Positions 1 through 64,000 of a DNA stretch of 64,000 bases are shown piece after piece. Under the pieces are notes generated by a model. The model was not told the origin of the DNA. It did not search any database and worked only from the letters and a program-made list of their open reading frames with translations. The position numbers and the translations under genes were made by a program. Position 1 is the stretch's first letter. Every line of letters starts with the position of its first letter. This DNA comes from an uncultured virus (IMG/VR IMGVR_UViG_3300043086_000101) (lineage: Duplodnaviria; Heunggongvirae; Uroviricota; Caudoviricetes): IMG/VR virus record IMGVR_UViG_3300043086_000101; one strand, written 5' to 3'.

Positions 1-101
1 ATATCTAAGTGTCCCCCTTGTTAACGTCGGATACGTTAACTTGATATATCCCCTGAAAAGTGTATATATAAGTTCCCTTACTTAATATACACAAACCCCT
101 T

Positions 102-151
102 AGAGCTATGTTTGCAGAATTTAACTATTCTATAAGCATAGCTCTTTTTTT
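102..151 (+). terminator. Intrinsic terminator-like hairpin
   Basis: AGAGCTATG (102-110) / CATAGCTCT (137-145) stem followed by a T run. Confidence 0.6.
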
Positions 152-176
152 ATACATATTTTCTTCATATACATAT

Positions 177-206
177 TTGACTGCCGCACATATTATATGT
201 TATAAT
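177..206 (+). promoter_or_regulatory. sigma70/sigmaA-type promoter
   Basis: TTGACT-N18-TATAAT with extended -10 TG. Confidence 0.8.
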
Positions 207-239
207 ATATATAACAAAGCCAAGAGAAAGGAAAAAGAA

Positions 240-470
240 ATGTTCAATGCATGGGGAGAGCCTGTTATCGGCAATATGTTTTATCCTATGGTATATACTG
301 AAACGAATAATGAGAACATGCTTAACCTTCTCGACCATCTTTGTAATATGGGAGTTCATGAAATCTCAGCTAATCGTTTTGAATCTCTTCTTGACGAATA
401 TAATGTTGATTGGGACGCACTTGATTCTGATATTCAATCAACTGTAGTTAGCTATATCGATATTGACTAG
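240..470 (+). CDS. Hypothetical acidic protein
   Basis: ATG at 240 after GAAAGGA RBS and downstream of the promoter; the 108-239 ORF extension overlaps the terminator and promoter. Confidence 0.7.
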   Translation: MFNAWGEPVIGNMFYPMVYTETNNENMLNLLDHLCNMGVHEISANRFESLLDEYNVDWDALDSDIQSTVVSYIDID

Positions 471-2241
471 AAAGAAGATGCGGAATATGCGGCCTAAGTC
501 TCTTTTGACTAAAGAAGATATTGTTACTATGAAAGAATATGCTCAAGCATATGCTGGAATTGATAAAGTTAACACTGATTATCTTATTAATCCTTGGGAT
601 AAGAATAAGATGACTATGTTTAAGCTTCTTGGTAAGAAGCTTCGTGTAACTGTACCTATTAAAATTACTGTTAATCAACGTCAACAGGAAGCGGATCTCC
701 GCACTTTTCATAGGGTTCCTTTGACTGGAACTTATGAAAAAGATAGTGGGCATATTTTTATTCGCAGGTTTGAGGAATATTTTTCTAATTTGCTTACTCA
801 GGGTGTAATTCCAGAAATTTGTCTTGACAGATTTAAGAAAATGTTTTATAATAATAATATTCTGCGTGGTACTTTTAAAGTAGAAGTAGAACCATATATT
901 ACATATGGAAATCTTGATATGGAAACTCATAATAATTATTATATGTTTATTAACAATAATAAACCAGATAAAGTTATCAAGATTACTAACGATACTAAGA
1001 TTCAGCGTGCTATCCAAAAGCTTTTGAAGTTTTATGATTTTCCTTATATGGATGATTATAATGATTGGAAGAATAAAGTTAGTTCTGTAACAACTGTAAA
1101 AACCAAGATTCAGAATGTAGTTCTTAGTATTCATCCTCTGGATTTTATGACCGCATCTGATAATAATTGTAACTGGAGTTCTTGCATGTCTTGGCGTACT
1201 GGCGGATATTCTTCTGGTACACTTGAAATGATGAATAGTAATATGGTTATAATTGCATATGTTGAGAATAAAAATGATAAGTTTATGTTTAATGAGCATG
1301 AACTTACTAATAAATCTTGGCGTGCATTTTTCTATATTCATAAAGATATTATTTGTAGCGGCAAGAATTATCCTTTCCAGAACTATGAGCTTAGTCAGGA
1401 AGTTGTAAAAGTATTGCGGGAAATGGCCGAGGAAAATCTTGGTTGGAAATATCAGTATGGTGTTCAGCAATACTATGACCTTTTCCCATTTTCACAGAAT
1501 GACTATCTCCGCAATGATTATAATATTCGTTATATGCACCGCACCTATGACTGGAATCGTCATCAGTTTAATGAAGCTACATATAACTATCCTAAAAACG
1601 AGAAACATTCTATTATCATTAGTACTCTTGGTATGTATAATGATTTGGTTGAAGACCATTCTACTAAGTATTTTTGTGTGCGGAATTATGTAAAGCATAA
1701 TCTTTTTCTCAATGCTTCTGGTCCCGCATATTGTCTTTGCTGCGGGCAGAGGATTAATAAGAATGAGAAGTATGATTCTTGTGAAGAAGATTTCTTGACT
1801 CATGGTCGGCAAAAGTACTGCGAAGATTGTCAGAATAAATATCATTGTGATTGGTGCGGCGGTGTTCATAATGATGAAGAGCTATATGTAGTGAATTTCT
1901 TTCCTTTTAAAGAGCCTAGGATTCATGAAATGTATGCTACCGCAACTAAGATGGTTGTTTGTAAAAAGTGCATAGAATCTGGAGAGATTATGTATGATGG
2001 TACAAATAATCTTTACATGTCTACAGCTGGTTATTTGTATTATAAAAAGTATGAAGATGAAATTATTGCACATTATAATGTTATAAAAGAAAATGATAAA
2101 GATGAAGAATATTCGTCTTTGCATTTTCGTCGTCATGCATACCATGTTCCTATTGACCATTCTAAAGTAATTTCCGCAAAGGAGGCTATTAGTCGTGGAC
2201 TATACTGTGAAACAAAAAATTGCGATTCCCTTTCTGCTTAA
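463..2241 (+). CDS. Large phage hypothetical protein with C-terminal Cys-rich (Zn-ribbon) region
   Basis: 592 aa ORF (start may be ATG 478); SIHPLDFMTAS...WSSCMSW segment; several CxxC pairs (CLCC, CEDC, CDWC, CKKC). Confidence 0.75.
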   Translation: MTRKKMRNMRPKSLLTKEDIVTMKEYAQAYAGIDKVNTDYLINPWDKNKMTMFKLLGKKLRVTVPIKITVNQRQQEADLRTFHRVPLTGTYEKDSGHIFIRRFEEYFSNLLTQGVIPEICLDRFKKMFYNNNILRGTFKVEVEPYITYGNLDMETHNNYYMFINNNKPDKVIKITNDTKIQRAIQKLLKFYDFPYMDDYNDWKNKVSSVTTVKTKIQNVVLSIHPLDFMTASDNNCNWSSCMSWRTGGYSSGTLEMMNSNMVIIAYVENKNDKFMFNEHELTNKSWRAFFYIHKDIICSGKNYPFQNYELSQEVVKVLREMAEENLGWKYQYGVQQYYDLFPFSQNDYLRNDYNIRYMHRTYDWNRHQFNEATYNYPKNEKHSIIISTLGMYNDLVEDHSTKYFCVRNYVKHNLFLNASGPAYCLCCGQRINKNEKYDSCEEDFLTHGRQKYCEDCQNKYHCDWCGGVHNDEELYVVNFFPFKEPRIHEMYATATKMVVCKKCIESGEIMYDGTNNLYMSTAGYLYYKKYEDEIIAHYNVIKENDKDEEYSSLHFRRHAYHVPIDHSKVISAKEAISRGLYCETKNCDSLSA

Positions 2242-3031
2242 TAGTAGACTAAATGATATTGCCGCAGAATTTAATATTGACTTTGATAATACATTTAATA
2301 ATTTTGATAAACTAATGGAATTTATTGATATGTATCCTGATACTAGGATTAATATATCTTTTGTTAATGGGCTAGATAAGACAATGGCAAAAAGACTTTC
2401 TAGGTATTCTGATAATGTTTATATTAGATTGCAAGCAAGTGATATAGGGTCTTGTCCTACTTTAGCAGAAAACAATATTAAATACTTTTTTGATAGGTCT
2501 GTATCAGCTGGAACTTATGCTAGTCTAGATGATTTTATTGCTCTTGGTGTAACAGATGTATATATTGTTGATGATTTGGTTTATAATTTGAAAGTTATGC
2601 GGAAATGGTCAGATGAACATAATATTAAACTTCGTCTTATTCTAAACAGGATTCCATCTGTTGCCTTATCTGCTGGAATGAATCCAAAATCACCTATCTT
2701 TAGACCAGATGATATAGACTTGTTCCAAGAATATTTTGATTGTTTTGAATTTGCATTTGAGGAATATCCTGATAAAGTACAACTTGAAACCATGTATAAA
2801 ATTTGGTTTGAAGATAAAAAATGGTATGGAGAACTATCTGAAATAAATACAGATATTAAATTTTCTTTTCCAAATTATTCAATTATTCCATTCCATAGGG
2901 ATTTCAAGTTTAACTGTTGTCGCAAGTGCGAAATGAAAATGAATAATCCATGCCGCAAATGTACTCAAATTATTGAAATTGCTAATCAGCTTGCTGAAAA
3001 TAGTATTTCTATTAGTATGGACAATTCTTAG
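2195..3031 (+). CDS. Hypothetical protein, possibly a degenerate U32-peptidase-like barrel, with Cys-rich C-terminus
   Basis: GTG start after AAGGAGG; alternating beta/alpha pattern; CCxxC...CxxC tail. The family guess is weak. Confidence 0.65.
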   Translation: MDYTVKQKIAIPFLLNSRLNDIAAEFNIDFDNTFNNFDKLMEFIDMYPDTRINISFVNGLDKTMAKRLSRYSDNVYIRLQASDIGSCPTLAENNIKYFFDRSVSAGTYASLDDFIALGVTDVYIVDDLVYNLKVMRKWSDEHNIKLRLILNRIPSVALSAGMNPKSPIFRPDDIDLFQEYFDCFEFAFEEYPDKVQLETMYKIWFEDKKWYGELSEINTDIKFSFPNYSIIPFHRDFKFNCCRKCEMKMNNPCRKCTQIIEIANQLAENSISISMDNS

Positions 3032-3108
3032 AAATAAATATAATACATTTTTTAAATATATTGACGAGCGTTATTTTTCTTCGCTGAACCAAGAAAGGAT
3101 TTATCCAA

Positions 3109-3873
3109 TTGAGGAATAAAGGAAAAAAAATAACGAGGGTTATAATATTGGCTCTTGTATGCATGTTATTTGTACCTAGTCTAGCATATGCTAATACTGG
3201 AGAACTTCGTGCAAAGTTAAATCTAGTTGAAAATGAAAATAGTAATATATTTGAACAAAAACTAGATGAAGAAAAGACAGAATTTATTGAAGATGCTGAA
3301 TCAAAGTTTGATACATGGGAAGAGTATCTTACTAGTACTCAGATTGATTTATATAATGATTTGATTGATAAAGCATTTTCTGCTTCTTCTTTAGGAGAGA
3401 TTGAAAATTACAGGTCTAGTATAGATTCTATTATGACCAAGGGAGAAGAGGCAAAAGAGAAAGCAGAGGAACAAGCTAGAATTGCGGCTGAAGATGCTAA
3501 AAAAGCTAAAGCATCTGAAGAAGCTAAAACCGCACAGCAAAGTTCCACCACTTCAAATACACCAACCAATAGCACCAGTGAAAATGAACAATCTTCTTCT
3601 ATTGGTATGACAGGACAACAATTCAAATCTGCGGGAGTTGTCTATATGAATGGTATTAGATATACTTACTATAGTAGTAGGGTATTGTATCATTATAGGA
3701 CTTCTGAGTGGTATGTAGATTCTAACGGCTTTTATAGGACCGCAGATGGGTATTTAGTTGTTGCTTGTTACTTTTTGCCGCAAGGCTCTACAGTATCTAC
3801 TCCTTGGGGAACGGGTATGGTATTAGATAGTGGAGCTGGCAGCAATACAGTAGATATGTATGTTTGCTTTTAA
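3109..3873 (+). CDS. Secreted protein with coiled coil, Ser/Thr linker and C-terminal 3D-like (lytic transglycosylase-related) domain
   Basis: Signal peptide ending AYA; C-terminal LPQGSTVSTPWGTGMVLDSG...VDMYV resembles the 3D/double-psi barrel pattern. Confidence 0.65.
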   Translation: MRNKGKKITRVIILALVCMLFVPSLAYANTGELRAKLNLVENENSNIFEQKLDEEKTEFIEDAESKFDTWEEYLTSTQIDLYNDLIDKAFSASSLGEIENYRSSIDSIMTKGEEAKEKAEEQARIAAEDAKKAKASEEAKTAQQSSTTSNTPTNSTSENEQSSSIGMTGQQFKSAGVVYMNGIRYTYYSSRVLYHYRTSEWYVDSNGFYRTADGYLVVACYFLPQGSTVSTPWGTGMVLDSGAGSNTVDMYVCF

Positions 3874-3897
3874 GGTGCATGTTATAAGGGAGATATA

Positions 3898-4278
3898 ATG
3901 TCTATCAAGAATAATGAAAAGAAACTGAAATTTTTATTCATTATTGTTGCGGCAATTATTGTAATTTCTTTGTGTCTTGTTATTTTTTCATGTAATCAAA
4001 AGCAAACTACTAATATGATTATTCAGCATGAAGAAAATAATAGTAATCCTTCGATAGATGTACAAGGTGATGTTATCTATCATAATATTACTATTTATGA
4101 TGGAAATGGAAGTATTGTAGCTAACTATAAAGGTAAGTATAATGCACTTCGCAATGGTGAAATATTAACCTTGACAGATGATACTAGTAATGATATAATT
4201 ACTATATCACTGGGAGAGAATTATACTATTGTAGATATTGCGGGAAGTGCAAATGATACAATTGCCACTGTTAGTTAG
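3898..4278 (+). CDS. Membrane-anchored or lipoprotein hypothetical
   Basis: N-terminal hydrophobic helix ending IFSC; AAGGGGAG RBS. Confidence 0.7.
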   Translation: MSIKNNEKKLKFLFIIVAAIIVISLCLVIFSCNQKQTTNMIIQHEENNSNPSIDVQGDVIYHNITIYDGNGSIVANYKGKYNALRNGEILTLTDDTSNDIITISLGENYTIVDIAGSANDTIATVS

Positions 4279-4286
4279 GAGATATA

Positions 4287-4583
4287 ATGAAACCATATGG
4301 AATAAATATTAATGCTAGTTTTGTTGAAACAGACAATGGATGTGAAGTTGCAGTTAAGCTCGATGATAGTGAAGGTTTACAATTAGCAAAACGAGTTAAA
4401 GGCAATGATGCAGAAAAATGTTTGGAAGCTATGTATAAGGTTATTGCCCAAGAAATGATTGTGCATAAACTAGGAGATAATAAGAATTGCGAAGATAGTA
4501 GTCTTGAAGATTACGCTCGTCAAGAAAAAGTGACACCAAAGACTACTAAGAACCGCATTAATATTTTTAAAGATTGGTTTTAA
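4287..4583 (+). CDS. Hypothetical protein
   Basis: AGGAG RBS, tight operon spacing. Confidence 0.7.
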   Translation: MKPYGININASFVETDNGCEVAVKLDDSEGLQLAKRVKGNDAEKCLEAMYKVIAQEMIVHKLGDNKNCEDSSLEDYARQEKVTPKTTKNRINIFKDWF

Positions 4584-4602
4584 TTTTTAGAGGAGAAAGA
4601 TA

Positions 4603-4908
4603 ATGGAAGACATTATTCTTAATGATGGTACTTTTATCTATAGTGAAGAAGGTGTTAAAGATTATCTTTCTTCTCTTGGTTTTTCCATAGAATATTTGCG
4701 GACCATGTTCTCTGATGATAATAAAATATTTGAACTTGAACAACAGCTTAAAGACAGTGAAATTTATGAAGATGCTCTTTATTGTTCTAAAAGAGACATG
4801 GTACAGGATATTTCAGAAGTATGTGACGATATGAAGTCTTATCTTAAAGGTAAGAAATCTCGTGAATATATTTCCAAAATAGAAGATATAATTGAATATT
4901 ATACGTAA
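4603..4908 (+). CDS. Hypothetical protein
   Basis: GAGGAG RBS, 101 aa. Confidence 0.7.
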   Translation: MEDIILNDGTFIYSEEGVKDYLSSLGFSIEYLRTMFSDDNKIFELEQQLKDSEIYEDALYCSKRDMVQDISEVCDDMKSYLKGKKSREYISKIEDIIEYYT

Positions 4909-4923
4909 GAGCAAGGAGGAGTT

Positions 4924-5055
4924 ATGATTAGTCTAGCTATTGCTAAGGCATATTATCGCCGCATCCATCGTGGCGAAATTACAATTGAAGATGTTCCTGA
5001 AAAGATGAAGGAACAAGTTCAGGCACTTCTTGATGAAGATAATAAAACTGAATAA
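4924..5055 (+). CDS. Small CD1375/XkdX-like protein (43 aa; absent from the ORF track)
   Basis: AAGGAGGAG RBS; MISLAIAKAYYRRIHRGEITIEDVPEKMKEQVQALLDEDNKTE carries the G-x-x-TIEDVP-x-x-x-x-EQV pattern of small proteins that accompany tail-fibre genes. Confidence 0.75.
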   Translation: MISLAIAKAYYRRIHRGEITIEDVPEKMKEQVQALLDEDNKTE

Positions 5056-5134
5056 TTATTTGATATAACAGAAGTATTATAAATATTTCTGTTATATTTT
5101 TGTATATATAGGATATATTTAAAGGGGTTTTGAT

Positions 5135-5881
5135 ATGGCTGAAGAAGTTTCAGAATCAATTATAATCAAAGATATTAAAATTAATAACAATGGTACATTT
5201 CAATCTATTTTTCCAATTGAAGTTAGTCAAGGTGGAACTGGTTTAACTATATCTCCGCAAGCATTGGTTAATTTAGCCAGCACTGATGCAGTAGATATTT
5301 TTACAAGCAGCCCTCAGTTAGGTGTTAGTGGAATTTTACCAATTGCAAATGGCGGAATTGGTAGGTCTTCTGCTCCGTCTATGTTAACAAATTTAAGTAG
5401 CACTACAGCTGCTAGTCCACTTTCTGCCAGTCCCAGGCCGGGTGTAACTGGAACTCTACCAATTAGTAAAGGTGGAACAGGAAAGACAACAGCAGCAGAT
5501 GCTATTTCCAATCTAGGAATTAACAGTTATGTTAACTCAAGTAGTGTGGCATCTGGACTTCCAGTATCATATAGTAATTTAATTAATTGGAGCTATATTA
5601 AGTATAGCAATAATTTTGCTATTTGCGCTGGAGTGTTTTATGCAAAACAAGATACTTCTACTTATAATCCAGCTATGAGTAATTATAGTGCAACTTTTCC
5701 ATTTACATTTAAATTTGCTCCAGCAGTAAATATAAACTGTTATATGGATGGATTGAATGTAGCACAAATTAATTATGTTAAATCAACTACAACTGACGTT
5801 AATTTTTGGGCTAGAAGAGAACAAAGTACAACGGTGGCATATACTCAATGTTACATTATTGTTGCAGGAACTTATGCTTAA
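5135..5881 (+). CDS. Tail fibre / receptor-binding protein, paralog 1
   Basis: IKI...FQSIFPI-x3-QGGTG N-terminus, GVTGxLPIxxGGTG repeats, C-terminal YIKYSN...FPFTF...P tip (gp53/H-lectin-like). Confidence 0.75.
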   Translation: MAEEVSESIIIKDIKINNNGTFQSIFPIEVSQGGTGLTISPQALVNLASTDAVDIFTSSPQLGVSGILPIANGGIGRSSAPSMLTNLSSTTAASPLSASPRPGVTGTLPISKGGTGKTTAADAISNLGINSYVNSSSVASGLPVSYSNLINWSYIKYSNNFAICAGVFYAKQDTSTYNPAMSNYSATFPFTFKFAPAVNINCYMDGLNVAQINYVKSTTTDVNFWARREQSTTVAYTQCYIIVAGTYA

Positions 5882-5894
5882 TTAAGGAGATAAA

Positions 5895-6188
5895 ATGAAA
5901 TATGTAGACAATACTGAGAATCATAATGAAATGCCAGAAGATTTTAATCATGATGATTACTATTTTATGGAAACAATGATTGCAAAACATGGTGCCTATG
6001 ATACTATTGATAATGTAACTAAGTTTGCATTAGATGAAGATGATTATGAGTATGTAACTATTTGTAATCCAAAATCTGATCCAATTTATCAAAGTATGCT
6101 AGCGAGTATTCAGCGAGAAGAAAATATTAATTCAATTCCAGAGCTTGATAAAGCCATCTGTGATTTGTATGAAATGTTTGCTGAATAA
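5895..6188 (+). CDS. Putative tail-fibre assembly/chaperone protein, paralog A
   Basis: Follows a fibre gene; ends DKAICDLYE; paralog of 9533-9811. Confidence 0.6.
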   Translation: MKYVDNTENHNEMPEDFNHDDYYFMETMIAKHGAYDTIDNVTKFALDEDDYEYVTICNPKSDPIYQSMLASIQREENINSIPELDKAICDLYEMFAE

Positions 6189-6274
6189 TTCTTGTAAAAG
6201 AAAAGGGGATATAAATGGGGATTTATTTACCTTTTCTTAATAATTAAAATATAATAGAAAGGTAAAATATAGTT

Positions 6275-7186
6275 ATGTCTGTTTCAGATATTCAAATTAA
6301 AGCAGGAAATGATTTCAAATCTATTTTTCCTATTACTCCAAGTCAAGGAGGAACTGGTTTAAAGACAAGTCCACAAGCTATTACAAATTTAGCAAGCAAT
6401 GAATCTTCAAATATTTTTATAGAGAATCCTTCTATTGGCGTAACTGGTATTCTTCCTATTTCTAATGGAGGTACTGGACTTTCAGCTTCTCCCTCTTTAA
6501 TTACTAATCTAAGTTCTAATAATCCGGAATCTCTTTTTCAAGAAAATCCGCGGCCTGGCGTTACTGGAATATTGCCATTAGCAAATGGTGGAACTGGAAT
6601 TAATTTTAATCCATATATTCAGTTTGATTTATCTTCAAATGACTCTGTATCTTTATTTGATGCTTCTAATAGTAATATCACTCCTGGAGTTACTGGCACA
6701 CTACCTATTAGCAAGGGTGGTACTGGAGCTACTACAGAATCTAATGCTAGAACAAATTTAGGAATAAATACCTATGTATTAAGTAGCGGTGGTCAAGGTT
6801 CTTATGATTATAATACATATGAGTGGAGTGGTAATCAGTTAAATCCATCTGTTAATAGCAAGATTAGGTATGACTGGATAAAATATAGTAATGGATTGGC
6901 AGTAATGTCAGTTCTTATTAGATATAGCAAACTTCCCGCATATAGTGCTTTACATTGCTATTTTACCCTACCATTTGCTTTTACCCACCCAGCAATTGTT
7001 AATGCTGGCTGTTCTGTAGATTCAGACAATGCCTGTTATATGACATATGTTAGAGGAGCATCAGGGTCTGTCGATTCTTATCTATATCGTTCTAGCACTA
7101 GTACTTCAGTAGGCTTAGAACTATATTATATTGTATCTGGATGCTGGGATTCTAGTCTTTCTTATGCGGCTAATGGAGTTTCATAA
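6275..7186 (+). CDS. Tail fibre / receptor-binding protein, paralog 2
   Basis: Same N-terminal motif, four GGTG repeat units, WIKYSNG...LPFAF tip. Confidence 0.75.
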   Translation: MSVSDIQIKAGNDFKSIFPITPSQGGTGLKTSPQAITNLASNESSNIFIENPSIGVTGILPISNGGTGLSASPSLITNLSSNNPESLFQENPRPGVTGILPLANGGTGINFNPYIQFDLSSNDSVSLFDASNSNITPGVTGTLPISKGGTGATTESNARTNLGINTYVLSSGGQGSYDYNTYEWSGNQLNPSVNSKIRYDWIKYSNGLAVMSVLIRYSKLPAYSALHCYFTLPFAFTHPAIVNAGCSVDSDNACYMTYVRGASGSVDSYLYRSSTSTSVGLELYYIVSGCWDSSLSYAANGVS

Positions 7187-8088
7187 TGGAAGATATTAAA
7201 ATTAAAAATACTAATGGAGAATATCAATCTATTTTTCCAATTAAAATTAATCAAGGTGGCACTGGAAAAAACACTGAAAATAAAATTATAGTTGATTTAT
7301 ATTCTAAAGATAAAAAGAATATTTTTGAAGATGAAGAAACAAAAATTGGAATTAAAAATATTCTTTCTGTTGTTAATGGCGGAACAGGTATCAGTACTAG
7401 TCCAAAAGCGATATTGAACTTGAATAATAATTCCACTTTACAACCTATATATAACACAAATATAGAATATGGATTAGATTCATCTAGTGTATTACAAATA
7501 TCTAATGGTGGTACTGGGAAAAATTCAAATATTAATTTATATGGTTATCTAAATTTAAATAGCAAAAGAAATCTTTTTCAATCTAATTCTCCTGCTTATA
7601 CTGGTTCAACAGGTATATTAAATATAAATAATGGCGGAACAAATGCTTCTGAATCTTCTGTAGCATTATCTAATATTGGAATTAAAGACTATATTGTAGA
7701 AAATAACATTTGGAGTTCACTTGGAGATTGGGATAATTTATCATCTTATTTAGGAACAGTTGACAATATTCAATGGTTTTATTTAAAATATGCAAATGGT
7801 ATTGCATTGTGTCATGGAAGCGCAAGATTTCTTACTATTCCTGCTGTTAGCTATACTCCTTTTACAATAAACTTATCAGCTAGTCTTCCGATGGAATTTG
7901 CTTATCCTCCAGCAACATCCATTAACTGCTCTTTCCCGTCAGATACGACAAGCGGAGTCTATTATATTAGGTCTACTACAGATTCAATAAATTTTTGGGT
8001 ATATAGGAAATATAATACTAGTACTGCATTAAGTCAAAATGATGCATTAATGTTATATTTTAATGTCATGGGCAGATGGAAAGAATAA
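7186..8088 (+). CDS. Tail fibre / receptor-binding protein, paralog 3
   Basis: Same N-terminal motif, diverged GGT(G) repeats, YLKYANG...LPMEF tip; translationally coupled (TAATG) to paralog 2. Confidence 0.75.
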   Translation: MEDIKIKNTNGEYQSIFPIKINQGGTGKNTENKIIVDLYSKDKKNIFEDEETKIGIKNILSVVNGGTGISTSPKAILNLNNNSTLQPIYNTNIEYGLDSSSVLQISNGGTGKNSNINLYGYLNLNSKRNLFQSNSPAYTGSTGILNINNGGTNASESSVALSNIGIKDYIVENNIWSSLGDWDNLSSYLGTVDNIQWFYLKYANGIALCHGSARFLTIPAVSYTPFTINLSASLPMEFAYPPATSINCSFPSDTTSGVYYIRSTTDSINFWVYRKYNTSTALSQNDALMLYFNVMGRWKE

Positions 8089-8148
8089 ATTAAAATTAAT
8101 TTGGGGATATATCTCTTTCTAGGGGAATAGAAAGGAGATATATAAACA

Positions 8149-9495
8149 ATGTCTATAACAAATATTAAAATTAAAAATAATAGTGGAGAATTTCAATCTA
8201 TTTTTCCTATCACCATAGAACAAGGTGGAACAAATGCGGAAAACTTGAGTGATGCTCAATATAATTTGGGCATCACTGATGCTAGAAAAATAGCGACTAA
8301 TTACATCGATGAAAATTCAGATAATGGAACAATTAATATAGGCAATATCGATAAAATTAATAACCCATCTGGTGTTTCTGGAACTCCTTATAGTATCGAA
8401 TTAACTTCTGATGCAATCAATTTTAATGATGCTGATAAGGGGACTACTCCTATTTCAATTCAAGATGTAGCTAACTCTAAAAAAGATGATAATGGTTTAA
8501 TTGTTAATCTCAATAAAGTATTAGTATATACTAATGATGCTGGATTCCAATGCAGAAAGAATGGTACAGATGGAGTACTATATGAAGCAAATCTTGGAAT
8601 CCAAAAAGCAGGAGAAGTATATATTTCTAATTGGAACAAAGAAAGTAATACATTAGTAAATCAACTTTGTTTAAATAGTTCTGAAACATATACTCCCAAT
8701 AATTTGCGGACTGGTAAAAAACTTTCTGCCGCAGGAGATTTAGCAATATCTGGTGATTCTACTTTAACAGGTAATCTTATCTGTTCTGGGACTACAGATT
8801 TTCCATTGCCAGTCCATTATGGAAATATTACAGAGTTAGATAGTCAAAATGTTGGTTTAAATAGTTTTACAAGTGTTGAAGATTCTCCAGTATATACTGG
8901 TCAATTATTAACTTTATCTACAAATAGAGATATTAGTTCTATTGATAAAACTACTGAAAATGATGCAGGAGGAGCTGCGCAACTAGCTTTTGATAGTTTT
9001 TATAATTCAATATATCATAGAGCATATCAACCATATAGCGATACAGAAGATATATCTGGTTGGGGCGATTGGTATAAATTATTAGATACAAATAATTGTA
9101 AAGATTATATAATATCAGTCGAGAATCCAGGAGATAATGTTAAAGGTGGTTGGCTTTCTATAAAGTTTGCGAATGGCTTTGCAATATGTGCATTACAACA
9201 AATAAAAGATATTAATACTAATATTCAATGGACCAGTGGTTATAGAACTAAATCTGGTGAAGGATTTGGAAATGTAGATTTTCCATTTGAATTTGCTAAT
9301 AAACAAATTCCTTATATAAGTGCTCAATTACTTGATAATGGAAACAATTGGTGTTGGTTAATGCAAAATGGTTATCAAGCAGAAAGTGATCCAACTACAT
9401 ATAAACATTTAGGAGAGTGGCTGGTTTATAGGCCAGCTGTTATGAATACAGCGGGTATGAGAGCTTGTTTCATATGTATAGGATTCTGGAAATAA
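8149..9495 (+). CDS. Tail fibre / receptor-binding protein, paralog 4
   Basis: Same N-terminal motif, single GGT unit, extra central domains (WGDWYKLLDT), SIKFANG...FPFEF...GFWK tip. Confidence 0.75.
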   Translation: MSITNIKIKNNSGEFQSIFPITIEQGGTNAENLSDAQYNLGITDARKIATNYIDENSDNGTINIGNIDKINNPSGVSGTPYSIELTSDAINFNDADKGTTPISIQDVANSKKDDNGLIVNLNKVLVYTNDAGFQCRKNGTDGVLYEANLGIQKAGEVYISNWNKESNTLVNQLCLNSSETYTPNNLRTGKKLSAAGDLAISGDSTLTGNLICSGTTDFPLPVHYGNITELDSQNVGLNSFTSVEDSPVYTGQLLTLSTNRDISSIDKTTENDAGGAAQLAFDSFYNSIYHRAYQPYSDTEDISGWGDWYKLLDTNNCKDYIISVENPGDNVKGGWLSIKFANGFAICALQQIKDINTNIQWTSGYRTKSGEGFGNVDFPFEFANKQIPYISAQLLDNGNNWCWLMQNGYQAESDPTTYKHLGEWLVYRPAVMNTAGMRACFICIGFWK

Positions 9496-9532
9496 TAAAC
9501 CATATTGTTGTAATTAACTGAGGAGAAGATTA

Positions 9533-9811
9533 ATGAGATATATAGATGTAAATCGCCAAGAAATGCCAGATAATTTTAATAAAGATGACTATACAATTGC
9601 TGAAGCTACAATTGCTAAAGATGGAGCTTATGATACAATTGATAATGTGACTAAATTTTTTCTAAATCAAGATGATTATGAAAAAGTTTATATGTGCTAT
9701 CCAAAGGTTGAAAATGAAAATATAATTAGCCCAATAGAAGAAACTTTGATTGAACATGACCAAGCACTATGTGATTTATATGAAATTTTAAATAATGCTG
9801 GCTTAGCATAA
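9533..9811 (+). CDS. Putative tail-fibre assembly/chaperone protein, paralog B
   Basis: Shares EMPxxFNxDDY, IAKxGAYDTIDNVTKF and DxAxCDLYE with 5895-6188. Confidence 0.6.
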   Translation: MRYIDVNRQEMPDNFNKDDYTIAEATIAKDGAYDTIDNVTKFFLNQDDYEKVYMCYPKVENENIISPIEETLIEHDQALCDLYEILNNAGLA

Positions 9812-9818
9812 TAATAAG

Positions 9819-9846
9819 AGGACTAGAATTTTTCTAGTCCTTTTTT
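9819..9846 (+). terminator. Intrinsic terminator
   Basis: AGGACTAGAA/TTCTAGTCCT stem plus T run closing the fibre cassette. Confidence 0.8.
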
Positions 9847-9847
9847 A

Positions 9848-9876
9848 TTGACAAAAAATATATATTATAATATAAT
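9848..9876 (+). promoter_or_regulatory. sigma70-type promoter
   Basis: TTGACA-N17-TATAAT. Confidence 0.8.
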
Positions 9877-9910
9877 TATAATATATAAACCAATAGACAA
9901 AGGAGAAGTC

Positions 9911-10387
9911 TTGATTTATCTAACTGCTAATGTATTTGCAGGAGATAATTATCCTGAAAATGCAGCTAATGAAATCAATATTCGTAATGCAAATATTTGG
10001 AATAATCAAGCTAAAGATAAAGATTATGTATATATTTGTGGGAATGTAGTTGATGGTAATATTGATAAAGAACTAAAGAAATTGCTAAAAATGCTAAAAG
10101 GAAATATCACAGTTTTACGTGGAGATACAGATAATGAATCTAATCTCGAAATCTTTAAGGAAATTGGTTGGAGCGTGGCAAACTTCTTCACTACCGATGA
10201 AGATAATTATCGTTTTGTGTGCGGCTATCATTGTACTGATCCTCACGTGTTTCCTAAATCTAAAACAATTATTTGTTGTGGTAAGGAAAATAATTCTTGC
10301 TGTCCTAATAGTGTTAATGTTTCTTTTAATACTAATTTTGCCCTCTTGAGTCTACAAGATGTGGAGAAGCTTTATAATCAAATTTGA
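9911..10387 (+). CDS. Degenerate calcineurin-like metallophosphoesterase paralog
   Basis: TTG start after AAGGAG; aligns by eye with 15322-15873 (IYLTAN, WN...DYVYICGN, LKGNITVLRGDTD) but metal ligands are substituted. Confidence 0.65.
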   Translation: MIYLTANVFAGDNYPENAANEINIRNANIWNNQAKDKDYVYICGNVVDGNIDKELKKLLKMLKGNITVLRGDTDNESNLEIFKEIGWSVANFFTTDEDNYRFVCGYHCTDPHVFPKSKTIICCGKENNSCCPNSVNVSFNTNFALLSLQDVEKLYNQI

Positions 10388-10413
10388 CAATAAATTTAAA
10401 AATATGTTATAAT
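10384..10413 (+). promoter_or_regulatory. sigma70-type promoter
   Basis: TTGACA-N18-TATAAT with TG. Confidence 0.8.
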
Positions 10414-10441
10414 ATAATCAACGAAAGAGAGAAAGGATATT

Positions 10442-11044
10442 ATGATTTGGTTTACTTCTGATATATATTTATATCCTTCTAGCTCTGATTCCAATGACCA
10501 TTATAATGATTATATTATAAATAAATGGAACACAGATATTGCGGCCCTCGATGACGTGTATGTACTAGGCGGCCTTTTCCGCACTTATCGAGAAATTGAA
10601 CCTTTCAATAAAAATTATGTTGAAAAAATTATTGATAGGCTCAATGGCCGCATCCATCTTGTTCCAAATGAAGATGTTGATGATTTTCTTTTATATTCTT
10701 ATCTTGATTCTATTGGAAAGATTGAGTGGCAATTTCAATATGATTTTAAACACTATAATTATTTAATGATAGCTACCTGTAACCCAATAGATGTAACAAC
10801 TTATTCAGAATCATATGATGAGGGATTTGAAGAGTATATTAATATTATTGGTAATGGTCTTGCCCGCATGGAAGACCTTACCGATGGATGCACGTATGCT
10901 CCCGCATCTTACACAGCTAAACGAGGTTTTGTTTCAATAGATGATGTATGGGAAGATGCAAATCAGAGTGCATATGTTGATGCTCTAATCGAAGTTTTAA
11001 ATGCAGTTGAAGAAGAAGATGATGACTGGAATGATTGGGATTAA
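10442..11044 (+). CDS. Degenerate calcineurin-like metallophosphoesterase paralog
   Basis: MIWFTSDIY...INKWN...DDVYVLGG...LNGRIHLVPNED; DxH, GD and GNHD motifs are all altered. Confidence 0.65.
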   Translation: MIWFTSDIYLYPSSSDSNDHYNDYIINKWNTDIAALDDVYVLGGLFRTYREIEPFNKNYVEKIIDRLNGRIHLVPNEDVDDFLLYSYLDSIGKIEWQFQYDFKHYNYLMIATCNPIDVTTYSESYDEGFEEYINIIGNGLARMEDLTDGCTYAPASYTAKRGFVSIDDVWEDANQSAYVDALIEVLNAVEEEDDDWNDWD

Positions 11045-11122
11045 ATGAGTAACGGAGATATTTTTCTTATTATCTGGTTTGTAGCAGTTGCGGCGATTGT
11101 AATCGTCCCGCATTTGAAGTAA
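11045..11122 (+). CDS. Possible 25-aa membrane peptide
   Basis: MSNGDIFLIIWFVAVAAIVIVPHLK directly after the upstream stop; weak RBS. Confidence 0.35.
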   Translation: MSNGDIFLIIWFVAVAAIVIVPHLK

Positions 11123-11142
11123 TTATAGATTTAAAATTTTAC

Positions 11143-11172
11143 TTGACTCTTGGATTAAAAATATGTTATAAT
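11143..11172 (+). promoter_or_regulatory. sigma70-type promoter
   Basis: TTGACT-N18-TATAAT with TG. Confidence 0.8.
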
Positions 11173-11202
11173 ATTATTATAAGATAAACGGAAGGAGAGA
11201 AA

Positions 11203-11412
11203 TTGAAGTTTCCTTGTACTTATGATTTCCATCAGATGCGAACAGCTCTAGAATCTGCTGGATATTCAGAAACTAAAAAGAAGAAGTACCGCAAACCAAA
11301 AGCAATCAAGTGTAAGGTATGCGGTACAGATATGGTGCGGCAAGATGAAAGTAATGTAGTCACATGTCCTAATTGTGATAACTACATTGTATTTGAGGAA
11401 AAGGTTCAGTAA
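11203..11412 (+). CDS. Small zinc-ribbon protein
   Basis: CKVC...CPNC, basic stretch, AAGGAG RBS with TTG start. Confidence 0.7.
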   Translation: MKFPCTYDFHQMRTALESAGYSETKKKKYRKPKAIKCKVCGTDMVRQDESNVVTCPNCDNYIVFEEKVQ

Positions 11413-11435
11413 CACATTTTCTTCAAAATCAAGAT

Positions 11436-11465
11436 TTGACAATATATTATAATTTATGTTATAAT
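11436..11465 (+). promoter_or_regulatory. sigma70-type promoter of the ncRNA/tRNA transcript
   Basis: TTGACA-N18-TATAAT with TG. Confidence 0.8.
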
Positions 11466-11471
11466 ATAAAT

Positions 11472-11826
11472 AACAAGTTGAGAGATTTGTTGAAGGTTTG
11501 GGTCAAGCAAAAGCTAATATAGTAATTTTTTATAAGATACCTCAATAGAGTCTTCGTTTTTCTTATAAAAGGTCTACTATTACCTAAATGAGTAACTTAA
11601 CCAACTACTCACTTTGCGGAGATGGATTCCCGCATCGTAAAATGTTATGGAGGTCCGTGAGCGGTCATGTGCTGGTGAAGTTGCATTGGTGTTTTCCAAC
11701 TGATGTAAATCGAGGGACAACAGCTTGCCTACACAATAGTTTGTTATATATTGTTACCTAGAAAAGCAATATATCCTTTCTATAGGGTGATATAGAGTAT
11801 GATAAGCTAGATTTTTAGCCTATCAT
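11472..11826 (+). ncRNA. Candidate structured non-coding RNA, family unassigned
   Basis: About 350 nt with no ORF of 60 aa or more between a strong promoter and tRNA-Ser; several stems readable by eye. Confidence 0.45.
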
Positions 11827-11828
11827 GC

Positions 11829-11917
11829 GGAAAAGTGGCAGAGTGGTTGATTGCGTTCGCCTGCTAAGCGAATAATGGGTGAAAATCCATTCACGAGTTC
11901 AAATCTCGTCTTTTCCG
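11829..11917 (+). tRNA. tRNA-Ser(GCT)
   Basis: GGAAAAG/CTTTTCC acceptor, TTCGC-CTGCTAA-GCGAA anticodon arm, long variable arm, TTCAAAT T-loop; no encoded CCA. Confidence 0.92.
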
Positions 11918-11935
11918 CATGGTAGTATATACAGT

Positions 11936-12008
11936 GGACCTATAGCATAATGGTCAATGCAGCCGACTCATAATCGGTTGAGTGTAGGTTCAAATCCTAC
12001 TGGGTCCA
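11936..12008 (+). tRNA. tRNA(CAT), most likely Ile2 (lysidine type) rather than Met
   Basis: GGACCTA/TGGGTCC acceptor, CTCATAA loop, A73; the GGACC start resembles Firmicutes tRNA-Ile2. Confidence 0.88.
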
Positions 12009-12038
12009 CTGTATATATTAAATGTGAATATGTATTGT

Positions 12039-12121
12039 GGGCTAGTGGCGAAATGGCAAACGCGGTGGACTTAAAATCCACTTCTCGTGAGAGGTTGAGG
12101 GTTCGAGTCCCTCCTGGCCTA
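12039..12121 (+). tRNA. tRNA-Leu(TAA)
   Basis: GTGGA-CTTAAAA-TCCAC anticodon arm, variable arm, GAGGG-TTCGAGT-CCCTC T arm. Confidence 0.92.
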
Positions 12122-12149
12122 CAATGCATATTTGCAAATTATTATCAGA

Positions 12150-12222
12150 CACTCCTTAGCTTAGCAGGTAAAGCAGAGGACTTTTAATCCTAAGAGCATC
12201 GGTTCGATTCCGATAGGAGTGA
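12150..12222 (+). tRNA. tRNA-Lys(TTT)
   Basis: CACTCCT/AGGAGTG acceptor, CTTTTAA loop, ATCGG-TTCGATT-CCGAT T arm. Confidence 0.88.
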
Positions 12223-12249
12223 CTGATGATAGTCAATGCTATACTACGA

Positions 12250-12323
12250 GCGGCGTTACCTCAGTTGGATAGAGGAGAAGACTTCTAATCTTTTTGTCAC
12301 AGGTTCGAGTCCTGTACGCCGCA
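12250..12323 (+). tRNA. tRNA-Arg(TCT)
   Basis: GCGGCGT/ACGCCGC acceptor, CTTCTAA loop, ACAGG-TTCGAGT-CCTGT T arm. Confidence 0.92.
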
Positions 12324-12340
12324 CGTAGTATAGTTAATAT

Positions 12341-12416
12341 GCTGCAATAGCTCAGTCGGCAGAGCACTTCGTTGGTAATTAAGAGGTCCACAGTTCAATA
12401 CTGTGTTGCAGCTCCA
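12341..12416 (+). tRNA. tRNA-Thr(GGT) with imperfect anticodon stem and encoded CCA
   Basis: GCTGCAA/TTGCAGC acceptor + TCCA; loop TTGGTAA; stem CTTCG/TTAAG has a C:T mismatch. Confidence 0.8.
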
Positions 12417-12447
12417 TCTATAATCTTGTTTACGAGTGGAGAATATT

Positions 12448-12630
12448 ATGTCTAAAAAGAAAAAGAAATTTTCTATAGGCAAAATTACATCGGAGCAGCA
12501 ATTTGAAATGTCTAAACCAAAGTGGAATGGATATAATTGCGGCACTGGTGTTCATGGTGACGTATCATATAATAGACGAAAGTTTAAAAAGGATACTAAT
12601 CACATTATTAACGAGGATTGGCAACACTAG
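12448..12630 (+). CDS. Small basic protein, candidate ArfA-like ribosome rescue factor
   Basis: GGAG RBS, ATG 12448, 60 aa; GxI...PxW...GxxSYNRRK pattern; the TAG stop is nt 1-3 of tRNA-Gln. Confidence 0.6.
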   Translation: MSKKKKKFSIGKITSEQQFEMSKPKWNGYNCGTGVHGDVSYNRRKFKKDTNHIINEDWQH

Positions 12631-12698
12631 ACTATGGTGTAATGGTAACACTACAGGTTTTGGTCCTGTCATTCATGGTTCGAGTCCATGTAGTCTAG
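12628..12698 (+). tRNA. tRNA-Gln(TTG)
   Basis: TAGACTA/TAGTCTA acceptor (U1-A72), ACAGG-TTTTGGT-CCTGT anticodon arm, CATGG-TTCGAGT-CCATG T arm, G73. Confidence 0.92.
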
Positions 12699-12747
12699 CG
12701 TTGCTAATCTAGCATTTAAAATTAAATAATTAAAGAAAGGTTATAAA

Positions 12748-12939
12748 ATGAAGATTGACCCTCGTGACTACGAGTCCTATGATGACTTCTATGAGGAAGA
12801 ATATCCACGTAAACCAAAGCTACATTATAATGATGTAGCTAAGCACCGCAAAGGTTCAGATATTCGTAACAAGCGACTTGAAAAAGAACGCTGGAAGGAT
12901 AACGAATCTGACAAGGATATTGATTCATTTAACCTATAA
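12748..12939 (+). CDS. Small charged hypothetical protein
   Basis: GAAAGG RBS, 63 aa, followed by a terminator. Confidence 0.65.
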   Translation: MKIDPRDYESYDDFYEEEYPRKPKLHYNDVAKHRKGSDIRNKRLEKERWKDNESDKDIDSFNL

Positions 12940-12945
12940 TTTTAG

Positions 12946-12976
12946 AAAAGCCTTCCGTTTGGAGGGCTTTTCTTTT
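12946..12976 (+). terminator. Intrinsic terminator
   Basis: AAAAGCCTTCC/GGAGGGCTTTT stem plus T tract. Confidence 0.75.
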
Positions 12977-13085
12977 ATTCCTTCAAATTTGACCGTGGCG
13001 TCGAAGAAAATATGCTACAGAAATTTTTAATCCAATTTTGCCCAAATAATTTTGTTATATATTTTTCCCGAAACTAAGGAGTATT

Positions 13086-13526
13086 ATGCACAAGAAGATT
13101 CTAAGTTCTGATTACAACCCTGAAACTGGTATTAGTACTGTTACTCTCGTTGACCAGTGGGGTACTCATACTGCAACTGCCAAGCTTCACCCAGAAGATA
13201 GTGATGTTGCAAACATGTGGGATGGTTGTGCAGCCGCACATTACAAGGCAGAACTAAAGTCTATGAAGAAGAAGATTAAGGCGATGCGTGAACGTAAGCG
13301 CGGTGCGGAAATTCTATTTAATAATCTAGCTGAAAATACTCTTCCAGACGACGCTACTCTTGCTCGCGCAAAACGTCAGGTAGAAGTTATGGGTCGTGAA
13401 CTTAGTCTTCTCCAAGGGCAATATCATGATATGAAGCATAACTATCATGCTGTCATTGAGCACAGTCTAAATGGCAAGCGTGAATTCCGCAAGAAGATGA
13501 CAGATAAAGAAAATGTGGATGAATAA
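13086..13526 (+). CDS. Hypothetical protein (beta N-domain plus coiled coil)
   Basis: AAGGAG RBS, 146 aa. Confidence 0.75.
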   Translation: MHKKILSSDYNPETGISTVTLVDQWGTHTATAKLHPEDSDVANMWDGCAAAHYKAELKSMKKKIKAMRERKRGAEILFNNLAENTLPDDATLARAKRQVEVMGRELSLLQGQYHDMKHNYHAVIEHSLNGKREFRKKMTDKENVDE

Positions 13527-13533
13527 TTAACTA

Positions 13534-13563
13534 TTGACTCTTGGATGAATTTTGTGATATAAT
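13534..13563 (+). promoter_or_regulatory. sigma70-type promoter
   Basis: TTGACT-N18-TATAAT with TG. Confidence 0.8.
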
Positions 13564-13592
13564 ATATATAATCCAAGAGATAAGAGGTAAAG

Positions 13593-14762
13593 ATGTTTAA
13601 TAATCCTGTTGCGGACTATGTTTTTGATTTTAAGCATAATTATCAGAATAAGCATCCTTTTGATGGAGAGTATAGTTGGATTGATGCTCTTCATCGTGAT
13701 AATCGCATGTCTCCTCTTATCATCAGTACTTATAAGAATTATATGATTATTAAGTATCGTTCTTTGACTGAATCTTTTGAAGACCCAGAATTTTGGGATA
13801 AGTATGACCAGTTTTATCAGTATTCTCGTTCTCTGGTTATAGACTTTAAGAATGAGAATATTGTTCTTTGGCCTTATAAGAAGTTTTTTAATATTAATGA
13901 ACGCGCGGAAACTAGCTATGAAAATATTATTTCCCGCATGGAAAATGCTCATGATGTATATTTTTCTGAAAAGCTTGATGGTTCTTATATTGCAGCTACT
14001 TTTTATATGGGTGAATTTGTAGTATCTTCATCTTCTGGAATTGATCCATCTACCAATGGTTATGTAGAGTATGCCTATAATTATATTTCTAATCATGACA
14101 ATGTGCGGATTATGCTTGAAGAGGGTGAAGGTTTTACTTATATATTTGAACTTATTGAACCAGATTTTGACCAGCATGTAGTAGATTATTCTAACATTGA
14201 ACATGGTCTGTATCTTACTGGCGTAATTGATAATGAGATTGGAGTTAGCCTTAATCCGCGGCAGGTAGTAGAATTAGCAGAAGAATATGATGTACTTCAT
14301 GCTAATGTGGTAGATGATACTATTTATCACATTCTTTCTACTCTTGGTGATGTACCATCTAATGAAGCAGAAGGTTTTGTACTATATATTGACGGATTTC
14401 GTGTAAAGATTAAGTATGATTCATACGTTGAGCTTCATGGAGTTCTTAGTGCAATTAAGTCTCCTAAGCTTACTATTGCGGCTATGCGTGCTGGAAATTT
14501 AGATGATTTTATTTCTAAGATTCCTGCGGCATATCATGACATCGTTATGTCTTATGTACATGATGCTGTAGAGTATGAAGAACATATGATTGAGACTGTT
14601 CTTGATTATATGGAGAAGATGTATTCTAGCATTGGCCGCAATCCTTCTCGTAAGGAAGCGATGATATATATTACTGAAAATATGCCAAAGGAAATTCAAG
14701 CATATGCTCGTAATATATTTCTTGGCCGCAAGAATGATTATCTAAAGCATTACAAGGGTTAA
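13593..14762 (+). CDS. RNA ligase, T4 Rnl1-like
   Basis: KFFNINE, motif I EKLDGS, FELI, EGFVL, VKIK. Confidence 0.88.
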   Translation: MFNNPVADYVFDFKHNYQNKHPFDGEYSWIDALHRDNRMSPLIISTYKNYMIIKYRSLTESFEDPEFWDKYDQFYQYSRSLVIDFKNENIVLWPYKKFFNINERAETSYENIISRMENAHDVYFSEKLDGSYIAATFYMGEFVVSSSSGIDPSTNGYVEYAYNYISNHDNVRIMLEEGEGFTYIFELIEPDFDQHVVDYSNIEHGLYLTGVIDNEIGVSLNPRQVVELAEEYDVLHANVVDDTIYHILSTLGDVPSNEAEGFVLYIDGFRVKIKYDSYVELHGVLSAIKSPKLTIAAMRAGNLDDFISKIPAAYHDIVMSYVHDAVEYEEHMIETVLDYMEKMYSSIGRNPSRKEAMIYITENMPKEIQAYARNIFLGRKNDYLKHYKG

Positions 14763-14782
14763 TATTATAAAGAATTTATAGA

Positions 14783-14826
14783 AGACCATTTGTCATTTGA
14801 CAAGTGGTCTTTTTTTATGCTATAAT
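14783..14826 (+). promoter_or_regulatory. Overlapping terminator and sigma70-type promoter
   Basis: AGACCATTTGTCA/TGACAAGTGGTCT hairpin + T run; TTGACA 14797-14802, N18, TATAAT 14821-14826. Confidence 0.8.
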
Positions 14827-14869
14827 AATATCAACAAGTTGAGGGAAACCAAGAGGAAAGGAACTTGAA

Positions 14870-15322
14870 ATGGATAAGCCTACTGTTTTCATTATGTGCG
14901 GACCTGCTGGTTGCGGGAAAACTACTGTTGCACATTCCATTGCTGCTACTTATGATGCAGAAATCTTTTCCTCAGATGATATGCGTGAGCAGCTGTATGG
15001 TGATTCTTCAATCCAAGGTGATGCTGATGAGGTTTTCCGCAATCTCTATGCTGCAGCCCGCATATCAGTTAGCACTGGCAAAAATGTAGTTATTGATTCT
15101 ACTTCTCTTGGACGCAAAGTCCGCAAGCGTTGTATGCGCAACTTTGATGGAGTTGATTTTGTCGCTGTTGTAGTTACTGCTTCTCTTGAAACTGCACTTC
15201 GACAGAATGAAAACCGCAAGCGTAAGGTTCCTCGCTACATCATCGAACGACAGTTTAAGCAGTTTAATCCTCCAACTGAGGATGAAGGTTTTGTTAAGAT
15301 TTTGGAATATCGGAGGTATTAA
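14870..15322 (+). CDS. Polynucleotide kinase-like P-loop protein (AAA_33)
   Basis: GPAGCGKTT, SSDDMR, VVIDST, RQNENR...VP. Confidence 0.85.
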   Translation: MDKPTVFIMCGPAGCGKTTVAHSIAATYDAEIFSSDDMREQLYGDSSIQGDADEVFRNLYAAARISVSTGKNVVIDSTSLGRKVRKRCMRNFDGVDFVAVVVTASLETALRQNENRKRKVPRYIIERQFKQFNPPTEDEGFVKILEYRRY

Positions 15323-15873
15323 TGATATATTTCACGTCTGACCTCCACATAGGTCATGACCAACCTTTTATCTGGCGTTCTCGTGGATTTTCTTCTATTG
15401 AAGAACATGATGAAGCTATTATAGACAATATCAACAAGACAGTTGATAAAGGAGACACTCTTATTGTGCTTGGTGATTTGTCTCTTGGACCTCTTGAGAA
15501 CGTCCATAAATTGTCTTATATAGACTTTACTGTCAAGGTTAAGGTTTTAATTGGAAATCATGATTCATTTCCTCGTTTAGATGCATATGATAATATTGGA
15601 TTTGATACTACCTCTTTTGGCTATGCTAGTCCTTTTACATATCATAAGTGGAAGTTCATGCTTTCACATTATCCAATGCTAACGACTAATTTTGACGATA
15701 AGGGAGTGCGGAATCGAGTTTGGAATCTGCATGGTCATACTCACAGTAAGGATAAGCTAGAACTTTGGCCGCAGGCTGGTATAAATGTTGGAGTAGATGC
15801 CAATAATCTTTGTCCGATTTCTATTGAAGAAATTATTGAAACTATTAGGGAGACTTGGAACGATGAACATTAA
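15322..15873 (+). CDS. Calcineurin-like metallophosphoesterase
   Basis: Intact DLHIGH, GD, GNHD, HYP, HGHTH and INVGVD motifs. Confidence 0.9.
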   Translation: MIYFTSDLHIGHDQPFIWRSRGFSSIEEHDEAIIDNINKTVDKGDTLIVLGDLSLGPLENVHKLSYIDFTVKVKVLIGNHDSFPRLDAYDNIGFDTTSFGYASPFTYHKWKFMLSHYPMLTTNFDDKGVRNRVWNLHGHTHSKDKLELWPQAGINVGVDANNLCPISIEEIIETIRETWNDEH

Positions 15874-16231
15874 GACTTGGTATTATAATAGTGTAATGGA
15901 TGATTTTCTTGATTATGTTAATGATATTCTTGAATATGATTCTGATAGGCCATATGAAGATGTTTATGATGACATTGTAATGGTATCTACTGGTAATGAT
16001 TGTGGTCGTCGTGCTGGTTTTAACGCTACAATGGCTCATGAAATTGCATTTGATCGTGATTTTATCAACTATGTACACTCTATGGGTCTAACACTTGATG
16101 AAATCATTTGTAAGTATGGTGATGAAGGCATCGACTGTTGGGCCGCTAACTTTATCATGGATACTTATTATGATAACTTTGCCGAAGAGTGGAAAGAGCG
16201 TTGCACTCAGTATAATCTCGGAGAATATTAA
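15863..16231 (+). CDS. Hypothetical acidic protein
   Basis: ATG 15863 after GGGAG, overlapping the end of the upstream gene. Confidence 0.65.
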   Translation: MNIKTWYYNSVMDDFLDYVNDILEYDSDRPYEDVYDDIVMVSTGNDCGRRAGFNATMAHEIAFDRDFINYVHSMGLTLDEIICKYGDEGIDCWAANFIMDTYYDNFAEEWKERCTQYNLGEY

Positions 16232-16250
16232 AATTCATAAATAAATTATA

Positions 16251-16282
16251 AGAGTAAGGTAGAAATACCTTGCTCTTTTTTT
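16251..16282 (+). terminator. Intrinsic terminator
   Basis: AGAGTAAGGTA/TACCTTGCTCT stem, GAAA loop, T run. Confidence 0.8.
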
Positions 16283-16284
16283 AT

Positions 16285-16313
16285 TTGACAAAAATTAATA
16301 TATGTGATATAAT
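16285..16313 (+). promoter_or_regulatory. sigma70-type promoter
   Basis: TTGACA-N17-TATAAT with TG. Confidence 0.8.
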
Positions 16314-16355
16314 ATAATAGTAATGAAGATAAAAGTAAATGGAAAGGAGTAAGAG

Positions 16356-18251
16356 TTGAAAAATTCATATAATGAAGATTCAATTCAAAAACTTGACCCA
16401 TTAAGCTTCACAAGACTTCGCCCTGATACGTATTGCGGGTCAACTGAAGATAGTACACAGCTTTGGCAAGAAATTGTACTTAATTGTACGGATGAATTTC
16501 TTGCTGGAAATTGTGATGAAGTAGTAATGACTATTGATGATAATAATGTAATTTCAGTTTCAGATAATGGTCAAGGTATTATTCCAAATGTAAAAAAAGA
16601 TGGAGATAGAACCATTCTTGAAATGGTTTATGGTGATATTAATACAAGTGGTAAGTATGATAAATCTGAAGATGCAGTATACAAGGTTTCAACTGGTGCA
16701 TTTGGCATCGGTAGCTCTCTAACTAATTTTCTTAGCCACTGGCTTATTGCCACGACCAAAAGAAATGGTGAATTTGAAACAGTTTATTTTAAAGAAGGAA
16801 AATTTGATAGACGTGAAAGTGGCGAGTGTGATAAAGATGAACATGGTGTAACTGTTACTTTTCGCCCCAGCGAAGAGTTCTTTAAAGACCCAAAGCCTAG
16901 TCGTTCAAAAATTAATGAAAATCTTCTTAATATTTCTTGTGTATGTAACGGACTTACTCTTTATTTTAACGGAAAGAAATTTTACAATCCAGATGGACTT
17001 TCTGACCTACTAAAGAGAAAAATTGGAAATGACATTCAAATTATTTCTACCCCGTTTGTTATGGATAAAGAAATTGGCAATCAAAGACTAGTTCTTGCTA
17101 TGTCTTTTGGTACTAAATCTACAACAGATTTTTATAGTTTTTGCAATTATTCTCCAATTGAAGCTGGAACACCAATATCTGCAATTAAATCTTGTATTAC
17201 GAGAACACTAAATAAATGGGGACAGGAGAATAAACTACTTAAAGAAAAAGAAACTTTGCCTGGTTCTGCTCTTCAGGAAGGAATATCAGTAGTTTTTAAT
17301 TTGATTTCTCCAAATATTAGATATGACTCACAAACGAAAGTACGAGTAACATCTACTGAAGATAATAGTTTTATTAATTCTGTATTAAGCGAAGAATTTG
17401 AACTTTGGTTAGACCAAAATCCAAAATTTGGTGAATCAATCATTGAATCTGCGCTCATAGCACGTAAGGCAGCTGAAGCTGCAAAGAAAGCTCGTGCAGC
17501 AGTTAAGAATAAAGCAGCTGAAAAGAAAGAAAAGGCATTTAAGATGCCTACTAAACTTACAGATTGTTGGACAAAAGATAGATCTAAGTGTGAACTATTT
17601 CTAGCAGAAGGTTTATCAGCAGCATCTGGTCTTGTAGAAGCTAGGTCTTCTGAGTTTCAAGCAATCTATGGACTTCGTGGAAAATGTCTATCTGTACTAA
17701 AAACAACTCCAGAAAAGATTTTAGCAAATCAAGAAATTAATAACTTGATTCAAGCTCTTGGTCTTGATTGCGATACCAAAACTGCAAAATTGACATATGA
17801 TAAAGATAAGCTTAGGTATGGAAAAATTATTGCTTCAGCTGATGCAGATTTTGATGGGTACGCAATCGAAAATTTGATTTTTAATATTCTGTGGTATCTA
17901 TGTCCAGAACTTATTATTAATGGTCATGTCTATTCTGCTGTTCCACCTCTATTTAGAGTGACAACAAAGAAGAATGAATATATTTATCTAAGAGATGCTA
18001 ACGCTCTTGAAGATTATAAGAAGGAACATGCAAATGAAATTGCAGTTATAGGCCGAATGAAGGGACTTGGTGAGCAAGATAGCGACGAGCTAAGTTATGC
18101 ACTTCTCGACCCAGAAACACGTCATATTGTTCAGCTTAAAGTAACAGATTTTGAAAAGACTGATGCTCTTTTTGAAGATTTATATGGTAAAAAAGTAGAA
18201 CCAAGAGTTAAGTTCCTGCTAGAGCATGGAGAGGAAGCAAACGTTGATTGA
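16356..18251 (+). CDS. gyrB: Type IIA DNA topoisomerase B subunit (GyrB/ParE)
   Basis: GHKL motifs (EIVLNCTDE, DNGQGI, GAFGIG), TOPRIM EGLSA, LRGK, DADFDG, PPLF, KGLGE. Confidence 0.92.
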   Translation: MKNSYNEDSIQKLDPLSFTRLRPDTYCGSTEDSTQLWQEIVLNCTDEFLAGNCDEVVMTIDDNNVISVSDNGQGIIPNVKKDGDRTILEMVYGDINTSGKYDKSEDAVYKVSTGAFGIGSSLTNFLSHWLIATTKRNGEFETVYFKEGKFDRRESGECDKDEHGVTVTFRPSEEFFKDPKPSRSKINENLLNISCVCNGLTLYFNGKKFYNPDGLSDLLKRKIGNDIQIISTPFVMDKEIGNQRLVLAMSFGTKSTTDFYSFCNYSPIEAGTPISAIKSCITRTLNKWGQENKLLKEKETLPGSALQEGISVVFNLISPNIRYDSQTKVRVTSTEDNSFINSVLSEEFELWLDQNPKFGESIIESALIARKAAEAAKKARAAVKNKAAEKKEKAFKMPTKLTDCWTKDRSKCELFLAEGLSAASGLVEARSSEFQAIYGLRGKCLSVLKTTPEKILANQEINNLIQALGLDCDTKTAKLTYDKDKLRYGKIIASADADFDGYAIENLIFNILWYLCPELIINGHVYSAVPPLFRVTTKKNEYIYLRDANALEDYKKEHANEIAVIGRMKGLGEQDSDELSYALLDPETRHIVQLKVTDFEKTDALFEDLYGKKVEPRVKFLLEHGEEANVD

Positions 18252-20364
18252 TGAAACTATTGATATTATTTCAGAACTAACTCAAAATTTTGTCGATAGC
18301 AGCTATGATACAAACTGTAACCGTGCTTTTCCAGATGTAAGGGATGGTCTTAAGCCAGGTATGCGGGCTTGCATTTATGAAATGTGGACTCGTAAATATA
18401 CTAGCAATAAGCCACATGTCAAGTCAGCAAAGATTAGTGGCGCAGTCTGTTCAGACTTATGGCCGCATGGTACTGCTGCTATTTATGAAACTTTTGTCCG
18501 CATGTCTCAGCCATTTACAAATAATCTTCCAGAAGTGGATTTTCATGGTGCTAATGGTAATATTATTCTTGGTGGAGATAGTTATGCCGCAGACCGATAT
18601 ACTGAAGCTAGGCTTTCAAAAATTACAGAAGAAGGTATGCTTGCGGGAATTGATAAGAATAATGTAGATATGATTCTGAATTTTTCAGAAGATGAATATT
18701 GGCCTAAAGTTCTTCCTGCTCTTTTTCCTCGTCTTTTGGTAAATGGAACCCAAGGCATCGGCGTTTCTATCGCGAATATATTTCTGCCGCATAATTTCCA
18801 AGAGACAACAGATGTAATTCTTAATTATATTAAGAGCGGTGAAATTGATGAAGATAATTATTTTCCTGACTTTCCAACTGGTGGTACGATTGTAAATAAA
18901 GATGAACTTTCTATTATCAATAAAACTGGCAAAGGTAAAGTTGTAGTAGAAGCTAATTATAAAATTTCTGGTAAAGAAATTAATTTCTATGAAATGCCAT
19001 ATCAAGTTTATATTGAGCCAGTAATTGAAGAAATTAAAAAGGCATATGAAGAAGATAAGCTGCCTGGGTTTAAAAATATCTCCAATAGGTGTGATAAGAA
19101 TAATATTTCTCTACTAGTAGAATGTGAACGTAATGCTGACCCGCAGAAGTTAGTCAATGCACTGTTTGAAAATACAAGTCTGCGGAAGCAGTATAATGCT
19201 AATCAAAATGGTATTATCAGTAAGACACCAGTTCTTCTTAATTTGCGGCAAATGATTGATGTCTATATTGACCATAATACTAATTGTATCAAACGTGAGC
19301 ATCAATTTGACTATGATAAAGCCATTGCCCGCATCCATATTCTAGAAGGACTCCTAATTGCTCTATCTAATATTGAAGATGTAATTGAAATTATTCGTCA
19401 TTCAGCTAATCCTTCCACAGAACTAACTAATAGATTCAATCTAGATGACATTCAAGTAAAAGCTATTCTAGATATGAAACTATCTCGTCTATCTAAGCTA
19501 GAAGAAGATAAGTTAATCCAAGAGAAAGAGGAGAAGGAAGATTTTGCGGCAAAATGTAAGAAGGTAGTTGAAAGTGAAGATGAACAGAAAAATATTCTAG
19601 TTGAACGACTTTCTAATCTTGCTAAGAAATATGGCACTCCTCGCCGCACTCAAGTAATTCAGAAAGATATTGTTAAGACTATTGGCTCAAAGAAGAAAAC
19701 AGAAGAGGTAGTTAAAGATATTGTTGTAGCTTTTAATCCTATTGGATATGTTCAGGCAATTCCTGTCACTCAATATCGTAATAATGGCTTTGATTCTTTT
19801 AAGACTACAACTAAAGATTTAATTCTGCTTTTCTCTAATCAAGGACGATTCTTCCGCATTAGTGGAAAGAATATTAAAGAGTGCGGGCCAAAGGATAAGG
19901 GAACTGCTATAGGCTCAATCATTAAACTTAATGAAGGCGAAAAGATTATTAATATTTCTTCTATGGATATTAATGATAAGCGACCTTATCTTCTTTTCAC
20001 AATTAATAATGGTATGATTAAGAAGATTGATAAAACAGAATTTATTGGCACTACCCGCAATCTAAATGGAATGATGGCATGTAAGCTAAAGGAAAATTCA
20101 TCTGTAGTGTCAATTAATGAAACTAATGGATGTATTGTAACTTTAGTAACCAAGAGCAACTATGTAATTTCTTTTGAAGCAGAAGATGTGCGGCTAGTAG
20201 GTCGTGCGGCTGCTGGTGTCAAGGGAATTAACTTGGGTGAGGATGATAAAGTAGTAGAATGTATTATTTCTGATTCTAATGCTTCTAAGGTTAAGACTAC
20301 TCTTGGAAATCTTGAAATCCATGTTCAGAAACGTGGCGGCAAAGGTAAGATTGTCAAGAAATAA
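18244..20364 (+). CDS. gyrA: Type IIA DNA topoisomerase A subunit (GyrA/ParC)
   Basis: RAFPDVRDGLKP, PHG, catalytic RYTEARL, PDFPTGG, short beta-pinwheel CTD; probable TTG start at 18244. Confidence 0.92.
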   Translation: MIDETIDIISELTQNFVDSSYDTNCNRAFPDVRDGLKPGMRACIYEMWTRKYTSNKPHVKSAKISGAVCSDLWPHGTAAIYETFVRMSQPFTNNLPEVDFHGANGNIILGGDSYAADRYTEARLSKITEEGMLAGIDKNNVDMILNFSEDEYWPKVLPALFPRLLVNGTQGIGVSIANIFLPHNFQETTDVILNYIKSGEIDEDNYFPDFPTGGTIVNKDELSIINKTGKGKVVVEANYKISGKEINFYEMPYQVYIEPVIEEIKKAYEEDKLPGFKNISNRCDKNNISLLVECERNADPQKLVNALFENTSLRKQYNANQNGIISKTPVLLNLRQMIDVYIDHNTNCIKREHQFDYDKAIARIHILEGLLIALSNIEDVIEIIRHSANPSTELTNRFNLDDIQVKAILDMKLSRLSKLEEDKLIQEKEEKEDFAAKCKKVVESEDEQKNILVERLSNLAKKYGTPRRTQVIQKDIVKTIGSKKKTEEVVKDIVVAFNPIGYVQAIPVTQYRNNGFDSFKTTTKDLILLFSNQGRFFRISGKNIKECGPKDKGTAIGSIIKLNEGEKIINISSMDINDKRPYLLFTINNGMIKKIDKTEFIGTTRNLNGMMACKLKENSSVVSINETNGCIVTLVTKSNYVISFEAEDVRLVGRAAAGVKGINLGEDDKVVECIISDSNASKVKTTLGNLEIHVQKRGGKGKIVKK

Positions 20365-20382
20365 TAAATAAAATAAAACTCC

Positions 20383-20411
20383 TTGACTCTTTTCTAAAAA
20401 TAATATATAAT
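20383..20411 (+). promoter_or_regulatory. sigma70-type promoter inside an RBS-occluding inverted repeat
   Basis: TTGACT-N17-TATAAT. Confidence 0.75.
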
Positions 20412-20447
20412 AATATTATAAAGTTAAGAGTTAAGGAGTTATTTTAT

Positions 20448-21497
20448 ATGCCAACTATTAGCTATACACATTCAGATGGATTTGAAATTTATTCTCCACA
20501 GCTTGTAGGAAAGCCATTTAAAAATTATGAGCAAGCTCTAAAGACTAATAAATGGATTGGTTCTATTAAGAAGGATGGATATTGGGAATCTATCTATAAA
20601 ATGAATGGTAAAGTTTATATGTTTGCTCGCAATGTGAGTAAGAAGACTGGGTTGCCTACTGAGAAGATTGACCATGTGCCGCACATCAAGGAATGGGCAG
20701 AAAAGTATCTACCTGATAATTCTATTATTGTGGCTGAAATATATTTGCCCAATGGTACTTCTAAGGATGTAACTACTATTCTTGGTTGTCTACAGCCAGA
20801 AGCAGTTACTCGCCAAGAGAAGAATGAAAAACTTCATCTATGGGTACATGATGTCCTCATGTGGGATGGATATAATTATGTAGAAAAGAAAGATGGTTAT
20901 GCACAACGATATGCTGACCTAGAAAAATATATTTCTCCTATCCGCACAGATGAAATTGAGCTAGCTACTTTCTATGATTCTGCTGATACAGATTTGCTTG
21001 AGAAAGCAGAAGAACTAATTGCAGATGGAGAAGAAGGAATGGTCATTCGAGCAAAAGACCAACCCTATAATCCTGGCACTCGTAGGCCAAAGGAAATGTT
21101 TAAAATTAAAAAGGAAATTGCTAGTGATATTGACCTAGTTGTGACTGCACTATTGGATCCAACATATTATTATGAAGGTAAAGAAGCAGATACATGGCCT
21201 TTCAAAGATGAAAAAGGTAATCTAATTACAAAAGCTGCCTTCTATGGATGGAAAAATGCTCTAGAGGTATCGGCATATGATACAAATGGTGAGCTAGTAA
21301 AAATTGGTCAAGTTGCCAGTGGTCTAACTGATATTATGCGGGAAGATATGGCTAAAAATCCGCACAATTATATAGGCAATGTTGTTCAGGTTAAGGCTAT
21401 GTCTTGGACTGATGATGGGGCATTGCGACATCCTATCTTTATTCAGATGCGGCCAGATAAGGATGCTTCTGAGTGTAAGCTTGAAGAACTTCGATAA
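20448..21497 (+). CDS. ATP-dependent DNA ligase
   Basis: KKDG motif I, AEIY, HDVL, EGMVIR, KIK, OB domain ending LRHPIFIQMRPDK. Confidence 0.9.
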   Translation: MPTISYTHSDGFEIYSPQLVGKPFKNYEQALKTNKWIGSIKKDGYWESIYKMNGKVYMFARNVSKKTGLPTEKIDHVPHIKEWAEKYLPDNSIIVAEIYLPNGTSKDVTTILGCLQPEAVTRQEKNEKLHLWVHDVLMWDGYNYVEKKDGYAQRYADLEKYISPIRTDEIELATFYDSADTDLLEKAEELIADGEEGMVIRAKDQPYNPGTRRPKEMFKIKKEIASDIDLVVTALLDPTYYYEGKEADTWPFKDEKGNLITKAAFYGWKNALEVSAYDTNGELVKIGQVASGLTDIMREDMAKNPHNYIGNVVQVKAMSWTDDGALRHPIFIQMRPDKDASECKLEELR

Positions 21498-21516
21498 AAA
21501 TTCTTCAAAATTATTA

Positions 21517-21545
21517 TTGACTAATATTAAATTATAATTTATAAT
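21517..21545 (+). promoter_or_regulatory. sigma70-type promoter
   Basis: TTGACT-N17-TATAAT. Confidence 0.75.
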
Positions 21546-21604
21546 AATATTAACAACAAAGTAAAAAGAGCAATAAAGCTCTATGAGACAAAAGGAGTTT
21601 TGAA

Positions 21605-21856
21605 ATGGCAAAGGCAATTCTTTCTGAGAACGCACAGGTTATTCTTTCTCACCTTCAGGATATGGGTGGCGAGCTTGAGACTGCTCCCATGATTGCTGAG
21701 GCTACGGGCATTAATGTAAAGTCCGTTAACGGTATCGCAACTGGTCTTGCTAAGCGTGGTCTTGTTACCCGTCTTGAGGTTGAGGGCATGGATAAGAAGG
21801 TTATTGCCCTTACTGATGCTGGTCGTGAGTTTGATCCACAGGCCATTGCAGAGTAA
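21605..21856 (+). CDS. Winged-helix DNA-binding protein
   Basis: TAPMIAEATGINVKSVNGIATGLAKRGLVTR...IALTDAG (MarR-like wHTH); own promoter and terminator. Confidence 0.8.
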   Translation: MAKAILSENAQVILSHLQDMGGELETAPMIAEATGINVKSVNGIATGLAKRGLVTRLEVEGMDKKVIALTDAGREFDPQAIAE

Positions 21857-21877
21857 TTAAAGATTCCATTTCAGATT

Positions 21878-21911
21878 AGGGAAGGAGAATAATATTCTTC
21901 TTCCCTTTTTT
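21878..21911 (+). terminator. Intrinsic terminator
   Basis: AGGGAAGGAGAAT/ATTCTTCTTCCCT stem plus T run. Confidence 0.8.
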
Positions 21912-21926
21912 ATTCTAAGGAGTATA

Positions 21927-22895
21927 ATGTATGCCATAATTATTACTTGCCTTGTATTAATCATAGTGGCTAGTATTGTATTCTACAAAATAGGAGAACA
22001 TAAAAAGGTTGTAATAGAATTTGAAAAATCTAATGCGGCCTTTGAGCAGGAAAAAGAAAAGCTTAAAAAAGATATTGATATTCTAAATCAATCTATTCAA
22101 GTTAAAAATCAAAATCTAAATCTTGCTCGACAAAGAATAGAAGAAATTAATCTTGAATATCAAGATAAGCGGCAAATGATTAATGATGCTTCAGACTTGG
22201 CCCGCAAAGAACATGAAGAAAAATCTGCCGCATATCAACAACAATATGAATCTTCTATTCTTCTATTGGATAAAGAATATAAAGAAAAAAATGACATATT
22301 AGATAATGAATATATTACTAAGAAAGAAAGCTATGATGCGGAAATTGAAACCTTAATTTCTCAGCTAAAATCTTTGCAGAATCAGAAGGCTGCGACTATT
22401 GAAGCACTAGAACGAGAGCAGGCTGTGCGGGAACAAGCTAATCTATATAGGCTTGATATATCTGAACAAGATAAACAAGATGTAAAATTTTTACAATCTA
22501 TTCAATATAGGATTAGTAAGCCACGAGTTGTTGCTATGCTAATTTGGCAAACATATTATCAACCAATAGCAAAGAAGAAATTTCCTCTTATTCTAGGCAC
22601 AGAAAAAGTGTGCGGCATTTATAAGATTACAAATATGGATAATCAAAAAGTATATATAGGTCAAGCAGTAGATATGCGGGAACGATGGCTACAACATTGT
22701 AAAAAAGGTTTAGGTATTGATACTCCGCAGAATAATAAACTATATGCGGCCATGCTACAAGATGGACTAGAGAATTTTACTTTTGAGCTATTGGAGTCTT
22801 GTGAACCTTCTGAACTAAATGAAAAAGAAAAGTATTATATTAATCTTTATAATGCTTGTGAATATGGATATAACCTTACATCTGGTAATAATTAA
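21927..22895 (+). CDS. Membrane-anchored coiled-coil protein with C-terminal GIY-YIG nuclease domain
   Basis: N-terminal TM helix, heptad-rich middle, GIYKITN...VYIGQA...RW..H...E..EKYYI...GYN. Confidence 0.85.
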   Translation: MYAIIITCLVLIIVASIVFYKIGEHKKVVIEFEKSNAAFEQEKEKLKKDIDILNQSIQVKNQNLNLARQRIEEINLEYQDKRQMINDASDLARKEHEEKSAAYQQQYESSILLLDKEYKEKNDILDNEYITKKESYDAEIETLISQLKSLQNQKAATIEALEREQAVREQANLYRLDISEQDKQDVKFLQSIQYRISKPRVVAMLIWQTYYQPIAKKKFPLILGTEKVCGIYKITNMDNQKVYIGQAVDMRERWLQHCKKGLGIDTPQNNKLYAAMLQDGLENFTFELLESCEPSELNEKEKYYINLYNACEYGYNLTSGNN

Positions 22896-22904
22896 GGAGG
22901 AATA

Positions 22905-23681
22905 TTGAATCCTGAATCAATTTTAGCTAAAATGACCTCTTCATTTTTAGCTAAGACTCAACGAGAAACTGGACAGATTTTTATGTTATCTATTCTCGCT
23001 GGATGTTTTATTGCACTAGGTGCCGCTTTTATGATTCTAATCAAGAGTGATGCTAACCTTAGTTTTGCAATTATGTCTCTACTATGCGGTTTAGCATTTA
23101 GTCTAGGCTTGTTTGCAATCCTAGGTACTGGCGGAGAACTATTTACTGGTAATTGTCTTATTTTTTCTGTAACAGATTATCCACTTGATCGCACTTCTTG
23201 TATATCACTTATTAAATATTTTGCTCTAGTTTGGGCTGGAAATTTTATAGGTTCTCTTGGAATTTCATTACTCCTATTCTTTTCTGGCTTTGGAGAGCTA
23301 AATGGAGGATTAGTAGGTCAAATTGCAATCACTGTTGCTGTTACTAAATATTCTTTGCCTATCGGACAAATGTTTGTGAGGTCGATTCTTTGTAATTTCT
23401 TGGTATGTCTTGCAGTATTTGTCGCTACTAATGCAAGTAATTTGATGGACAAATTTATTTCTGCTCTTCTTCCTGTTTCTGCATTTGTTGCATGTGCATT
23501 TGAACACTGTATTGCAAATCAAACGTTCTTTATCCTGGGTGGATTTCTTTCTGTCGGAGCAGGAGTTGAATTTAATATTGGACTGGCTATTTTGAATCTT
23601 ATTATTACTACTATTGGAAATATGATTGGTGGTGCTGTTCTATTTGCGGGAATGTTTTATATCGCCGCAAAGAAGAGTTAA
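22905..23681 (+). CDS. Formate/nitrite transporter (FNT family; FocA/NirC-like)
   Basis: About six TM helices; LAGCFIALG, GELFTGN, GNFIG, LCNFLVCLA, FEHCIAN, GNMIGG. Confidence 0.92.
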   Translation: MNPESILAKMTSSFLAKTQRETGQIFMLSILAGCFIALGAAFMILIKSDANLSFAIMSLLCGLAFSLGLFAILGTGGELFTGNCLIFSVTDYPLDRTSCISLIKYFALVWAGNFIGSLGISLLLFFSGFGELNGGLVGQIAITVAVTKYSLPIGQMFVRSILCNFLVCLAVFVATNASNLMDKFISALLPVSAFVACAFEHCIANQTFFILGGFLSVGAGVEFNIGLAILNLIITTIGNMIGGAVLFAGMFYIAAKKS

Positions 23682-23689
23682 AATAGTCC

Positions 23690-23718
23690 TTGACGAATAG
23701 ACTTTAATTTGATATAAT
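23690..23718 (+). promoter_or_regulatory. sigma70-type promoter
   Basis: TTGACG-N17-TATAAT with TG. Confidence 0.75.
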
Positions 23719-23760
23719 ATAATTATAGAAAATGAGGTCGAACCTTAAAGGAGAGATTAA

Positions 23761-24723
23761 GTGAAGCAAACTACGATTGAGATTCCAGAATTTCTAGATA
23801 TTGTTGAACTACTAGGAACTAAAGATGCATATTTAAATATGATTAAGCGAGATACAGACTGTAAGATGTCTGTTCGTGGCGATCAAATTGATGTTTTTGG
23901 TAGTGATATAGAAGTAGATAGAATTTGTGCAGTTTTTGACCGCATGATGCAAATTACAGCAGCGAAACAAGGTCTGACTACCACTGATGTTGCATTGTTT
24001 CTGAAACAAAGTCGTGAAGGCAGTATTTATATTCCAGAGGAAGATAACGTAATTCTTAAATATGGTAAAAAGGAAATCCGCACTAAGACGGCTGGACAGA
24101 CTCGCTATTTGCAATCTCTTCGAGATAATGATATTACAATTTGTACTGCACCTCCTGGCGCATCAAAGACTTTTACCGCTGTTGCATATGGTCTTAATAT
24201 GCTAATTAATCGAGAGATTGATAATATTATTATTACCCGTCCTCTTGTTGAAGCTGGCGGAGAAAAAATTGGTGCAGAGCCTGGTGATATGAATACTAAA
24301 CTCACTAATTGGATGCTACCTTGTCTTGATGTTTTTGAACGTGTTCTTGGTAAAGAGCAACTTCAATCTCATATTGATAAAGATAAAATTCGCATGATTG
24401 CACTTGGCCGGATGAGAGGTCTCAGCTTTTATCGCAGCTTTGTTATTGCAGATGAAATGCAAAATTCTTCAATCGTTCTCGCAAAACTAGTTGCAACTCG
24501 TATTGGTGAACAAAGTAAAATTTGTATTATTGGCGACCCAGCTCAGAAGGATAGCGATAGGCGTTCTGGTCTAGATTATCTAGAACATGCTTGTAAGAAT
24601 ATTGATGGTGTTGGCGTAGTTAAAATGGGTAACGAAGATGTAGTACGTCATCCAATTATTACTAAGCTACTTGATGCATTTGATAAAGAAGATAAACGAA
24701 TCAGCAACAGCGATCAATTTTAG
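23761..24723 (+). CDS. phoH: PhoH-family ATPase with N-terminal extension (bacterial YbeZ-like length)
   Basis: KTAGQ, APPGASKT, ITRPLVEAG, MRGLSF, DEMQN, TRIG, GDPAQ, DVVRHP. Confidence 0.9.
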   Translation: MKQTTIEIPEFLDIVELLGTKDAYLNMIKRDTDCKMSVRGDQIDVFGSDIEVDRICAVFDRMMQITAAKQGLTTTDVALFLKQSREGSIYIPEEDNVILKYGKKEIRTKTAGQTRYLQSLRDNDITICTAPPGASKTFTAVAYGLNMLINREIDNIIITRPLVEAGGEKIGAEPGDMNTKLTNWMLPCLDVFERVLGKEQLQSHIDKDKIRMIALGRMRGLSFYRSFVIADEMQNSSIVLAKLVATRIGEQSKICIIGDPAQKDSDRRSGLDYLEHACKNIDGVGVVKMGNEDVVRHPIITKLLDAFDKEDKRISNSDQF

Positions 24724-24732
24724 GAGTCTACA

Positions 24733-25614
24733 ATGCCTTCACGTAAATATAACGAAGGAGATTTAATAGGCCCGAATAATATTTTATTGCTTAAAAGACT
24801 TCCAAATGAGGGGCATAATACTTATGCATTGTTTAAATGTCCCTCATGCGGAAAGGAATTTAAATCTCAAATTTCTCCAGTCGTAAAAGGAATAGTAAAA
24901 AGTTGTGGATGCCAGCGGCATAATAAAGAAAATTTTCAAAAATATAAAGCAGGAGATTTAGTAGGTCCATATAATATTTTAATGGTAGAAAGAACAAAAA
25001 TAATACAAAATCATTCATACGGGAAGTTTATTTGCCCATATCACGATGATTCAAATCATATCTTTGAAACAAGAATTGAATCTGTTGTTTCTGGTCATAC
25101 TCGTAGTTGCGGATGTCAAACTTCTATGATAGATTATACTGGAACTAGATTTGGAAAACTTGTTGCTATAGAGCCAACTAGCTATAAGAATGGTACAAAT
25201 GTTTACTGGAAAATGCGGTGTGATTGCGGCAATATATGTTATGTTTCATCTGACCATATTAAAAATACTAAATCATGTGGATGTATAAGTTCAAAAGGAA
25301 ATTTAGCAATAAGAGAAATATTAAATGATCTAAATATCTTTTTTATTGCAGAATATAGGTTTAAAGATTGTAAAAACATCAATACGCTACCTTTTGATTT
25401 TTTCTTACCAGAACTTAATACTTGTATTGAGTACGATGGAGAACAACATTTTAATGCAATAGATGCATGGGGTGGAATAGAAAAGTTACAAAAACAACAA
25501 AATAATGATACCATTAAAAATAAATATTGTGAAAAAAATAATATAAAATTAATTAGGATACCTTACTATGATTTTGAACAATTAGATAACAATTATATAC
25601 TAAGGAGATTGTAA
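24733..25614 (+). CDS. Free-standing putative homing endonuclease (Cys-rich repeats plus Vsr/DUF559-like PD-(D/E)xK domain)
   Basis: Three repeats ending SCGC; LPFDFFLP...IEYDGEQHF...KNKYC...LIRIPY. Confidence 0.8.
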   Translation: MPSRKYNEGDLIGPNNILLLKRLPNEGHNTYALFKCPSCGKEFKSQISPVVKGIVKSCGCQRHNKENFQKYKAGDLVGPYNILMVERTKIIQNHSYGKFICPYHDDSNHIFETRIESVVSGHTRSCGCQTSMIDYTGTRFGKLVAIEPTSYKNGTNVYWKMRCDCGNICYVSSDHIKNTKSCGCISSKGNLAIREILNDLNIFFIAEYRFKDCKNINTLPFDFFLPELNTCIEYDGEQHFNAIDAWGGIEKLQKQQNNDTIKNKYCEKNNIKLIRIPYYDFEQLDNNYILRRL

Positions 25615-25616
25615 AG

Positions 25617-26303
25617 TTGGGTAAGATTACTATTCTAGATGAAACTACGAAGAATCCTATCACACTAGCTGGTCTAATGTCTGGTGTAGCATATGGTTCA
25701 GATATTACTAGCGATGCTAAGAACTATAAGCGAGGTCTAGAGTGCATTACATCTAATCATGGTCGTGTTCTTGAATTCCCGCAAGTATTCATGGAACTAG
25801 AGGACTATAGTATCAAGGCAGTTCGTGAAATGATGCGGCATGTTGGTGATGGACTTTCTGTAGTCCAAGAGTCAACACGATATGTTAAGTTTACAGAGAA
25901 GAATTTTAGTTATGTTACTCCTCCAAAGATTGCGGCGAATGAGGATGCACTAAAGCTATATCAAGATACTATGGCTACCATTGGAGAAAAATATCTAACT
26001 CTTATTGATGAATATAAGATTCCAAAGGAAGATGCATCTGCTCTACTTCCTCTAAATCTTACTACTCGTCTTTCAATGCGGAAAAATGCTCGTGACCTAC
26101 AGAATATGTATGCAATTCGTAGCTGTAGTCGTGCATATCATGAAATGCGAGATATGATGGATGACCTTGATGCCGCACTTCGTGCTTACTCAGAAGAGTG
26201 GAATACTCTTTGTGATATTATTTTTAAAACAAAGTGTGAAGTTTGCGGATATTGTACTGAAGCATATGGGTGTGGACGTTATCCTAAGCGAGAAGAGCTA
26301 TAA
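25617..26303 (+). CDS. thyX: FAD-dependent thymidylate synthase
   Basis: HGRVLEF, REMMRH...QESTRY, EDASALLP, R..SRAYHEMR. Confidence 0.9.
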   Translation: MGKITILDETTKNPITLAGLMSGVAYGSDITSDAKNYKRGLECITSNHGRVLEFPQVFMELEDYSIKAVREMMRHVGDGLSVVQESTRYVKFTEKNFSYVTPPKIAANEDALKLYQDTMATIGEKYLTLIDEYKIPKEDASALLPLNLTTRLSMRKNARDLQNMYAIRSCSRAYHEMRDMMDDLDAALRAYSEEWNTLCDIIFKTKCEVCGYCTEAYGCGRYPKREEL

Positions 26304-26310
26304 AAATAAT

Positions 26311-26339
26311 TTGACAGTAAATAAAAAATAAGTTATAAT
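26311..26339 (+). promoter_or_regulatory. sigma70-type promoter
   Basis: TTGACA-N17-TATAAT. Confidence 0.8.
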
Positions 26340-26380
26340 ATAAATGTAATTAATTAACAAAGAGTTAAAAGGAGAATAAG

Positions 26381-27322
26381 TTGAAGAACTTCGTTAATAA
26401 GGCCAATGTTCAGGGTTACGTTTTCTCTCACAATCTTGCTGCCCGCATTTCTAAGAAGGGTGTTCCTTATATTGGTGGTACAGTTCAGATTGCTACTGAT
26501 GATGAGGCTATGAATGTTGTTCCTGTATCCTTTATTTATGTCACAGAAACTTTCGCCAAGAGTGGTAAGCCAAATGATACATACACCACGCTAAAGGAGA
26601 TTATTGAGGGTGACACTACTTTTGAGACAGCTGGCACAAATGCTCCTCGTGTTCGCATTGATGGTCGTGTTGGAGTAAATGATTTTGTTAGCCGAGATGG
26701 TGAGATGGTTTCTGCCAAGCGTATTGAAGGTTCTTTCGCTCATTTTATGTCTCCTGCCGAGAAGCTAAATGATCGACCTGCAACTTTTGATATGGATATG
26801 CTAATTTCTGGTTGCGGCACTCGTGAGTCTAATATTACTGGTAATGAGTATGCAGACCTTTCTGGTTATGTTTTTAATTTTCGTGGCGACCTAATTCCTG
26901 TAACTGTTCAGGTTACGAATGAAGCTGGCGTTAATTATTTTGTTGACCAGGATATTTCTAACAAGAATCCTATGCTTACTCGTGTTTGGGGTAATATTAA
27001 GTCTGACCAGATTCAGATTGCGAGTGAGACTGAATCTGCGTGGGGTGGTCCTTCTGAGGAGTATACTACCCGCACAATTCGTTCTTGGGATGTGGTAGGT
27101 TCTTCTGCCGAGCCAATGGAATTTGATGATGATTCTACAATCACTAAGAAGGAACTCAAGGCAGCTCTAGCAGCTCGTGAAGAGCGACTTGCAGAAGTTA
27201 AGCGTAATCATGAAGAATATCTTGCTTCTCGTAGTAATGCATCTGCATTTGCCGCAGCTCCTAAGAATGATGTTCCATTTGATAATGCATCAGACGATGA
27301 TGATGACGATTTCGATTTCTAA
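26381..27322 (+). CDS. Putative single-stranded DNA-binding protein
   Basis: Two OB-like beta-rich halves, acidic tail DDDDDDFDF, position in the replication cluster. Confidence 0.7.
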   Translation: MKNFVNKANVQGYVFSHNLAARISKKGVPYIGGTVQIATDDEAMNVVPVSFIYVTETFAKSGKPNDTYTTLKEIIEGDTTFETAGTNAPRVRIDGRVGVNDFVSRDGEMVSAKRIEGSFAHFMSPAEKLNDRPATFDMDMLISGCGTRESNITGNEYADLSGYVFNFRGDLIPVTVQVTNEAGVNYFVDQDISNKNPMLTRVWGNIKSDQIQIASETESAWGGPSEEYTTRTIRSWDVVGSSAEPMEFDDDSTITKKELKAALAAREERLAEVKRNHEEYLASRSNASAFAAAPKNDVPFDNASDDDDDDFDF

Positions 27323-27335
27323 AATATAATTGAAT

Positions 27336-27367
27336 AAGGTGGGATGAAATATTCCCACCTTCTTTTT
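27336..27367 (+). terminator. Intrinsic terminator
   Basis: AAGGTGGGA/TCCCACCTT stem plus T tract. Confidence 0.75.
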
Positions 27368-27398
27368 CTATTGGATATAATATTAGAAAGGAAATATT

Positions 27399-28032
27399 TT
27401 GGGTATCGATATTTTTTCTATTCAACCTCATGAAGTAAGTCGTGACCTTTCTGGATATACTGTACTTTTTTATGGCGAGCCAAAAACTGGTAAGACAACT
27501 ACTGCTGCAAAATTTGATAAAGCTCTCTTGCTAGCTTTCGAGACTGGTTATCTAGCAATCCCAGGTGTAATGGCACAGCCTATTAATAAGTGGTCTGAAT
27601 TTAAGCAGGTTCTTCGCCAACTAAAGGACGAAAAGGCACATGAGTCATTCAAAAATATAATTCTAGATACTGCCGATATTGCGTATGATCTATGCGAGAA
27701 GTATATTTGCGCACAAGCTGGTGTTTCAGCTATTAATGAAATTCCATATGGCCAAGGTTGGACTAAGGCCGCAAAGGAATTTGACGAAGCTATTCGTTCA
27801 ATTCCGCAGATGGGCTATGGTCTAGTCATGATTTCACATTCTCAGGATAAGGTTTTTAAAGATGAAGATGGTAATGAGTACAATCAGATTGTACCAACTC
27901 TTCCAAATAAGGCTCGACTAATTGTAGACCGCGCTGCCGATATTATTGGCTATGCACATCCCGTTCAAGATGAAGATGGTTCTACTCATACTCGTCTATA
28001 TATGCGTGGTACTCCTCGATTCGTTGCTGGGT
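27399..28032 (+). CDS. Sak4-like AAA (AAA_24) ATPase/recombinase, exon 1 (join 27399-28032, 29171-29544)
   Basis: GEPKTGKTT, IILDT, ISHSQ, DIIGY; the spliced junction reads RFVAG-S-RFK. Confidence 0.85.
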
Positions 28033-29170
28033 CAATTTTAACTTATTAATTCGCAAGGAGAAAACATGAAAGTCCAAAGAAATAGAAACGGACACATTTC
28101 TTGGACTGATGAACTTATTAATTTTATTATTGAAAATAGATATAATATATCATATGCTTCCAGAGAAACTGGAATAAGAAATCAAACGATTTCTAGAAAA
28201 TTAAATCAACTTGGCTACACAGATAGAACAAAAGGAAATCTTAGAAAATATACTGTGAATGAAAACATATTTGATAATATAGATTCTAAAGAAAAAGCAT
28301 ATTATTTAGGATTATTAGCGGCTGATGGCTCTCTTAATCAAAATAGTAGTTTAGTTAGATTATCTTTACACAATAATGATAAATATATGTTAGAGCAATT
28401 TAATGATTTTGTTGGGAGTAATAGACCAATTTTTTCTAATAAAAACGATTGTTGTAGTGAAGCTTGTATTAATAGTTTTTATATGCAGAAAAGTTTAATA
28501 AAATTTGGTGTAGGGTATCAAAAAAGTTACAATTTAAAAGCACCAAATATAAATAATTTATATGCAAAATCTTTTATTCTTGGTTTATTCGATGGTGATG
28601 GTTCAATTTCAAAAACAATAGATAAAGACGGTTATCCACATTATAGTTTTAGAATCACTGGAACAAAAGATATATTAGAATATTGTGCTAGTCATCTTTA
28701 TATATTCGATGGTAAATATTCTATAAAGTTAGAACATCGCTGCAAAGATACATACCAATTAAGCGTTATAGGAAATAAAAAAACAGCATTGTTATTATTA
28801 GATTTATATGATAATAATTTTAATAAGCCATTAAAAAGAAAATATTTCCGTTTTCAAGAATTAATAAATTATAACGGCTCCTTTAAAGAGGAATCTTTAT
28901 CGAAAAACCTTCCTAACCTATAAAAATAGGGTGTCCTTTTATAACAACAGGGCTAACGGTTCAGAAGTAAGAAATTACATTATGAGTAAGGGAACCTAAG
29001 TCTTTTTAAGATAAGGCAATACCGTGCAAAGTTCTTATTTATTATAAGAATATGTGTATCGACTATCCCGGCAGGGAGTAGGATTTTAGTGAAATTCTAA
29101 GTCCGAAATGGAAGGGGACCAGAACGGTTCAAGATATAGTCAGTCCCTTTGCGAAAGCATTGGATAGACG
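28033..29170 (+). mobile_element. Group I intron in the Sak4-like gene
   Basis: Exon ends in U, intron ends in G; P3 CCTTCC 28908-13/GGAAGG 29110-15; P7 GACTA 29061-65/TAGTC 29137-41; GCGAAAGC P9 loop; splicing restores the frame. Confidence 0.9.
28066..28923 (+). CDS. Intron-encoded LAGLIDADG homing endonuclease with N-terminal HTH
   Basis: AYYLGLLAADGS and FILGLFDGDGS motifs; AAGGAG RBS. Confidence 0.9.
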   Translation: MKVQRNRNGHISWTDELINFIIENRYNISYASRETGIRNQTISRKLNQLGYTDRTKGNLRKYTVNENIFDNIDSKEKAYYLGLLAADGSLNQNSSLVRLSLHNNDKYMLEQFNDFVGSNRPIFSNKNDCCSEACINSFYMQKSLIKFGVGYQKSYNLKAPNINNLYAKSFILGLFDGDGSISKTIDKDGYPHYSFRITGTKDILEYCASHLYIFDGKYSIKLEHRCKDTYQLSVIGNKKTALLLLDLYDNNFNKPLKRKYFRFQELINYNGSFKEESLSKNLPNL

Positions 29171-29544
29171 CACGTTTTAAACATACTCCAGATTATCTAG
29201 AATACTTTACCTATGATAATTTGGTTAATGCTATTGGCGATGCAATTGATAAGCAAGCCGCAGAAGATGATGGTAAATTTGTAACTTCTGAACGAACTAC
29301 TGCTTATCAAGTTGATGAATCCAAGAGTTATGATGAACTTATGCATGACATTAAAGAGCTAATCAAGAAGATTCAGAGTAATACTGGTGCTGAATTTAAG
29401 ACTAAGTGGCAACCAAAGATTACTGCTATTACTGATAAGTATCTTGGTGTGGGTAAGAAGGTTAATGATTGTACTCCAATGCAAACTGAGCAGCTAGAAC
29501 TTATTTATACAGACCTTGCTGATGAAGTTGCTAATGGACTTTAA
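29171..29544 (+). CDS. Sak4-like ATPase, exon 2
   Basis: No RBS or real start; continues RFKHTPDYLEYFTY after the intron terminal G. Confidence 0.85.
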
Positions 29545-29553
29545 GTAATATAT

Positions 29554-29585
29554 AAGAGGGATATGAAGAATATCCCTCTTTTTTT
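29554..29585 (+). terminator. Intrinsic terminator
   Basis: AAGAGGGATAT/ATATCCCTCTT plus T run. Confidence 0.8.
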
Positions 29586-29590
29586 ATCTC

Positions 29591-29619
29591 TTGACAAAGC
29601 ATAAGATATGTGATATAAT
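29591..29619 (+). promoter_or_regulatory. sigma70-type promoter
   Basis: TTGACA-N17-TATAAT with TG. Confidence 0.8.
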
Positions 29620-29651
29620 ATATATAAATAAAAATGATGTTAGGAGGTCAA

Positions 29652-30176
29652 ATGGCAAAGATAGAAGTAAAATGCCCTTGGTGCGGAGAAAAATTTGACC
29701 GCAATAACCCAGAAAATAAATATGTATATGAAGGCCGCAGATATTATCATGAAGCTTGTTACCAAGAGAAAAAAGAAAAAGAGAAAGATAGCGATAAAAC
29801 AAAGATTGCGGAAATTAGAAGTAAAGCAGCTCAGTGGTTAGGTGATTCTACTAATTATGCTATGGTATCTAAACAGATTAATAGCTATCTCAAAGATGGA
29901 TGGTCATATCAAGAAATATATAATGCATTAGTATATTGGATTGATGTGCGGCAAGAAAATCCGCAAAAGGCAAATGGTGGAATTGCAATTCTAAATTATA
30001 TTAGAAAAGACTCCGCAAAATATTGGGAAAATCAAAAAAAGATGGAAGAACAAGGTGAAGAAGTAAAAGAAAATCTTGAAGATTATATTTCTTTTAGACA
30101 CCAAGAACGAGTTGTTCCATCTAAAAGATATAAGATTCAGCGTCCAAAAAGGACTAACTTTTTTGAATTAGATTAG
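29652..30176 (+). CDS. Zn-finger replication-associated protein upstream of the helicase
   Basis: CPWC...HEAC; ATG after AGGAGG; function inferred from position only. Confidence 0.7.
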   Translation: MAKIEVKCPWCGEKFDRNNPENKYVYEGRRYYHEACYQEKKEKEKDSDKTKIAEIRSKAAQWLGDSTNYAMVSKQINSYLKDGWSYQEIYNALVYWIDVRQENPQKANGGIAILNYIRKDSAKYWENQKKMEEQGEEVKENLEDYISFRHQERVVPSKRYKIQRPKRTNFFELD

Positions 30177-30185
30177 GAGGGATAA

Positions 30186-31679
30186 GTGAGTCAATATTAT
30201 GATTCAGCAGCAGCAATTCAAGCAATTGGTTGTTGCTTCAATAATCCCTCTCTTCTAGATGCTGGTAGTGGTTATACTTTATCTGATACTGATTTTGTAA
30301 CTGATTTTCATAGAGTTGTTTTTGCTTCAATTGCAAATCTTCATAATGCTGGTGCGGAAAATATAGGCATTAAAACTATTGAAGATTACTTAGCAAAAAG
30401 ACCAAAGAGTTTAGCCATTTACAAAGATAGTGATGGTAGTAACTGGTTAATGAAAGTATTAAAAGAAGCACAGCCAACTAACTTTGATTATTATTATAAT
30501 CGAGTTAAGAAAATGTCATTACTTCGTGGATATAATGATATTGGAATGGATGTTTCTTTTATTCTTGATGAAGATAATGTTTTTGATATTGCAATGCGAG
30601 AAGAGCAAGAAAAGAAATTAAACGCTATGTCTCTTCAAGATATTGCAGATGAAGTCGAGAACAGAATAGTTAGAATTAAAGAAGTCATTGTAGATAATGA
30701 CTCAGATGAATCTTGTCAAATTGGTGATGGTCTAGAAAATCTAGTTGAACGACTTAAAGATGAACCTGTTCGAGGCTATCCATTATTTGACCGAGGCAAT
30801 AATATTGTTACAATGGGTGGTAGATTAGGAACATTTTATCTCAGGTCGGCTTCCACAGGCGTAGGAAAGTCCAGAACCGCTATGGCAGATGCATGTTTCT
30901 TGGCATGTGACCGCATGTGGGATAATGGACAGTGGGTAAGTATAGGCGAGAAGATTCCAACTGTCTTTATTTCTGTAGAGCTTGATAAAGAAGAACTGCA
31001 AACAATGGCTTTGGCTTTTATTAGTGGAGTACCAGAAAATCATATTCTAGAACAACAATTTGATTTTGAAGAAGTAGATAGAGTAGCTGAAGCAATTAAA
31101 ATCCTCAATGAATCAAAACTATTTATTGAATATCTACCAGATTATAGCATGATGGATATTGAGAATTGTATTAAGAGAAATATTAGAGTGAATAAAACAT
31201 CGGCAGTATTTCTTGATTATATTGCTACTTCAATGAAGATGATGGAAGAACTTAAAAGAAATGTTGGTTCGATGGTAGCACGAGAAGACCAAGCATTATT
31301 TCTTCTTGCAACAAAGATTAAGGATATTGCACAAAAATATGGTGTGTTTATTTATTCTTCAACTCAGCTAAGTAATAATTTTAAAGGCGAAAGAATCTTA
31401 GACCAAGGTATGCTTGCTGGAGCAAAAGCAATTGCTAACCGTGTCGATGTTGGTGAAATCATGGTTGACATGACTCCGCAAGATTTAGAAGAAATTAAAC
31501 CACTATTAGATGCAAATCCTGGTCTTGGAACTCCAAATGTAAAAATGTCAATATATAAAAATCGTAGAGGTAAATTCAATAGAATTATATTGTGGATGAA
31601 GGCAGATAAAAGTACATGTAGGTATGAAACAATTTTTGCAACAGATTACAACTATACATTAATTAATCTAGAAGCATAG
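30186..31679 (+). CDS. dnaB: Replicative DNA helicase, DnaB-like
   Basis: N-domain DFVTDFHRVVF, Walker A ASTGVGKS, SVEL, VFLDYI, STQL, KNRRG. Confidence 0.88.
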   Translation: MSQYYDSAAAIQAIGCCFNNPSLLDAGSGYTLSDTDFVTDFHRVVFASIANLHNAGAENIGIKTIEDYLAKRPKSLAIYKDSDGSNWLMKVLKEAQPTNFDYYYNRVKKMSLLRGYNDIGMDVSFILDEDNVFDIAMREEQEKKLNAMSLQDIADEVENRIVRIKEVIVDNDSDESCQIGDGLENLVERLKDEPVRGYPLFDRGNNIVTMGGRLGTFYLRSASTGVGKSRTAMADACFLACDRMWDNGQWVSIGEKIPTVFISVELDKEELQTMALAFISGVPENHILEQQFDFEEVDRVAEAIKILNESKLFIEYLPDYSMMDIENCIKRNIRVNKTSAVFLDYIATSMKMMEELKRNVGSMVAREDQALFLLATKIKDIAQKYGVFIYSSTQLSNNFKGERILDQGMLAGAKAIANRVDVGEIMVDMTPQDLEEIKPLLDANPGLGTPNVKMSIYKNRRGKFNRIILWMKADKSTCRYETIFATDYNYTLINLEA

Positions 31680-31693
31680 AAAGGAGAGTAAAC

Positions 31694-32770
31694 ATGTATA
31701 ACAAAGACGATGTGAAAGATGCTATCGAAATGGAAGATGTTTACTCTCTTCTCGATTATTTTCAAGCAGACCCGCAAATGTATTCTGACCAAATCATCAG
31801 CCGCACCGTCTGTCATGGTGGAGATAGTCATAAGCTATATTATTATGACGAACAACAATTATTTCACTGTTATTCTGGTTGCCATGATAGCTTTGATATA
31901 TTTGAATTAGTACAACGAGTGCGGCATATCGATGACTTGAATCAAGCAATTATTTTTGTTGTAGAATTTTTCAATTTGCAAGGCAGGGTTGAATCTGAAA
32001 ATATAAATACTCATGATAGTGAAGATTGGAAAATTCTAGCCGCATATGATAAGATTAATTCTATTCAATATGAAGAAGTTAACCAAGTCAAACTCCCCAT
32101 TTTAAATGAAAATATACTAAAATACTATCCAAAACCAATAGTCAAACCTTGGATTAGAGATAATATTAGTCAAGATATTTGCAATTACATGGGAATTTGC
32201 TATGACCCAGTAGATGGAAATATCCTAATCCCGCACAGGGATATTGAGGGAAATCTTATAGGCATTAGACAAAGGACTCTAATCAGAGAACAAGAGCAAT
32301 ATGGTAAATATAAACCTTGGCGCAGAGGTACTCAACTTTACAATCATCCTCTTGGATTTAATCTATATGGAATTAATAATGCCAAGAGTAACATAGCAAA
32401 AGTAAAAACTGCAATTGTAGTAGAATCTGAAAAATCAGTATTGCAATCAATGAGTTATCTTGGAACTGCTAACAATATTGCAGTAGCTGTATGCGGCAGT
32501 TCACTTTCAAAATATCAATTCAACATGCTTCTCAATCTAGGAGTTAATGAAGTAGTAATTGGTTTTGACAAAGACTTTGAAGAAATAGGTTCAGCGGAAT
32601 ATTTTCAAGTAATAAATAAATTAGAAAAGATATATGCAAAGTATCATACTTATGCTAATATTAGTTTTCTATTCGATGCAGAGAATGATACTCTAGGATA
32701 TAAAAATTCTCCTTTTGATAAAGGTAAAGATGCTTTCATGAAATTGTGGCGGCATCGTATATATTTATAG
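31694..32770 (+). CDS. DNA primase
   Basis: Zn-binding CH...HCYSGC, ILIPHRD, LYG, TOPRIM VESEKS and GFDKD. Confidence 0.85.
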   Translation: MYNKDDVKDAIEMEDVYSLLDYFQADPQMYSDQIISRTVCHGGDSHKLYYYDEQQLFHCYSGCHDSFDIFELVQRVRHIDDLNQAIIFVVEFFNLQGRVESENINTHDSEDWKILAAYDKINSIQYEEVNQVKLPILNENILKYYPKPIVKPWIRDNISQDICNYMGICYDPVDGNILIPHRDIEGNLIGIRQRTLIREQEQYGKYKPWRRGTQLYNHPLGFNLYGINNAKSNIAKVKTAIVVESEKSVLQSMSYLGTANNIAVAVCGSSLSKYQFNMLLNLGVNEVVIGFDKDFEEIGSAEYFQVINKLEKIYAKYHTYANISFLFDAENDTLGYKNSPFDKGKDAFMKLWRHRIYL

Positions 32771-32799
32771 TTGACAAATTAAAATTAAAATAGTATAAT
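32771..32799 (+). promoter_or_regulatory. sigma70-type promoter
   Basis: TTGACA-N17-TATAAT. Confidence 0.75.
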
Positions 32800-32829
32800 A
32801 TATTTAGATAAAAATACTATTTATAAAGG

Positions 32830-34602
32830 GTGATTATGAATTATAAACTTTACAAGGAAACAAATCCGCAATATTCAGCGTTGCAGCAAATTCTATATAA
32901 TCGTGGTATTCCGATAGAAAAACAAGAAGAGTGGCTTAATGCAAATGAAAATGATATTTATTCTTGGCGAGAGCTAGATAACAGTCTTAAGATGCAGCGA
33001 GCGGTTCAAATGGTTCAAGATACCATTTTAAAGAATAATGATATTCTTGTAGTAGTAGATGCGGATTGTGATGGATATACTTCTGCAGCTATCATTCTCA
33101 ATTATATTTATAAGCATTATCCTGATTATTATAAAGACCATATGTCTTATGTTCATCATGCAGGTAAGGAACATGGTCTTAATGATGTTCTAGATACTAT
33201 TCTTGAACAGAAGCCTGCATTAGTGATTGCACCAGATGGTGGTACAAATGACCTAGCCGCGCATAATATTCTTAATGAAAACAATATCAAGGTTCTTATC
33301 CTTGACCACCATGACGTTGAAGCAGATAAGAATATTGAATCCAGTCCAGCTTTGATTATTAATGTTCAACTAAGCAATTATCAAAATAAGGCTTTAACTG
33401 GCGCAGGAGTGGCATATAAGTTTTGTTGTGCATATTCTGAGCTTAATCATTTTGATGAACCTACTTGGTTAATGGATTTGTGTGCGCTTGGAAATTGCGG
33501 AGACATGAGTGACTATACTCAATTAGAAACTCGTGCAATTATTAATGTTGGTTTTAATAATATTAATAATAAATTTATCGATGCTATGGTACAAAAAAAT
33601 GGATATATTCTTGAAAAGAGAAATGGAATTAATTATAATTCATGTGCATTTGCAATTATTCCATTTATTAATAGCATAACTAGAAGTGGCACACAAGAAG
33701 AGAAAACAATTATATTTGAAGCCATGTTAGATGCTAATAGAAACCAAAAAGTTCCTTCATCAAAGAGAGGTGCAAAACATACCTTAGTTCCACTACATGA
33801 TGAAGCAGTTCTAGTTGCTGAGAGAGTTAAGCGTCGTCAAACCAAACTACAAGATGAAGCTATGGCTTTCTTAGAGCATAAAATTGAAGATGAAAATCTT
33901 CTTGATGACGCTATGCTTCTCTTACTTTGCAATCCTGGTGAAGTAGAAAAGAATCTCGCGGGACTTGTAGCAAATAAACTTCAGGCAAAATATCAAAGGC
34001 CAACAGCTGTTTTAACCAGAAACAAGAGCAAAGATGACACGGAATATTTCTATCGTGGTTCTATGCGGAATTATTCCATGTCTGAAAATCAAAATCTTAA
34101 AGATACTCTTTTAGCTACTGGTCATATTGAATTTTGTTCTGGGCATCAATCAGCGGCAGGATTAGGTATAGCTGAATCAGAGCTAGATGATTTTATTGCG
34201 GCGATGAATAAAGCATATGAAAATATCAATCTAGAAGCAACTTATTGGGTTGACTATATTTGGTATAAAAATACAATTGATGCAGATAAGATTCTAGATA
34301 TTGGCCGCATGAATATCTTTGGTCAAAATATGCCAGAATCTACTGTATGTATCTGTGATATTCCTCTAGATTCATCAAAGGTAACTTTAATGTCCAAAGA
34401 TAAAAATCCAACTCTAAAGATTAGTGTCAATGGAGTCGATATGATTAAATTTAAGTCTAGTCAAGAAGAGTTTGATGAATGGACCAGTGGAGATAAGGTT
34501 TTAACTGTTATTGGTAAATGTAAAGTAAATGAATGGAATGGAAAAGTATCTCCACAAATTATTGTTGATGACTATGAACTTACTGAAGAATGGATTTTTT
34601 AA
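32830..34602 (+). CDS. recJ: RecJ-like ssDNA exonuclease (DHH/DHHA1)
   Basis: DADCDG, LDHH, GAGVAYK, RGSMR, GHQSAAG, C-terminal OB fold. Confidence 0.92.
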   Translation: MIMNYKLYKETNPQYSALQQILYNRGIPIEKQEEWLNANENDIYSWRELDNSLKMQRAVQMVQDTILKNNDILVVVDADCDGYTSAAIILNYIYKHYPDYYKDHMSYVHHAGKEHGLNDVLDTILEQKPALVIAPDGGTNDLAAHNILNENNIKVLILDHHDVEADKNIESSPALIINVQLSNYQNKALTGAGVAYKFCCAYSELNHFDEPTWLMDLCALGNCGDMSDYTQLETRAIINVGFNNINNKFIDAMVQKNGYILEKRNGINYNSCAFAIIPFINSITRSGTQEEKTIIFEAMLDANRNQKVPSSKRGAKHTLVPLHDEAVLVAERVKRRQTKLQDEAMAFLEHKIEDENLLDDAMLLLLCNPGEVEKNLAGLVANKLQAKYQRPTAVLTRNKSKDDTEYFYRGSMRNYSMSENQNLKDTLLATGHIEFCSGHQSAAGLGIAESELDDFIAAMNKAYENINLEATYWVDYIWYKNTIDADKILDIGRMNIFGQNMPESTVCICDIPLDSSKVTLMSKDKNPTLKISVNGVDMIKFKSSQEEFDEWTSGDKVLTVIGKCKVNEWNGKVSPQIIVDDYELTEEWIF

Positions 34603-34618
34603 TTAAAAAATAAAAATT

Positions 34619-34662
34619 AGCCTATTGTCACACTTGACAATAGGCTTTTTTTATGTTATACT
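34619..34662 (+). promoter_or_regulatory. Overlapping terminator and sigma70-type promoter
   Basis: AGCCTATTGTCA/TGACAATAGGCT hairpin + T run; TTGACA 34634-39, N17, TATACT 34657-62. Confidence 0.8.
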
Positions 34663-34696
34663 TATATTAGATAAAGGAAAATTATAGGAGGGTTGA

Positions 34697-37600
34697 ATGG
34701 TAAAAAGATTTTGCCCGCACGCACATACTTATTATTCTAATATACGTATTCTTGATGCTATTGCAGACCCAAAAGAATTAATCAATAAAGCTATTGAACT
34801 TGGCATGAGTGGAATTGCTATCACAGAACACGGAAATGTTTGTTCCGCGCCAGTTGCTAATTTTTATGCGGAAGAAATCGCAGAAAAATATCCTGATTTT
34901 AAGGTAGCTCTTGGTTGTGAAATATATTTGACTGATACTCGTGAACAAAAGCAAGATTATTATCATGCTGTTCTTATTGCACGTGATACTATCGGTCATC
35001 AAATGATTCGTGAACTTTCTTCTATTGCATGGATGAATAGCTACTATGATAGAGGAATGGAACGTGTTCCAACTCTACGAAGTGAAATTGAAGACGCAAT
35101 TAAAAAATATGGCAAGGGTCATATGATTATGACTCAAAGCTGTCTTGGCGGTCGCGTTAATAAGCATCTCTCTAAAATGATTCAATGCGAAAAAACTGGA
35201 GATAAAGTTGGCCGCAAAGAAAATCATAAAATTATTGTTGATTTTATGAAATGGGCTGATGAATGGTTTGGTGATGATTTCTATCTAGAAATTGCACCAG
35301 CACCATATCCAGAACAAATTGAAGTCAACTCTAGAATGATGGGTCTATCTAAAGCTTTTAATAAGAAAATTGTTATTGGTGATGATGCTCATAGAGTTAA
35401 TAAAGAAGATTATGAAGCTCATAAGGCTTTCTTGAATAGTCAAATGGGTGAACGAGAGGATATTGATAATTTTTATCTTTATACTTATCTTCAATCAGAA
35501 GAAGAAGTTAAAGAACATATTAAAGATACTGGTCTAGATTATGATGAATTGGCAGCCAATAGTCAAGAAATATATAACAAACTTGAAAATTTCAGTTTGC
35601 GGCATAAACAGCACGTCCCGCAAGTTGAAGTTAAAAATTATCCAATTGAAGATAAAAACAGTCATAAATATAATCCTGATAAATATCCCGTGCTTGATGA
35701 ACTAATGCACTCCGACAATCCGCAAGAACGATATTGGATTAACTACTGCCAAGAGAAACTAGAAGAAAAAGATATTAATAAGCCTGAATATCTGGCGGAA
35801 CTTGAAGAAGAAGCTCGTATCCAAAAAGTAATTGGAGAAAAGCTAGAAACTTGTATTTTTAGTTATCCAATTTTCTTGCAGTATTATATTGACCTTATTT
35901 GGGATTGTGGTAGTACTGTAGGTGTTGGACGTGGTTCTAGTGTTGCTGGTCTTAATCATTATCTGTTAGGACTAACCCAAGTTGATCCGCTAGCTGAAGG
36001 TCTCCCTTACTATTGGCGGTTTCTTAATGATGAAAGAGTTGAATTACCAGATATAGATCTAGATTTCTGTCCAGATAAGCGAGCAGACGTATTCGCCAAG
36101 ATTCGTGAAGAGCGAGGTGAACTTGGTCTAATTCAAGTTTGTACTTTTGGTACTATGACTGCTAAAAGTGCAGTACAAAGTGCTATGCGAGGATATAGGT
36201 CTGATAAGCATCCAAATGGAATTGATAATGATATTGCACAATATGCAACAAGCTTGATTCCATCAGAACGTGGTTTTACATGGCCTCTTTCAGATGTAAT
36301 TTATGGCAACGAAGAAAAAAATCGTAAGCCAATTACAGAATTTGTAAAAGTAATTAAACAATATCCTGGTCTATTGGAGACTATTCTAAAAGTAGAAGGC
36401 TGTGTATCTCGTCGTGGAACTCATGCATCTGGTGTCCTTTTTCTTGAAAAAGGACATGAATATGATGAAGGCGCAATTATGCGCTCTCCAGATGGTTCTT
36501 TAGTTACACAATATGACCTTCATTCCGCAGAAGCTTGTGGCGCAGTAAAATATGACTTTCTTCTAACAGAAGTTCAGTCTATTATTACTCAAGCTATTAA
36601 AATTCTCCAAGAGCATAATGAGATTGAACCAGAACTAACTTTGCGGCAAGCATATGATAAGTATATTCATCCAACTGTTCTTCCCCTAGACGATGAACAA
36701 CTTTGGGATGATTTGGCTTTTAAAGATATTCCGCATAAATTTCAATTTGATTCTACTGTTGGCAGTCAAACTGTTAAAACTCTTAGACCACATTCCGCAA
36801 AGGAAATGGCAGATGCTAATAGCATTATGCGGCTAATGGCACCAGATACTTGGGATGAAACTCCGACTGAACGATATGCCCGCATGAAAAACGATATGTC
36901 ACAGTGGTACAAAGAAATGGATAAGTGGGGTCTAACAAAAGAAGAGCAAAAGGTTCTAGAGCCGCATTATCTACCAGTATATGCTTCTCCATGTCAGCAA
37001 GAGCAACTTATGCTTATTCTAATGGATGAAAATATTTGCGGATTCTCTTTGAAGGATGCAAATGCAGCCCGCAAAATTGTAGCTAAAAAGCAGCTAAGTA
37101 AAATCCCAGATTTGAAAGCAAAGATTCTTGAAACTGCTTCTTCTGAAAATCTAGGCAAATATATTTGGGAAACAGCAGTAGAGCCACAGTGCGGTTATTC
37201 ATTTTCAATTCTTCATTCTACTGTGTATTCATATATTGGACTTCAAACAGTTTATCTTGCTACTCATTGGAATAAGATTTATTGGGATTGTGCTTGTATG
37301 CAGATTGAAGGTGGAATTGAAAATGATTCTACCACTAACTATGATAAGATTGCTAAGGCAGTTTGTGCAGCTAGTACAAATGTTAATATATCTCCAATAG
37401 ACATCAATAAGTCAGGTTATCTATTTGAGCCAGACGTAGAAAATAATACTATTCTATATGGTATGAAAGCATTGGTTGGTATTAATGGTGATATGATTAA
37501 TGATATTATATCTCATAGGCCATATTCTTCTTTTGAAGACTTCTGCAGCAAAGTGAAATGCACTAAAAATACCCTAGTACCACTAATTAAATCTGGAGCA

Positions 37601-38536
37601 TTTGACCAGTTTGATGAGCGTAAAAATATTATGGAGAAGTACATCTGGTCTGTTTGTAATCCTAAAAAAAGAATCACTATGCAAAATTTCGCAGGATTGC
37701 TAGACGCGGGATTACTGCCAGATGATATTGATTTTGAAAAAAGAGTATTTAACTTTACTCGCAGTCTTAAAAAATTCTGTAAGCAAGGTGATAAATATTA
37801 TTTGCAACCAAAACATGAAGCATTTCTTCAGAAAAATTTTGATATAGACCCGCAAGTAGATAAAGATGGTAATATCTATATTACTGTTGACTCTTGGAAG
37901 AAAGTCTATGATGAAGCTATGAAACCAGCTAAGAAATATATTTCTGGCCGCAAAGAAGAATTACTCCAAGAGTATAATCAATATCTCTTCAATAAAGAGT
38001 GGGATAAATATGCGGAAGGTGATTACTCAGCATGGGAAATGGCTTCACTTGGATATTATTATCATGAACATGAACTAGCACATATCGATAATTCACGATA
38101 TGGTATTACTTCATATAAGAATATTCCTGAAGTTCCTGTAGTAGAAAAAACTTTTAAGAAAGGCAATAAAGTTATTCCAATTTTTAAGACTTATAGAATT
38201 GCAGGAACTGTAATTGCAAAAGATGATGCTAAATCTACCGTTACTCTACTTACTACAGATAGTGGAGTTGTAAATGTAAAAATGAGCAGAGAATATTATG
38301 CTAGACTTGCTAAGCAAATTTCTAAAGTTAAACCAGATGGAACAAAGCAAGTAGTAGAAAAAAGCTGGTTTGGACGTGGAACTATGCTTGTTTGTAATGG
38401 CTATCGTCGTAGTGGGCAGTTTGCTTGTAAGAGTTATAAACATAGCAATTCACATCAGGTATATAAAATTATAGGCATTAACGGCAAGACTATTAATATG
38501 ACTTATTTAAGAGCAGGTGAAATAAATGAAGAGTAA
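34697..38536 (+). CDS. dnaE: DNA polymerase III alpha subunit
   Basis: PHP domain (HAHTYYS, ITEHG, DAH), GRGS, PDIDLD, HASG, KYDFL, YSFSILH, HhH and OB domains; no intein seen. Confidence 0.95.
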   Translation: MVKRFCPHAHTYYSNIRILDAIADPKELINKAIELGMSGIAITEHGNVCSAPVANFYAEEIAEKYPDFKVALGCEIYLTDTREQKQDYYHAVLIARDTIGHQMIRELSSIAWMNSYYDRGMERVPTLRSEIEDAIKKYGKGHMIMTQSCLGGRVNKHLSKMIQCEKTGDKVGRKENHKIIVDFMKWADEWFGDDFYLEIAPAPYPEQIEVNSRMMGLSKAFNKKIVIGDDAHRVNKEDYEAHKAFLNSQMGEREDIDNFYLYTYLQSEEEVKEHIKDTGLDYDELAANSQEIYNKLENFSLRHKQHVPQVEVKNYPIEDKNSHKYNPDKYPVLDELMHSDNPQERYWINYCQEKLEEKDINKPEYLAELEEEARIQKVIGEKLETCIFSYPIFLQYYIDLIWDCGSTVGVGRGSSVAGLNHYLLGLTQVDPLAEGLPYYWRFLNDERVELPDIDLDFCPDKRADVFAKIREERGELGLIQVCTFGTMTAKSAVQSAMRGYRSDKHPNGIDNDIAQYATSLIPSERGFTWPLSDVIYGNEEKNRKPITEFVKVIKQYPGLLETILKVEGCVSRRGTHASGVLFLEKGHEYDEGAIMRSPDGSLVTQYDLHSAEACGAVKYDFLLTEVQSIITQAIKILQEHNEIEPELTLRQAYDKYIHPTVLPLDDEQLWDDLAFKDIPHKFQFDSTVGSQTVKTLRPHSAKEMADANSIMRLMAPDTWDETPTERYARMKNDMSQWYKEMDKWGLTKEEQKVLEPHYLPVYASPCQQEQLMLILMDENICGFSLKDANAARKIVAKKQLSKIPDLKAKILETASSENLGKYIWETAVEPQCGYSFSILHSTVYSYIGLQTVYLATHWNKIYWDCACMQIEGGIENDSTTNYDKIAKAVCAASTNVNISPIDINKSGYLFEPDVENNTILYGMKALVGINGDMINDIISHRPYSSFEDFCSKVKCTKNTLVPLIKSGAFDQFDERKNIMEKYIWSVCNPKKRITMQNFAGLLDAGLLPDDIDFEKRVFNFTRSLKKFCKQGDKYYLQPKHEAFLQKNFDIDPQVDKDGNIYITVDSWKKVYDEAMKPAKKYISGRKEELLQEYNQYLFNKEWDKYAEGDYSAWEMASLGYYYHEHELAHIDNSRYGITSYKNIPEVPVVEKTFKKGNKVIPIFKTYRIAGTVIAKDDAKSTVTLLTTDSGVVNVKMSREYYARLAKQISKVKPDGTKQVVEKSWFGRGTMLVCNGYRRSGQFACKSYKHSNSHQVYKIIGINGKTINMTYLRAGEINEE

Positions 38537-38555
38537 CCTGCTCTTCTTTTTGATA

Positions 38556-38585
38556 TTGACAAATATTAATATAATATGATATAAT
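38556..38585 (+). promoter_or_regulatory. sigma70-type promoter
   Basis: TTGACA-N18-TATAAT with TG. Confidence 0.8.
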
Positions 38586-38615
38586 ATATGTATAGAAAGT
38601 TGATAAGGAGGTAAA

Positions 38616-39206
38616 GTGGAAAAAGGAGTAATATTAGCTATATGCGGAAAATCTGCAACTGGAAAGAGTACTTTGGCAAGCTACTTACAACAGTGGATGG
38701 TTGCTTATGGTAAGCCAGCTATGTCTATTATAAGTGCAACTACTCGTCCTCCAAGAGACAATGAAAAAAATGGTGTTGATTATTTCTTTATGACTAAAGA
38801 GCAATTTGAAAAGAAGATTGGACATCATGATTTTCTTGAGTATGCGGAATTTCGTGGCTGGTATTATGGAACTCCACTTTCCTCTTTGTCGCATGATAGA
38901 GTTAATATACTAGTGGTAAATCCGCAAGGATTAGAATCATTGTTGTATTTTCAAGATGAATATGATATTATTCCGGTTTATCTTGAAGAATCTTTTGAAG
39001 TGCGGTTAGAAAGATCTTATGCACGAGAAAATAAAATGAAATTTGAATATATTCGTCGTGCAATTGTTGATTTTTTTGCTTTTATAGGAATTAAAAAACT
39101 TATTAGAAAATTCCCGCGTCATATTATATTCTCTAGAGGTTCTTCTATAACAATAGAAATTAATTCTATTATGCATTATTTAATCTCTCTTGGTGTTATT
39201 CACTAA
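38616..39206 (+). CDS. gmk: Guanylate kinase
   Basis: GKSATGKST, TTRPPRDNEKNGVDYFF, FLEYAEF.GWYYGT. Confidence 0.9.
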   Translation: MEKGVILAICGKSATGKSTLASYLQQWMVAYGKPAMSIISATTRPPRDNEKNGVDYFFMTKEQFEKKIGHHDFLEYAEFRGWYYGTPLSSLSHDRVNILVVNPQGLESLLYFQDEYDIIPVYLEESFEVRLERSYARENKMKFEYIRRAIVDFFAFIGIKKLIRKFPRHIIFSRGSSITIEINSIMHYLISLGVIH

Positions 39207-39299
39207 ACAGAAAGATTGGACCAAAAATTAGAAATCTTTCTTATCAATTTTTATATATAAATACGCAGAAAGACACTAGGAATATAGGGAGTGTGATTA

Positions 39300-40310
39300 A
39301 TGTTAATTAAGAAACGAGATGAAAAACTTCAAGATTATAATCTTGAAAAAATCTCAATCGCTATTAGTGGTGCTTTTAATGATTTTAATGAAGAGTTTGA
39401 CGATGTAGAAGTATTGAATTTAATTGAAGATAGAATTTCAAAGCTTCCTAATCCAGTAGATGTTGAGGTTATTCAAGACGTTGTAGAAGATGCCCTTCTT
39501 GATTGCGGATACCGCAAAGAAGCTAAGGCATATATTAAGTTTCGCCATAGGCATGAACTACTTCGCAAGGCCAATACTACTGATAGAAGTATTAAAGAGC
39601 TTCTTGATGGTGATTCAGAATTTTGGAATAAAGAGAATAGCAATAAAAATGCAAAGTGGGTAACTACTCAACGAGATTATATTGCTGGCATTACCTCAAA
39701 AGATATTGCTCGTCGATTTGTCTTTCCAGAAGATGTAATTGCGGCGCATGATGCAGGTATCATTCATATTCATGATATGGATTATGTTGCACAAAATACA
39801 CTTCATAATTGTGACCTAATTAATCTAAATGATATGTTGCAAAATGGTACTGTTGTAAATGGTGTAACAATTGATAAGCCACATCGTCTTTCAACTGCAA
39901 TGACAATTGCAACTCAAATTATTGCTGCTGTTGCATCCTCGCAATACGGCGGCTGTACTGTGAATCTCGTACATCTGGCTCCTTTTGTTCGTGATTCATA
40001 TAATATGCACTATTGTAATGCAGGCGAAGAACTACGTGCAATTGGAGTAGAAGATACTGAAGAAGCACGTGATATTATCGCCCGCAAGAGGACTAAGAAG
40101 GAAATTGCTGATTCAGTACAAACCCTGAACTATCAGCTCAACAGTCTTACTACAACCAACGGTCAGTCGCCTTTTGTCTCCGTATTCATGTATCTTGGCG
40201 ACACAGATGAATATAAAGATGAATTGGCAGCTTTGATTGAAGAAGTTCTAAATCAACGAATCCTTGGAATGAAAAATAAAGTTGGAGTCTATGTAACTGT
40301 TGCTTTCCCT
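39300..40310 (+). CDS. nrdD: Anaerobic (class III) ribonucleotide reductase, exon 1 (join 39300-40310, 41281-42543)
   Basis: ATP cone, AHDAGIIHIHDMDY, HNC, SSQYGG, NGQSPF; spliced junction AFP-KLLYVL. Confidence 0.93.
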
Positions 40311-41280
40311 AAATAATTTGGGGCTTAATATAGTGATATATTAATGAAAAAGATGGTGAACTCATAAACGTGAGGTGTCTAATATAAAAATATTAGGCTA
40401 ACGGTCAACTAAATCGAAAGATTAAGGTGGTAAGAGAGTCTAAGTCCATTTATTTTGGATATGATGATACCGTGTTAAGTTATTCTACAAAACATTATTA
40501 AGGCAGATTATCTAAAAGAAAGGAGGAGATATGTGGAAAGATATTGAGAATACAAATGGTTTTTATTCTGTCAGTGAAGATGGACTTGTAAAATCAAATG
40601 ATAGGGTTATTTTTAATAAAGGTTCTAATGCATATAATAAAATTTCTGGAAAAATCTTAAATCAGTATAAGAATAATAAAGGATATTTATATGTTGATCT
40701 ATGTATAGATGGAAAAAGCAAACATTTCTTAGTTCATAGATTGATTGCAGAAGCTTTTATTGATAATCCAGAGAAATATCCAATTATTAATCATAAAGAC
40801 AACAATCCACTAAATAATAGAGTAGAAAATTTAGAGTGGTGTACATATGCATACAATAATCAATACAGAGCTAAGCAAAATAGAAATAATTATTCTGAAA
40901 AATGTAAAAAAGTTAGAGAACAACCAAGTGTATGGCTGTACAGGTCGGTAAAACAATATGACCTAAACAGCAATATAATTCAGACTTTTAACAGTCTGAC
41001 ACAAGCTACGAATTGGTTGATTGAAAACAATTATACTTCAAATAAAAATGCAAAATCAAATATAATTGCTTGCTGTACCAATAAAGCCAAAACTGCCTAT
41101 GGTTTTATTTGGAGATATGTAGAATAAAAAATGTAACGACTATCCCGCAAGGGAGTAGGGTTAAAGCAAGGTGGAAGTCCAAACCCGAAGTGCCATCTAT
41201 CTGTTTTTACAGATAAAGAGATAGTCTAATCCCACTTTTAAATAAGTGTTAAAGTATTGCGAAAGCAAGGGTAGATAATG
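40311..41280 (+). mobile_element. Group I intron in nrdD
   Basis: P1 CCCT|AAA pairs TTTGGGG (U.G at the splice site); P3 AGATGG 40351-56/CCATCT 41193-98; P7 GACTA 41138-42/TAGTC 41222-26; terminal G 41280; P10 AAATTA/TAATTT. Confidence 0.92.
40531..41127 (+). CDS. Intron-encoded NUMOD4-HNH homing endonuclease
   Basis: WKDI...YSVSEDG.VKS (NUMOD4), VHRLIAEAF...NHKD.NPLNN...NLEW (HNH), C-terminal NUMOD1-like HTH. Confidence 0.92.
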   Translation: MWKDIENTNGFYSVSEDGLVKSNDRVIFNKGSNAYNKISGKILNQYKNNKGYLYVDLCIDGKSKHFLVHRLIAEAFIDNPEKYPIINHKDNNPLNNRVENLEWCTYAYNNQYRAKQNRNNYSEKCKKVREQPSVWLYRSVKQYDLNSNIIQTFNSLTQATNWLIENNYTSNKNAKSNIIACCTNKAKTAYGFIWRYVE

Positions 41281-42543
41281 AAATTACTCTACGTCCTTGA
41301 AGAAGACAATGTTAGACCAGACTCTAAGTATTGGTATTTAACAGAACTCGCAGCTAAGTGTACTGCGAAAAGACTTGTTCCAGATTATATTTCTGAGAAA
41401 AAGATGAAGGAACTTAAACTTTCTAAGGGAGAAACTGTTGGTCATGGAGATGTCTATGGCTGCATGGGTTGTCGCTCGTTCCTAACACCAGACCGAAGTG
41501 GTAATGGATATAATAATATTGCGAAAGCAAAAGATTATGACGGAAAGCCAAAATATTGGGGTCGGTTCAATAATGGCGTCTGCACTATCAATCTTGCAGA
41601 TGCAGCTTTAAGTGCAATTGAAGTTCTCAAAGAACAAGGTACTGAACTTACTCAAGAAAATATTGAAAAGGTATTTTGGCCTTTGATGGAAGAACGAACC
41701 GAACTTTGTCACAAGGTTCAAAAGATTCGTGCGGAACGACTTTCTAAGACCAAGGCAGAAGTAGCACCAATTCTATGGTGTGATGGTGCTCTCGCTCGCC
41801 TAGACCCGCACGAAACCCTAGATCCGCTAGTTCATAATGGATATTCAACTAGTTCTCTTGGTTATGCGGCTCTATATGAGTGCGTAAAAGCTGTAACTGG
41901 TGAAAGCCATACTCAACCTATTGGTAAGGAATTTGGTTTGCGAGTAATGCAATATCTAAACGATCAATGCACCAAATGGAAACTAGCAGAAAATATCGAT
42001 TATTCTGTATATGGCAGTCCAATCGAGAGTACTACTTATAAGTTTGCGACTTGCCTTAAGAAGCGTTTTGGTGAAGTTCCTGGCATCACCGATAGAGATT
42101 ATGTAACCAATAGTTATCATATTCCAGTATTTGAACATATTAATGCTTATGATAAGCTCGCAAAAGAAAGTGAGTTCCAAGTACTAAGTCCAGGGGGTGC
42201 AATTTCATATATTGAAACTGCTAATCTCCAGAATAATATTCCCGCAGTAGAAAGCATCATGCAATTTATTTATGACCATATCATGTATGCTGAACTAAAT
42301 TGCAAGAGTGATTATTGCCAAAAGTGCGGATATGACGGAGAGATTATTATCAAGCAAGATGAAAAAGATGGTCATCATTTCTTTGAATGTCCGCAATGCG
42401 GCAATACTGATGAAGATTCAATGAATATTGCTAGACGAGTTTGTGGTTATATTAGTACAAATTCAATGAATGAAGGTCGTATGCAAGATGTAGCAAATCG
42501 CTATGTACATATGACTGACCATGAGTTAGAAGAAGGAATTTAA
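41281..42543 (+). CDS. nrdD: Anaerobic ribonucleotide reductase, exon 2
   Basis: MGCRSFL finger loop, GRFNNG, TNSYH, CQKC...CPQC, glycyl-radical RVCGY. Confidence 0.93.
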   Translation, partial: KLLYVLEEDNVRPDSKYWYLTELAAKCTAKRLVPDYISEKKMKELKLSKGETVGHGDVYGCMGCRSFLTPDRSGNGYNNIAKAKDYDGKPKYWGRFNNGVCTINLADAALSAIEVLKEQGTELTQENIEKVFWPLMEERTELCHKVQKIRAERLSKTKAEVAPILWCDGALARLDPHETLDPLVHNGYSTSSLGYAALYECVKAVTGESHTQPIGKEFGLRVMQYLNDQCTKWKLAENIDYSVYGSPIESTTYKFATCLKKRFGEVPGITDRDYVTNSYHIPVFEHINAYDKLAKESEFQVLSPGGAISYIETANLQNNIPAVESIMQFIYDHIMYAELNCKSDYCQKCGYDGEIIIKQDEKDGHHFFECPQCGNTDEDSMNIARRVCGYISTNSMNEGRMQDVANRYVHMTDHELEEGI

Positions 42544-42549
42544 AGACCA

Positions 42550-43062
42550 ATGAGAATTGCTCAAATTAGGTCTATGGATATTTCTAATGGATTAGGAGTT
42601 GGTGCGGCCCTGTTCACGCAGGGCTGCCCCTTTCACTGTAAAGGGTGTTTCAACTCTTCTACTTGGGACTATGAAGGAGGAATCCTATATGACCAAGAGC
42701 AAAAAGAAAAGATATTAGAAACGATTAGACCAGAGTATATTACACGTTTTAGTCTATTGGGTGGAGAGCCACTTTCACAGTGTAATATACCAGAATTATT
42801 AGATTTAATTTTAACTATTAGAGAAGAAAAACCAAATATTGAAATTTGGTGTTATACGGGTGATGTATTAGAAAATCTATGGAAAAGATGTGAAACAGAA
42901 CCAGAACTTCAAGAAATTTTAAATCAACTATCAGTATTAGTTGATGGGCCATTTATCCAAGAGCAAAAAGATTTAACATTAGCTTTTAGAGGTAGCAGTA
43001 ATCAAAGATTAATTGATATGCGGCAAAGTTCTCCGTCGCATATTGAGACTTTAGACATTTAG
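42550..43062 (+). CDS. nrdG: Anaerobic RNR activating enzyme (radical SAM)
   Basis: GCPFHCKGCFN, LGGEP, WCYTG, VDGPF, FRGSSNQR. Confidence 0.95.
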   Translation: MRIAQIRSMDISNGLGVGAALFTQGCPFHCKGCFNSSTWDYEGGILYDQEQKEKILETIRPEYITRFSLLGGEPLSQCNIPELLDLILTIREEKPNIEIWCYTGDVLENLWKRCETEPELQEILNQLSVLVDGPFIQEQKDLTLAFRGSSNQRLIDMRQSSPSHIETLDI

Positions 43063-43071
43063 GGAGGAAAT

Positions 43072-43266
43072 ATGATTAAAAACTTTTTTAAAGGATTTTT
43101 CATCGCCTTTCTAGCTATCATTATTCTTTGTATCGCCTTTGTTATTTTTAAAGCAGCTATCGCATTGATAGCATCTATGTGCGGTTTTGATTTTGAGTGG
43201 GCTTATTCAGCATCTATTATTTTCTTAGCTTGCATCATTGTCGGTATTGGTTTTATTGATATATAA
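43072..43266 (+). CDS. Small two-helix membrane protein
   Basis: GGAGG RBS, hydrophobic 64 aa. Confidence 0.65.
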   Translation: MIKNFFKGFFIAFLAIIILCIAFVIFKAAIALIASMCGFDFEWAYSASIIFLACIIVGIGFIDI

Positions 43267-43269
43267 TTG

Positions 43270-43307
43270 AATAGGGTAATATATTTTTTATATTGCCCTA
43301 TTTTTTT
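43270..43307 (+). terminator. Intrinsic terminator
   Basis: AATAGGGTAATAT/ATATTGCCCTATT plus T run. Confidence 0.8.
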
Positions 43308-43321
43308 ATGTAAAATAAAGT

Positions 43322-43350
43322 TTGACGAAAAATAAAAATTATGTTATACT
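43322..43350 (+). promoter_or_regulatory. sigma70-type promoter
   Basis: TTGACG-N17-TATACT with TG. Confidence 0.7.
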
Positions 43351-43382
43351 ATATTTAGTTAAGATAGATTAAGGAGGAAAAA

Positions 43383-43754
43383 ATGGCAGAAATCGGAGTT
43401 GGAAATATGTACGATATGTGCAAGATTGAAACTCTACAGAAGCAGCCAATGAATCCAGAAGATTACCGCAAAGAACTCGTTAATGTTGGAAGTTGGTTTT
43501 CTAGTAATCTTGGCACACAGTATTATATGCTTCTAAATAATGAACTTCATGATTACACTGTTTTTAATTTCATTAATTATAATTTTGCTAAAGCTGTTGA
43601 TGAACTTGAGGAGGTACTTAATAGTCGAGGAGCTGTATACGGTATAGATTTTAATCATGACAATAATTACTTTGAGTTTTGGATTGTAAGTGGGGATGAA
43701 GCTCATATGTATATTTTATTCCCCTGTAATGAATTTGTAATTGATATTCGATAG
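43383..43754 (+). CDS. Hypothetical protein
   Basis: AAGGAGG RBS, 123 aa. Confidence 0.75.
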   Translation: MAEIGVGNMYDMCKIETLQKQPMNPEDYRKELVNVGSWFSSNLGTQYYMLLNNELHDYTVFNFINYNFAKAVDELEEVLNSRGAVYGIDFNHDNNYFEFWIVSGDEAHMYILFPCNEFVIDIR

Positions 43755-43765
43755 CGGAGGTAATA

Positions 43766-44002
43766 TTGATGGAAATTTATATTGATGCTTATATTGGGCT
43801 ACCTTTTGAAATTCGTGTTGTAGAAGACCACCAAATTATTCAGCATGTGCATATTCAAACTGTGCGGGAACTAGTAGATACTATCGAGGTTTTTGAACGT
43901 GAGTATAATATTGATGGGGCTTATGTTCTTGGCGATCCCAAGTTTGCTGCTGCACTTGTGATGGTACTTCCTGGCGAACTTAATCTTCAGGTAAAGGAGT
44001 AA
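43766..44002 (+). CDS. Hypothetical protein (tandem paralog 1)
   Basis: GGAGG RBS; shares PFxIRVxED...EL...EYN...Y..G..K with the next ORF. Confidence 0.7.
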   Translation: MMEIYIDAYIGLPFEIRVVEDHQIIQHVHIQTVRELVDTIEVFEREYNIDGAYVLGDPKFAAALVMVLPGELNLQVKE

Positions 44003-44003
44003 T

Positions 44004-44234
44004 ATGACTAATCTATACGTATCAGCTTCTCCAATCGCTCCTTTTAATATTCGAGTATTTGAAGATAATAATCAAATTCATCAAGAACTTTGTTTTTTGA
44101 GTGAGCTAGATGATAGGGTTATTATTCTTGATAATGAATATAATGTTGAAAATAATTATATTCAAGGAAACAAGAAGTATATTGCAGAGCTAGTTAAAAT
44201 TTATAGCAGTCTTAATTTCAAAATTGTAAAATAA
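44004..44234 (+). CDS. Hypothetical protein (tandem paralog 2)
   Basis: AAGGAG RBS; paralog of the previous ORF. Confidence 0.7.
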   Translation: MTNLYVSASPIAPFNIRVFEDNNQIHQELCFLSELDDRVIILDNEYNVENNYIQGNKKYIAELVKIYSSLNFKIVK

Positions 44235-44252
44235 TAATAAAAAGGAGTCAAA

Positions 44253-44525
44253 ATGATTAAGTACCTTCTCAAGAACACAGCTGAATATCGAATTGATGAT
44301 ATTGAAGATGTTAAAAAGTTTCATGAACAGCTACAAGAACAAGCTAAGGAAGGTGGATATACTCTAAACTCTTTTTCTTGGTCTGAGAAGTCTAGTAAGC
44401 TAGATGGAGATATTGAAATTTATTTTGTCGTTAAAGCAACATTTATTTTTAATGTAGCTAAAGACCCTGAAAACTACCAGTTTACACGAGTAGATTTTCC
44501 AGAATTTGCACTAAAGGAGGACTAA
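44253..44525 (+). CDS. Hypothetical protein
   Basis: AAGGAG RBS, 90 aa. Confidence 0.7.
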   Translation: MIKYLLKNTAEYRIDDIEDVKKFHEQLQEQAKEGGYTLNSFSWSEKSSKLDGDIEIYFVVKATFIFNVAKDPENYQFTRVDFPEFALKED

Positions 44526-44948
44526 TTGGAAACAATTAAAATTAAGTATATTGATTCTCCGCATCTAGAGCAAACAGCACGAGGAAATTGGATTGACCTC
44601 TATCTAGCAGAAGATATTACTTTTAAGGCAGGAGAGTTTAAGCTTTGTCCTCTCGGAGTAGCTATGAAACTTCCGCATGGATATGAAGCTTTAACCGCGC
44701 CGCGTAGTTCTACTTTCAAGAGATATGGTCTTATTCAAACTAACTCTATTGGTGTTATTGATTCATCTTATTGCGGCGATACAGATCAGTGGATGTGGCC
44801 CGCAATTGCTACACGAGATATTACAATTTCAAAGGGTACTAGACTTTGCCAATTCCGCATTATCAAGTCACAACCTGTAATTGAATTTGAAGAAGTCAAT
44901 AAACTAAATGATATTTCTCGTGGCGGATTTGGAACAAGTGGAGTATAG
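44526..44948 (+). CDS. dut: Trimeric dUTPase
   Basis: IDL, PRSS, GVIDSSYCG, RLCQ, RGGFGTSG. Confidence 0.92.
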   Translation: METIKIKYIDSPHLEQTARGNWIDLYLAEDITFKAGEFKLCPLGVAMKLPHGYEALTAPRSSTFKRYGLIQTNSIGVIDSSYCGDTDQWMWPAIATRDITISKGTRLCQFRIIKSQPVIEFEEVNKLNDISRGGFGTSGV

Positions 44949-44956
44949 GAGGTAAA

Positions 44957-45808
44957 ATGAAAATTTTAAAGCCAGATAAAGTTATCGATGCTTTAGAATC
45001 GCAAGTCATTTTCCCCTTGTCAGAAAATTTTTCTCCTACTTTAGGAGTTATTGTAAATCGTGAAACAGAAGCCGATTCAGCTAGTTATGTGCGGCAAATT
45101 GAAAAAATGGGAAATAAATATAACTGCAACATAGAAATTTTTAATGTTGCAAATATGATTGATGCCGCGATGGCAATTTCAGAATTAAAAAAGAATTTAA
45201 ATTGTTTTGGAATTATCATAGTATCAGATTTTGGAGAAGCAACTAGAGCACTTTATGACATGATTCCTCCAAGACTTGATGTTGATTGTTCTTCTACAAC
45301 ATCTATTGGTATGTTTATGGTTAATAATTCGCCAGTGGGTTTTAGAAAAGCTCCTTGTCCTGTTGTAGCAGCTATTAAAATTTTAGAATATGAAAATTAT
45401 GACTTGGCTGGGAAAAAAGTTGCTATTCTTGGTCGTTCTTTAACTACTGGACGGTTAGCTGCCCATTGTTTTTTGAAAAAAGATGCTACTGTTACAGTAT
45501 TTCATACAAAATCTGGAAGAATCAATCTATCGGATTATGATGTTATTGTATCTTGTATAGGCAAGCCAGAATTGATTACAAAGAGTTGGTTCCCAGATGG
45601 TGTAAATGCTCAATATATTATCGATATTGGAATTAATGTCAATGATGAAGGAAAACTTTGCGGCGATGTGAGAAAAAAAGATTTTGAAAATACAAATGTT
45701 GCAATTACTCCAGTGCCAGGAGGAATTGGAAAATTAGCTACTACTATATTATTTACAAAAGTTTATGCTAATACTAAAGCATTAACATCAACCGTAAAAT
45801 ATACATGA
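44957..45808 (+). CDS. folD: FolD-like methylene-THF dehydrogenase, divergent
   Basis: SASYV, DVD, PC, GKKVAILGRS, DATVTVFH, IIDIGIN, LCGDV, ITPVPGGIG. Confidence 0.85.
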   Translation: MKILKPDKVIDALESQVIFPLSENFSPTLGVIVNRETEADSASYVRQIEKMGNKYNCNIEIFNVANMIDAAMAISELKKNLNCFGIIIVSDFGEATRALYDMIPPRLDVDCSSTTSIGMFMVNNSPVGFRKAPCPVVAAIKILEYENYDLAGKKVAILGRSLTTGRLAAHCFLKKDATVTVFHTKSGRINLSDYDVIVSCIGKPELITKSWFPDGVNAQYIIDIGINVNDEGKLCGDVRKKDFENTNVAITPVPGGIGKLATTILFTKVYANTKALTSTVKYT

Positions 45809-46302
45809 GATATTTAAGTTTAGATCAGGCTTTAAAAGTAAGTGGATGGGCAATATTTGATAATACAAAATTGATTGCTCATGGCACATTCACTATTCCA
45901 TCAAATAAACCAATAGAACAAAGATTAAATATGATGATGAAAAATCTTTGTGAATTGGAAAATGAATATGATTTTGATATGATATTTTTTGAAGATATTC
46001 AAAATCAAAATAATAATGAAACATTTAAAAAGCTAGCATACACACAAGCCGCAATTCTTATATGGTGTTATAGTGTTGAAAAACCATATGACATTTTATC
46101 TCCATCCCACTGGAGAAAGATAATTAAAGACAAGTGCGGCAAATCGTTCGGAAGAGCGAGGACAGAACAAAAACAAAATGCAATTGATTTTGTTAAAGAA
46201 CATTATAATGAAGATGTTGATAGCGATACAGCAGATGCAATATGTATAGGCTATGCCGCAATATCTGAATTAAAGAACAATAATAAAAACAGTGCATGGT
46301 AA
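45805..46302 (+). CDS. ruvC: RuvC-like Holliday junction resolvase
   Basis: LSLDQA...SGWAIF, FEDI, PSHWRK, DTADAICIG. Confidence 0.85.
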   Translation: MRYLSLDQALKVSGWAIFDNTKLIAHGTFTIPSNKPIEQRLNMMMKNLCELENEYDFDMIFFEDIQNQNNNETFKKLAYTQAAILIWCYSVEKPYDILSPSHWRKIIKDKCGKSFGRARTEQKQNAIDFVKEHYNEDVDSDTADAICIGYAAISELKNNNKNSAW

Positions 46303-46303
46303 T

Positions 46304-46342
46304 AAAAAAAGGGACTACCTTAATGGTAGTCCCTTTTATTTT
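46304..46342. terminator. Bidirectional terminator at the convergence of the two transcription blocks
   Basis: A7-GGGACTACC-loop-GGTAGTCCC-T tract. Confidence 0.88.
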
Positions 46343-46348
46343 TATATT

Positions 46349-46708
46349 TTATTCTTCTGAAGAATCGTCAGAAGTATCATCAGAACCAGAAAGTTCAATT
46401 ACATCAATATTAATATTATTGTCCTTTAGAAAAGCTGCAAAAGCATCATACAGACCAGAACTTGCAGCACCACTAATGCCACCAGCAACAACAGCTTGAA
46501 GAATTGTATTCGCATCAACAAGAGGATTACCGCAAACGGTAATAATAACAGAAACAATAATACCTTCGATAGTAACAAAAACTGGAATCCAACGATTTTC
46601 AAAAGTTTCATCTGAAATAGCGTGCTTTAGAATATAACCAGTAATCAAAGCAAGAAGAACAACTGGAATTAAAAGATAATCACTTACAATATTAGTAATA
46701 TCTAACAT
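46349..46708 (-). CDS. Putative holin
   Basis: Two to three TM segments, NRWIP and GxxSGAASSGLYD patterns typical of Gram-positive phage holins; acidic tail. Confidence 0.75.
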   Translation of the reverse strand: MLDITNIVSDYLLIPVVLLALITGYILKHAISDETFENRWIPVFVTIEGIIVSVIITVCGNPLVDANTILQAVVAGGISGAASSGLYDAFAAFLKDNNINIDVIELSGSDDTSDDSSEE

Positions 46709-46727
46709 ATCTGTCTCCCTTCAGATA

Positions 46728-47684
46728 TTAAGATGTTTGAATCCAAATTAAACAAGTAGCAGAAGAAGGTTCTTCTGAAGAAACTGTAACAACATCAGAT
46801 GCTGCTTTTCCAGATAAAGCATTGTATACGGCATTGCTTGTTGGTAAAGAAGCACTTCCAGAAGATATGGATGTAGTCGCGGCTCTTAGCGCAGCAGAGC
46901 CAAGACCAAGATTTGTTCTAGCCATAGATGCTGTGGTGGCTCCAGTTCCTCCGTTTTCGATAGCAACAGAAGATATAGCTTTAGGAATTCCCTCAGAAAA
47001 ATATACTGGTTGATTTTCAGAACCAGTATTTACTATATCTGTAAAATTATCTCCCATTAACCTACAAGCTTGCAATGCAGCTGCAGAATATGCGGTATTC
47101 ATGTTTACAAATTTTTCACCGTCAAATAGACCAGTGGGATTTCCAACTAAATTGCTTTCTGGTTCCTGAGATAATTCTACTGGTATACCATCTTTGAAAT
47201 ATACTGGAACACTTGAAGAACCAATAGAATACGTATCAGGTGGAGTTGGATCGGTAGGGTCCCAGCTAGCAAAATCAGAGTCATTTTTAATTAACTTAGT
47301 TGCATATATTGCTGAACCATTATTTTTAACCGTAATATTTTTAGTTGCTATTGGAGTTCCAGAAGAAAAATATACTGGGTGTAGACTATCTGTATTTAAT
47401 CCAACACCAGAAGAATTTGCCAATTTTTGTGCAGCAGCTGCTACGCCACTCAAATCTGCGAGTGAATGTGTATGGTTAGAATCTGATTTATTTGCTACAG
47501 TTTCTTTTAAGGAGGATATATCGCTGCTATTGGTTGAAATAGCATCAGCATCTAGTGAAACACGTTTGTTATTTACGTCTACTGCTAAAACATTTTTATC
47601 CGTCGCAGCATAAATCGCACCATTTTCAATAGCTTTTGCGTCAATCTTGGCTTGAGTACCAGTATAAAATTTAGCTTTAGCCAA
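46728..47684 (-). CDS. Tail fibre-related protein
   Basis: TTG start after AAGGAGG; HTH fibre knot, three PVYFxxGxP repeats, IENGGTGATT...RTNLGL, ends LIWIQTS. Confidence 0.7.
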   Translation of the reverse strand: MAKAKFYTGTQAKIDAKAIENGAIYAATDKNVLAVDVNNKRVSLDADAISTNSSDISSLKETVANKSDSNHTHSLADLSGVAAAAQKLANSSGVGLNTDSLHPVYFSSGTPIATKNITVKNNGSAIYATKLIKNDSDFASWDPTDPTPPDTYSIGSSSVPVYFKDGIPVELSQEPESNLVGNPTGLFDGEKFVNMNTAYSAAALQACRLMGDNFTDIVNTGSENQPVYFSEGIPKAISSVAIENGGTGATTASMARTNLGLGSAALRAATTSISSGSASLPTSNAVYNALSGKAASDVVTVSSEEPSSATCLIWIQTS

Positions 47685-47706
47685 AATTCCTCCTTTCAAA
47701 ATATAT

Positions 47707-47739
47707 AAAATAGTAGGGAGAATTAAATCTCCCTACTAT
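47707..47739 (-). terminator. Intrinsic terminator-like hairpin
   Basis: ATAGTAGGGAGA/TCTCCCTACTAT stem with a short T tract on the - strand. Confidence 0.6.
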
Positions 47740-47755
47740 ATCAATTAGTTATATA

Positions 47756-49435
47756 TTAGAGTGTCTGCCATTCAAGAGCACTATCAGTATAGCTCTTGGC
47801 AGAAGATAGAGCAGTATTAGCTTGAGTCTCAGCATAGGTCTTAGCAGTAGCTAGGTTAGTATCACTGTGAGCATTTGCGTTAGTTTCAGCAGTACTAGCA
47901 ACAGTATCTGCGTAGGACTTTGCGGAAGATAGAGCATCATCAGCTGCGCCAGCAGCATCATATGCACTAGAAGCAGTATAAGCAGCAGAGCCAAGACCCT
48001 TAACCGCAACATCAGTACCATTAAATGCAACACTACCATCAGTAGAACCAGTAGTAAGAGTATAAGTTGGAAGGTTTGCACGAGTTACAGCAATAACACC
48101 ATCAGTCTCAGAGACAGCGGAAACATACTTACCAGTTACAGCAGAATCAGTATAATCAAGGCCACCAATAGCGGTAGAAATCTTAGTATCAGCATTGGTA
48201 CCAGCAGTATCAATTGCTTCAGATTTAGCAGTACCAATAGCGGTAGTAAGTTCATCGCTAGCATCGGAAATCCTACCAGTGACGAAATCTTCAGTTGCAT
48301 AACCAGTTAGGCTAACTGCAGAATCGCCAATCTTTTCAAACTTACCATTAACAAGCATGTACTCGTCATAGCCTTGACCATCAACTGCATCGCTCTTAGC
48401 AACCATATAAATGGTGTGTTCGTTAGCTGTATCAATCGATTGAAGAGAGGAAACAATTTCACGCTTTAGGTGTCCTGCATTGGCAACAGCAGTAGCGATA
48501 GCAGAATCAGCTTCACCCTTAGTGTATGCATCAGTGATGCCGTAGCCAGCAAGAGTGGTTGCCTTATCTGCCTTCTTATCAAGACCAGTATCAGCGTAGC
48601 TCTTGGCTTCAGTAAGAGCAGAATCAGCAGCAGACTTTGCGGCAGCTGCAGCGGTACTAGAAACTGAACCTTCACCAGTGCCATTTAGAACTTCTAGAGC
48701 AGATTTATTAGCATTAGCAGTACTGGTAACAGAAGTAATGTCAGTTTGAGCCTGTCCAACACTTGCTTCTAGAGTATCAATATCGCCTTCGGCAGTTTCA
48801 ACACGAGTAGTAAGAGCAGCAATATTACTCTCGTTAGTTGCAACTTGACCATTTTCAAGAGCAGAAACAGCTTTAGAAACCTTACCAACTTCAGTATCAG
48901 TATAGCTCTCAGCTTCAGTTAGAGTTGAAGAAGCAGAATCTGCAACTGCTTTTGCTACAGAGCCTTCAGTAGTAGCACCACCATTTAGAGTATCAATAGC
49001 AGACTTGTTTTCAGCAATAGCATCTGCATTTTCACCAATAGAAGTCGTATGACCAGCAACAGTTTTCTTAAGTTCATCAACATCCTTAGAAATATCAGCA
49101 GTACCACCAGTAATCTGGGATGCAACATAAGCATAAACTTGTTGAGCAGTAGCAAAACCAGTGTCAGAATCATTGATTGAAGAAGCAGGAATTACTACAT
49201 CTACATATGCACTACCATTATAGAACTTAACTTGTTGATTTTCAGTATTAATATATAGAGTATTAACCTCGCCAGATGCGGGGAAAGAAGCAACTGCCTT
49301 TACGCAAGCACCAGAATAGGCTTGATTGCCCTTATAAATTTGGTGAGTATCAGTAACAAAGTAAAGAGCATTGTCATCTAGATTGCTGGAGGTTAAATTA
49401 GCAAGGGTAGTTGTATAAAATTTAACTTGAGCCAT
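47756..49435 (-). CDS. Long fibre / appendage structural protein
   Basis: Ala/Thr-rich coiled coils, repeated AKSYADT units, TTLAGYGITDAYTK fibre motif. Confidence 0.75.
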   Translation of the reverse strand: MAQVKFYTTTLANLTSSNLDDNALYFVTDTHQIYKGNQAYSGACVKAVASFPASGEVNTLYINTENQQVKFYNGSAYVDVVIPASSINDSDTGFATAQQVYAYVASQITGGTADISKDVDELKKTVAGHTTSIGENADAIAENKSAIDTLNGGATTEGSVAKAVADSASSTLTEAESYTDTEVGKVSKAVSALENGQVATNESNIAALTTRVETAEGDIDTLEASVGQAQTDITSVTSTANANKSALEVLNGTGEGSVSSTAAAAAKSAADSALTEAKSYADTGLDKKADKATTLAGYGITDAYTKGEADSAIATAVANAGHLKREIVSSLQSIDTANEHTIYMVAKSDAVDGQGYDEYMLVNGKFEKIGDSAVSLTGYATEDFVTGRISDASDELTTAIGTAKSEAIDTAGTNADTKISTAIGGLDYTDSAVTGKYVSAVSETDGVIAVTRANLPTYTLTTGSTDGSVAFNGTDVAVKGLGSAAYTASSAYDAAGAADDALSSAKSYADTVASTAETNANAHSDTNLATAKTYAETQANTALSSAKSYTDSALEWQTL

Positions 49436-49455
49436 TAGTTTATCTCCTTTTTAAT

Positions 49456-49881
49456 TTATAAAGTAGACCAAATAGTTTTATTAGAAACCATTATATAATC
49501 ATTAGTTAAAGTATCCCATTTATAAATAGCATCATCCGCAACGTATAATGTATTCGTATCTCCCTGTGCGGGGAAAGTATCAACTCCTCCCATATAAACG
49601 GGATTTAAATTGTCAGGTGAGATTTGAGTCCAACCCTCTTTATATCGCCAAAGGATTGCAGTATTTTCTACAAAATAAAATCCTTCAACAGGAGCAAGGA
49701 CTGCTTTTCTATCTTCATCTGTTGGGAAGACTTGCACACAATTGTATGCAAGTCTTAACCCATTATAGTCTAGAAAGAGTTGTTTAGTATCGGTAGTAAA
49801 GATTAATTGCCCATCTTTTACTTCCAAGGCGGATAGTCGGCTATTTACAGTTGCATACATTTTTACAATTGCATTAGCCAT
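49456..49881 (-). CDS. Fibre-associated structural protein
   Basis: VKMY...DGQLIFTTDT N-domain shared with neighbours; FPAQGDTNTLY motif. Confidence 0.7.
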   Translation of the reverse strand: MANAIVKMYATVNSRLSALEVKDGQLIFTTDTKQLFLDYNGLRLAYNCVQVFPTDEDRKAVLAPVEGFYFVENTAILWRYKEGWTQISPDNLNPVYMGGVDTFPAQGDTNTLYVADDAIYKWDTLTNDYIMVSNKTIWSTL

Positions 49882-49902
49882 TAGCAAACCTCTTTACTTT
49901 AA

Positions 49903-51426
49903 TTAAAATTCATTCATAACTAGAGCTGCATTAGCTACTGCTGTATCAGTATAGGAATTAGCTGTAGAAATAGCATTGGTTACATAACTTGTAACAGTAA
50001 CATCTGCATTTTCATCACCGCTAAAATCGCTACCAAGTCGGCTATCAATATACTGTACAGCGGCATTGTAATTGGTATCTCCACTAGTTTGTATATCTTT
50101 AATCTTAGTGTTGACATATCCTACAACAGTAGAAGCGTCTTCAAGATTACCAATTCTATCACTTATAGCAGATGTAACATCAGAAGAAGTAGCATAGTCT
50201 CCTAGTGCTTCTGTAATAGCTGCGGAAACTTCATCTGCATCTTGAAAACGATCATCTGCATCAGATTTAGTATAATAACTTTCAAGAGCAGTCTCAATTG
50301 CAGTATTAACTTCAGTAGAAGTAACTTTAGTATTAAGATTTTCAGTAATTGGTTTTAGAAGTTCATCAACAGCAGCAGAGGTATAATAATTTTCAAGAGC
50401 ATTGGTATCTGCTTCAATCTTAGTTTCTAGAACTTTGTCAATTTTTGTACGCTCTTCAGTAATCTTATCATCGACAGCAGAGAGAAGTTCATCTTGAGTA
50501 AGCTTATAAGTATCAAGTTGCTTTTTATTCTCATGAGTATGTGCTTTATCAATTGTATCTTGAAGAGACTCAAGAGAAACTGTAGAGTCCTTAATCTTTT
50601 TACCAGTTAATCCGTCAAAGACTGCGATATTTGCATCGATAGCAGATTCTGGCCCAATAACAAATTCTGAACCATCAATATTAACATTGACTACAATAAA
50701 GTCAGAGTCTTGTGCGTTTTCAGAATCAGCAACGACAATGATCAAATCGCCAACTTCGCAAACCTGTCCTGCATAAGTGCCAGCTTCAGTAACACGGAAA
50801 GTTTGACCAATTTTAACTTCAGATGGAAGTTGAGTTTCAGAATTAACAACACCAACAGTGAAAGAATTGATACCATTAACTAGAGCATCAACATAATGCT
50901 TAGTTGCAGCTTCAAGGTCTTGAGTTGGGTCTGCGGCAAGCTTAACGGAGCCAGTAAATTCCGCGCCAGATAAAGCTGCATAGTTTTCAAATTCAGCTTT
51001 TAGATTAGCAAGTTGTTCAGAAAGAGAGCCATCTTCTTCAGAAGTAACATCTTCAAAAACAACTACGAAATCAGAGCCATTATAGATATAACCTTTACTT
51101 TCGCCAGTAACAATATAAACGACGCCTTGTTCAGGAGATGTTATAGAAGCAAGATTAGTAACAACTTGAACAAATTGCTTCATTTGAGATTGGTCAACAC
51201 CAACCTTTTCTAGTGAATAATTACCAGCTTCTCCTTGGAGTACATAAGTTTCATATACACCATTTTGTAGAACCTTGATAGTTTGACCAGCATAGGCATT
51301 TGCAGCCTTAGCATAGACTAGCGCTTCCTCATAGGAATCCCAAACTTCAGAAGCATCCAAAGGCAAGGCATTACCACGAGAATAGGCTTTAACAGCAACT
51401 AGAAGATTCTTAGATTCAATAGCCAT
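49903..51426 (-). CDS. Fibre / appendage structural protein
   Basis: PLDA...AYAGQ N-domain, DPTQDLEAATKHYVD neck motif, YYTxxxxD repeats. Confidence 0.7.
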   Translation of the reverse strand: MAIESKNLLVAVKAYSRGNALPLDASEVWDSYEEALVYAKAANAYAGQTIKVLQNGVYETYVLQGEAGNYSLEKVGVDQSQMKQFVQVVTNLASITSPEQGVVYIVTGESKGYIYNGSDFVVVFEDVTSEEDGSLSEQLANLKAEFENYAALSGAEFTGSVKLAADPTQDLEAATKHYVDALVNGINSFTVGVVNSETQLPSEVKIGQTFRVTEAGTYAGQVCEVGDLIIVVADSENAQDSDFIVVNVNIDGSEFVIGPESAIDANIAVFDGLTGKKIKDSTVSLESLQDTIDKAHTHENKKQLDTYKLTQDELLSAVDDKITEERTKIDKVLETKIEADTNALENYYTSAAVDELLKPITENLNTKVTSTEVNTAIETALESYYTKSDADDRFQDADEVSAAITEALGDYATSSDVTSAISDRIGNLEDASTVVGYVNTKIKDIQTSGDTNYNAAVQYIDSRLGSDFSGDENADVTVTSYVTNAISTANSYTDTAVANAALVMNEF

Positions 51427-51452
51427 GTTCTTTTTCCTCCTTTACCTTTGAA

Positions 51453-52454
51453 TTAAATAGTAACCTTGAAAGTCATGCCAGCTGCAGCGGGAGTAGCCAT
51501 ACCATAGGTATAAACCTTATAGCTAACTGCATCCGCACCATTAGCACCTTCAACATCGATAGTACTTTGGGTAAAACTACTAGCCATACCAGTGTCATTA
51601 GTCTCAACATACATTACTTGACTAACGTCACGAAGTCTGGCTGGATATGCAAAAACAACGTATTGTTGACCAACAGCAATGTTAATACTGAAGGAAGTAT
51701 TATTATTAGGATTAAGAGCAGAGCCACTAAGTGCGCGGATAGCCGCAGAATCTAGTTCAGGAACAGAGCCAACGCCAGCACCGTAAAAATATTTACGTTG
51801 ACCAGTAAAAATTAATGACTTTGAAATTGAACCTGCTTCAATATGTCCATCTGGAGAAGCATCTCCGAGGTTATCGTTTTCAATTGGACCTTCTTCATAT
51901 GTGGCGGTTACGGTGAACTTAAGTTCACCTTCAGATAGAGTAAATGTTTCATCTTCAGCAGAAACAGTATTCGTATTACTAGATGCAATTAATGTATCTC
52001 CCTTTTTCAATGAAAGAGTTACAATATCGCCTGCCTCATTTTGATTATATTTACCAGTGATAGTTGATGTAATACTTTCTCCAACTTCATAAGCCATAGC
52101 TTTTTTAGTAGAAGAAATTTCAACAGTAGGAGCGGTATATTCATGAGGAATACGTTTAGTAAGCATTTGTTTTAAAAGAGCAGTTAAATCAGTTCCTGCA
52201 GTAATAGTAGTTTCATCAGTAAGATTGCCAACAGTAGTTCCTTTAACGGTAATATCTTCTTTTACCTTAGCACTACCAAGAGTACGAGGAACGAGCTTAG
52301 TAGAATCATCAGTAGTTTCTTCGGCAACATAAACTAAATCATCGTCAGTTGTGACAACGAAGTCAGAAGCGGTAATATTGCCAGAATCAATGTTATCTTG
52401 AATCTTGGATTCATCACCGTGGAAAAAGTGAATTACTTGTTGATTATCACTCAT
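51453..52454 (-). CDS. Structural protein with Ig-like beta domains
   Basis: ATG after AAGGAG; beta-rich; QYVVFAYPA...YKVY C-terminal domain. Confidence 0.7.
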   Translation of the reverse strand: MSDNQQVIHFFHGDESKIQDNIDSGNITASDFVVTTDDDLVYVAEETTDDSTKLVPRTLGSAKVKEDITVKGTTVGNLTDETTITAGTDLTALLKQMLTKRIPHEYTAPTVEISSTKKAMAYEVGESITSTITGKYNQNEAGDIVTLSLKKGDTLIASSNTNTVSAEDETFTLSEGELKFTVTATYEEGPIENDNLGDASPDGHIEAGSISKSLIFTGQRKYFYGAGVGSVPELDSAAIRALSGSALNPNNNTSFSINIAVGQQYVVFAYPARLRDVSQVMYVETNDTGMASSFTQSTIDVEGANGADAVSYKVYTYGMATPAAAGMTFKVTI

Positions 52455-52472
52455 CCGTTTATCTCCTTTCAA

Positions 52473-53165
52473 TTATTCCATTTCAGATATATAAATGCCA
52501 ACCGCATTTTCGGTATTGACAACTTTATCTTGTAGTTCTAAAACTTTTTCATAAGCAAAATTAGCTTTTTCATTTGCTTCTTCTGTTTTATCATATAAAT
52601 CATTAATATTATCTAATTTTTCTAATTTATCTGCGACATCTACAAGTTTTTCTTGAATTTCTGCAAAAGAAACTTGCATTTGTTCAAATTCTTCTTTTTG
52701 TGCGGCAATCTGGTCACGTGCTTCTTTGGCTGCACTAGATAAATCAATAATTGCATTTTGAAAAACAGTATAATCATCACTTACTACAAAGTTTGAACCA
52801 TCATCAGGGTCTTTAATAACATGAATTAAAAAGTCTACACTTTGAACGATGCTGATAGAATCTACTAGTTTTATACAAGCTAGAACATTCCCTTCCCACA
52901 GCATACTTTGTGGATAACTAATTTGCCAAACTGGAGGTGTATCTGAAATTTGTTGAAATATATTTAATCCACTAATATCTTTTTCTTCGTGATGCCAACT
53001 AAGATATACCTTTGTTTCTGGAGTGAATTGAGCAGCAGCTTCTTGAGAAAATATAATTCTTAAAGTGCGGCCATTGGCATCTCCCGCGCCTGCTGTAATA
53101 GGGTCAGGAATATTTTGGTCCATTGACTTCATATTAATAGTTAATGCCCTTAATTCTTGTGCCAT
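52473..53165 (-). CDS. Baseplate upper-protein (BppU-like) N-domain plus coiled coil
   Basis: AGDANGRTLRII pattern followed by a heptad region. Confidence 0.6.
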   Translation of the reverse strand: MAQELRALTINMKSMDQNIPDPITAGAGDANGRTLRIIFSQEAAAQFTPETKVYLSWHHEEKDISGLNIFQQISDTPPVWQISYPQSMLWEGNVLACIKLVDSISIVQSVDFLIHVIKDPDDGSNFVVSDDYTVFQNAIIDLSSAAKEARDQIAAQKEEFEQMQVSFAEIQEKLVDVADKLEKLDNINDLYDKTEEANEKANFAYEKVLELQDKVVNTENAVGIYISEME

Positions 53166-53734
53166 TATTGTTCACCCCAATCCTCTTCTTTGCGTTTTTT
53201 AGTTTGGAAATCAAATCCGCTTATTGTTTTAAATTTTTCCAATCCTTGCGTAGTATTTAATGAAAGCTTTGGCAATTCACGAATTTCCGCAACTAGATTG
53301 TCAATATACGTATCTCCTCCAGCATTTTTATAGTACAAAAATTGTCTTTCAATACTTTGAAGGTTAATGTCATCAATTGCACCAATTTCATAACAAAAGT
53401 GATGGTGTTTATCAATAATATAAGACCTTGCTTGCTCTTGGAGCCTTTCGGTAGTGAGGGCAGATTCTTTTTCAAGCTTACGAACAACTTCGTTTAAATT
53501 ATCTAACTTGGCATCGATAGACTTAATATTTTCACCAACAGTCTCTAAAGTATCGATTAACTCCACGTTTTTGTCCTTTTGTGCTTGCTGTCCATTAAAG
53601 TAATTTTGGAGCTTGGCGTAAAACCAACCCAGAAGCTCCGCAATATATTTTATCGCAACTCCTATCATTATAATGAAAATTATAATGGTTTCAACGGAGT
53701 ATTGCGATAGTAAATTTTCTAGAGTACTCAACAA
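53165..53734 (-). CDS. Membrane protein next to the endolysin (holin-like / lysis accessory)
   Basis: N-terminal TM helix, coiled coil, YKNAGGDTYI...ELP motif common in lysis cassettes. Confidence 0.6.
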   Translation of the reverse strand: MLSTLENLLSQYSVETIIIFIIMIGVAIKYIAELLGWFYAKLQNYFNGQQAQKDKNVELIDTLETVGENIKSIDAKLDNLNEVVRKLEKESALTTERLQEQARSYIIDKHHHFCYEIGAIDDINLQSIERQFLYYKNAGGDTYIDNLVAEIRELPKLSLNTTQGLEKFKTISGFDFQTKKRKEEDWGEQ

Positions 53735-53806
53735 TACTCCTTTCTTACTTTGTCAACCTATTTAATTTCAAAATAAACATATATCTTTTCATCAGTTTTG
53801 CCCAAT

Positions 53807-53841
53807 AAAAAAAGGGTAGATTGTTTATCAATCTACCCTTT
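53807..53841 (-). terminator. Intrinsic terminator after the endolysin
   Basis: AAAGGGTAGATTG/CAATCTACCCTTT stem with T7 on the - strand. Confidence 0.8.
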
Positions 53842-53852
53842 CTATTTATAAA

Positions 53853-54776
53853 TTACTTAAAAGTACCAGCATTAAGCTTCTTTTGCATTGCCATAACACA
53901 AGAGCTACCCTTACTAAGAATACCATCTTGAGTAGTTCCCATCTTCTTTTGAAGAGCCTTTACAGTGGTGGGGCCAAGAATACCATCTGCATCACTAATT
54001 CCAAGCCACTTCTGCATTGCAATGATTAGTTGTGAACCCTTTGGATTGCTAGACCATTCAAATCCACTAGTGCAAGCTAGCAGGCAACGAGTACGTTGAT
54101 ATTCAGATTGGCTAGAAACAATACCATCCTGAGTAGTACCAAATACTTTTTGAAGAGCCTTGGTAGTAGCAGGTCCCCAATAGCCATCTACAGTTAGAGA
54201 AGAGCTGCTAGAACTTGAACTAGTGGTTGTAGAGGTGCTACTTGAATTGCTAGAAGTGCTAGTAGAAGTAGTAGTAGTGGTACTAGAAGTTGTACCATTT
54301 AGGATTTGAGACTTTAGAGTTGCCCACTTAGAGCTACTAACATATGGAGCAGGGCAAGACTTGCGGCTAGCGTCATAGTGACGTACAACATGATCAGAAT
54401 CTACGCTATAGGTAGACATTAATTGCCGCACTAGTTGACCTAGATAATCAATTTCCTTAGCAGAAAACTCTTCACCATTGGAAACAACTTCAATACTTAT
54501 GCTATTGGCATTAGTAATACCATACTTACCCTTGCCGTCTCCCACGGCCCAAGAGTACTTATTTGCAGGATCGGCATTATACTGCCAAACACCAGTGTCA
54601 TCAATGAAGTAGTCAGCACTAGCGTTACGATTACCGCCAGAGAAATAAATACAATTATTCTTAGCAGAACCAGTTCCACCAGTATAGTGAACTACAATAT
54701 ACTTAATTGCACTCTTTCCACCTGAACGAGTGGAGAGGTTATATGAACCGTTATATTGATTAATAGTTAATGCCAT
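53853..54776 (-). CDS. Endolysin: N-acetylmuramoyl-L-alanine amidase (Amidase_2) + Ser/Thr linker + peptidoglycan-binding repeats
   Basis: YIVVHYT, NSISIE, VVRHYDASRKSCP; DGxWGPATTKALQ repeats. Confidence 0.92.
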   Translation of the reverse strand: MALTINQYNGSYNLSTRSGGKSAIKYIVVHYTGGTGSAKNNCIYFSGGNRNASADYFIDDTGVWQYNADPANKYSWAVGDGKGKYGITNANSISIEVVSNGEEFSAKEIDYLGQLVRQLMSTYSVDSDHVVRHYDASRKSCPAPYVSSSKWATLKSQILNGTTSSTTTTTSTSTSSNSSSTSTTTSSSSSSSSLTVDGYWGPATTKALQKVFGTTQDGIVSSQSEYQRTRCLLACTSGFEWSSNPKGSQLIIAMQKWLGISDADGILGPTTVKALQKKMGTTQDGILSKGSSCVMAMQKKLNAGTFK

Positions 54777-54797
54777 TTTTCCTCCTCGGTATTTATA

Positions 54798-55760
54798 TTA
54801 TGGTTGAATCCAGATAAGTATATTTGATTTATCTTTTTCAGAGTTAAAATTTTCTTCTGTCGCAATAACTATATTGCTTAAACTAGTATCTAATCTTTTA
54901 CTGCACGCTTTTGGAATACCTTCGTTAAAATAAACTGGTTGAGTTTCACTTCCCGCGCTATCAGTACTTAATCTATCAGCGGTATTAGCTGACAATGCAG
55001 TTCCAGCATAATACGGCGTATAAGAACTTTCTGTTATATCTTCACCATCTTTTGGCTCAGATATAACTACATACATACTACCTGCTGTACCGTCTTCTTT
55101 ATTTATAAGTTGAATTGTATCACCAGTTTGAAAAGGCTTTTCTCCTTTTGCAGCTGAATTATATACAGATGAAGCTTCATCTAAGTTTTCATATCTAACA
55201 ATTCTTTCAAGTGCTCCTTGTGGAATAGAAGCCAGTGGAATAACAAAAGGTTCAGTACTAGCATTTTCCTCGCTACTAGTTGGTTTATCCCATAGAATAT
55301 TGTCAGCATATATCTTTGACAATGGTATAGTAATTGAGCCGTCACATAAATTTGAAGCAACAATATTAGATGTTACTATTTTTTCTTTTTCATCTCTAAG
55401 AACTACTGAATCTGATGTTTGAAAAGATACTGTATTAGATAGCTTCTCTGCATACTCAGCAGTTCCTATTAAATTTCCTACAATACCTCCACTGAATGTA
55501 ACTTCACCAGCAACAGTTTGAGAACCTGTATCTGTCATGCTCAATTTTGTATCTACATTAGCTTGAACAGTCTTTACTGCCTTTGGAGTAGCTGCAACAC
55601 TGTTACTTACATCAGAATCACTTGAAGTAGAATCAGAAAGCTTAACATCACCAAGGATATTATCAGTTGCTTCAGGAGCAACATATACTGGAACATAATA
55701 GCCTAGATTTTCATCATAGACTTTCATTGTAAAATTAATTTTTTTATTTGTATCAGCCAT
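54798..55760 (-). CDS. Tail fibre protein
   Basis: GDVKLSDSTSS...AATPKAVK tail-fibre repeat; PVYFNEGIP unit; ends LIWIQP. Confidence 0.75.
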   Translation of the reverse strand: MADTNKKINFTMKVYDENLGYYVPVYVAPEATDNILGDVKLSDSTSSDSDVSNSVAATPKAVKTVQANVDTKLSMTDTGSQTVAGEVTFSGGIVGNLIGTAEYAEKLSNTVSFQTSDSVVLRDEKEKIVTSNIVASNLCDGSITIPLSKIYADNILWDKPTSSEENASTEPFVIPLASIPQGALERIVRYENLDEASSVYNSAAKGEKPFQTGDTIQLINKEDGTAGSMYVVISEPKDGEDITESSYTPYYAGTALSANTADRLSTDSAGSETQPVYFNEGIPKACSKRLDTSLSNIVIATEENFNSEKDKSNILIWIQP

Positions 55761-55775
55761 ATAATATCACTCCTT

Positions 55776-56123
55776 TTATTCATCTTCTTTTGGCTCGTAG
55801 CCAATATCAATTAATGCATTACTTCCTAAATTTCTTTGAATATAGATAGTACATTTTTCCAAAGATAAATCATCAAACTCTAACAAGCCAGTTTGATTAA
55901 CTCTATAGCTATTAGTACTTCTATTGATATAGAAATCAGGAGATAAGTCAAAAGTAATAGTAGAACCTTCAGGAGCTATAAAAAATGGCTGCTTTCTATT
56001 TGGAATTTGAACACCGATATGCCTTATTAAAAATCTTACATCTTCATCATATCCAGTTATCGGAGGATTAACTTCAATACTTTGCCCATTAGTAAATGGG
56101 CCTTTGAATTGTAAATATCTCAT
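55776..56123 (-). CDS. Hypothetical tail/baseplate protein
   Basis: GGAGG RBS, coupled to the upstream gene, beta-rich. Confidence 0.7.
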   Translation of the reverse strand: MRYLQFKGPFTNGQSIEVNPPITGYDEDVRFLIRHIGVQIPNRKQPFFIAPEGSTITFDLSPDFYINRSTNSYRVNQTGLLEFDDLSLEKCTIYIQRNLGSNALIDIGYEPKEDE

Positions 56124-58894
56124 TAATATCCTCCTTGTGATTTATTGTCTTGTGGTATTAATATCCAAGGAGTTGGAAGAGGGTCTTGGTCTTTAGGTAT
56201 ATTAGGAGTATTAAATTGAACTAAACCAATGCCATTTTTATTCAACATACCATCTTCTGACGTATTTGGAATAGATATATCCATATTTAAGAATGGTAAA
56301 TTATTAGATACTGTACCATGATTTTGATATAAAATAATATCTCTCATTGATGAATCAGCAAGACTGCCTATTTTAAACCAGCCCTTGTATGCCTTATCTT
56401 TTACAGTACTGTCAAATCCATAAAATATTCTTAAAACATCACCATTATCAGATGCTATAGGTGGAGTATATATAGCAACTTTTCCATCATCGTAGCTTTG
56501 AGGATATTTATAATTTAAATATTCAATTATAAGATTATCATCGATTTTACTAGTATAATCAGCATTTTTAAATATATCTTTTTCTTGTGCATCTTTATCA
56601 CTCTGTATTATATCATTAGTTATTTCTAAGCCAACTAAAATTCCAGAAGTGTCTCTAACGCTACCAAAGTTTCTATAATAAACATTTTGATACCCATCTT
56701 TAGGATATTTTATGTTATTTCTATATGTTGCATACTCATTAGGATTTACTAAGTAAGCTGCTGTCCATATATATCCTTTATTATCAGTATCTTCATCAGG
56801 ATAAGTGGTGCTGGCAAGACTTCCATCGTCATCATAGGTTTTCTTGCCTGTGTAGCGTTTACTTTTGTCTGAATATAAAATATAAAGATTTTTAAGACTC
56901 GAAGAACTATTTCCTGATACGGGGTCAGTAATAATTCTAACATCTTCAATACCATTAATAGCAGAATCATCAATCGTTTCAGGACCAGTATTATATTTTA
57001 CTTGAAGATTTTTATCGTCATTAATACCTGTACCTATAAGGCCAATACTTTTAATATATTTCAGTTGGAAATTATTGTTCGTTACTGAACCATTTTGTGC
57101 TATTTCTTTTAATGAAAAAGATTTCTGTTCCCCTTGGTCATCCTTACCATTAGTATAAAAAGAAATTATACCGTTATCAGCTATTCCAGCTTTTTCAATT
57201 TTTTCCAACGCATTTTCAAATGTTGTTTCAGTTTGATTGCTAAAAACAAAAGTTAAATCTGCATCTTCATTCTTTACCTTATATGGGAAAAGCAATTGAC
57301 AAGAATCTGCTAAATATTCATCTATATAATTACCTTGGTCATTTTTCTTTTTTAAATTATATGTAAAGGTAATAGTACCACCTTTTGTATTTAGTACTTG
57401 TACAATTTCTTGTTTAGCATCATCATATTCATATACTTCAGTCTCAGGATTATTATAATCAATACCTCTTAAATACTGAATTGGATTATTATCATTCAAA
57501 ATAATTTTTTCATCATTAGGTTCTTTATTTTCATTTACTCCATTTGTATAAGTATATGAAACTAAGCCTGTAGAATCATCGTATTCTACTTTTTTGGGTA
57601 GATGCAATGTTTCGCTATAAATAGTTTCTCCACCAAGACTATTATTATTTAGTTCAATAGTAAATATACCAGTTTTCGTATCTAGAGATATGCCTGTTAT
57701 CGTTGTAATTGCTTCTTCAAAAATATCGCTATTATCATACGTATAATCAAAATGTATAGTACCATTATCTTCGATATTAACATTTGCTATACTGTTATAA
57801 TCACCAAGATATATATAATATTTTTGTACTGGTTCATCATCATATATATCAGTAGTATAAATTATAATCTGTCTTGATTTATTATCTTTTTCTTCTACAG
57901 AATTTTCTTTTTCAAAAAGATAGTTTAATTCATCTGCTGAAAGACAATCATCTGGATTCACTGAAGTAGTATATGTTGTATCTTTTTGATTTTCATCATT
58001 AATATATTTACCAGTAAAAGCAGTCGGTCTATAAATGCGCACATCACCAAGAGCAAATTCACCCTCTGAATTTTTAATAATCACTTTTTCAATTGTGCTT
58101 GCTGTTTCATTATTTACTGGAACTAAGTTATAATTACTGCCCTCTATCTTTGCTTTATAAATAACAATATTATTTAAGCTATCGCCTTTAACTCCTTTTG
58201 GAATTTTTAAGTCCCATTGCTGATGGAAAGGTTGCCTTTTGCTATCTTTTCCAAGCATTGTTTCAACTGGTTCAGTATTTTCTTCATATGGACTAACTAT
58301 TGTAGAAGTGAAATCAATCACGTTATATGGCATTGTAAAACCAACATACATAAAAGAATCATTTTCAGAATTTAAGCTTCTGAAGTTAACCCATTGCCAT
58401 TGGATTTGATCGCCACCATCTTCGTCACCAGCAATTAGATTATGGCTATCCACAGTAAATTTTTCTGTATATAAATCATTAATGGTATCTGCGGCACTAG
58501 TAAGAGTTTTATTAACTAATTTCTTTTCTGCATTTCTATAATATACATTCGGAGAATAATTAGTAAAATCATCATATTTTGCAATCTTATTATTTACTGC
58601 TGTTTTTACACCAAAAACATCATCATCAGTTGGAGTGGCTACTTCGATTAATGGAGTACCACTCGCGGGACCAACAATTTGTCCAATATATTCTCCACCA
58701 GTAGTACCTCTTCTATAAATTTGACCATTCTCACTGTCATTTTTATTTGGGGTATCAATAATGCAATATTCTCCATACCAAACAGTAGTATAATTTGAAT
58801 CTTGTTCAAAAGCTTCTTCCATCGCTGAAGTAGATTCAAAGGAGGTTTTAATTACAAACGGGGTTCCTGGCTGGCCTCCATAAAAACTATCCAT
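56123..58894 (-). CDS. Large tail/baseplate structural protein
   Basis: 923 aa in the late module; IPKGVKGD motif and repeated beta-hairpin (G.I.F.Y) units. Confidence 0.7.
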   Translation of the reverse strand: MDSFYGGQPGTPFVIKTSFESTSAMEEAFEQDSNYTTVWYGEYCIIDTPNKNDSENGQIYRRGTTGGEYIGQIVGPASGTPLIEVATPTDDDVFGVKTAVNNKIAKYDDFTNYSPNVYYRNAEKKLVNKTLTSAADTINDLYTEKFTVDSHNLIAGDEDGGDQIQWQWVNFRSLNSENDSFMYVGFTMPYNVIDFTSTIVSPYEENTEPVETMLGKDSKRQPFHQQWDLKIPKGVKGDSLNNIVIYKAKIEGSNYNLVPVNNETASTIEKVIIKNSEGEFALGDVRIYRPTAFTGKYINDENQKDTTYTTSVNPDDCLSADELNYLFEKENSVEEKDNKSRQIIIYTTDIYDDEPVQKYYIYLGDYNSIANVNIEDNGTIHFDYTYDNSDIFEEAITTITGISLDTKTGIFTIELNNNSLGGETIYSETLHLPKKVEYDDSTGLVSYTYTNGVNENKEPNDEKIILNDNNPIQYLRGIDYNNPETEVYEYDDAKQEIVQVLNTKGGTITFTYNLKKKNDQGNYIDEYLADSCQLLFPYKVKNEDADLTFVFSNQTETTFENALEKIEKAGIADNGIISFYTNGKDDQGEQKSFSLKEIAQNGSVTNNNFQLKYIKSIGLIGTGINDDKNLQVKYNTGPETIDDSAINGIEDVRIITDPVSGNSSSSLKNLYILYSDKSKRYTGKKTYDDDGSLASTTYPDEDTDNKGYIWTAAYLVNPNEYATYRNNIKYPKDGYQNVYYRNFGSVRDTSGILVGLEITNDIIQSDKDAQEKDIFKNADYTSKIDDNLIIEYLNYKYPQSYDDGKVAIYTPPIASDNGDVLRIFYGFDSTVKDKAYKGWFKIGSLADSSMRDIILYQNHGTVSNNLPFLNMDISIPNTSEDGMLNKNGIGLVQFNTPNIPKDQDPLPTPWILIPQDNKSQGGY

Positions 58895-58911
58895 ATATTT
58901 TTACCTCCTTA

Positions 58912-60057
58912 TTAACTATTTGTAGATGTATTTTTAATATATTCATAATCAATTACAAATGAATTATTAATTTGTTCAGATGATAAATTAGTTGTTTGAG
59001 TGCTTCCTGCATTGAAACAGTAGCCAGAATAAGAACCAGATGCAATGCCGATAGATGTAATTGGGATTGCATCAAAACTAAATTGACCGCTTGGTCCAAT
59101 TCTCATTTCTTCTCCATTAATAATCATCATCAAGCCAGGATTTCCATTAATTGTCATCTTGGATAAAGAAGAAAATGAAGAAGAATTTTCAAAATTTGGA
59201 ATAATATTATTTACTAAATACAATGCATAACCAACGTTATCTGGATTAACATATCGTCCCGCAACTTGTTCATTGTTAATACTATTAACAATATTATTAT
59301 CTGCGGAGTCTCTTGTAATTTCAAACCACACACAATCTAAATCAGTTGCTTCGATTCCAACTTTAAACATTAAATCAATAGTAACATAAGCATTACTAGA
59401 CTCAGATTCAAATACAGAATTTAATGTAGCATAGCTTAGTTGCTTAATTTGTTTTAATCCTGCTACTTTGTTACCAGTACTATTCTCATATTCTACCCCA
59501 ATATAAAAAACACTAGCATTTGCATATGTAACATCACTATGATTTAAAATATATATCTGGTCAACTGTAATTTCACCTTTTTGCGGGTCATAAAATACTG
59601 GGGTATAGTATCCATTCTTATCAGATTCTGTAACGTTAGCTACGGTATCTTTATCTACAATACAAGTAGTTCCTTTTCCTTCTGAATTAATATAATAAGC
59701 TACTCCTACCACTGTATTAATAGCAGTTTCTGGAGAAATAGTAATTTCTCCTAAATATTGATAATTATATCCAACTGACCCTGTTGCAATAGAATCATAA
59801 TTTACTAATTTCATTGTTAGCTCTAATGTATAATTTTTATCTTTTGGAATTTGAACTCTTAAATAATATTCAGAATTTGGAATAAAATTTGTAATTTCAT
59901 CTCCTGTATTGTCAGTGGTATTAGGTAATTGTAAACCAAAATCTCTATATATATTTTGAATTTCAACAGCTGTCAAACTAGAACTTTTATTTACAAGACA
60001 TGTATTTCCAGTAGCTCCTGTATATCTATATTGTCCCATTCCATGAGATGTTGCCAT
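58912..60057 (-). CDS. Hypothetical tail/baseplate protein
   Basis: AAGGAG RBS; beta-rich; INGEEMRIGPSG. Confidence 0.7.
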   Translation of the reverse strand: MATSHGMGQYRYTGATGNTCLVNKSSSLTAVEIQNIYRDFGLQLPNTTDNTGDEITNFIPNSEYYLRVQIPKDKNYTLELTMKLVNYDSIATGSVGYNYQYLGEITISPETAINTVVGVAYYINSEGKGTTCIVDKDTVANVTESDKNGYYTPVFYDPQKGEITVDQIYILNHSDVTYANASVFYIGVEYENSTGNKVAGLKQIKQLSYATLNSVFESESSNAYVTIDLMFKVGIEATDLDCVWFEITRDSADNNIVNSINNEQVAGRYVNPDNVGYALYLVNNIIPNFENSSSFSSLSKMTINGNPGLMMIINGEEMRIGPSGQFSFDAIPITSIGIASGSYSGYCFNAGSTQTTNLSSEQINNSFVIDYEYIKNTSTNS

Positions 60058-60075
60058 TATAATCTCCTTTTATTT

Positions 60076-63000
60076 CTATGGTTTTTCTGTGCAGGCAGAA
60101 GCAGATACTGACATCATTGAACCCGCACCAAGAGGAATAGATAAATTGCTTACAGTAAAATCTCCATATGTATTTGTAGTCTTATCATTAACTGTAATTC
60201 TACTATTAACATCAAGGTAAAATACTGGCAAAGTCGTCATTGAAATTGTTTTCTTGAAAGTTGTATATTCCATTAAATTAGTTTTAATTTCTTCATACGC
60301 GGCATTATGACTACCGCCTGTAACTAAATTAGAATATGTATTGGCATCAAGCTGACAATATGCAATATTTTGGTCTATACATTCGTCTACATCTGCCTGA
60401 ACTTCATCTTTTGTTCTACCTGAAGCTCCTCCCGCAGCAAGAATATAGCATACCTCTGGAATTTCTGGTTCAAATAAACAATTTACATCTTTACTAGAAA
60501 CAACTTTACTTCTGCGGCCAATGTTAGAAATACAATATTCAGCTATTTGATTAGCATTTGAATCTGTTGGGTCAATAAAATCTAAATAATAACAACCACC
60601 AGTCTCTACCCCACTATAGAATCCACCATTTTTTAAATCATAAACTTGCGGCCAGAAGGCTTCAAGTTCAGGAAAATAATAATCAATATCTACTACCTGT
60701 TGGCTCATATTTAATCCTAGTGATGAAATCCATTCATATTCTTCATCACTAGCATTTAATGTACCATTGTTATACTTATCTAGTTGAGAAGCAATAGAAA
60801 AATATTGTGTATTATCATCCGTTAAGATATAATTAGCACTAGTCCCAGAATTTTTATTAATCATTCCTTGTAAATACATTTCGGTTCTCCAGTCAGTTGG
60901 AGTATAACCTGTTTCTATATAATTATAAGTAGACGATAAGGATAATGCCCATTTAGCAAAGCTATAAGCGGTGGGATACCTTGTGCCTTCCCCATAAAAA
61001 GATTTCATAATTGTACCTTCATCTGTATCTTTATTTTCATCTTGTGGAAAAGTTGTGGGAAGATAATAAGTTATAATTTTTTCATCATCATCTTCATCAT
61101 CTAAAAATTCTCCATAGAATAAATTATCATCATCCCAATAATAAAAGTGAAAATCATATATCGATGGATTTTGTTTAACAGCATAATATTCTGTTAATGT
61201 TAATTCTTTTCTAGCATATGCAACAATATCTTCAGAATTTACTTGTTCATCTGTAATCTGGTTAAAAACTTTATTATTATTATCATCGATAGTTAAAGTA
61301 TAACAAGAGTTATTTTTAGAATCAGTTTTTATATAATAATAAACTTTTGTGTTTAATTGATAATATTGGTTAAAGCTATTAGAAGATAGTGTTGTTTTCA
61401 TTTTAGTGTAATCACTTGATTCTTTTTTGATAGTTTCTATGTAGTTGTCATAAACATTATCATTACTATCAATAGTAGCCGCGGTAATGTTCTCATAAGA
61501 AGTTTTAACTTCTTTATAATCCCAGTCAACAGATTCAGAAACTTCTGAAGAACTAATTATTTTATCAGAATCGGATAAATAATTTGTCGCTAAATAATTA
61601 AATTCTTTTTTATCTGCACTAATGTTAGAGATAGTCGCAGATTCAACTGTCGATATATTTACGTCAAAAGAAGGATTTAGTTTCTCAAGTTGTTCTTCTA
61701 TATTCTCAATAGATTTATTTAAATTCTCAATATTTACTTGAATAATACTATTTTCTATCTCAATATTATTCATTCTAGTATTTAAAGTTACTTCTTCTAA
61801 AATCTTTTTTGCTTGATTCTCATCTGAAATATCTTCTAAATTAAGAGTTTCAATATCAGACACTAAATCTTCTTTAATTTTTATGAAATCTTCTTTATCC
61901 TCTTCTGATAACTTTGATAAATAACTTAGATTTGATAATAAATTTTCAAGTTTTGCTTTTGCTTTATCTTTCGCGTCTTCTTCCTTTTCATCTAATAAAC
62001 CCAGTAGCTCTATAAGTCTATTTGAATCTAGCTCTTGATTTTGCAACATACTATCCAAAATAGATTTAAAAGAATCAGATAAATTTGATTTTCCAAAGTT
62101 AGCGGCAATATAATAAATAGCTACATTATATAATGTTTGCTTTGCATCATTTAGTGATTTTTGTTTATTCAAATCATCAATTTGCAACTGAATTTCTTCT
62201 TCTTGTGATTGTAAAGAGTTTCTCTCTTCTTCATTCGTATCATAAGCTTCTAGTGAAACAATATTAAATTCAGTGTCTTTTCTAAATTGAGCATAAATAA
62301 GATTATTATCTCCAATTTCAGGTAAATCGTTTCCCATTCCTATAATTGTTGGAAAACCAATTTTAACTAATCCAGTACTTGGTTCTTTATAAATCAATAG
62401 ACCATAATAAGTATTTAAATTTATAGGCTTCTTATCGATTGCTAAATGATATATTACAGAATATGTAGCATTTGTCGAAGCACTGGTACCAGTTCCTGTA
62501 ACAACAAAATCATTTTTGATATTTTCATATTGCGGATTTTGTGTCATAGATGCAATATTACAATTATCAGAAAAAGAATATGTACTTTTGCCTACAGTAG
62601 TATCTACTAAATAATCATTTTCAGACATATCAGTTAACGCAATACTGCCCAAAGTCGTATTTAAGTAATTTTTCTTTTCTCTAAAATGAAAAATACCATA
62701 TTCATCAAAGAAGTATTCATAGTTACCTAGATAAGAAACAAGTTTATCTAAAACACTTGTAACCGACTCTCCAGCATTTGCAGTTAATTCTTTAGTATAA
62801 ACAAAATCTTCCCACACATAACCAATTTCATCTCCATAACTATATTTTAAAACAGCAGGTTTTGTTGAATCGGAGATATAATCTTGATAGTCTGAAGCCG
62901 TAGAAATATTATATGTAATATCCCCATCATTGTTTACTGGACTTAAATATAAAGGAGTATCGCCATTCCATTTAACAACTCTTTTGATTCTTTGCGGCAC

Positions 63001-63633
63001 ATCTTCAATAATAATATTGTCTAACTCTTCATTACCAAAGTGATTAACTAATTCTTGTATTATACTATAAATATTAACTTTAGTACTAGTATATGCGCCA
63101 GATGCACTTTGTGTTTCAGCTTCATCAATAATTGTTGCTATTGGAAAAGTTCCACCAGTAATACCATTTAATCCGCACATCTTATCTTTTAAACTCAAAC
63201 TTATATTAACAACACTACTTGTAGAAGAGGTAATACTAGCAGATGATATATAAAATACTCCTTGCGGGAACCAAAAAATAGGATACTTCTTATATTTATC
63301 AGTTCTATTTTCTACTCCAATTTCAACAAATACTTTTTTATTAATTGAAAAATCTAAATTTAAATCTTCAACATCATAACTACCAGCATCAACAGTGGCA
63401 GCAAGATTGCAAGTACGACGAATGGATGAAGAGCCATCCTTGGTAATACTACCAGAGGATAGCTCTCCTTGAATTTCCTTAATTGGAAGTTCACTCCAAG
63501 ATAATAAAGTTATTCTTATATATTGCTTTTGGTTAACATAATCATCCAGTTTAGAGAGAAAGTCTTGCTTTTGTTGAGTAGTATTTAAATCTTGATAATA
63601 TGGGTCAAGAAGATATGGATACTGTCTTTTCAT
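60076..63633 (-). CDS. Baseplate hub / tail protein with long internal insertion
   Basis: N-terminal DGSSSIRRTC...PQGVF...LKDKM...YFFDEYGIFHF and C-terminal LPVFYLDVNSRITV...G.F.V hub-like halves around a coiled-coil/acidic insert. Confidence 0.7.
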   Translation of the reverse strand: MKRQYPYLLDPYYQDLNTTQQKQDFLSKLDDYVNQKQYIRITLLSWSELPIKEIQGELSSGSITKDGSSSIRRTCNLAATVDAGSYDVEDLNLDFSINKKVFVEIGVENRTDKYKKYPIFWFPQGVFYISSASITSSTSSVVNISLSLKDKMCGLNGITGGTFPIATIIDEAETQSASGAYTSTKVNIYSIIQELVNHFGNEELDNIIIEDVPQRIKRVVKWNGDTPLYLSPVNNDGDITYNISTASDYQDYISDSTKPAVLKYSYGDEIGYVWEDFVYTKELTANAGESVTSVLDKLVSYLGNYEYFFDEYGIFHFREKKNYLNTTLGSIALTDMSENDYLVDTTVGKSTYSFSDNCNIASMTQNPQYENIKNDFVVTGTGTSASTNATYSVIYHLAIDKKPINLNTYYGLLIYKEPSTGLVKIGFPTIIGMGNDLPEIGDNNLIYAQFRKDTEFNIVSLEAYDTNEEERNSLQSQEEEIQLQIDDLNKQKSLNDAKQTLYNVAIYYIAANFGKSNLSDSFKSILDSMLQNQELDSNRLIELLGLLDEKEEDAKDKAKAKLENLLSNLSYLSKLSEEDKEDFIKIKEDLVSDIETLNLEDISDENQAKKILEEVTLNTRMNNIEIENSIIQVNIENLNKSIENIEEQLEKLNPSFDVNISTVESATISNISADKKEFNYLATNYLSDSDKIISSSEVSESVDWDYKEVKTSYENITAATIDSNDNVYDNYIETIKKESSDYTKMKTTLSSNSFNQYYQLNTKVYYYIKTDSKNNSCYTLTIDDNNNKVFNQITDEQVNSEDIVAYARKELTLTEYYAVKQNPSIYDFHFYYWDDDNLFYGEFLDDEDDDEKIITYYLPTTFPQDENKDTDEGTIMKSFYGEGTRYPTAYSFAKWALSLSSTYNYIETGYTPTDWRTEMYLQGMINKNSGTSANYILTDDNTQYFSIASQLDKYNNGTLNASDEEYEWISSLGLNMSQQVVDIDYYFPELEAFWPQVYDLKNGGFYSGVETGGCYYLDFIDPTDSNANQIAEYCISNIGRRSKVVSSKDVNCLFEPEIPEVCYILAAGGASGRTKDEVQADVDECIDQNIAYCQLDANTYSNLVTGGSHNAAYEEIKTNLMEYTTFKKTISMTTLPVFYLDVNSRITVNDKTTNTYGDFTVSNLSIPLGAGSMMSVSASACTEKP

Positions 63634-63636
63634 ATT

Positions 63637-64000
63637 TTACTCCTTACTCTCCACTTTATTATTCTGGTCTTGACCTACATTTTCTTCAGAATTGGATTCA
63701 ATCTCTTCAGGACTCTCTGTATTTTCTCCACTATTATCTGTATTTCCTTCACCATTATCATAATCTGATTCAGTTTCTAAAACATAACCAGTATAACTTA
63801 TTGTTCCTTCACCAGGAACTGCGACAATTCCTGTTTTTTCATCTTTATTATACGTAAAAGAATACCAACTATTATTAAAATAAATATAATATTGATTTTT
63901 AACAGTGTAAACGGTATTACGAGTAGGGGATATGATAGAATTAACAGTATTATAATTTGTATTGTCATTACTCATAATAAATTGTTTATTATTAATAAAT
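63637..64000 (-). CDS. 3' end of a structural gene truncated by the window edge
   Basis: The frame stays open from ATG 63975 to 64000 (FINNKQFIM) and there is no RBS before that ATG. Confidence 0.65.
   Translation of the reverse strand, partial: FINNKQFIMSNDNTNYNTVNSIISPTRNTVYTVKNQYYIYFNNSWYSFTYNKDEKTGIVAVPGEGTISYTGYVLETESDYDNGEGNTDNSGENTESPEEIESNSEENVGQDQNNKVESKE

Follow-up and report, generated by a model that had tools for sequence, protein, structure and literature searches.

A reading frame of 60 codons in the genome of an uncultured phage ends exactly where a tRNA gene begins, and the small basic protein it encodes belongs to an unnamed family whose bacterial branch appears to be built for translation from mRNA with no stop codon. 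The reading frame was found in IMG/VR record IMGVR_UViG_3300043086_000101 (Caudoviricetes), and "the window" below means the whole stretch of that record which was analysed, 64,000 nucleotides long. The best explanation of these observations has two parts: the family consists of ribosome-rescue factors, and RNase P makes the stop-less mRNA in the window. Taken as a whole, this explanation stands in our judgement about evenly between right and wrong.

A stop codon shared with a tRNA gene

The window contains an array of seven tRNA genes on the + strand. Six of them, Ser-gct, Met-cat, Leu-taa, Lys-ttt, Arg-tct and Thr-ggt, were located by ARAGORN and Rfam at 11829..12416, and the last of these, tRNA-Thr (12341-12416), has a CCA encoded at its end. 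The seventh is tRNA-Gln (anticodon ttg, no encoded CCA), placed by ARAGORN at 12628..12699 on the + strand. The Rfam tRNA model matches it over 12628-12698 with 59.6 bits, where the gathering score is 29, and its cloverleaf, UUG anticodon and U1-A72 pair are those of a tRNA-Gln. In the Rfam alignment the acceptor stem UAGACUA/UAGUCUA forms seven Watson-Crick pairs, including A2-U71, and the discriminator base is G.

The spacer between tRNA-Thr and tRNA-Gln measures 211 nt, while the other five spacers of the array measure 16-29 nt. It consists of a 31-nt leader (12417..12447, + strand), with GGAG at 12438-12441, 6 nt 5' of the ATG, followed by the ORF. The ORF (12448..12630, + strand) starts with ATG at 12448, runs for 60 sense codons up to CAC at 12625-12627, and ends with TAG at 12628-12630. 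By both the ORF and the tRNA boundaries, this TAG serves both as stop codon of the ORF and as nucleotides 1-3 of tRNA-Gln, so a cut at 12627/12628 would take away only the stop codon. RNase P makes the 5' ends of tRNAs, and from the way such ends are made its cut would be expected at 12627/12628. An earlier note on this DNA, made from its letters alone, had described the 60-aa basic ORF that fills the Thr-Gln spacer, the sharing of its TAG with the tRNA, and the RNase P cut that would strip only the stop; the boundaries from ARAGORN, Rfam and the ORF list agree with all of this.

The ORF and the tRNAs probably form one operon. A promoter-like site, TTGACA-18-TATAAT with a TG, lies 5' of the tRNA array at 11436..11465 (+ strand); it matches 12 of 12 consensus positions, is known by this consensus match only, and probably marks where the operon starts. 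A second promoter-like site, at 11143-11172, is also a consensus match (11 of 12). At the other end, a 63-aa ORF (12748..12939, + strand), whose highly charged product has no Pfam or PHROG family, stands directly 3' of tRNA-Gln as the last gene ahead of a terminator-like hairpin of 13 pairs and a T-run (12944..12973, + strand, from a signal scan), the likely end of the operon. The scan of the window found no promoter-like site between the ORF start and tRNA-Gln, which implies that tRNA-Gln is reached by transcription through the ORF. The same scan found no hairpin or T-run within 12448-12627; where brfA has an internal terminator, the ORF in the window has the tRNA.

Genes for RNA repair follow within 3 kb 3' of the array, all on the + strand: an Rnl1-type RNA ligase at 13593..14762 (PF09511, 5.5e-27; phrog_562), a polynucleotide kinase-like P-loop protein at 14870..15322 (phrog_505, 8.6e-19) and a phosphoesterase at 15322..15873 (phrog_547). 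These three assignments agree with the "translation-protection" context of tRNAs beside RNA repair genes that was pointed out before.

Some further features of the phage were observed. Contigs from RNA libraries of three runs join 12134 to 12234/12235 and skip 99-100 nt, so there are strain variants that lack tRNA-Lys (12150-12223). Two genes that resemble homing endonucleases, GIY-YIG at 21927-22895 and HNH at 24733-25614, lie among the replication genes, and the G+C content of the phage is about 33.6 %.

Strain variants and close relatives

Strain variants are represented by contigs from public runs that share about 95 % identity with the window and span positions 12235-12877 and 12235-12848; the breaks between them fall at branch points of strain variants. 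They contain no indels inside the ORF. The 19 ORF substitutions among the differences listed divide into 16 synonymous ones, at third positions, and 3 non-synonymous ones (binomial p = 5.6e-10, on the basis of 32 synonymous sites among the 180 of the ORF), with 36 further differences beyond those listed. All three replacements (I10V, N30S and H52R, again among the differences listed) are conservative. Based on these counts, the ORF in the window is a real gene under purifying selection. The segment 12613-12640, which spans the junction of ORF and tRNA, shows no change among the differences listed. Two G>A changes, at 12436 and 12441, fall in or beside the Shine-Dalgarno sequence of the variant contigs, so this sequence is not strictly conserved.

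A word-based protein search returned two homologues of 58 and 59 aa, with 53-59 % identity to the window protein. The three proteins have in common MSKKKKK, GKITS and KPxxNGxxCGxGxHGDxSYNRRK. They differ at the C-terminus: these nearest relatives end in HEAL or HEALR, and the window protein ends in EDWQH, 1-2 codons later. In one variant of the nearest relatives, a W and 7 further residues lie beyond the stop. No GenBank phage was matched by 11800-13100 in a megablast search, and tblastn of the window protein and of one relative (P0006) against phages gave either chance matches with E 2-5 or none.

An unnamed protein family

A family profile was built from three sequences, the window protein and its two homologues, and searched against 1.84 billion representatives. 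Its matches number 214 with a threshold of E <= 1e-3, and 20 of these reach E <= 1e-10. The family core is KP.YNG..CG.G.HGD.KYNR.K, and the window protein, itself one of the seeds of the profile, has it in the form KPxxNGxxCGxGxHGDxSYNRRK. Residues G34, Y41 and R43 are invariant in alignment A5, and G38 and R47 (numbered on the first sequence) in alignment A2. The cysteines and histidines are not invariant across the family, and a metal site at these residues was therefore rejected.

No Pfam or NCBIfam model was found for the window protein, its two relatives or 15 further members that were scanned, and PHROGs has no family for the window protein. The ESM Atlas holds three unnamed clusters at 0.92, one of which has DUF7230 on 13 % of its members. 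In the literature, within a limited full-text collection, there was no description of the family, of a Coriobacteriia rescue factor, or of a rescue factor encoded by a phage.

The C-termini of the family are bimodal. Short forms stop 9-17 residues past the invariant Y-x-R, with the window protein at 17. Long forms have in common a stretch ..QEGASRGSF(L/P)F about 21 residues past Y-x-R, after which 6-166 unconserved residues follow.

A terminator inside the reading frame in Coriobacteriia

One genome per species was scanned with the narrower alignment A3, as A2 is too diverse, and 80 loci were obtained. Judged by genome handle, they come from a single class, Coriobacteriia, and most are from the family that includes Adlercreutzia, Slackia, Eggerthella and Parvibacter. 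The core pattern was matched in 79 of them. In 78 of these 79 a GC-rich hairpin and T-run lie in frame, ending 56-66 nt past the core; for the 79th (L046), the contig ends inside the hairpin. The typical hairpin is GAAGGAGCCT-ctcg-GGGCTCCTTC, followed by the T-run. Only past the hairpin, between +78 and +1209 nt, does the first in-frame stop of these 78 loci follow.

RNAalifold, run on the 78 regions, gave a 9-pair stem in which 4 pairs show compensatory changes; one pair, for example, is A-U in 63 sequences and G-C in 10, and another is G-C in 71, A-U in 5 and C-G in 1. The seemingly conserved peptide ASRGSF of the long forms is thus a translated terminator. And since the terminator precedes any stop codon, the Coriobacteriia gene would be translated only from stop-less mRNA. 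This lends strong and unexpected support to the idea that the family works like ArfA and BrfA.

The genes around the Coriobacteriia loci vary from locus to locus and are metabolic and non-phage. Some genomes have two copies of the family gene: L002 and L034 lie on the same contig about 7 kb apart, the copies in G369 (G369:C4) are likewise on one contig a few kb apart, and G322 and G321 also have two matches each. At L081:2501-2732 (Slackia), the one locus of the 80 that did not match the core pattern, the family gene is frameshifted after KKPRY with the hairpin intact, either as a pseudogene or through an assembly error. Several carrier bins are titled Prevotella, Subdoligranulum, Eubacterium, Oribacterium or Agathobacter (L019, L041, L046, L075, L080); L075, L078 and L080 fall in the Coriobacteriia class or family by genome handle, and their bin titles look wrong.

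Proposed function and control

The function we predict from these sequences, with somewhat more belief than doubt, is back-up ribosome rescue of the ArfA and BrfA type. Where a ribosome has stalled because a stop-less mRNA runs out at its 3' end, a family protein would bind to it and cause release of the peptide, probably by recruiting a release factor.

In the window, the ORF would be transcribed within the tRNA operon, from the promoter-like site at 11436 to the terminator at 12944. Each RNase P cut at the 5' end of tRNA-Gln would leave an upstream mRNA that ends at 12627 and contains the whole ORF without its stop. With no separate promoter-like site found for tRNA-Gln, one stop-less ORF mRNA is implied for every mature tRNA-Gln, and we regard the physical production of such an mRNA as very likely. 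Ribosomes on this fragment would stall with an empty A site, which makes them substrates of tmRNA, and their product would receive the degradation tag of the host's tmRNA. Normal termination would be open only to ribosomes that reach the TAG ahead of the cut. The protein would then build up only under an overload of trans-translation, such as one that follows RNA damage during infection.

It is a separate claim that the phage uses this overlap for control, and one we hold with more doubt than belief. The most far-reaching version makes tRNA 5' maturation the switch, by way of the stop shared with tRNA-Gln, in a rescue family that evolved independently and is common to Coriobacteriia, where it has an in-frame terminator and replaces ArfB, and to large phages; this version is tentative and, on balance, unlikely.

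The overlap in other phages

The strongest rival keeps the same family and the same function and treats the overlap as a packing accident in the tRNA array. Termination at the TAG on the precursor would then suffice, the stop-less fragments would be waste, and trans-translation would tune nothing. The other phage copies speak for this. Eight homologues, with 35-47 % identity, were read on large IMG/VR contigs of 52-248 kb. All eight have an ordinary TAA or TAG stop, and ARAGORN found no tRNA within 2-3 kb of any of them. For 5 of the first 6, the ATG of the following gene lies within a few bases of the stop; in L082, L083, L086 and L087 it overlaps the stop or follows it within 5 nt, and in L084 a normal terminator comes after the stop. 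The earlier note had itself named homologues with ordinary stops unrelated to tRNAs as grounds for giving up its proposal, and for phages this is what the eight copies show. Phage copies in general thus need no non-stop control, and the RNase P route applies to the lineage of the window only, as something deduced from its sequence. An accident also fits the 1-2 extra residues of the window protein, if an earlier stop was lost and translation read on to the first triplet of the tRNA. The overlap is confined to one lineage, and the contigs that keep it come from strains that are about 95 % identical.

How readily such an overlap arises was surveyed in 80 IMG/VR loci with 262 tRNAs, including 64 tRNA-Gln. 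None of the 64 starts with TAG, while 16 start with TGG and 8 with TGA; the stop in the window arises from the A2-U71 pair, which is unusual among phage tRNA-Gln. An ORF of at least 30 aa ends at nucleotides 1-3 in 2 of the 262 tRNAs. These two ORFs measure 31-33 aa and have no support, so no supported ORF ends at this place in the survey. These counts speak against an accident, as do the lack of a separate promoter-like site for tRNA-Gln, which ties one stop-less ORF mRNA to each mature tRNA, and a bacterial branch that is built for non-stop expression. The overlap is nevertheless a single instance, and chance remains compatible with it. On this evidence we consider an accident unlikely, though an alternative to be taken seriously.

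The neighbours of the phage homologues are early or replication genes, such as primase, dCMP deaminase and the phrog_547 phosphoesterase. The last of these (L086:3700-4482) is found some 0.5 kb downstream from the family gene; for the window the distance downstream is 2.7 kb. L087 has an ORF at the matching place (3699-4481).

Distribution against ArfA, ArfB and tmRNA

The reading as a rescue factor was also examined through the other rescue genes of carrier genomes. In five carrier genomes, tmRNA was present in all five (142-158 bits), each had exactly two ORFs with an RF-1 domain, of 354-386 aa and corresponding to RF1 and RF2, and none had an ArfA match.

A sample of 151 genomes from the same Coriobacteriia family was then used for co-occurrence, by a Fisher test that ignores phylogeny. 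The family gene is present in 39 of the 151 genomes (two of these matches are weak), and a third RF-1-domain hit is present in 25. This third hit occurs in none of the 39 carriers as against 25 of the 112 non-carriers (p = 2.6e-4, phylogeny ignored). Three of the 25 genomes were examined, and in each the third hit is an ORF of 128-142 aa, the size of ArfB; two of the three have GGQ near the N-terminus. The remaining 87 genomes have neither the family gene nor a third RF-1 hit. Across the class, carriers number 20 of 301 genomes with profile A3 and 25 of 401 with profile A5.

These counts bear on the second rival, in which the bacterial protein is made from non-stop mRNA and is something other than a rescue factor: another small protein that binds ribosomes or RNA, for instance a regulator or a factor for stress or hibernation, with trans-translation capacity as its on-switch. 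The 87 genomes with neither gene are in its favour, because they imply that a back-up is not obligatory in this family of bacteria, and so is the lack of homology with either ArfA or a chain of solved structure (see below). Mutual exclusion with an ArfB-sized protein argues the other way. Size, charge and the lack of a compact fold resemble ArfA and BrfA; to our knowledge, arfA and brfA are the only genes known to be built for non-stop expression, and both encode rescue factors. We judge this rival improbable and keep rescue as the predicted function.

Table 1 of a survey of 15,259 genomes (PMC11633108) lists, among 3,213 Actinobacteriota, arfB in 2,245, arfA in 1 and rqcH in 0. By the arfB and arfA counts of that table, about a third of Actinobacteriota are without a known back-up.

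The release factors of these bacteria were also looked at. The usual stop-recognition tripeptide of RF2 is SPF. In ten of ten genomes of the Coriobacteriia family RF2 has SPT (L092, L094-L097, L249-L253) and RF1 has PKT (L088-L091, L093, L244-L248). When RF2 of B. subtilis was changed to SPT, as described in the BrfA paper (PMC6881298), termination was abolished and rescue was kept. A link between the family factor and the SPT motif was rejected, as the motif also occurs in non-carriers.

Relation to ArfA and predicted shape

The earlier note had read the ORF as ArfA-like on the strength of a motif of E. coli ArfA. With the ArfA sequence taken from NC_000913.3, both motif and spacing prove to have been given correctly: G9-Y39 and G11-Y41 each span 30 residues, and GKGSYMRK of ArfA faces GDVSYNRRK of the window protein. 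This resemblance carries no statistical weight. Pfam ArfA (PF03889) has no match at E <= 1 in the window protein or in 15 relatives, BLASTP of the window protein against ArfA gives nothing at E <= 100, and a profile search of the chain sequences in the PDB gives nothing at E <= 10. With hhalign, family alignments A1, A2, A5 and A7 were compared with ArfA or with an alignment of 18 ArfA sequences, and the probability was 0.1-0.3 % over 4-9 columns.

Membership in the ArfA family (PF03889) was rejected after failing with Pfam, BLASTP and hhalign, every test that was run. A diverged but true ArfA homologue, which would share the mini-motif G-x-x-S-Y-x-R-(R/K) and the G-to-Y spacing of 30 residues and whose motif stretch is exactly what the best local hhalign alignment picks, is scarcely credible when that alignment has 7-9 columns at the probability just given, Pfam and BLASTP find nothing, and the motif Ser (of SYNRRK) is Lys in most of the family.

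The structure was predicted with AF2 from a 70-sequence alignment (pLDDT 81, pTM 0.33). In the model, residues 15-22 and 43-59 are helical, the conserved Gly-rich loop connects these two helices, and there is no compact fold. A Foldseek search of the pdb set gave one match with E = 7.9, and in a wide fold search the best Z was 2.5 and all matches were long-helix look-alikes. With a model that is not compact, such fold searches say little. A peptide that takes its fold on the ribosome could have such a shape, but the shape proves nothing.

Of the proposal that the ORF encodes a rescue factor made from non-stop mRNA, the part that concerned descent from ArfA has fallen away. The part that concerned function has gained, from the in-frame terminator in 78 of 79 bacterial loci and from the absence of an ArfA or of an ArfB-sized protein in carriers.

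Significance and comparison with known systems

As far as we know, the known back-up systems for ribosome rescue are a few narrow families only: ArfA, ArfB, ArfT, BrfA and the RQC pathway. The authors of the BrfA study suggest that many bacteria may hold rescue systems that are yet to be identified (PMC6881298). The family described here is a testable candidate for part of this back-up gap in gut Coriobacteriia. Its in-frame terminator is a purely genomic signature, for which other groups of organisms could be searched. Carried next to tRNAs and RNA-repair enzymes, the phage copy would add to the known tools with which phages sustain translation. If it is true that RNase P makes a non-stop mRNA in the window, this would couple gene expression in a new way both to the processing of tRNAs and to the capacity for trans-translation.

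A relation between ORFs and tRNAs of this kind is familiar from mitochondrial tRNA punctuation, where ORFs abut tRNAs and excision of the tRNA sets the mRNA's 3' end. There, however, excision together with polyadenylation completes the stop codon, whereas in the window excision would remove it.

ArfB (YaeJ), a rescue factor with an RF-1 domain and its own GGQ, is probably the functional alternative to the family; in the 151 genomes a third RF-1-domain hit never occurs together with the family gene. The two differ in build: ArfB has about 130-140 aa and a GGQ domain and is made from an ordinary mRNA, and the window family has no GGQ.

ArfA is closer in design. It is likewise a basic protein of about 55-72 aa that is made from stop-less mRNA and repressed by trans-translation, and it shares the short G..SY.R(K) stretch. 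The stop of the arfA mRNA is lost by RNase III cleavage or by termination at a hairpin, as described in PMC10107115, and not by tRNA processing as in the model for the window.

BrfA (YqkK), which acts in RF2-dependent rescue in Bacillus subtilis, is also a small basic protein. Experiments reported in PMC6881298 showed that a rho-independent terminator inside the coding region of brfA yields a non-stop mRNA, and that tmRNA keeps the protein low. The PDB chain search (E <= 10), in a set that may or may not include a BrfA chain, detected no sequence similarity to BrfA. The two also differ in where they occur, BrfA in Bacillaceae and the window family in Coriobacteriia and phages. They share a terminator within the coding region, present in 78 of 79 Coriobacteriia loci of the family as it is in brfA, and it is the window copy that departs from this plan, ending at a tRNA instead of an internal terminator.
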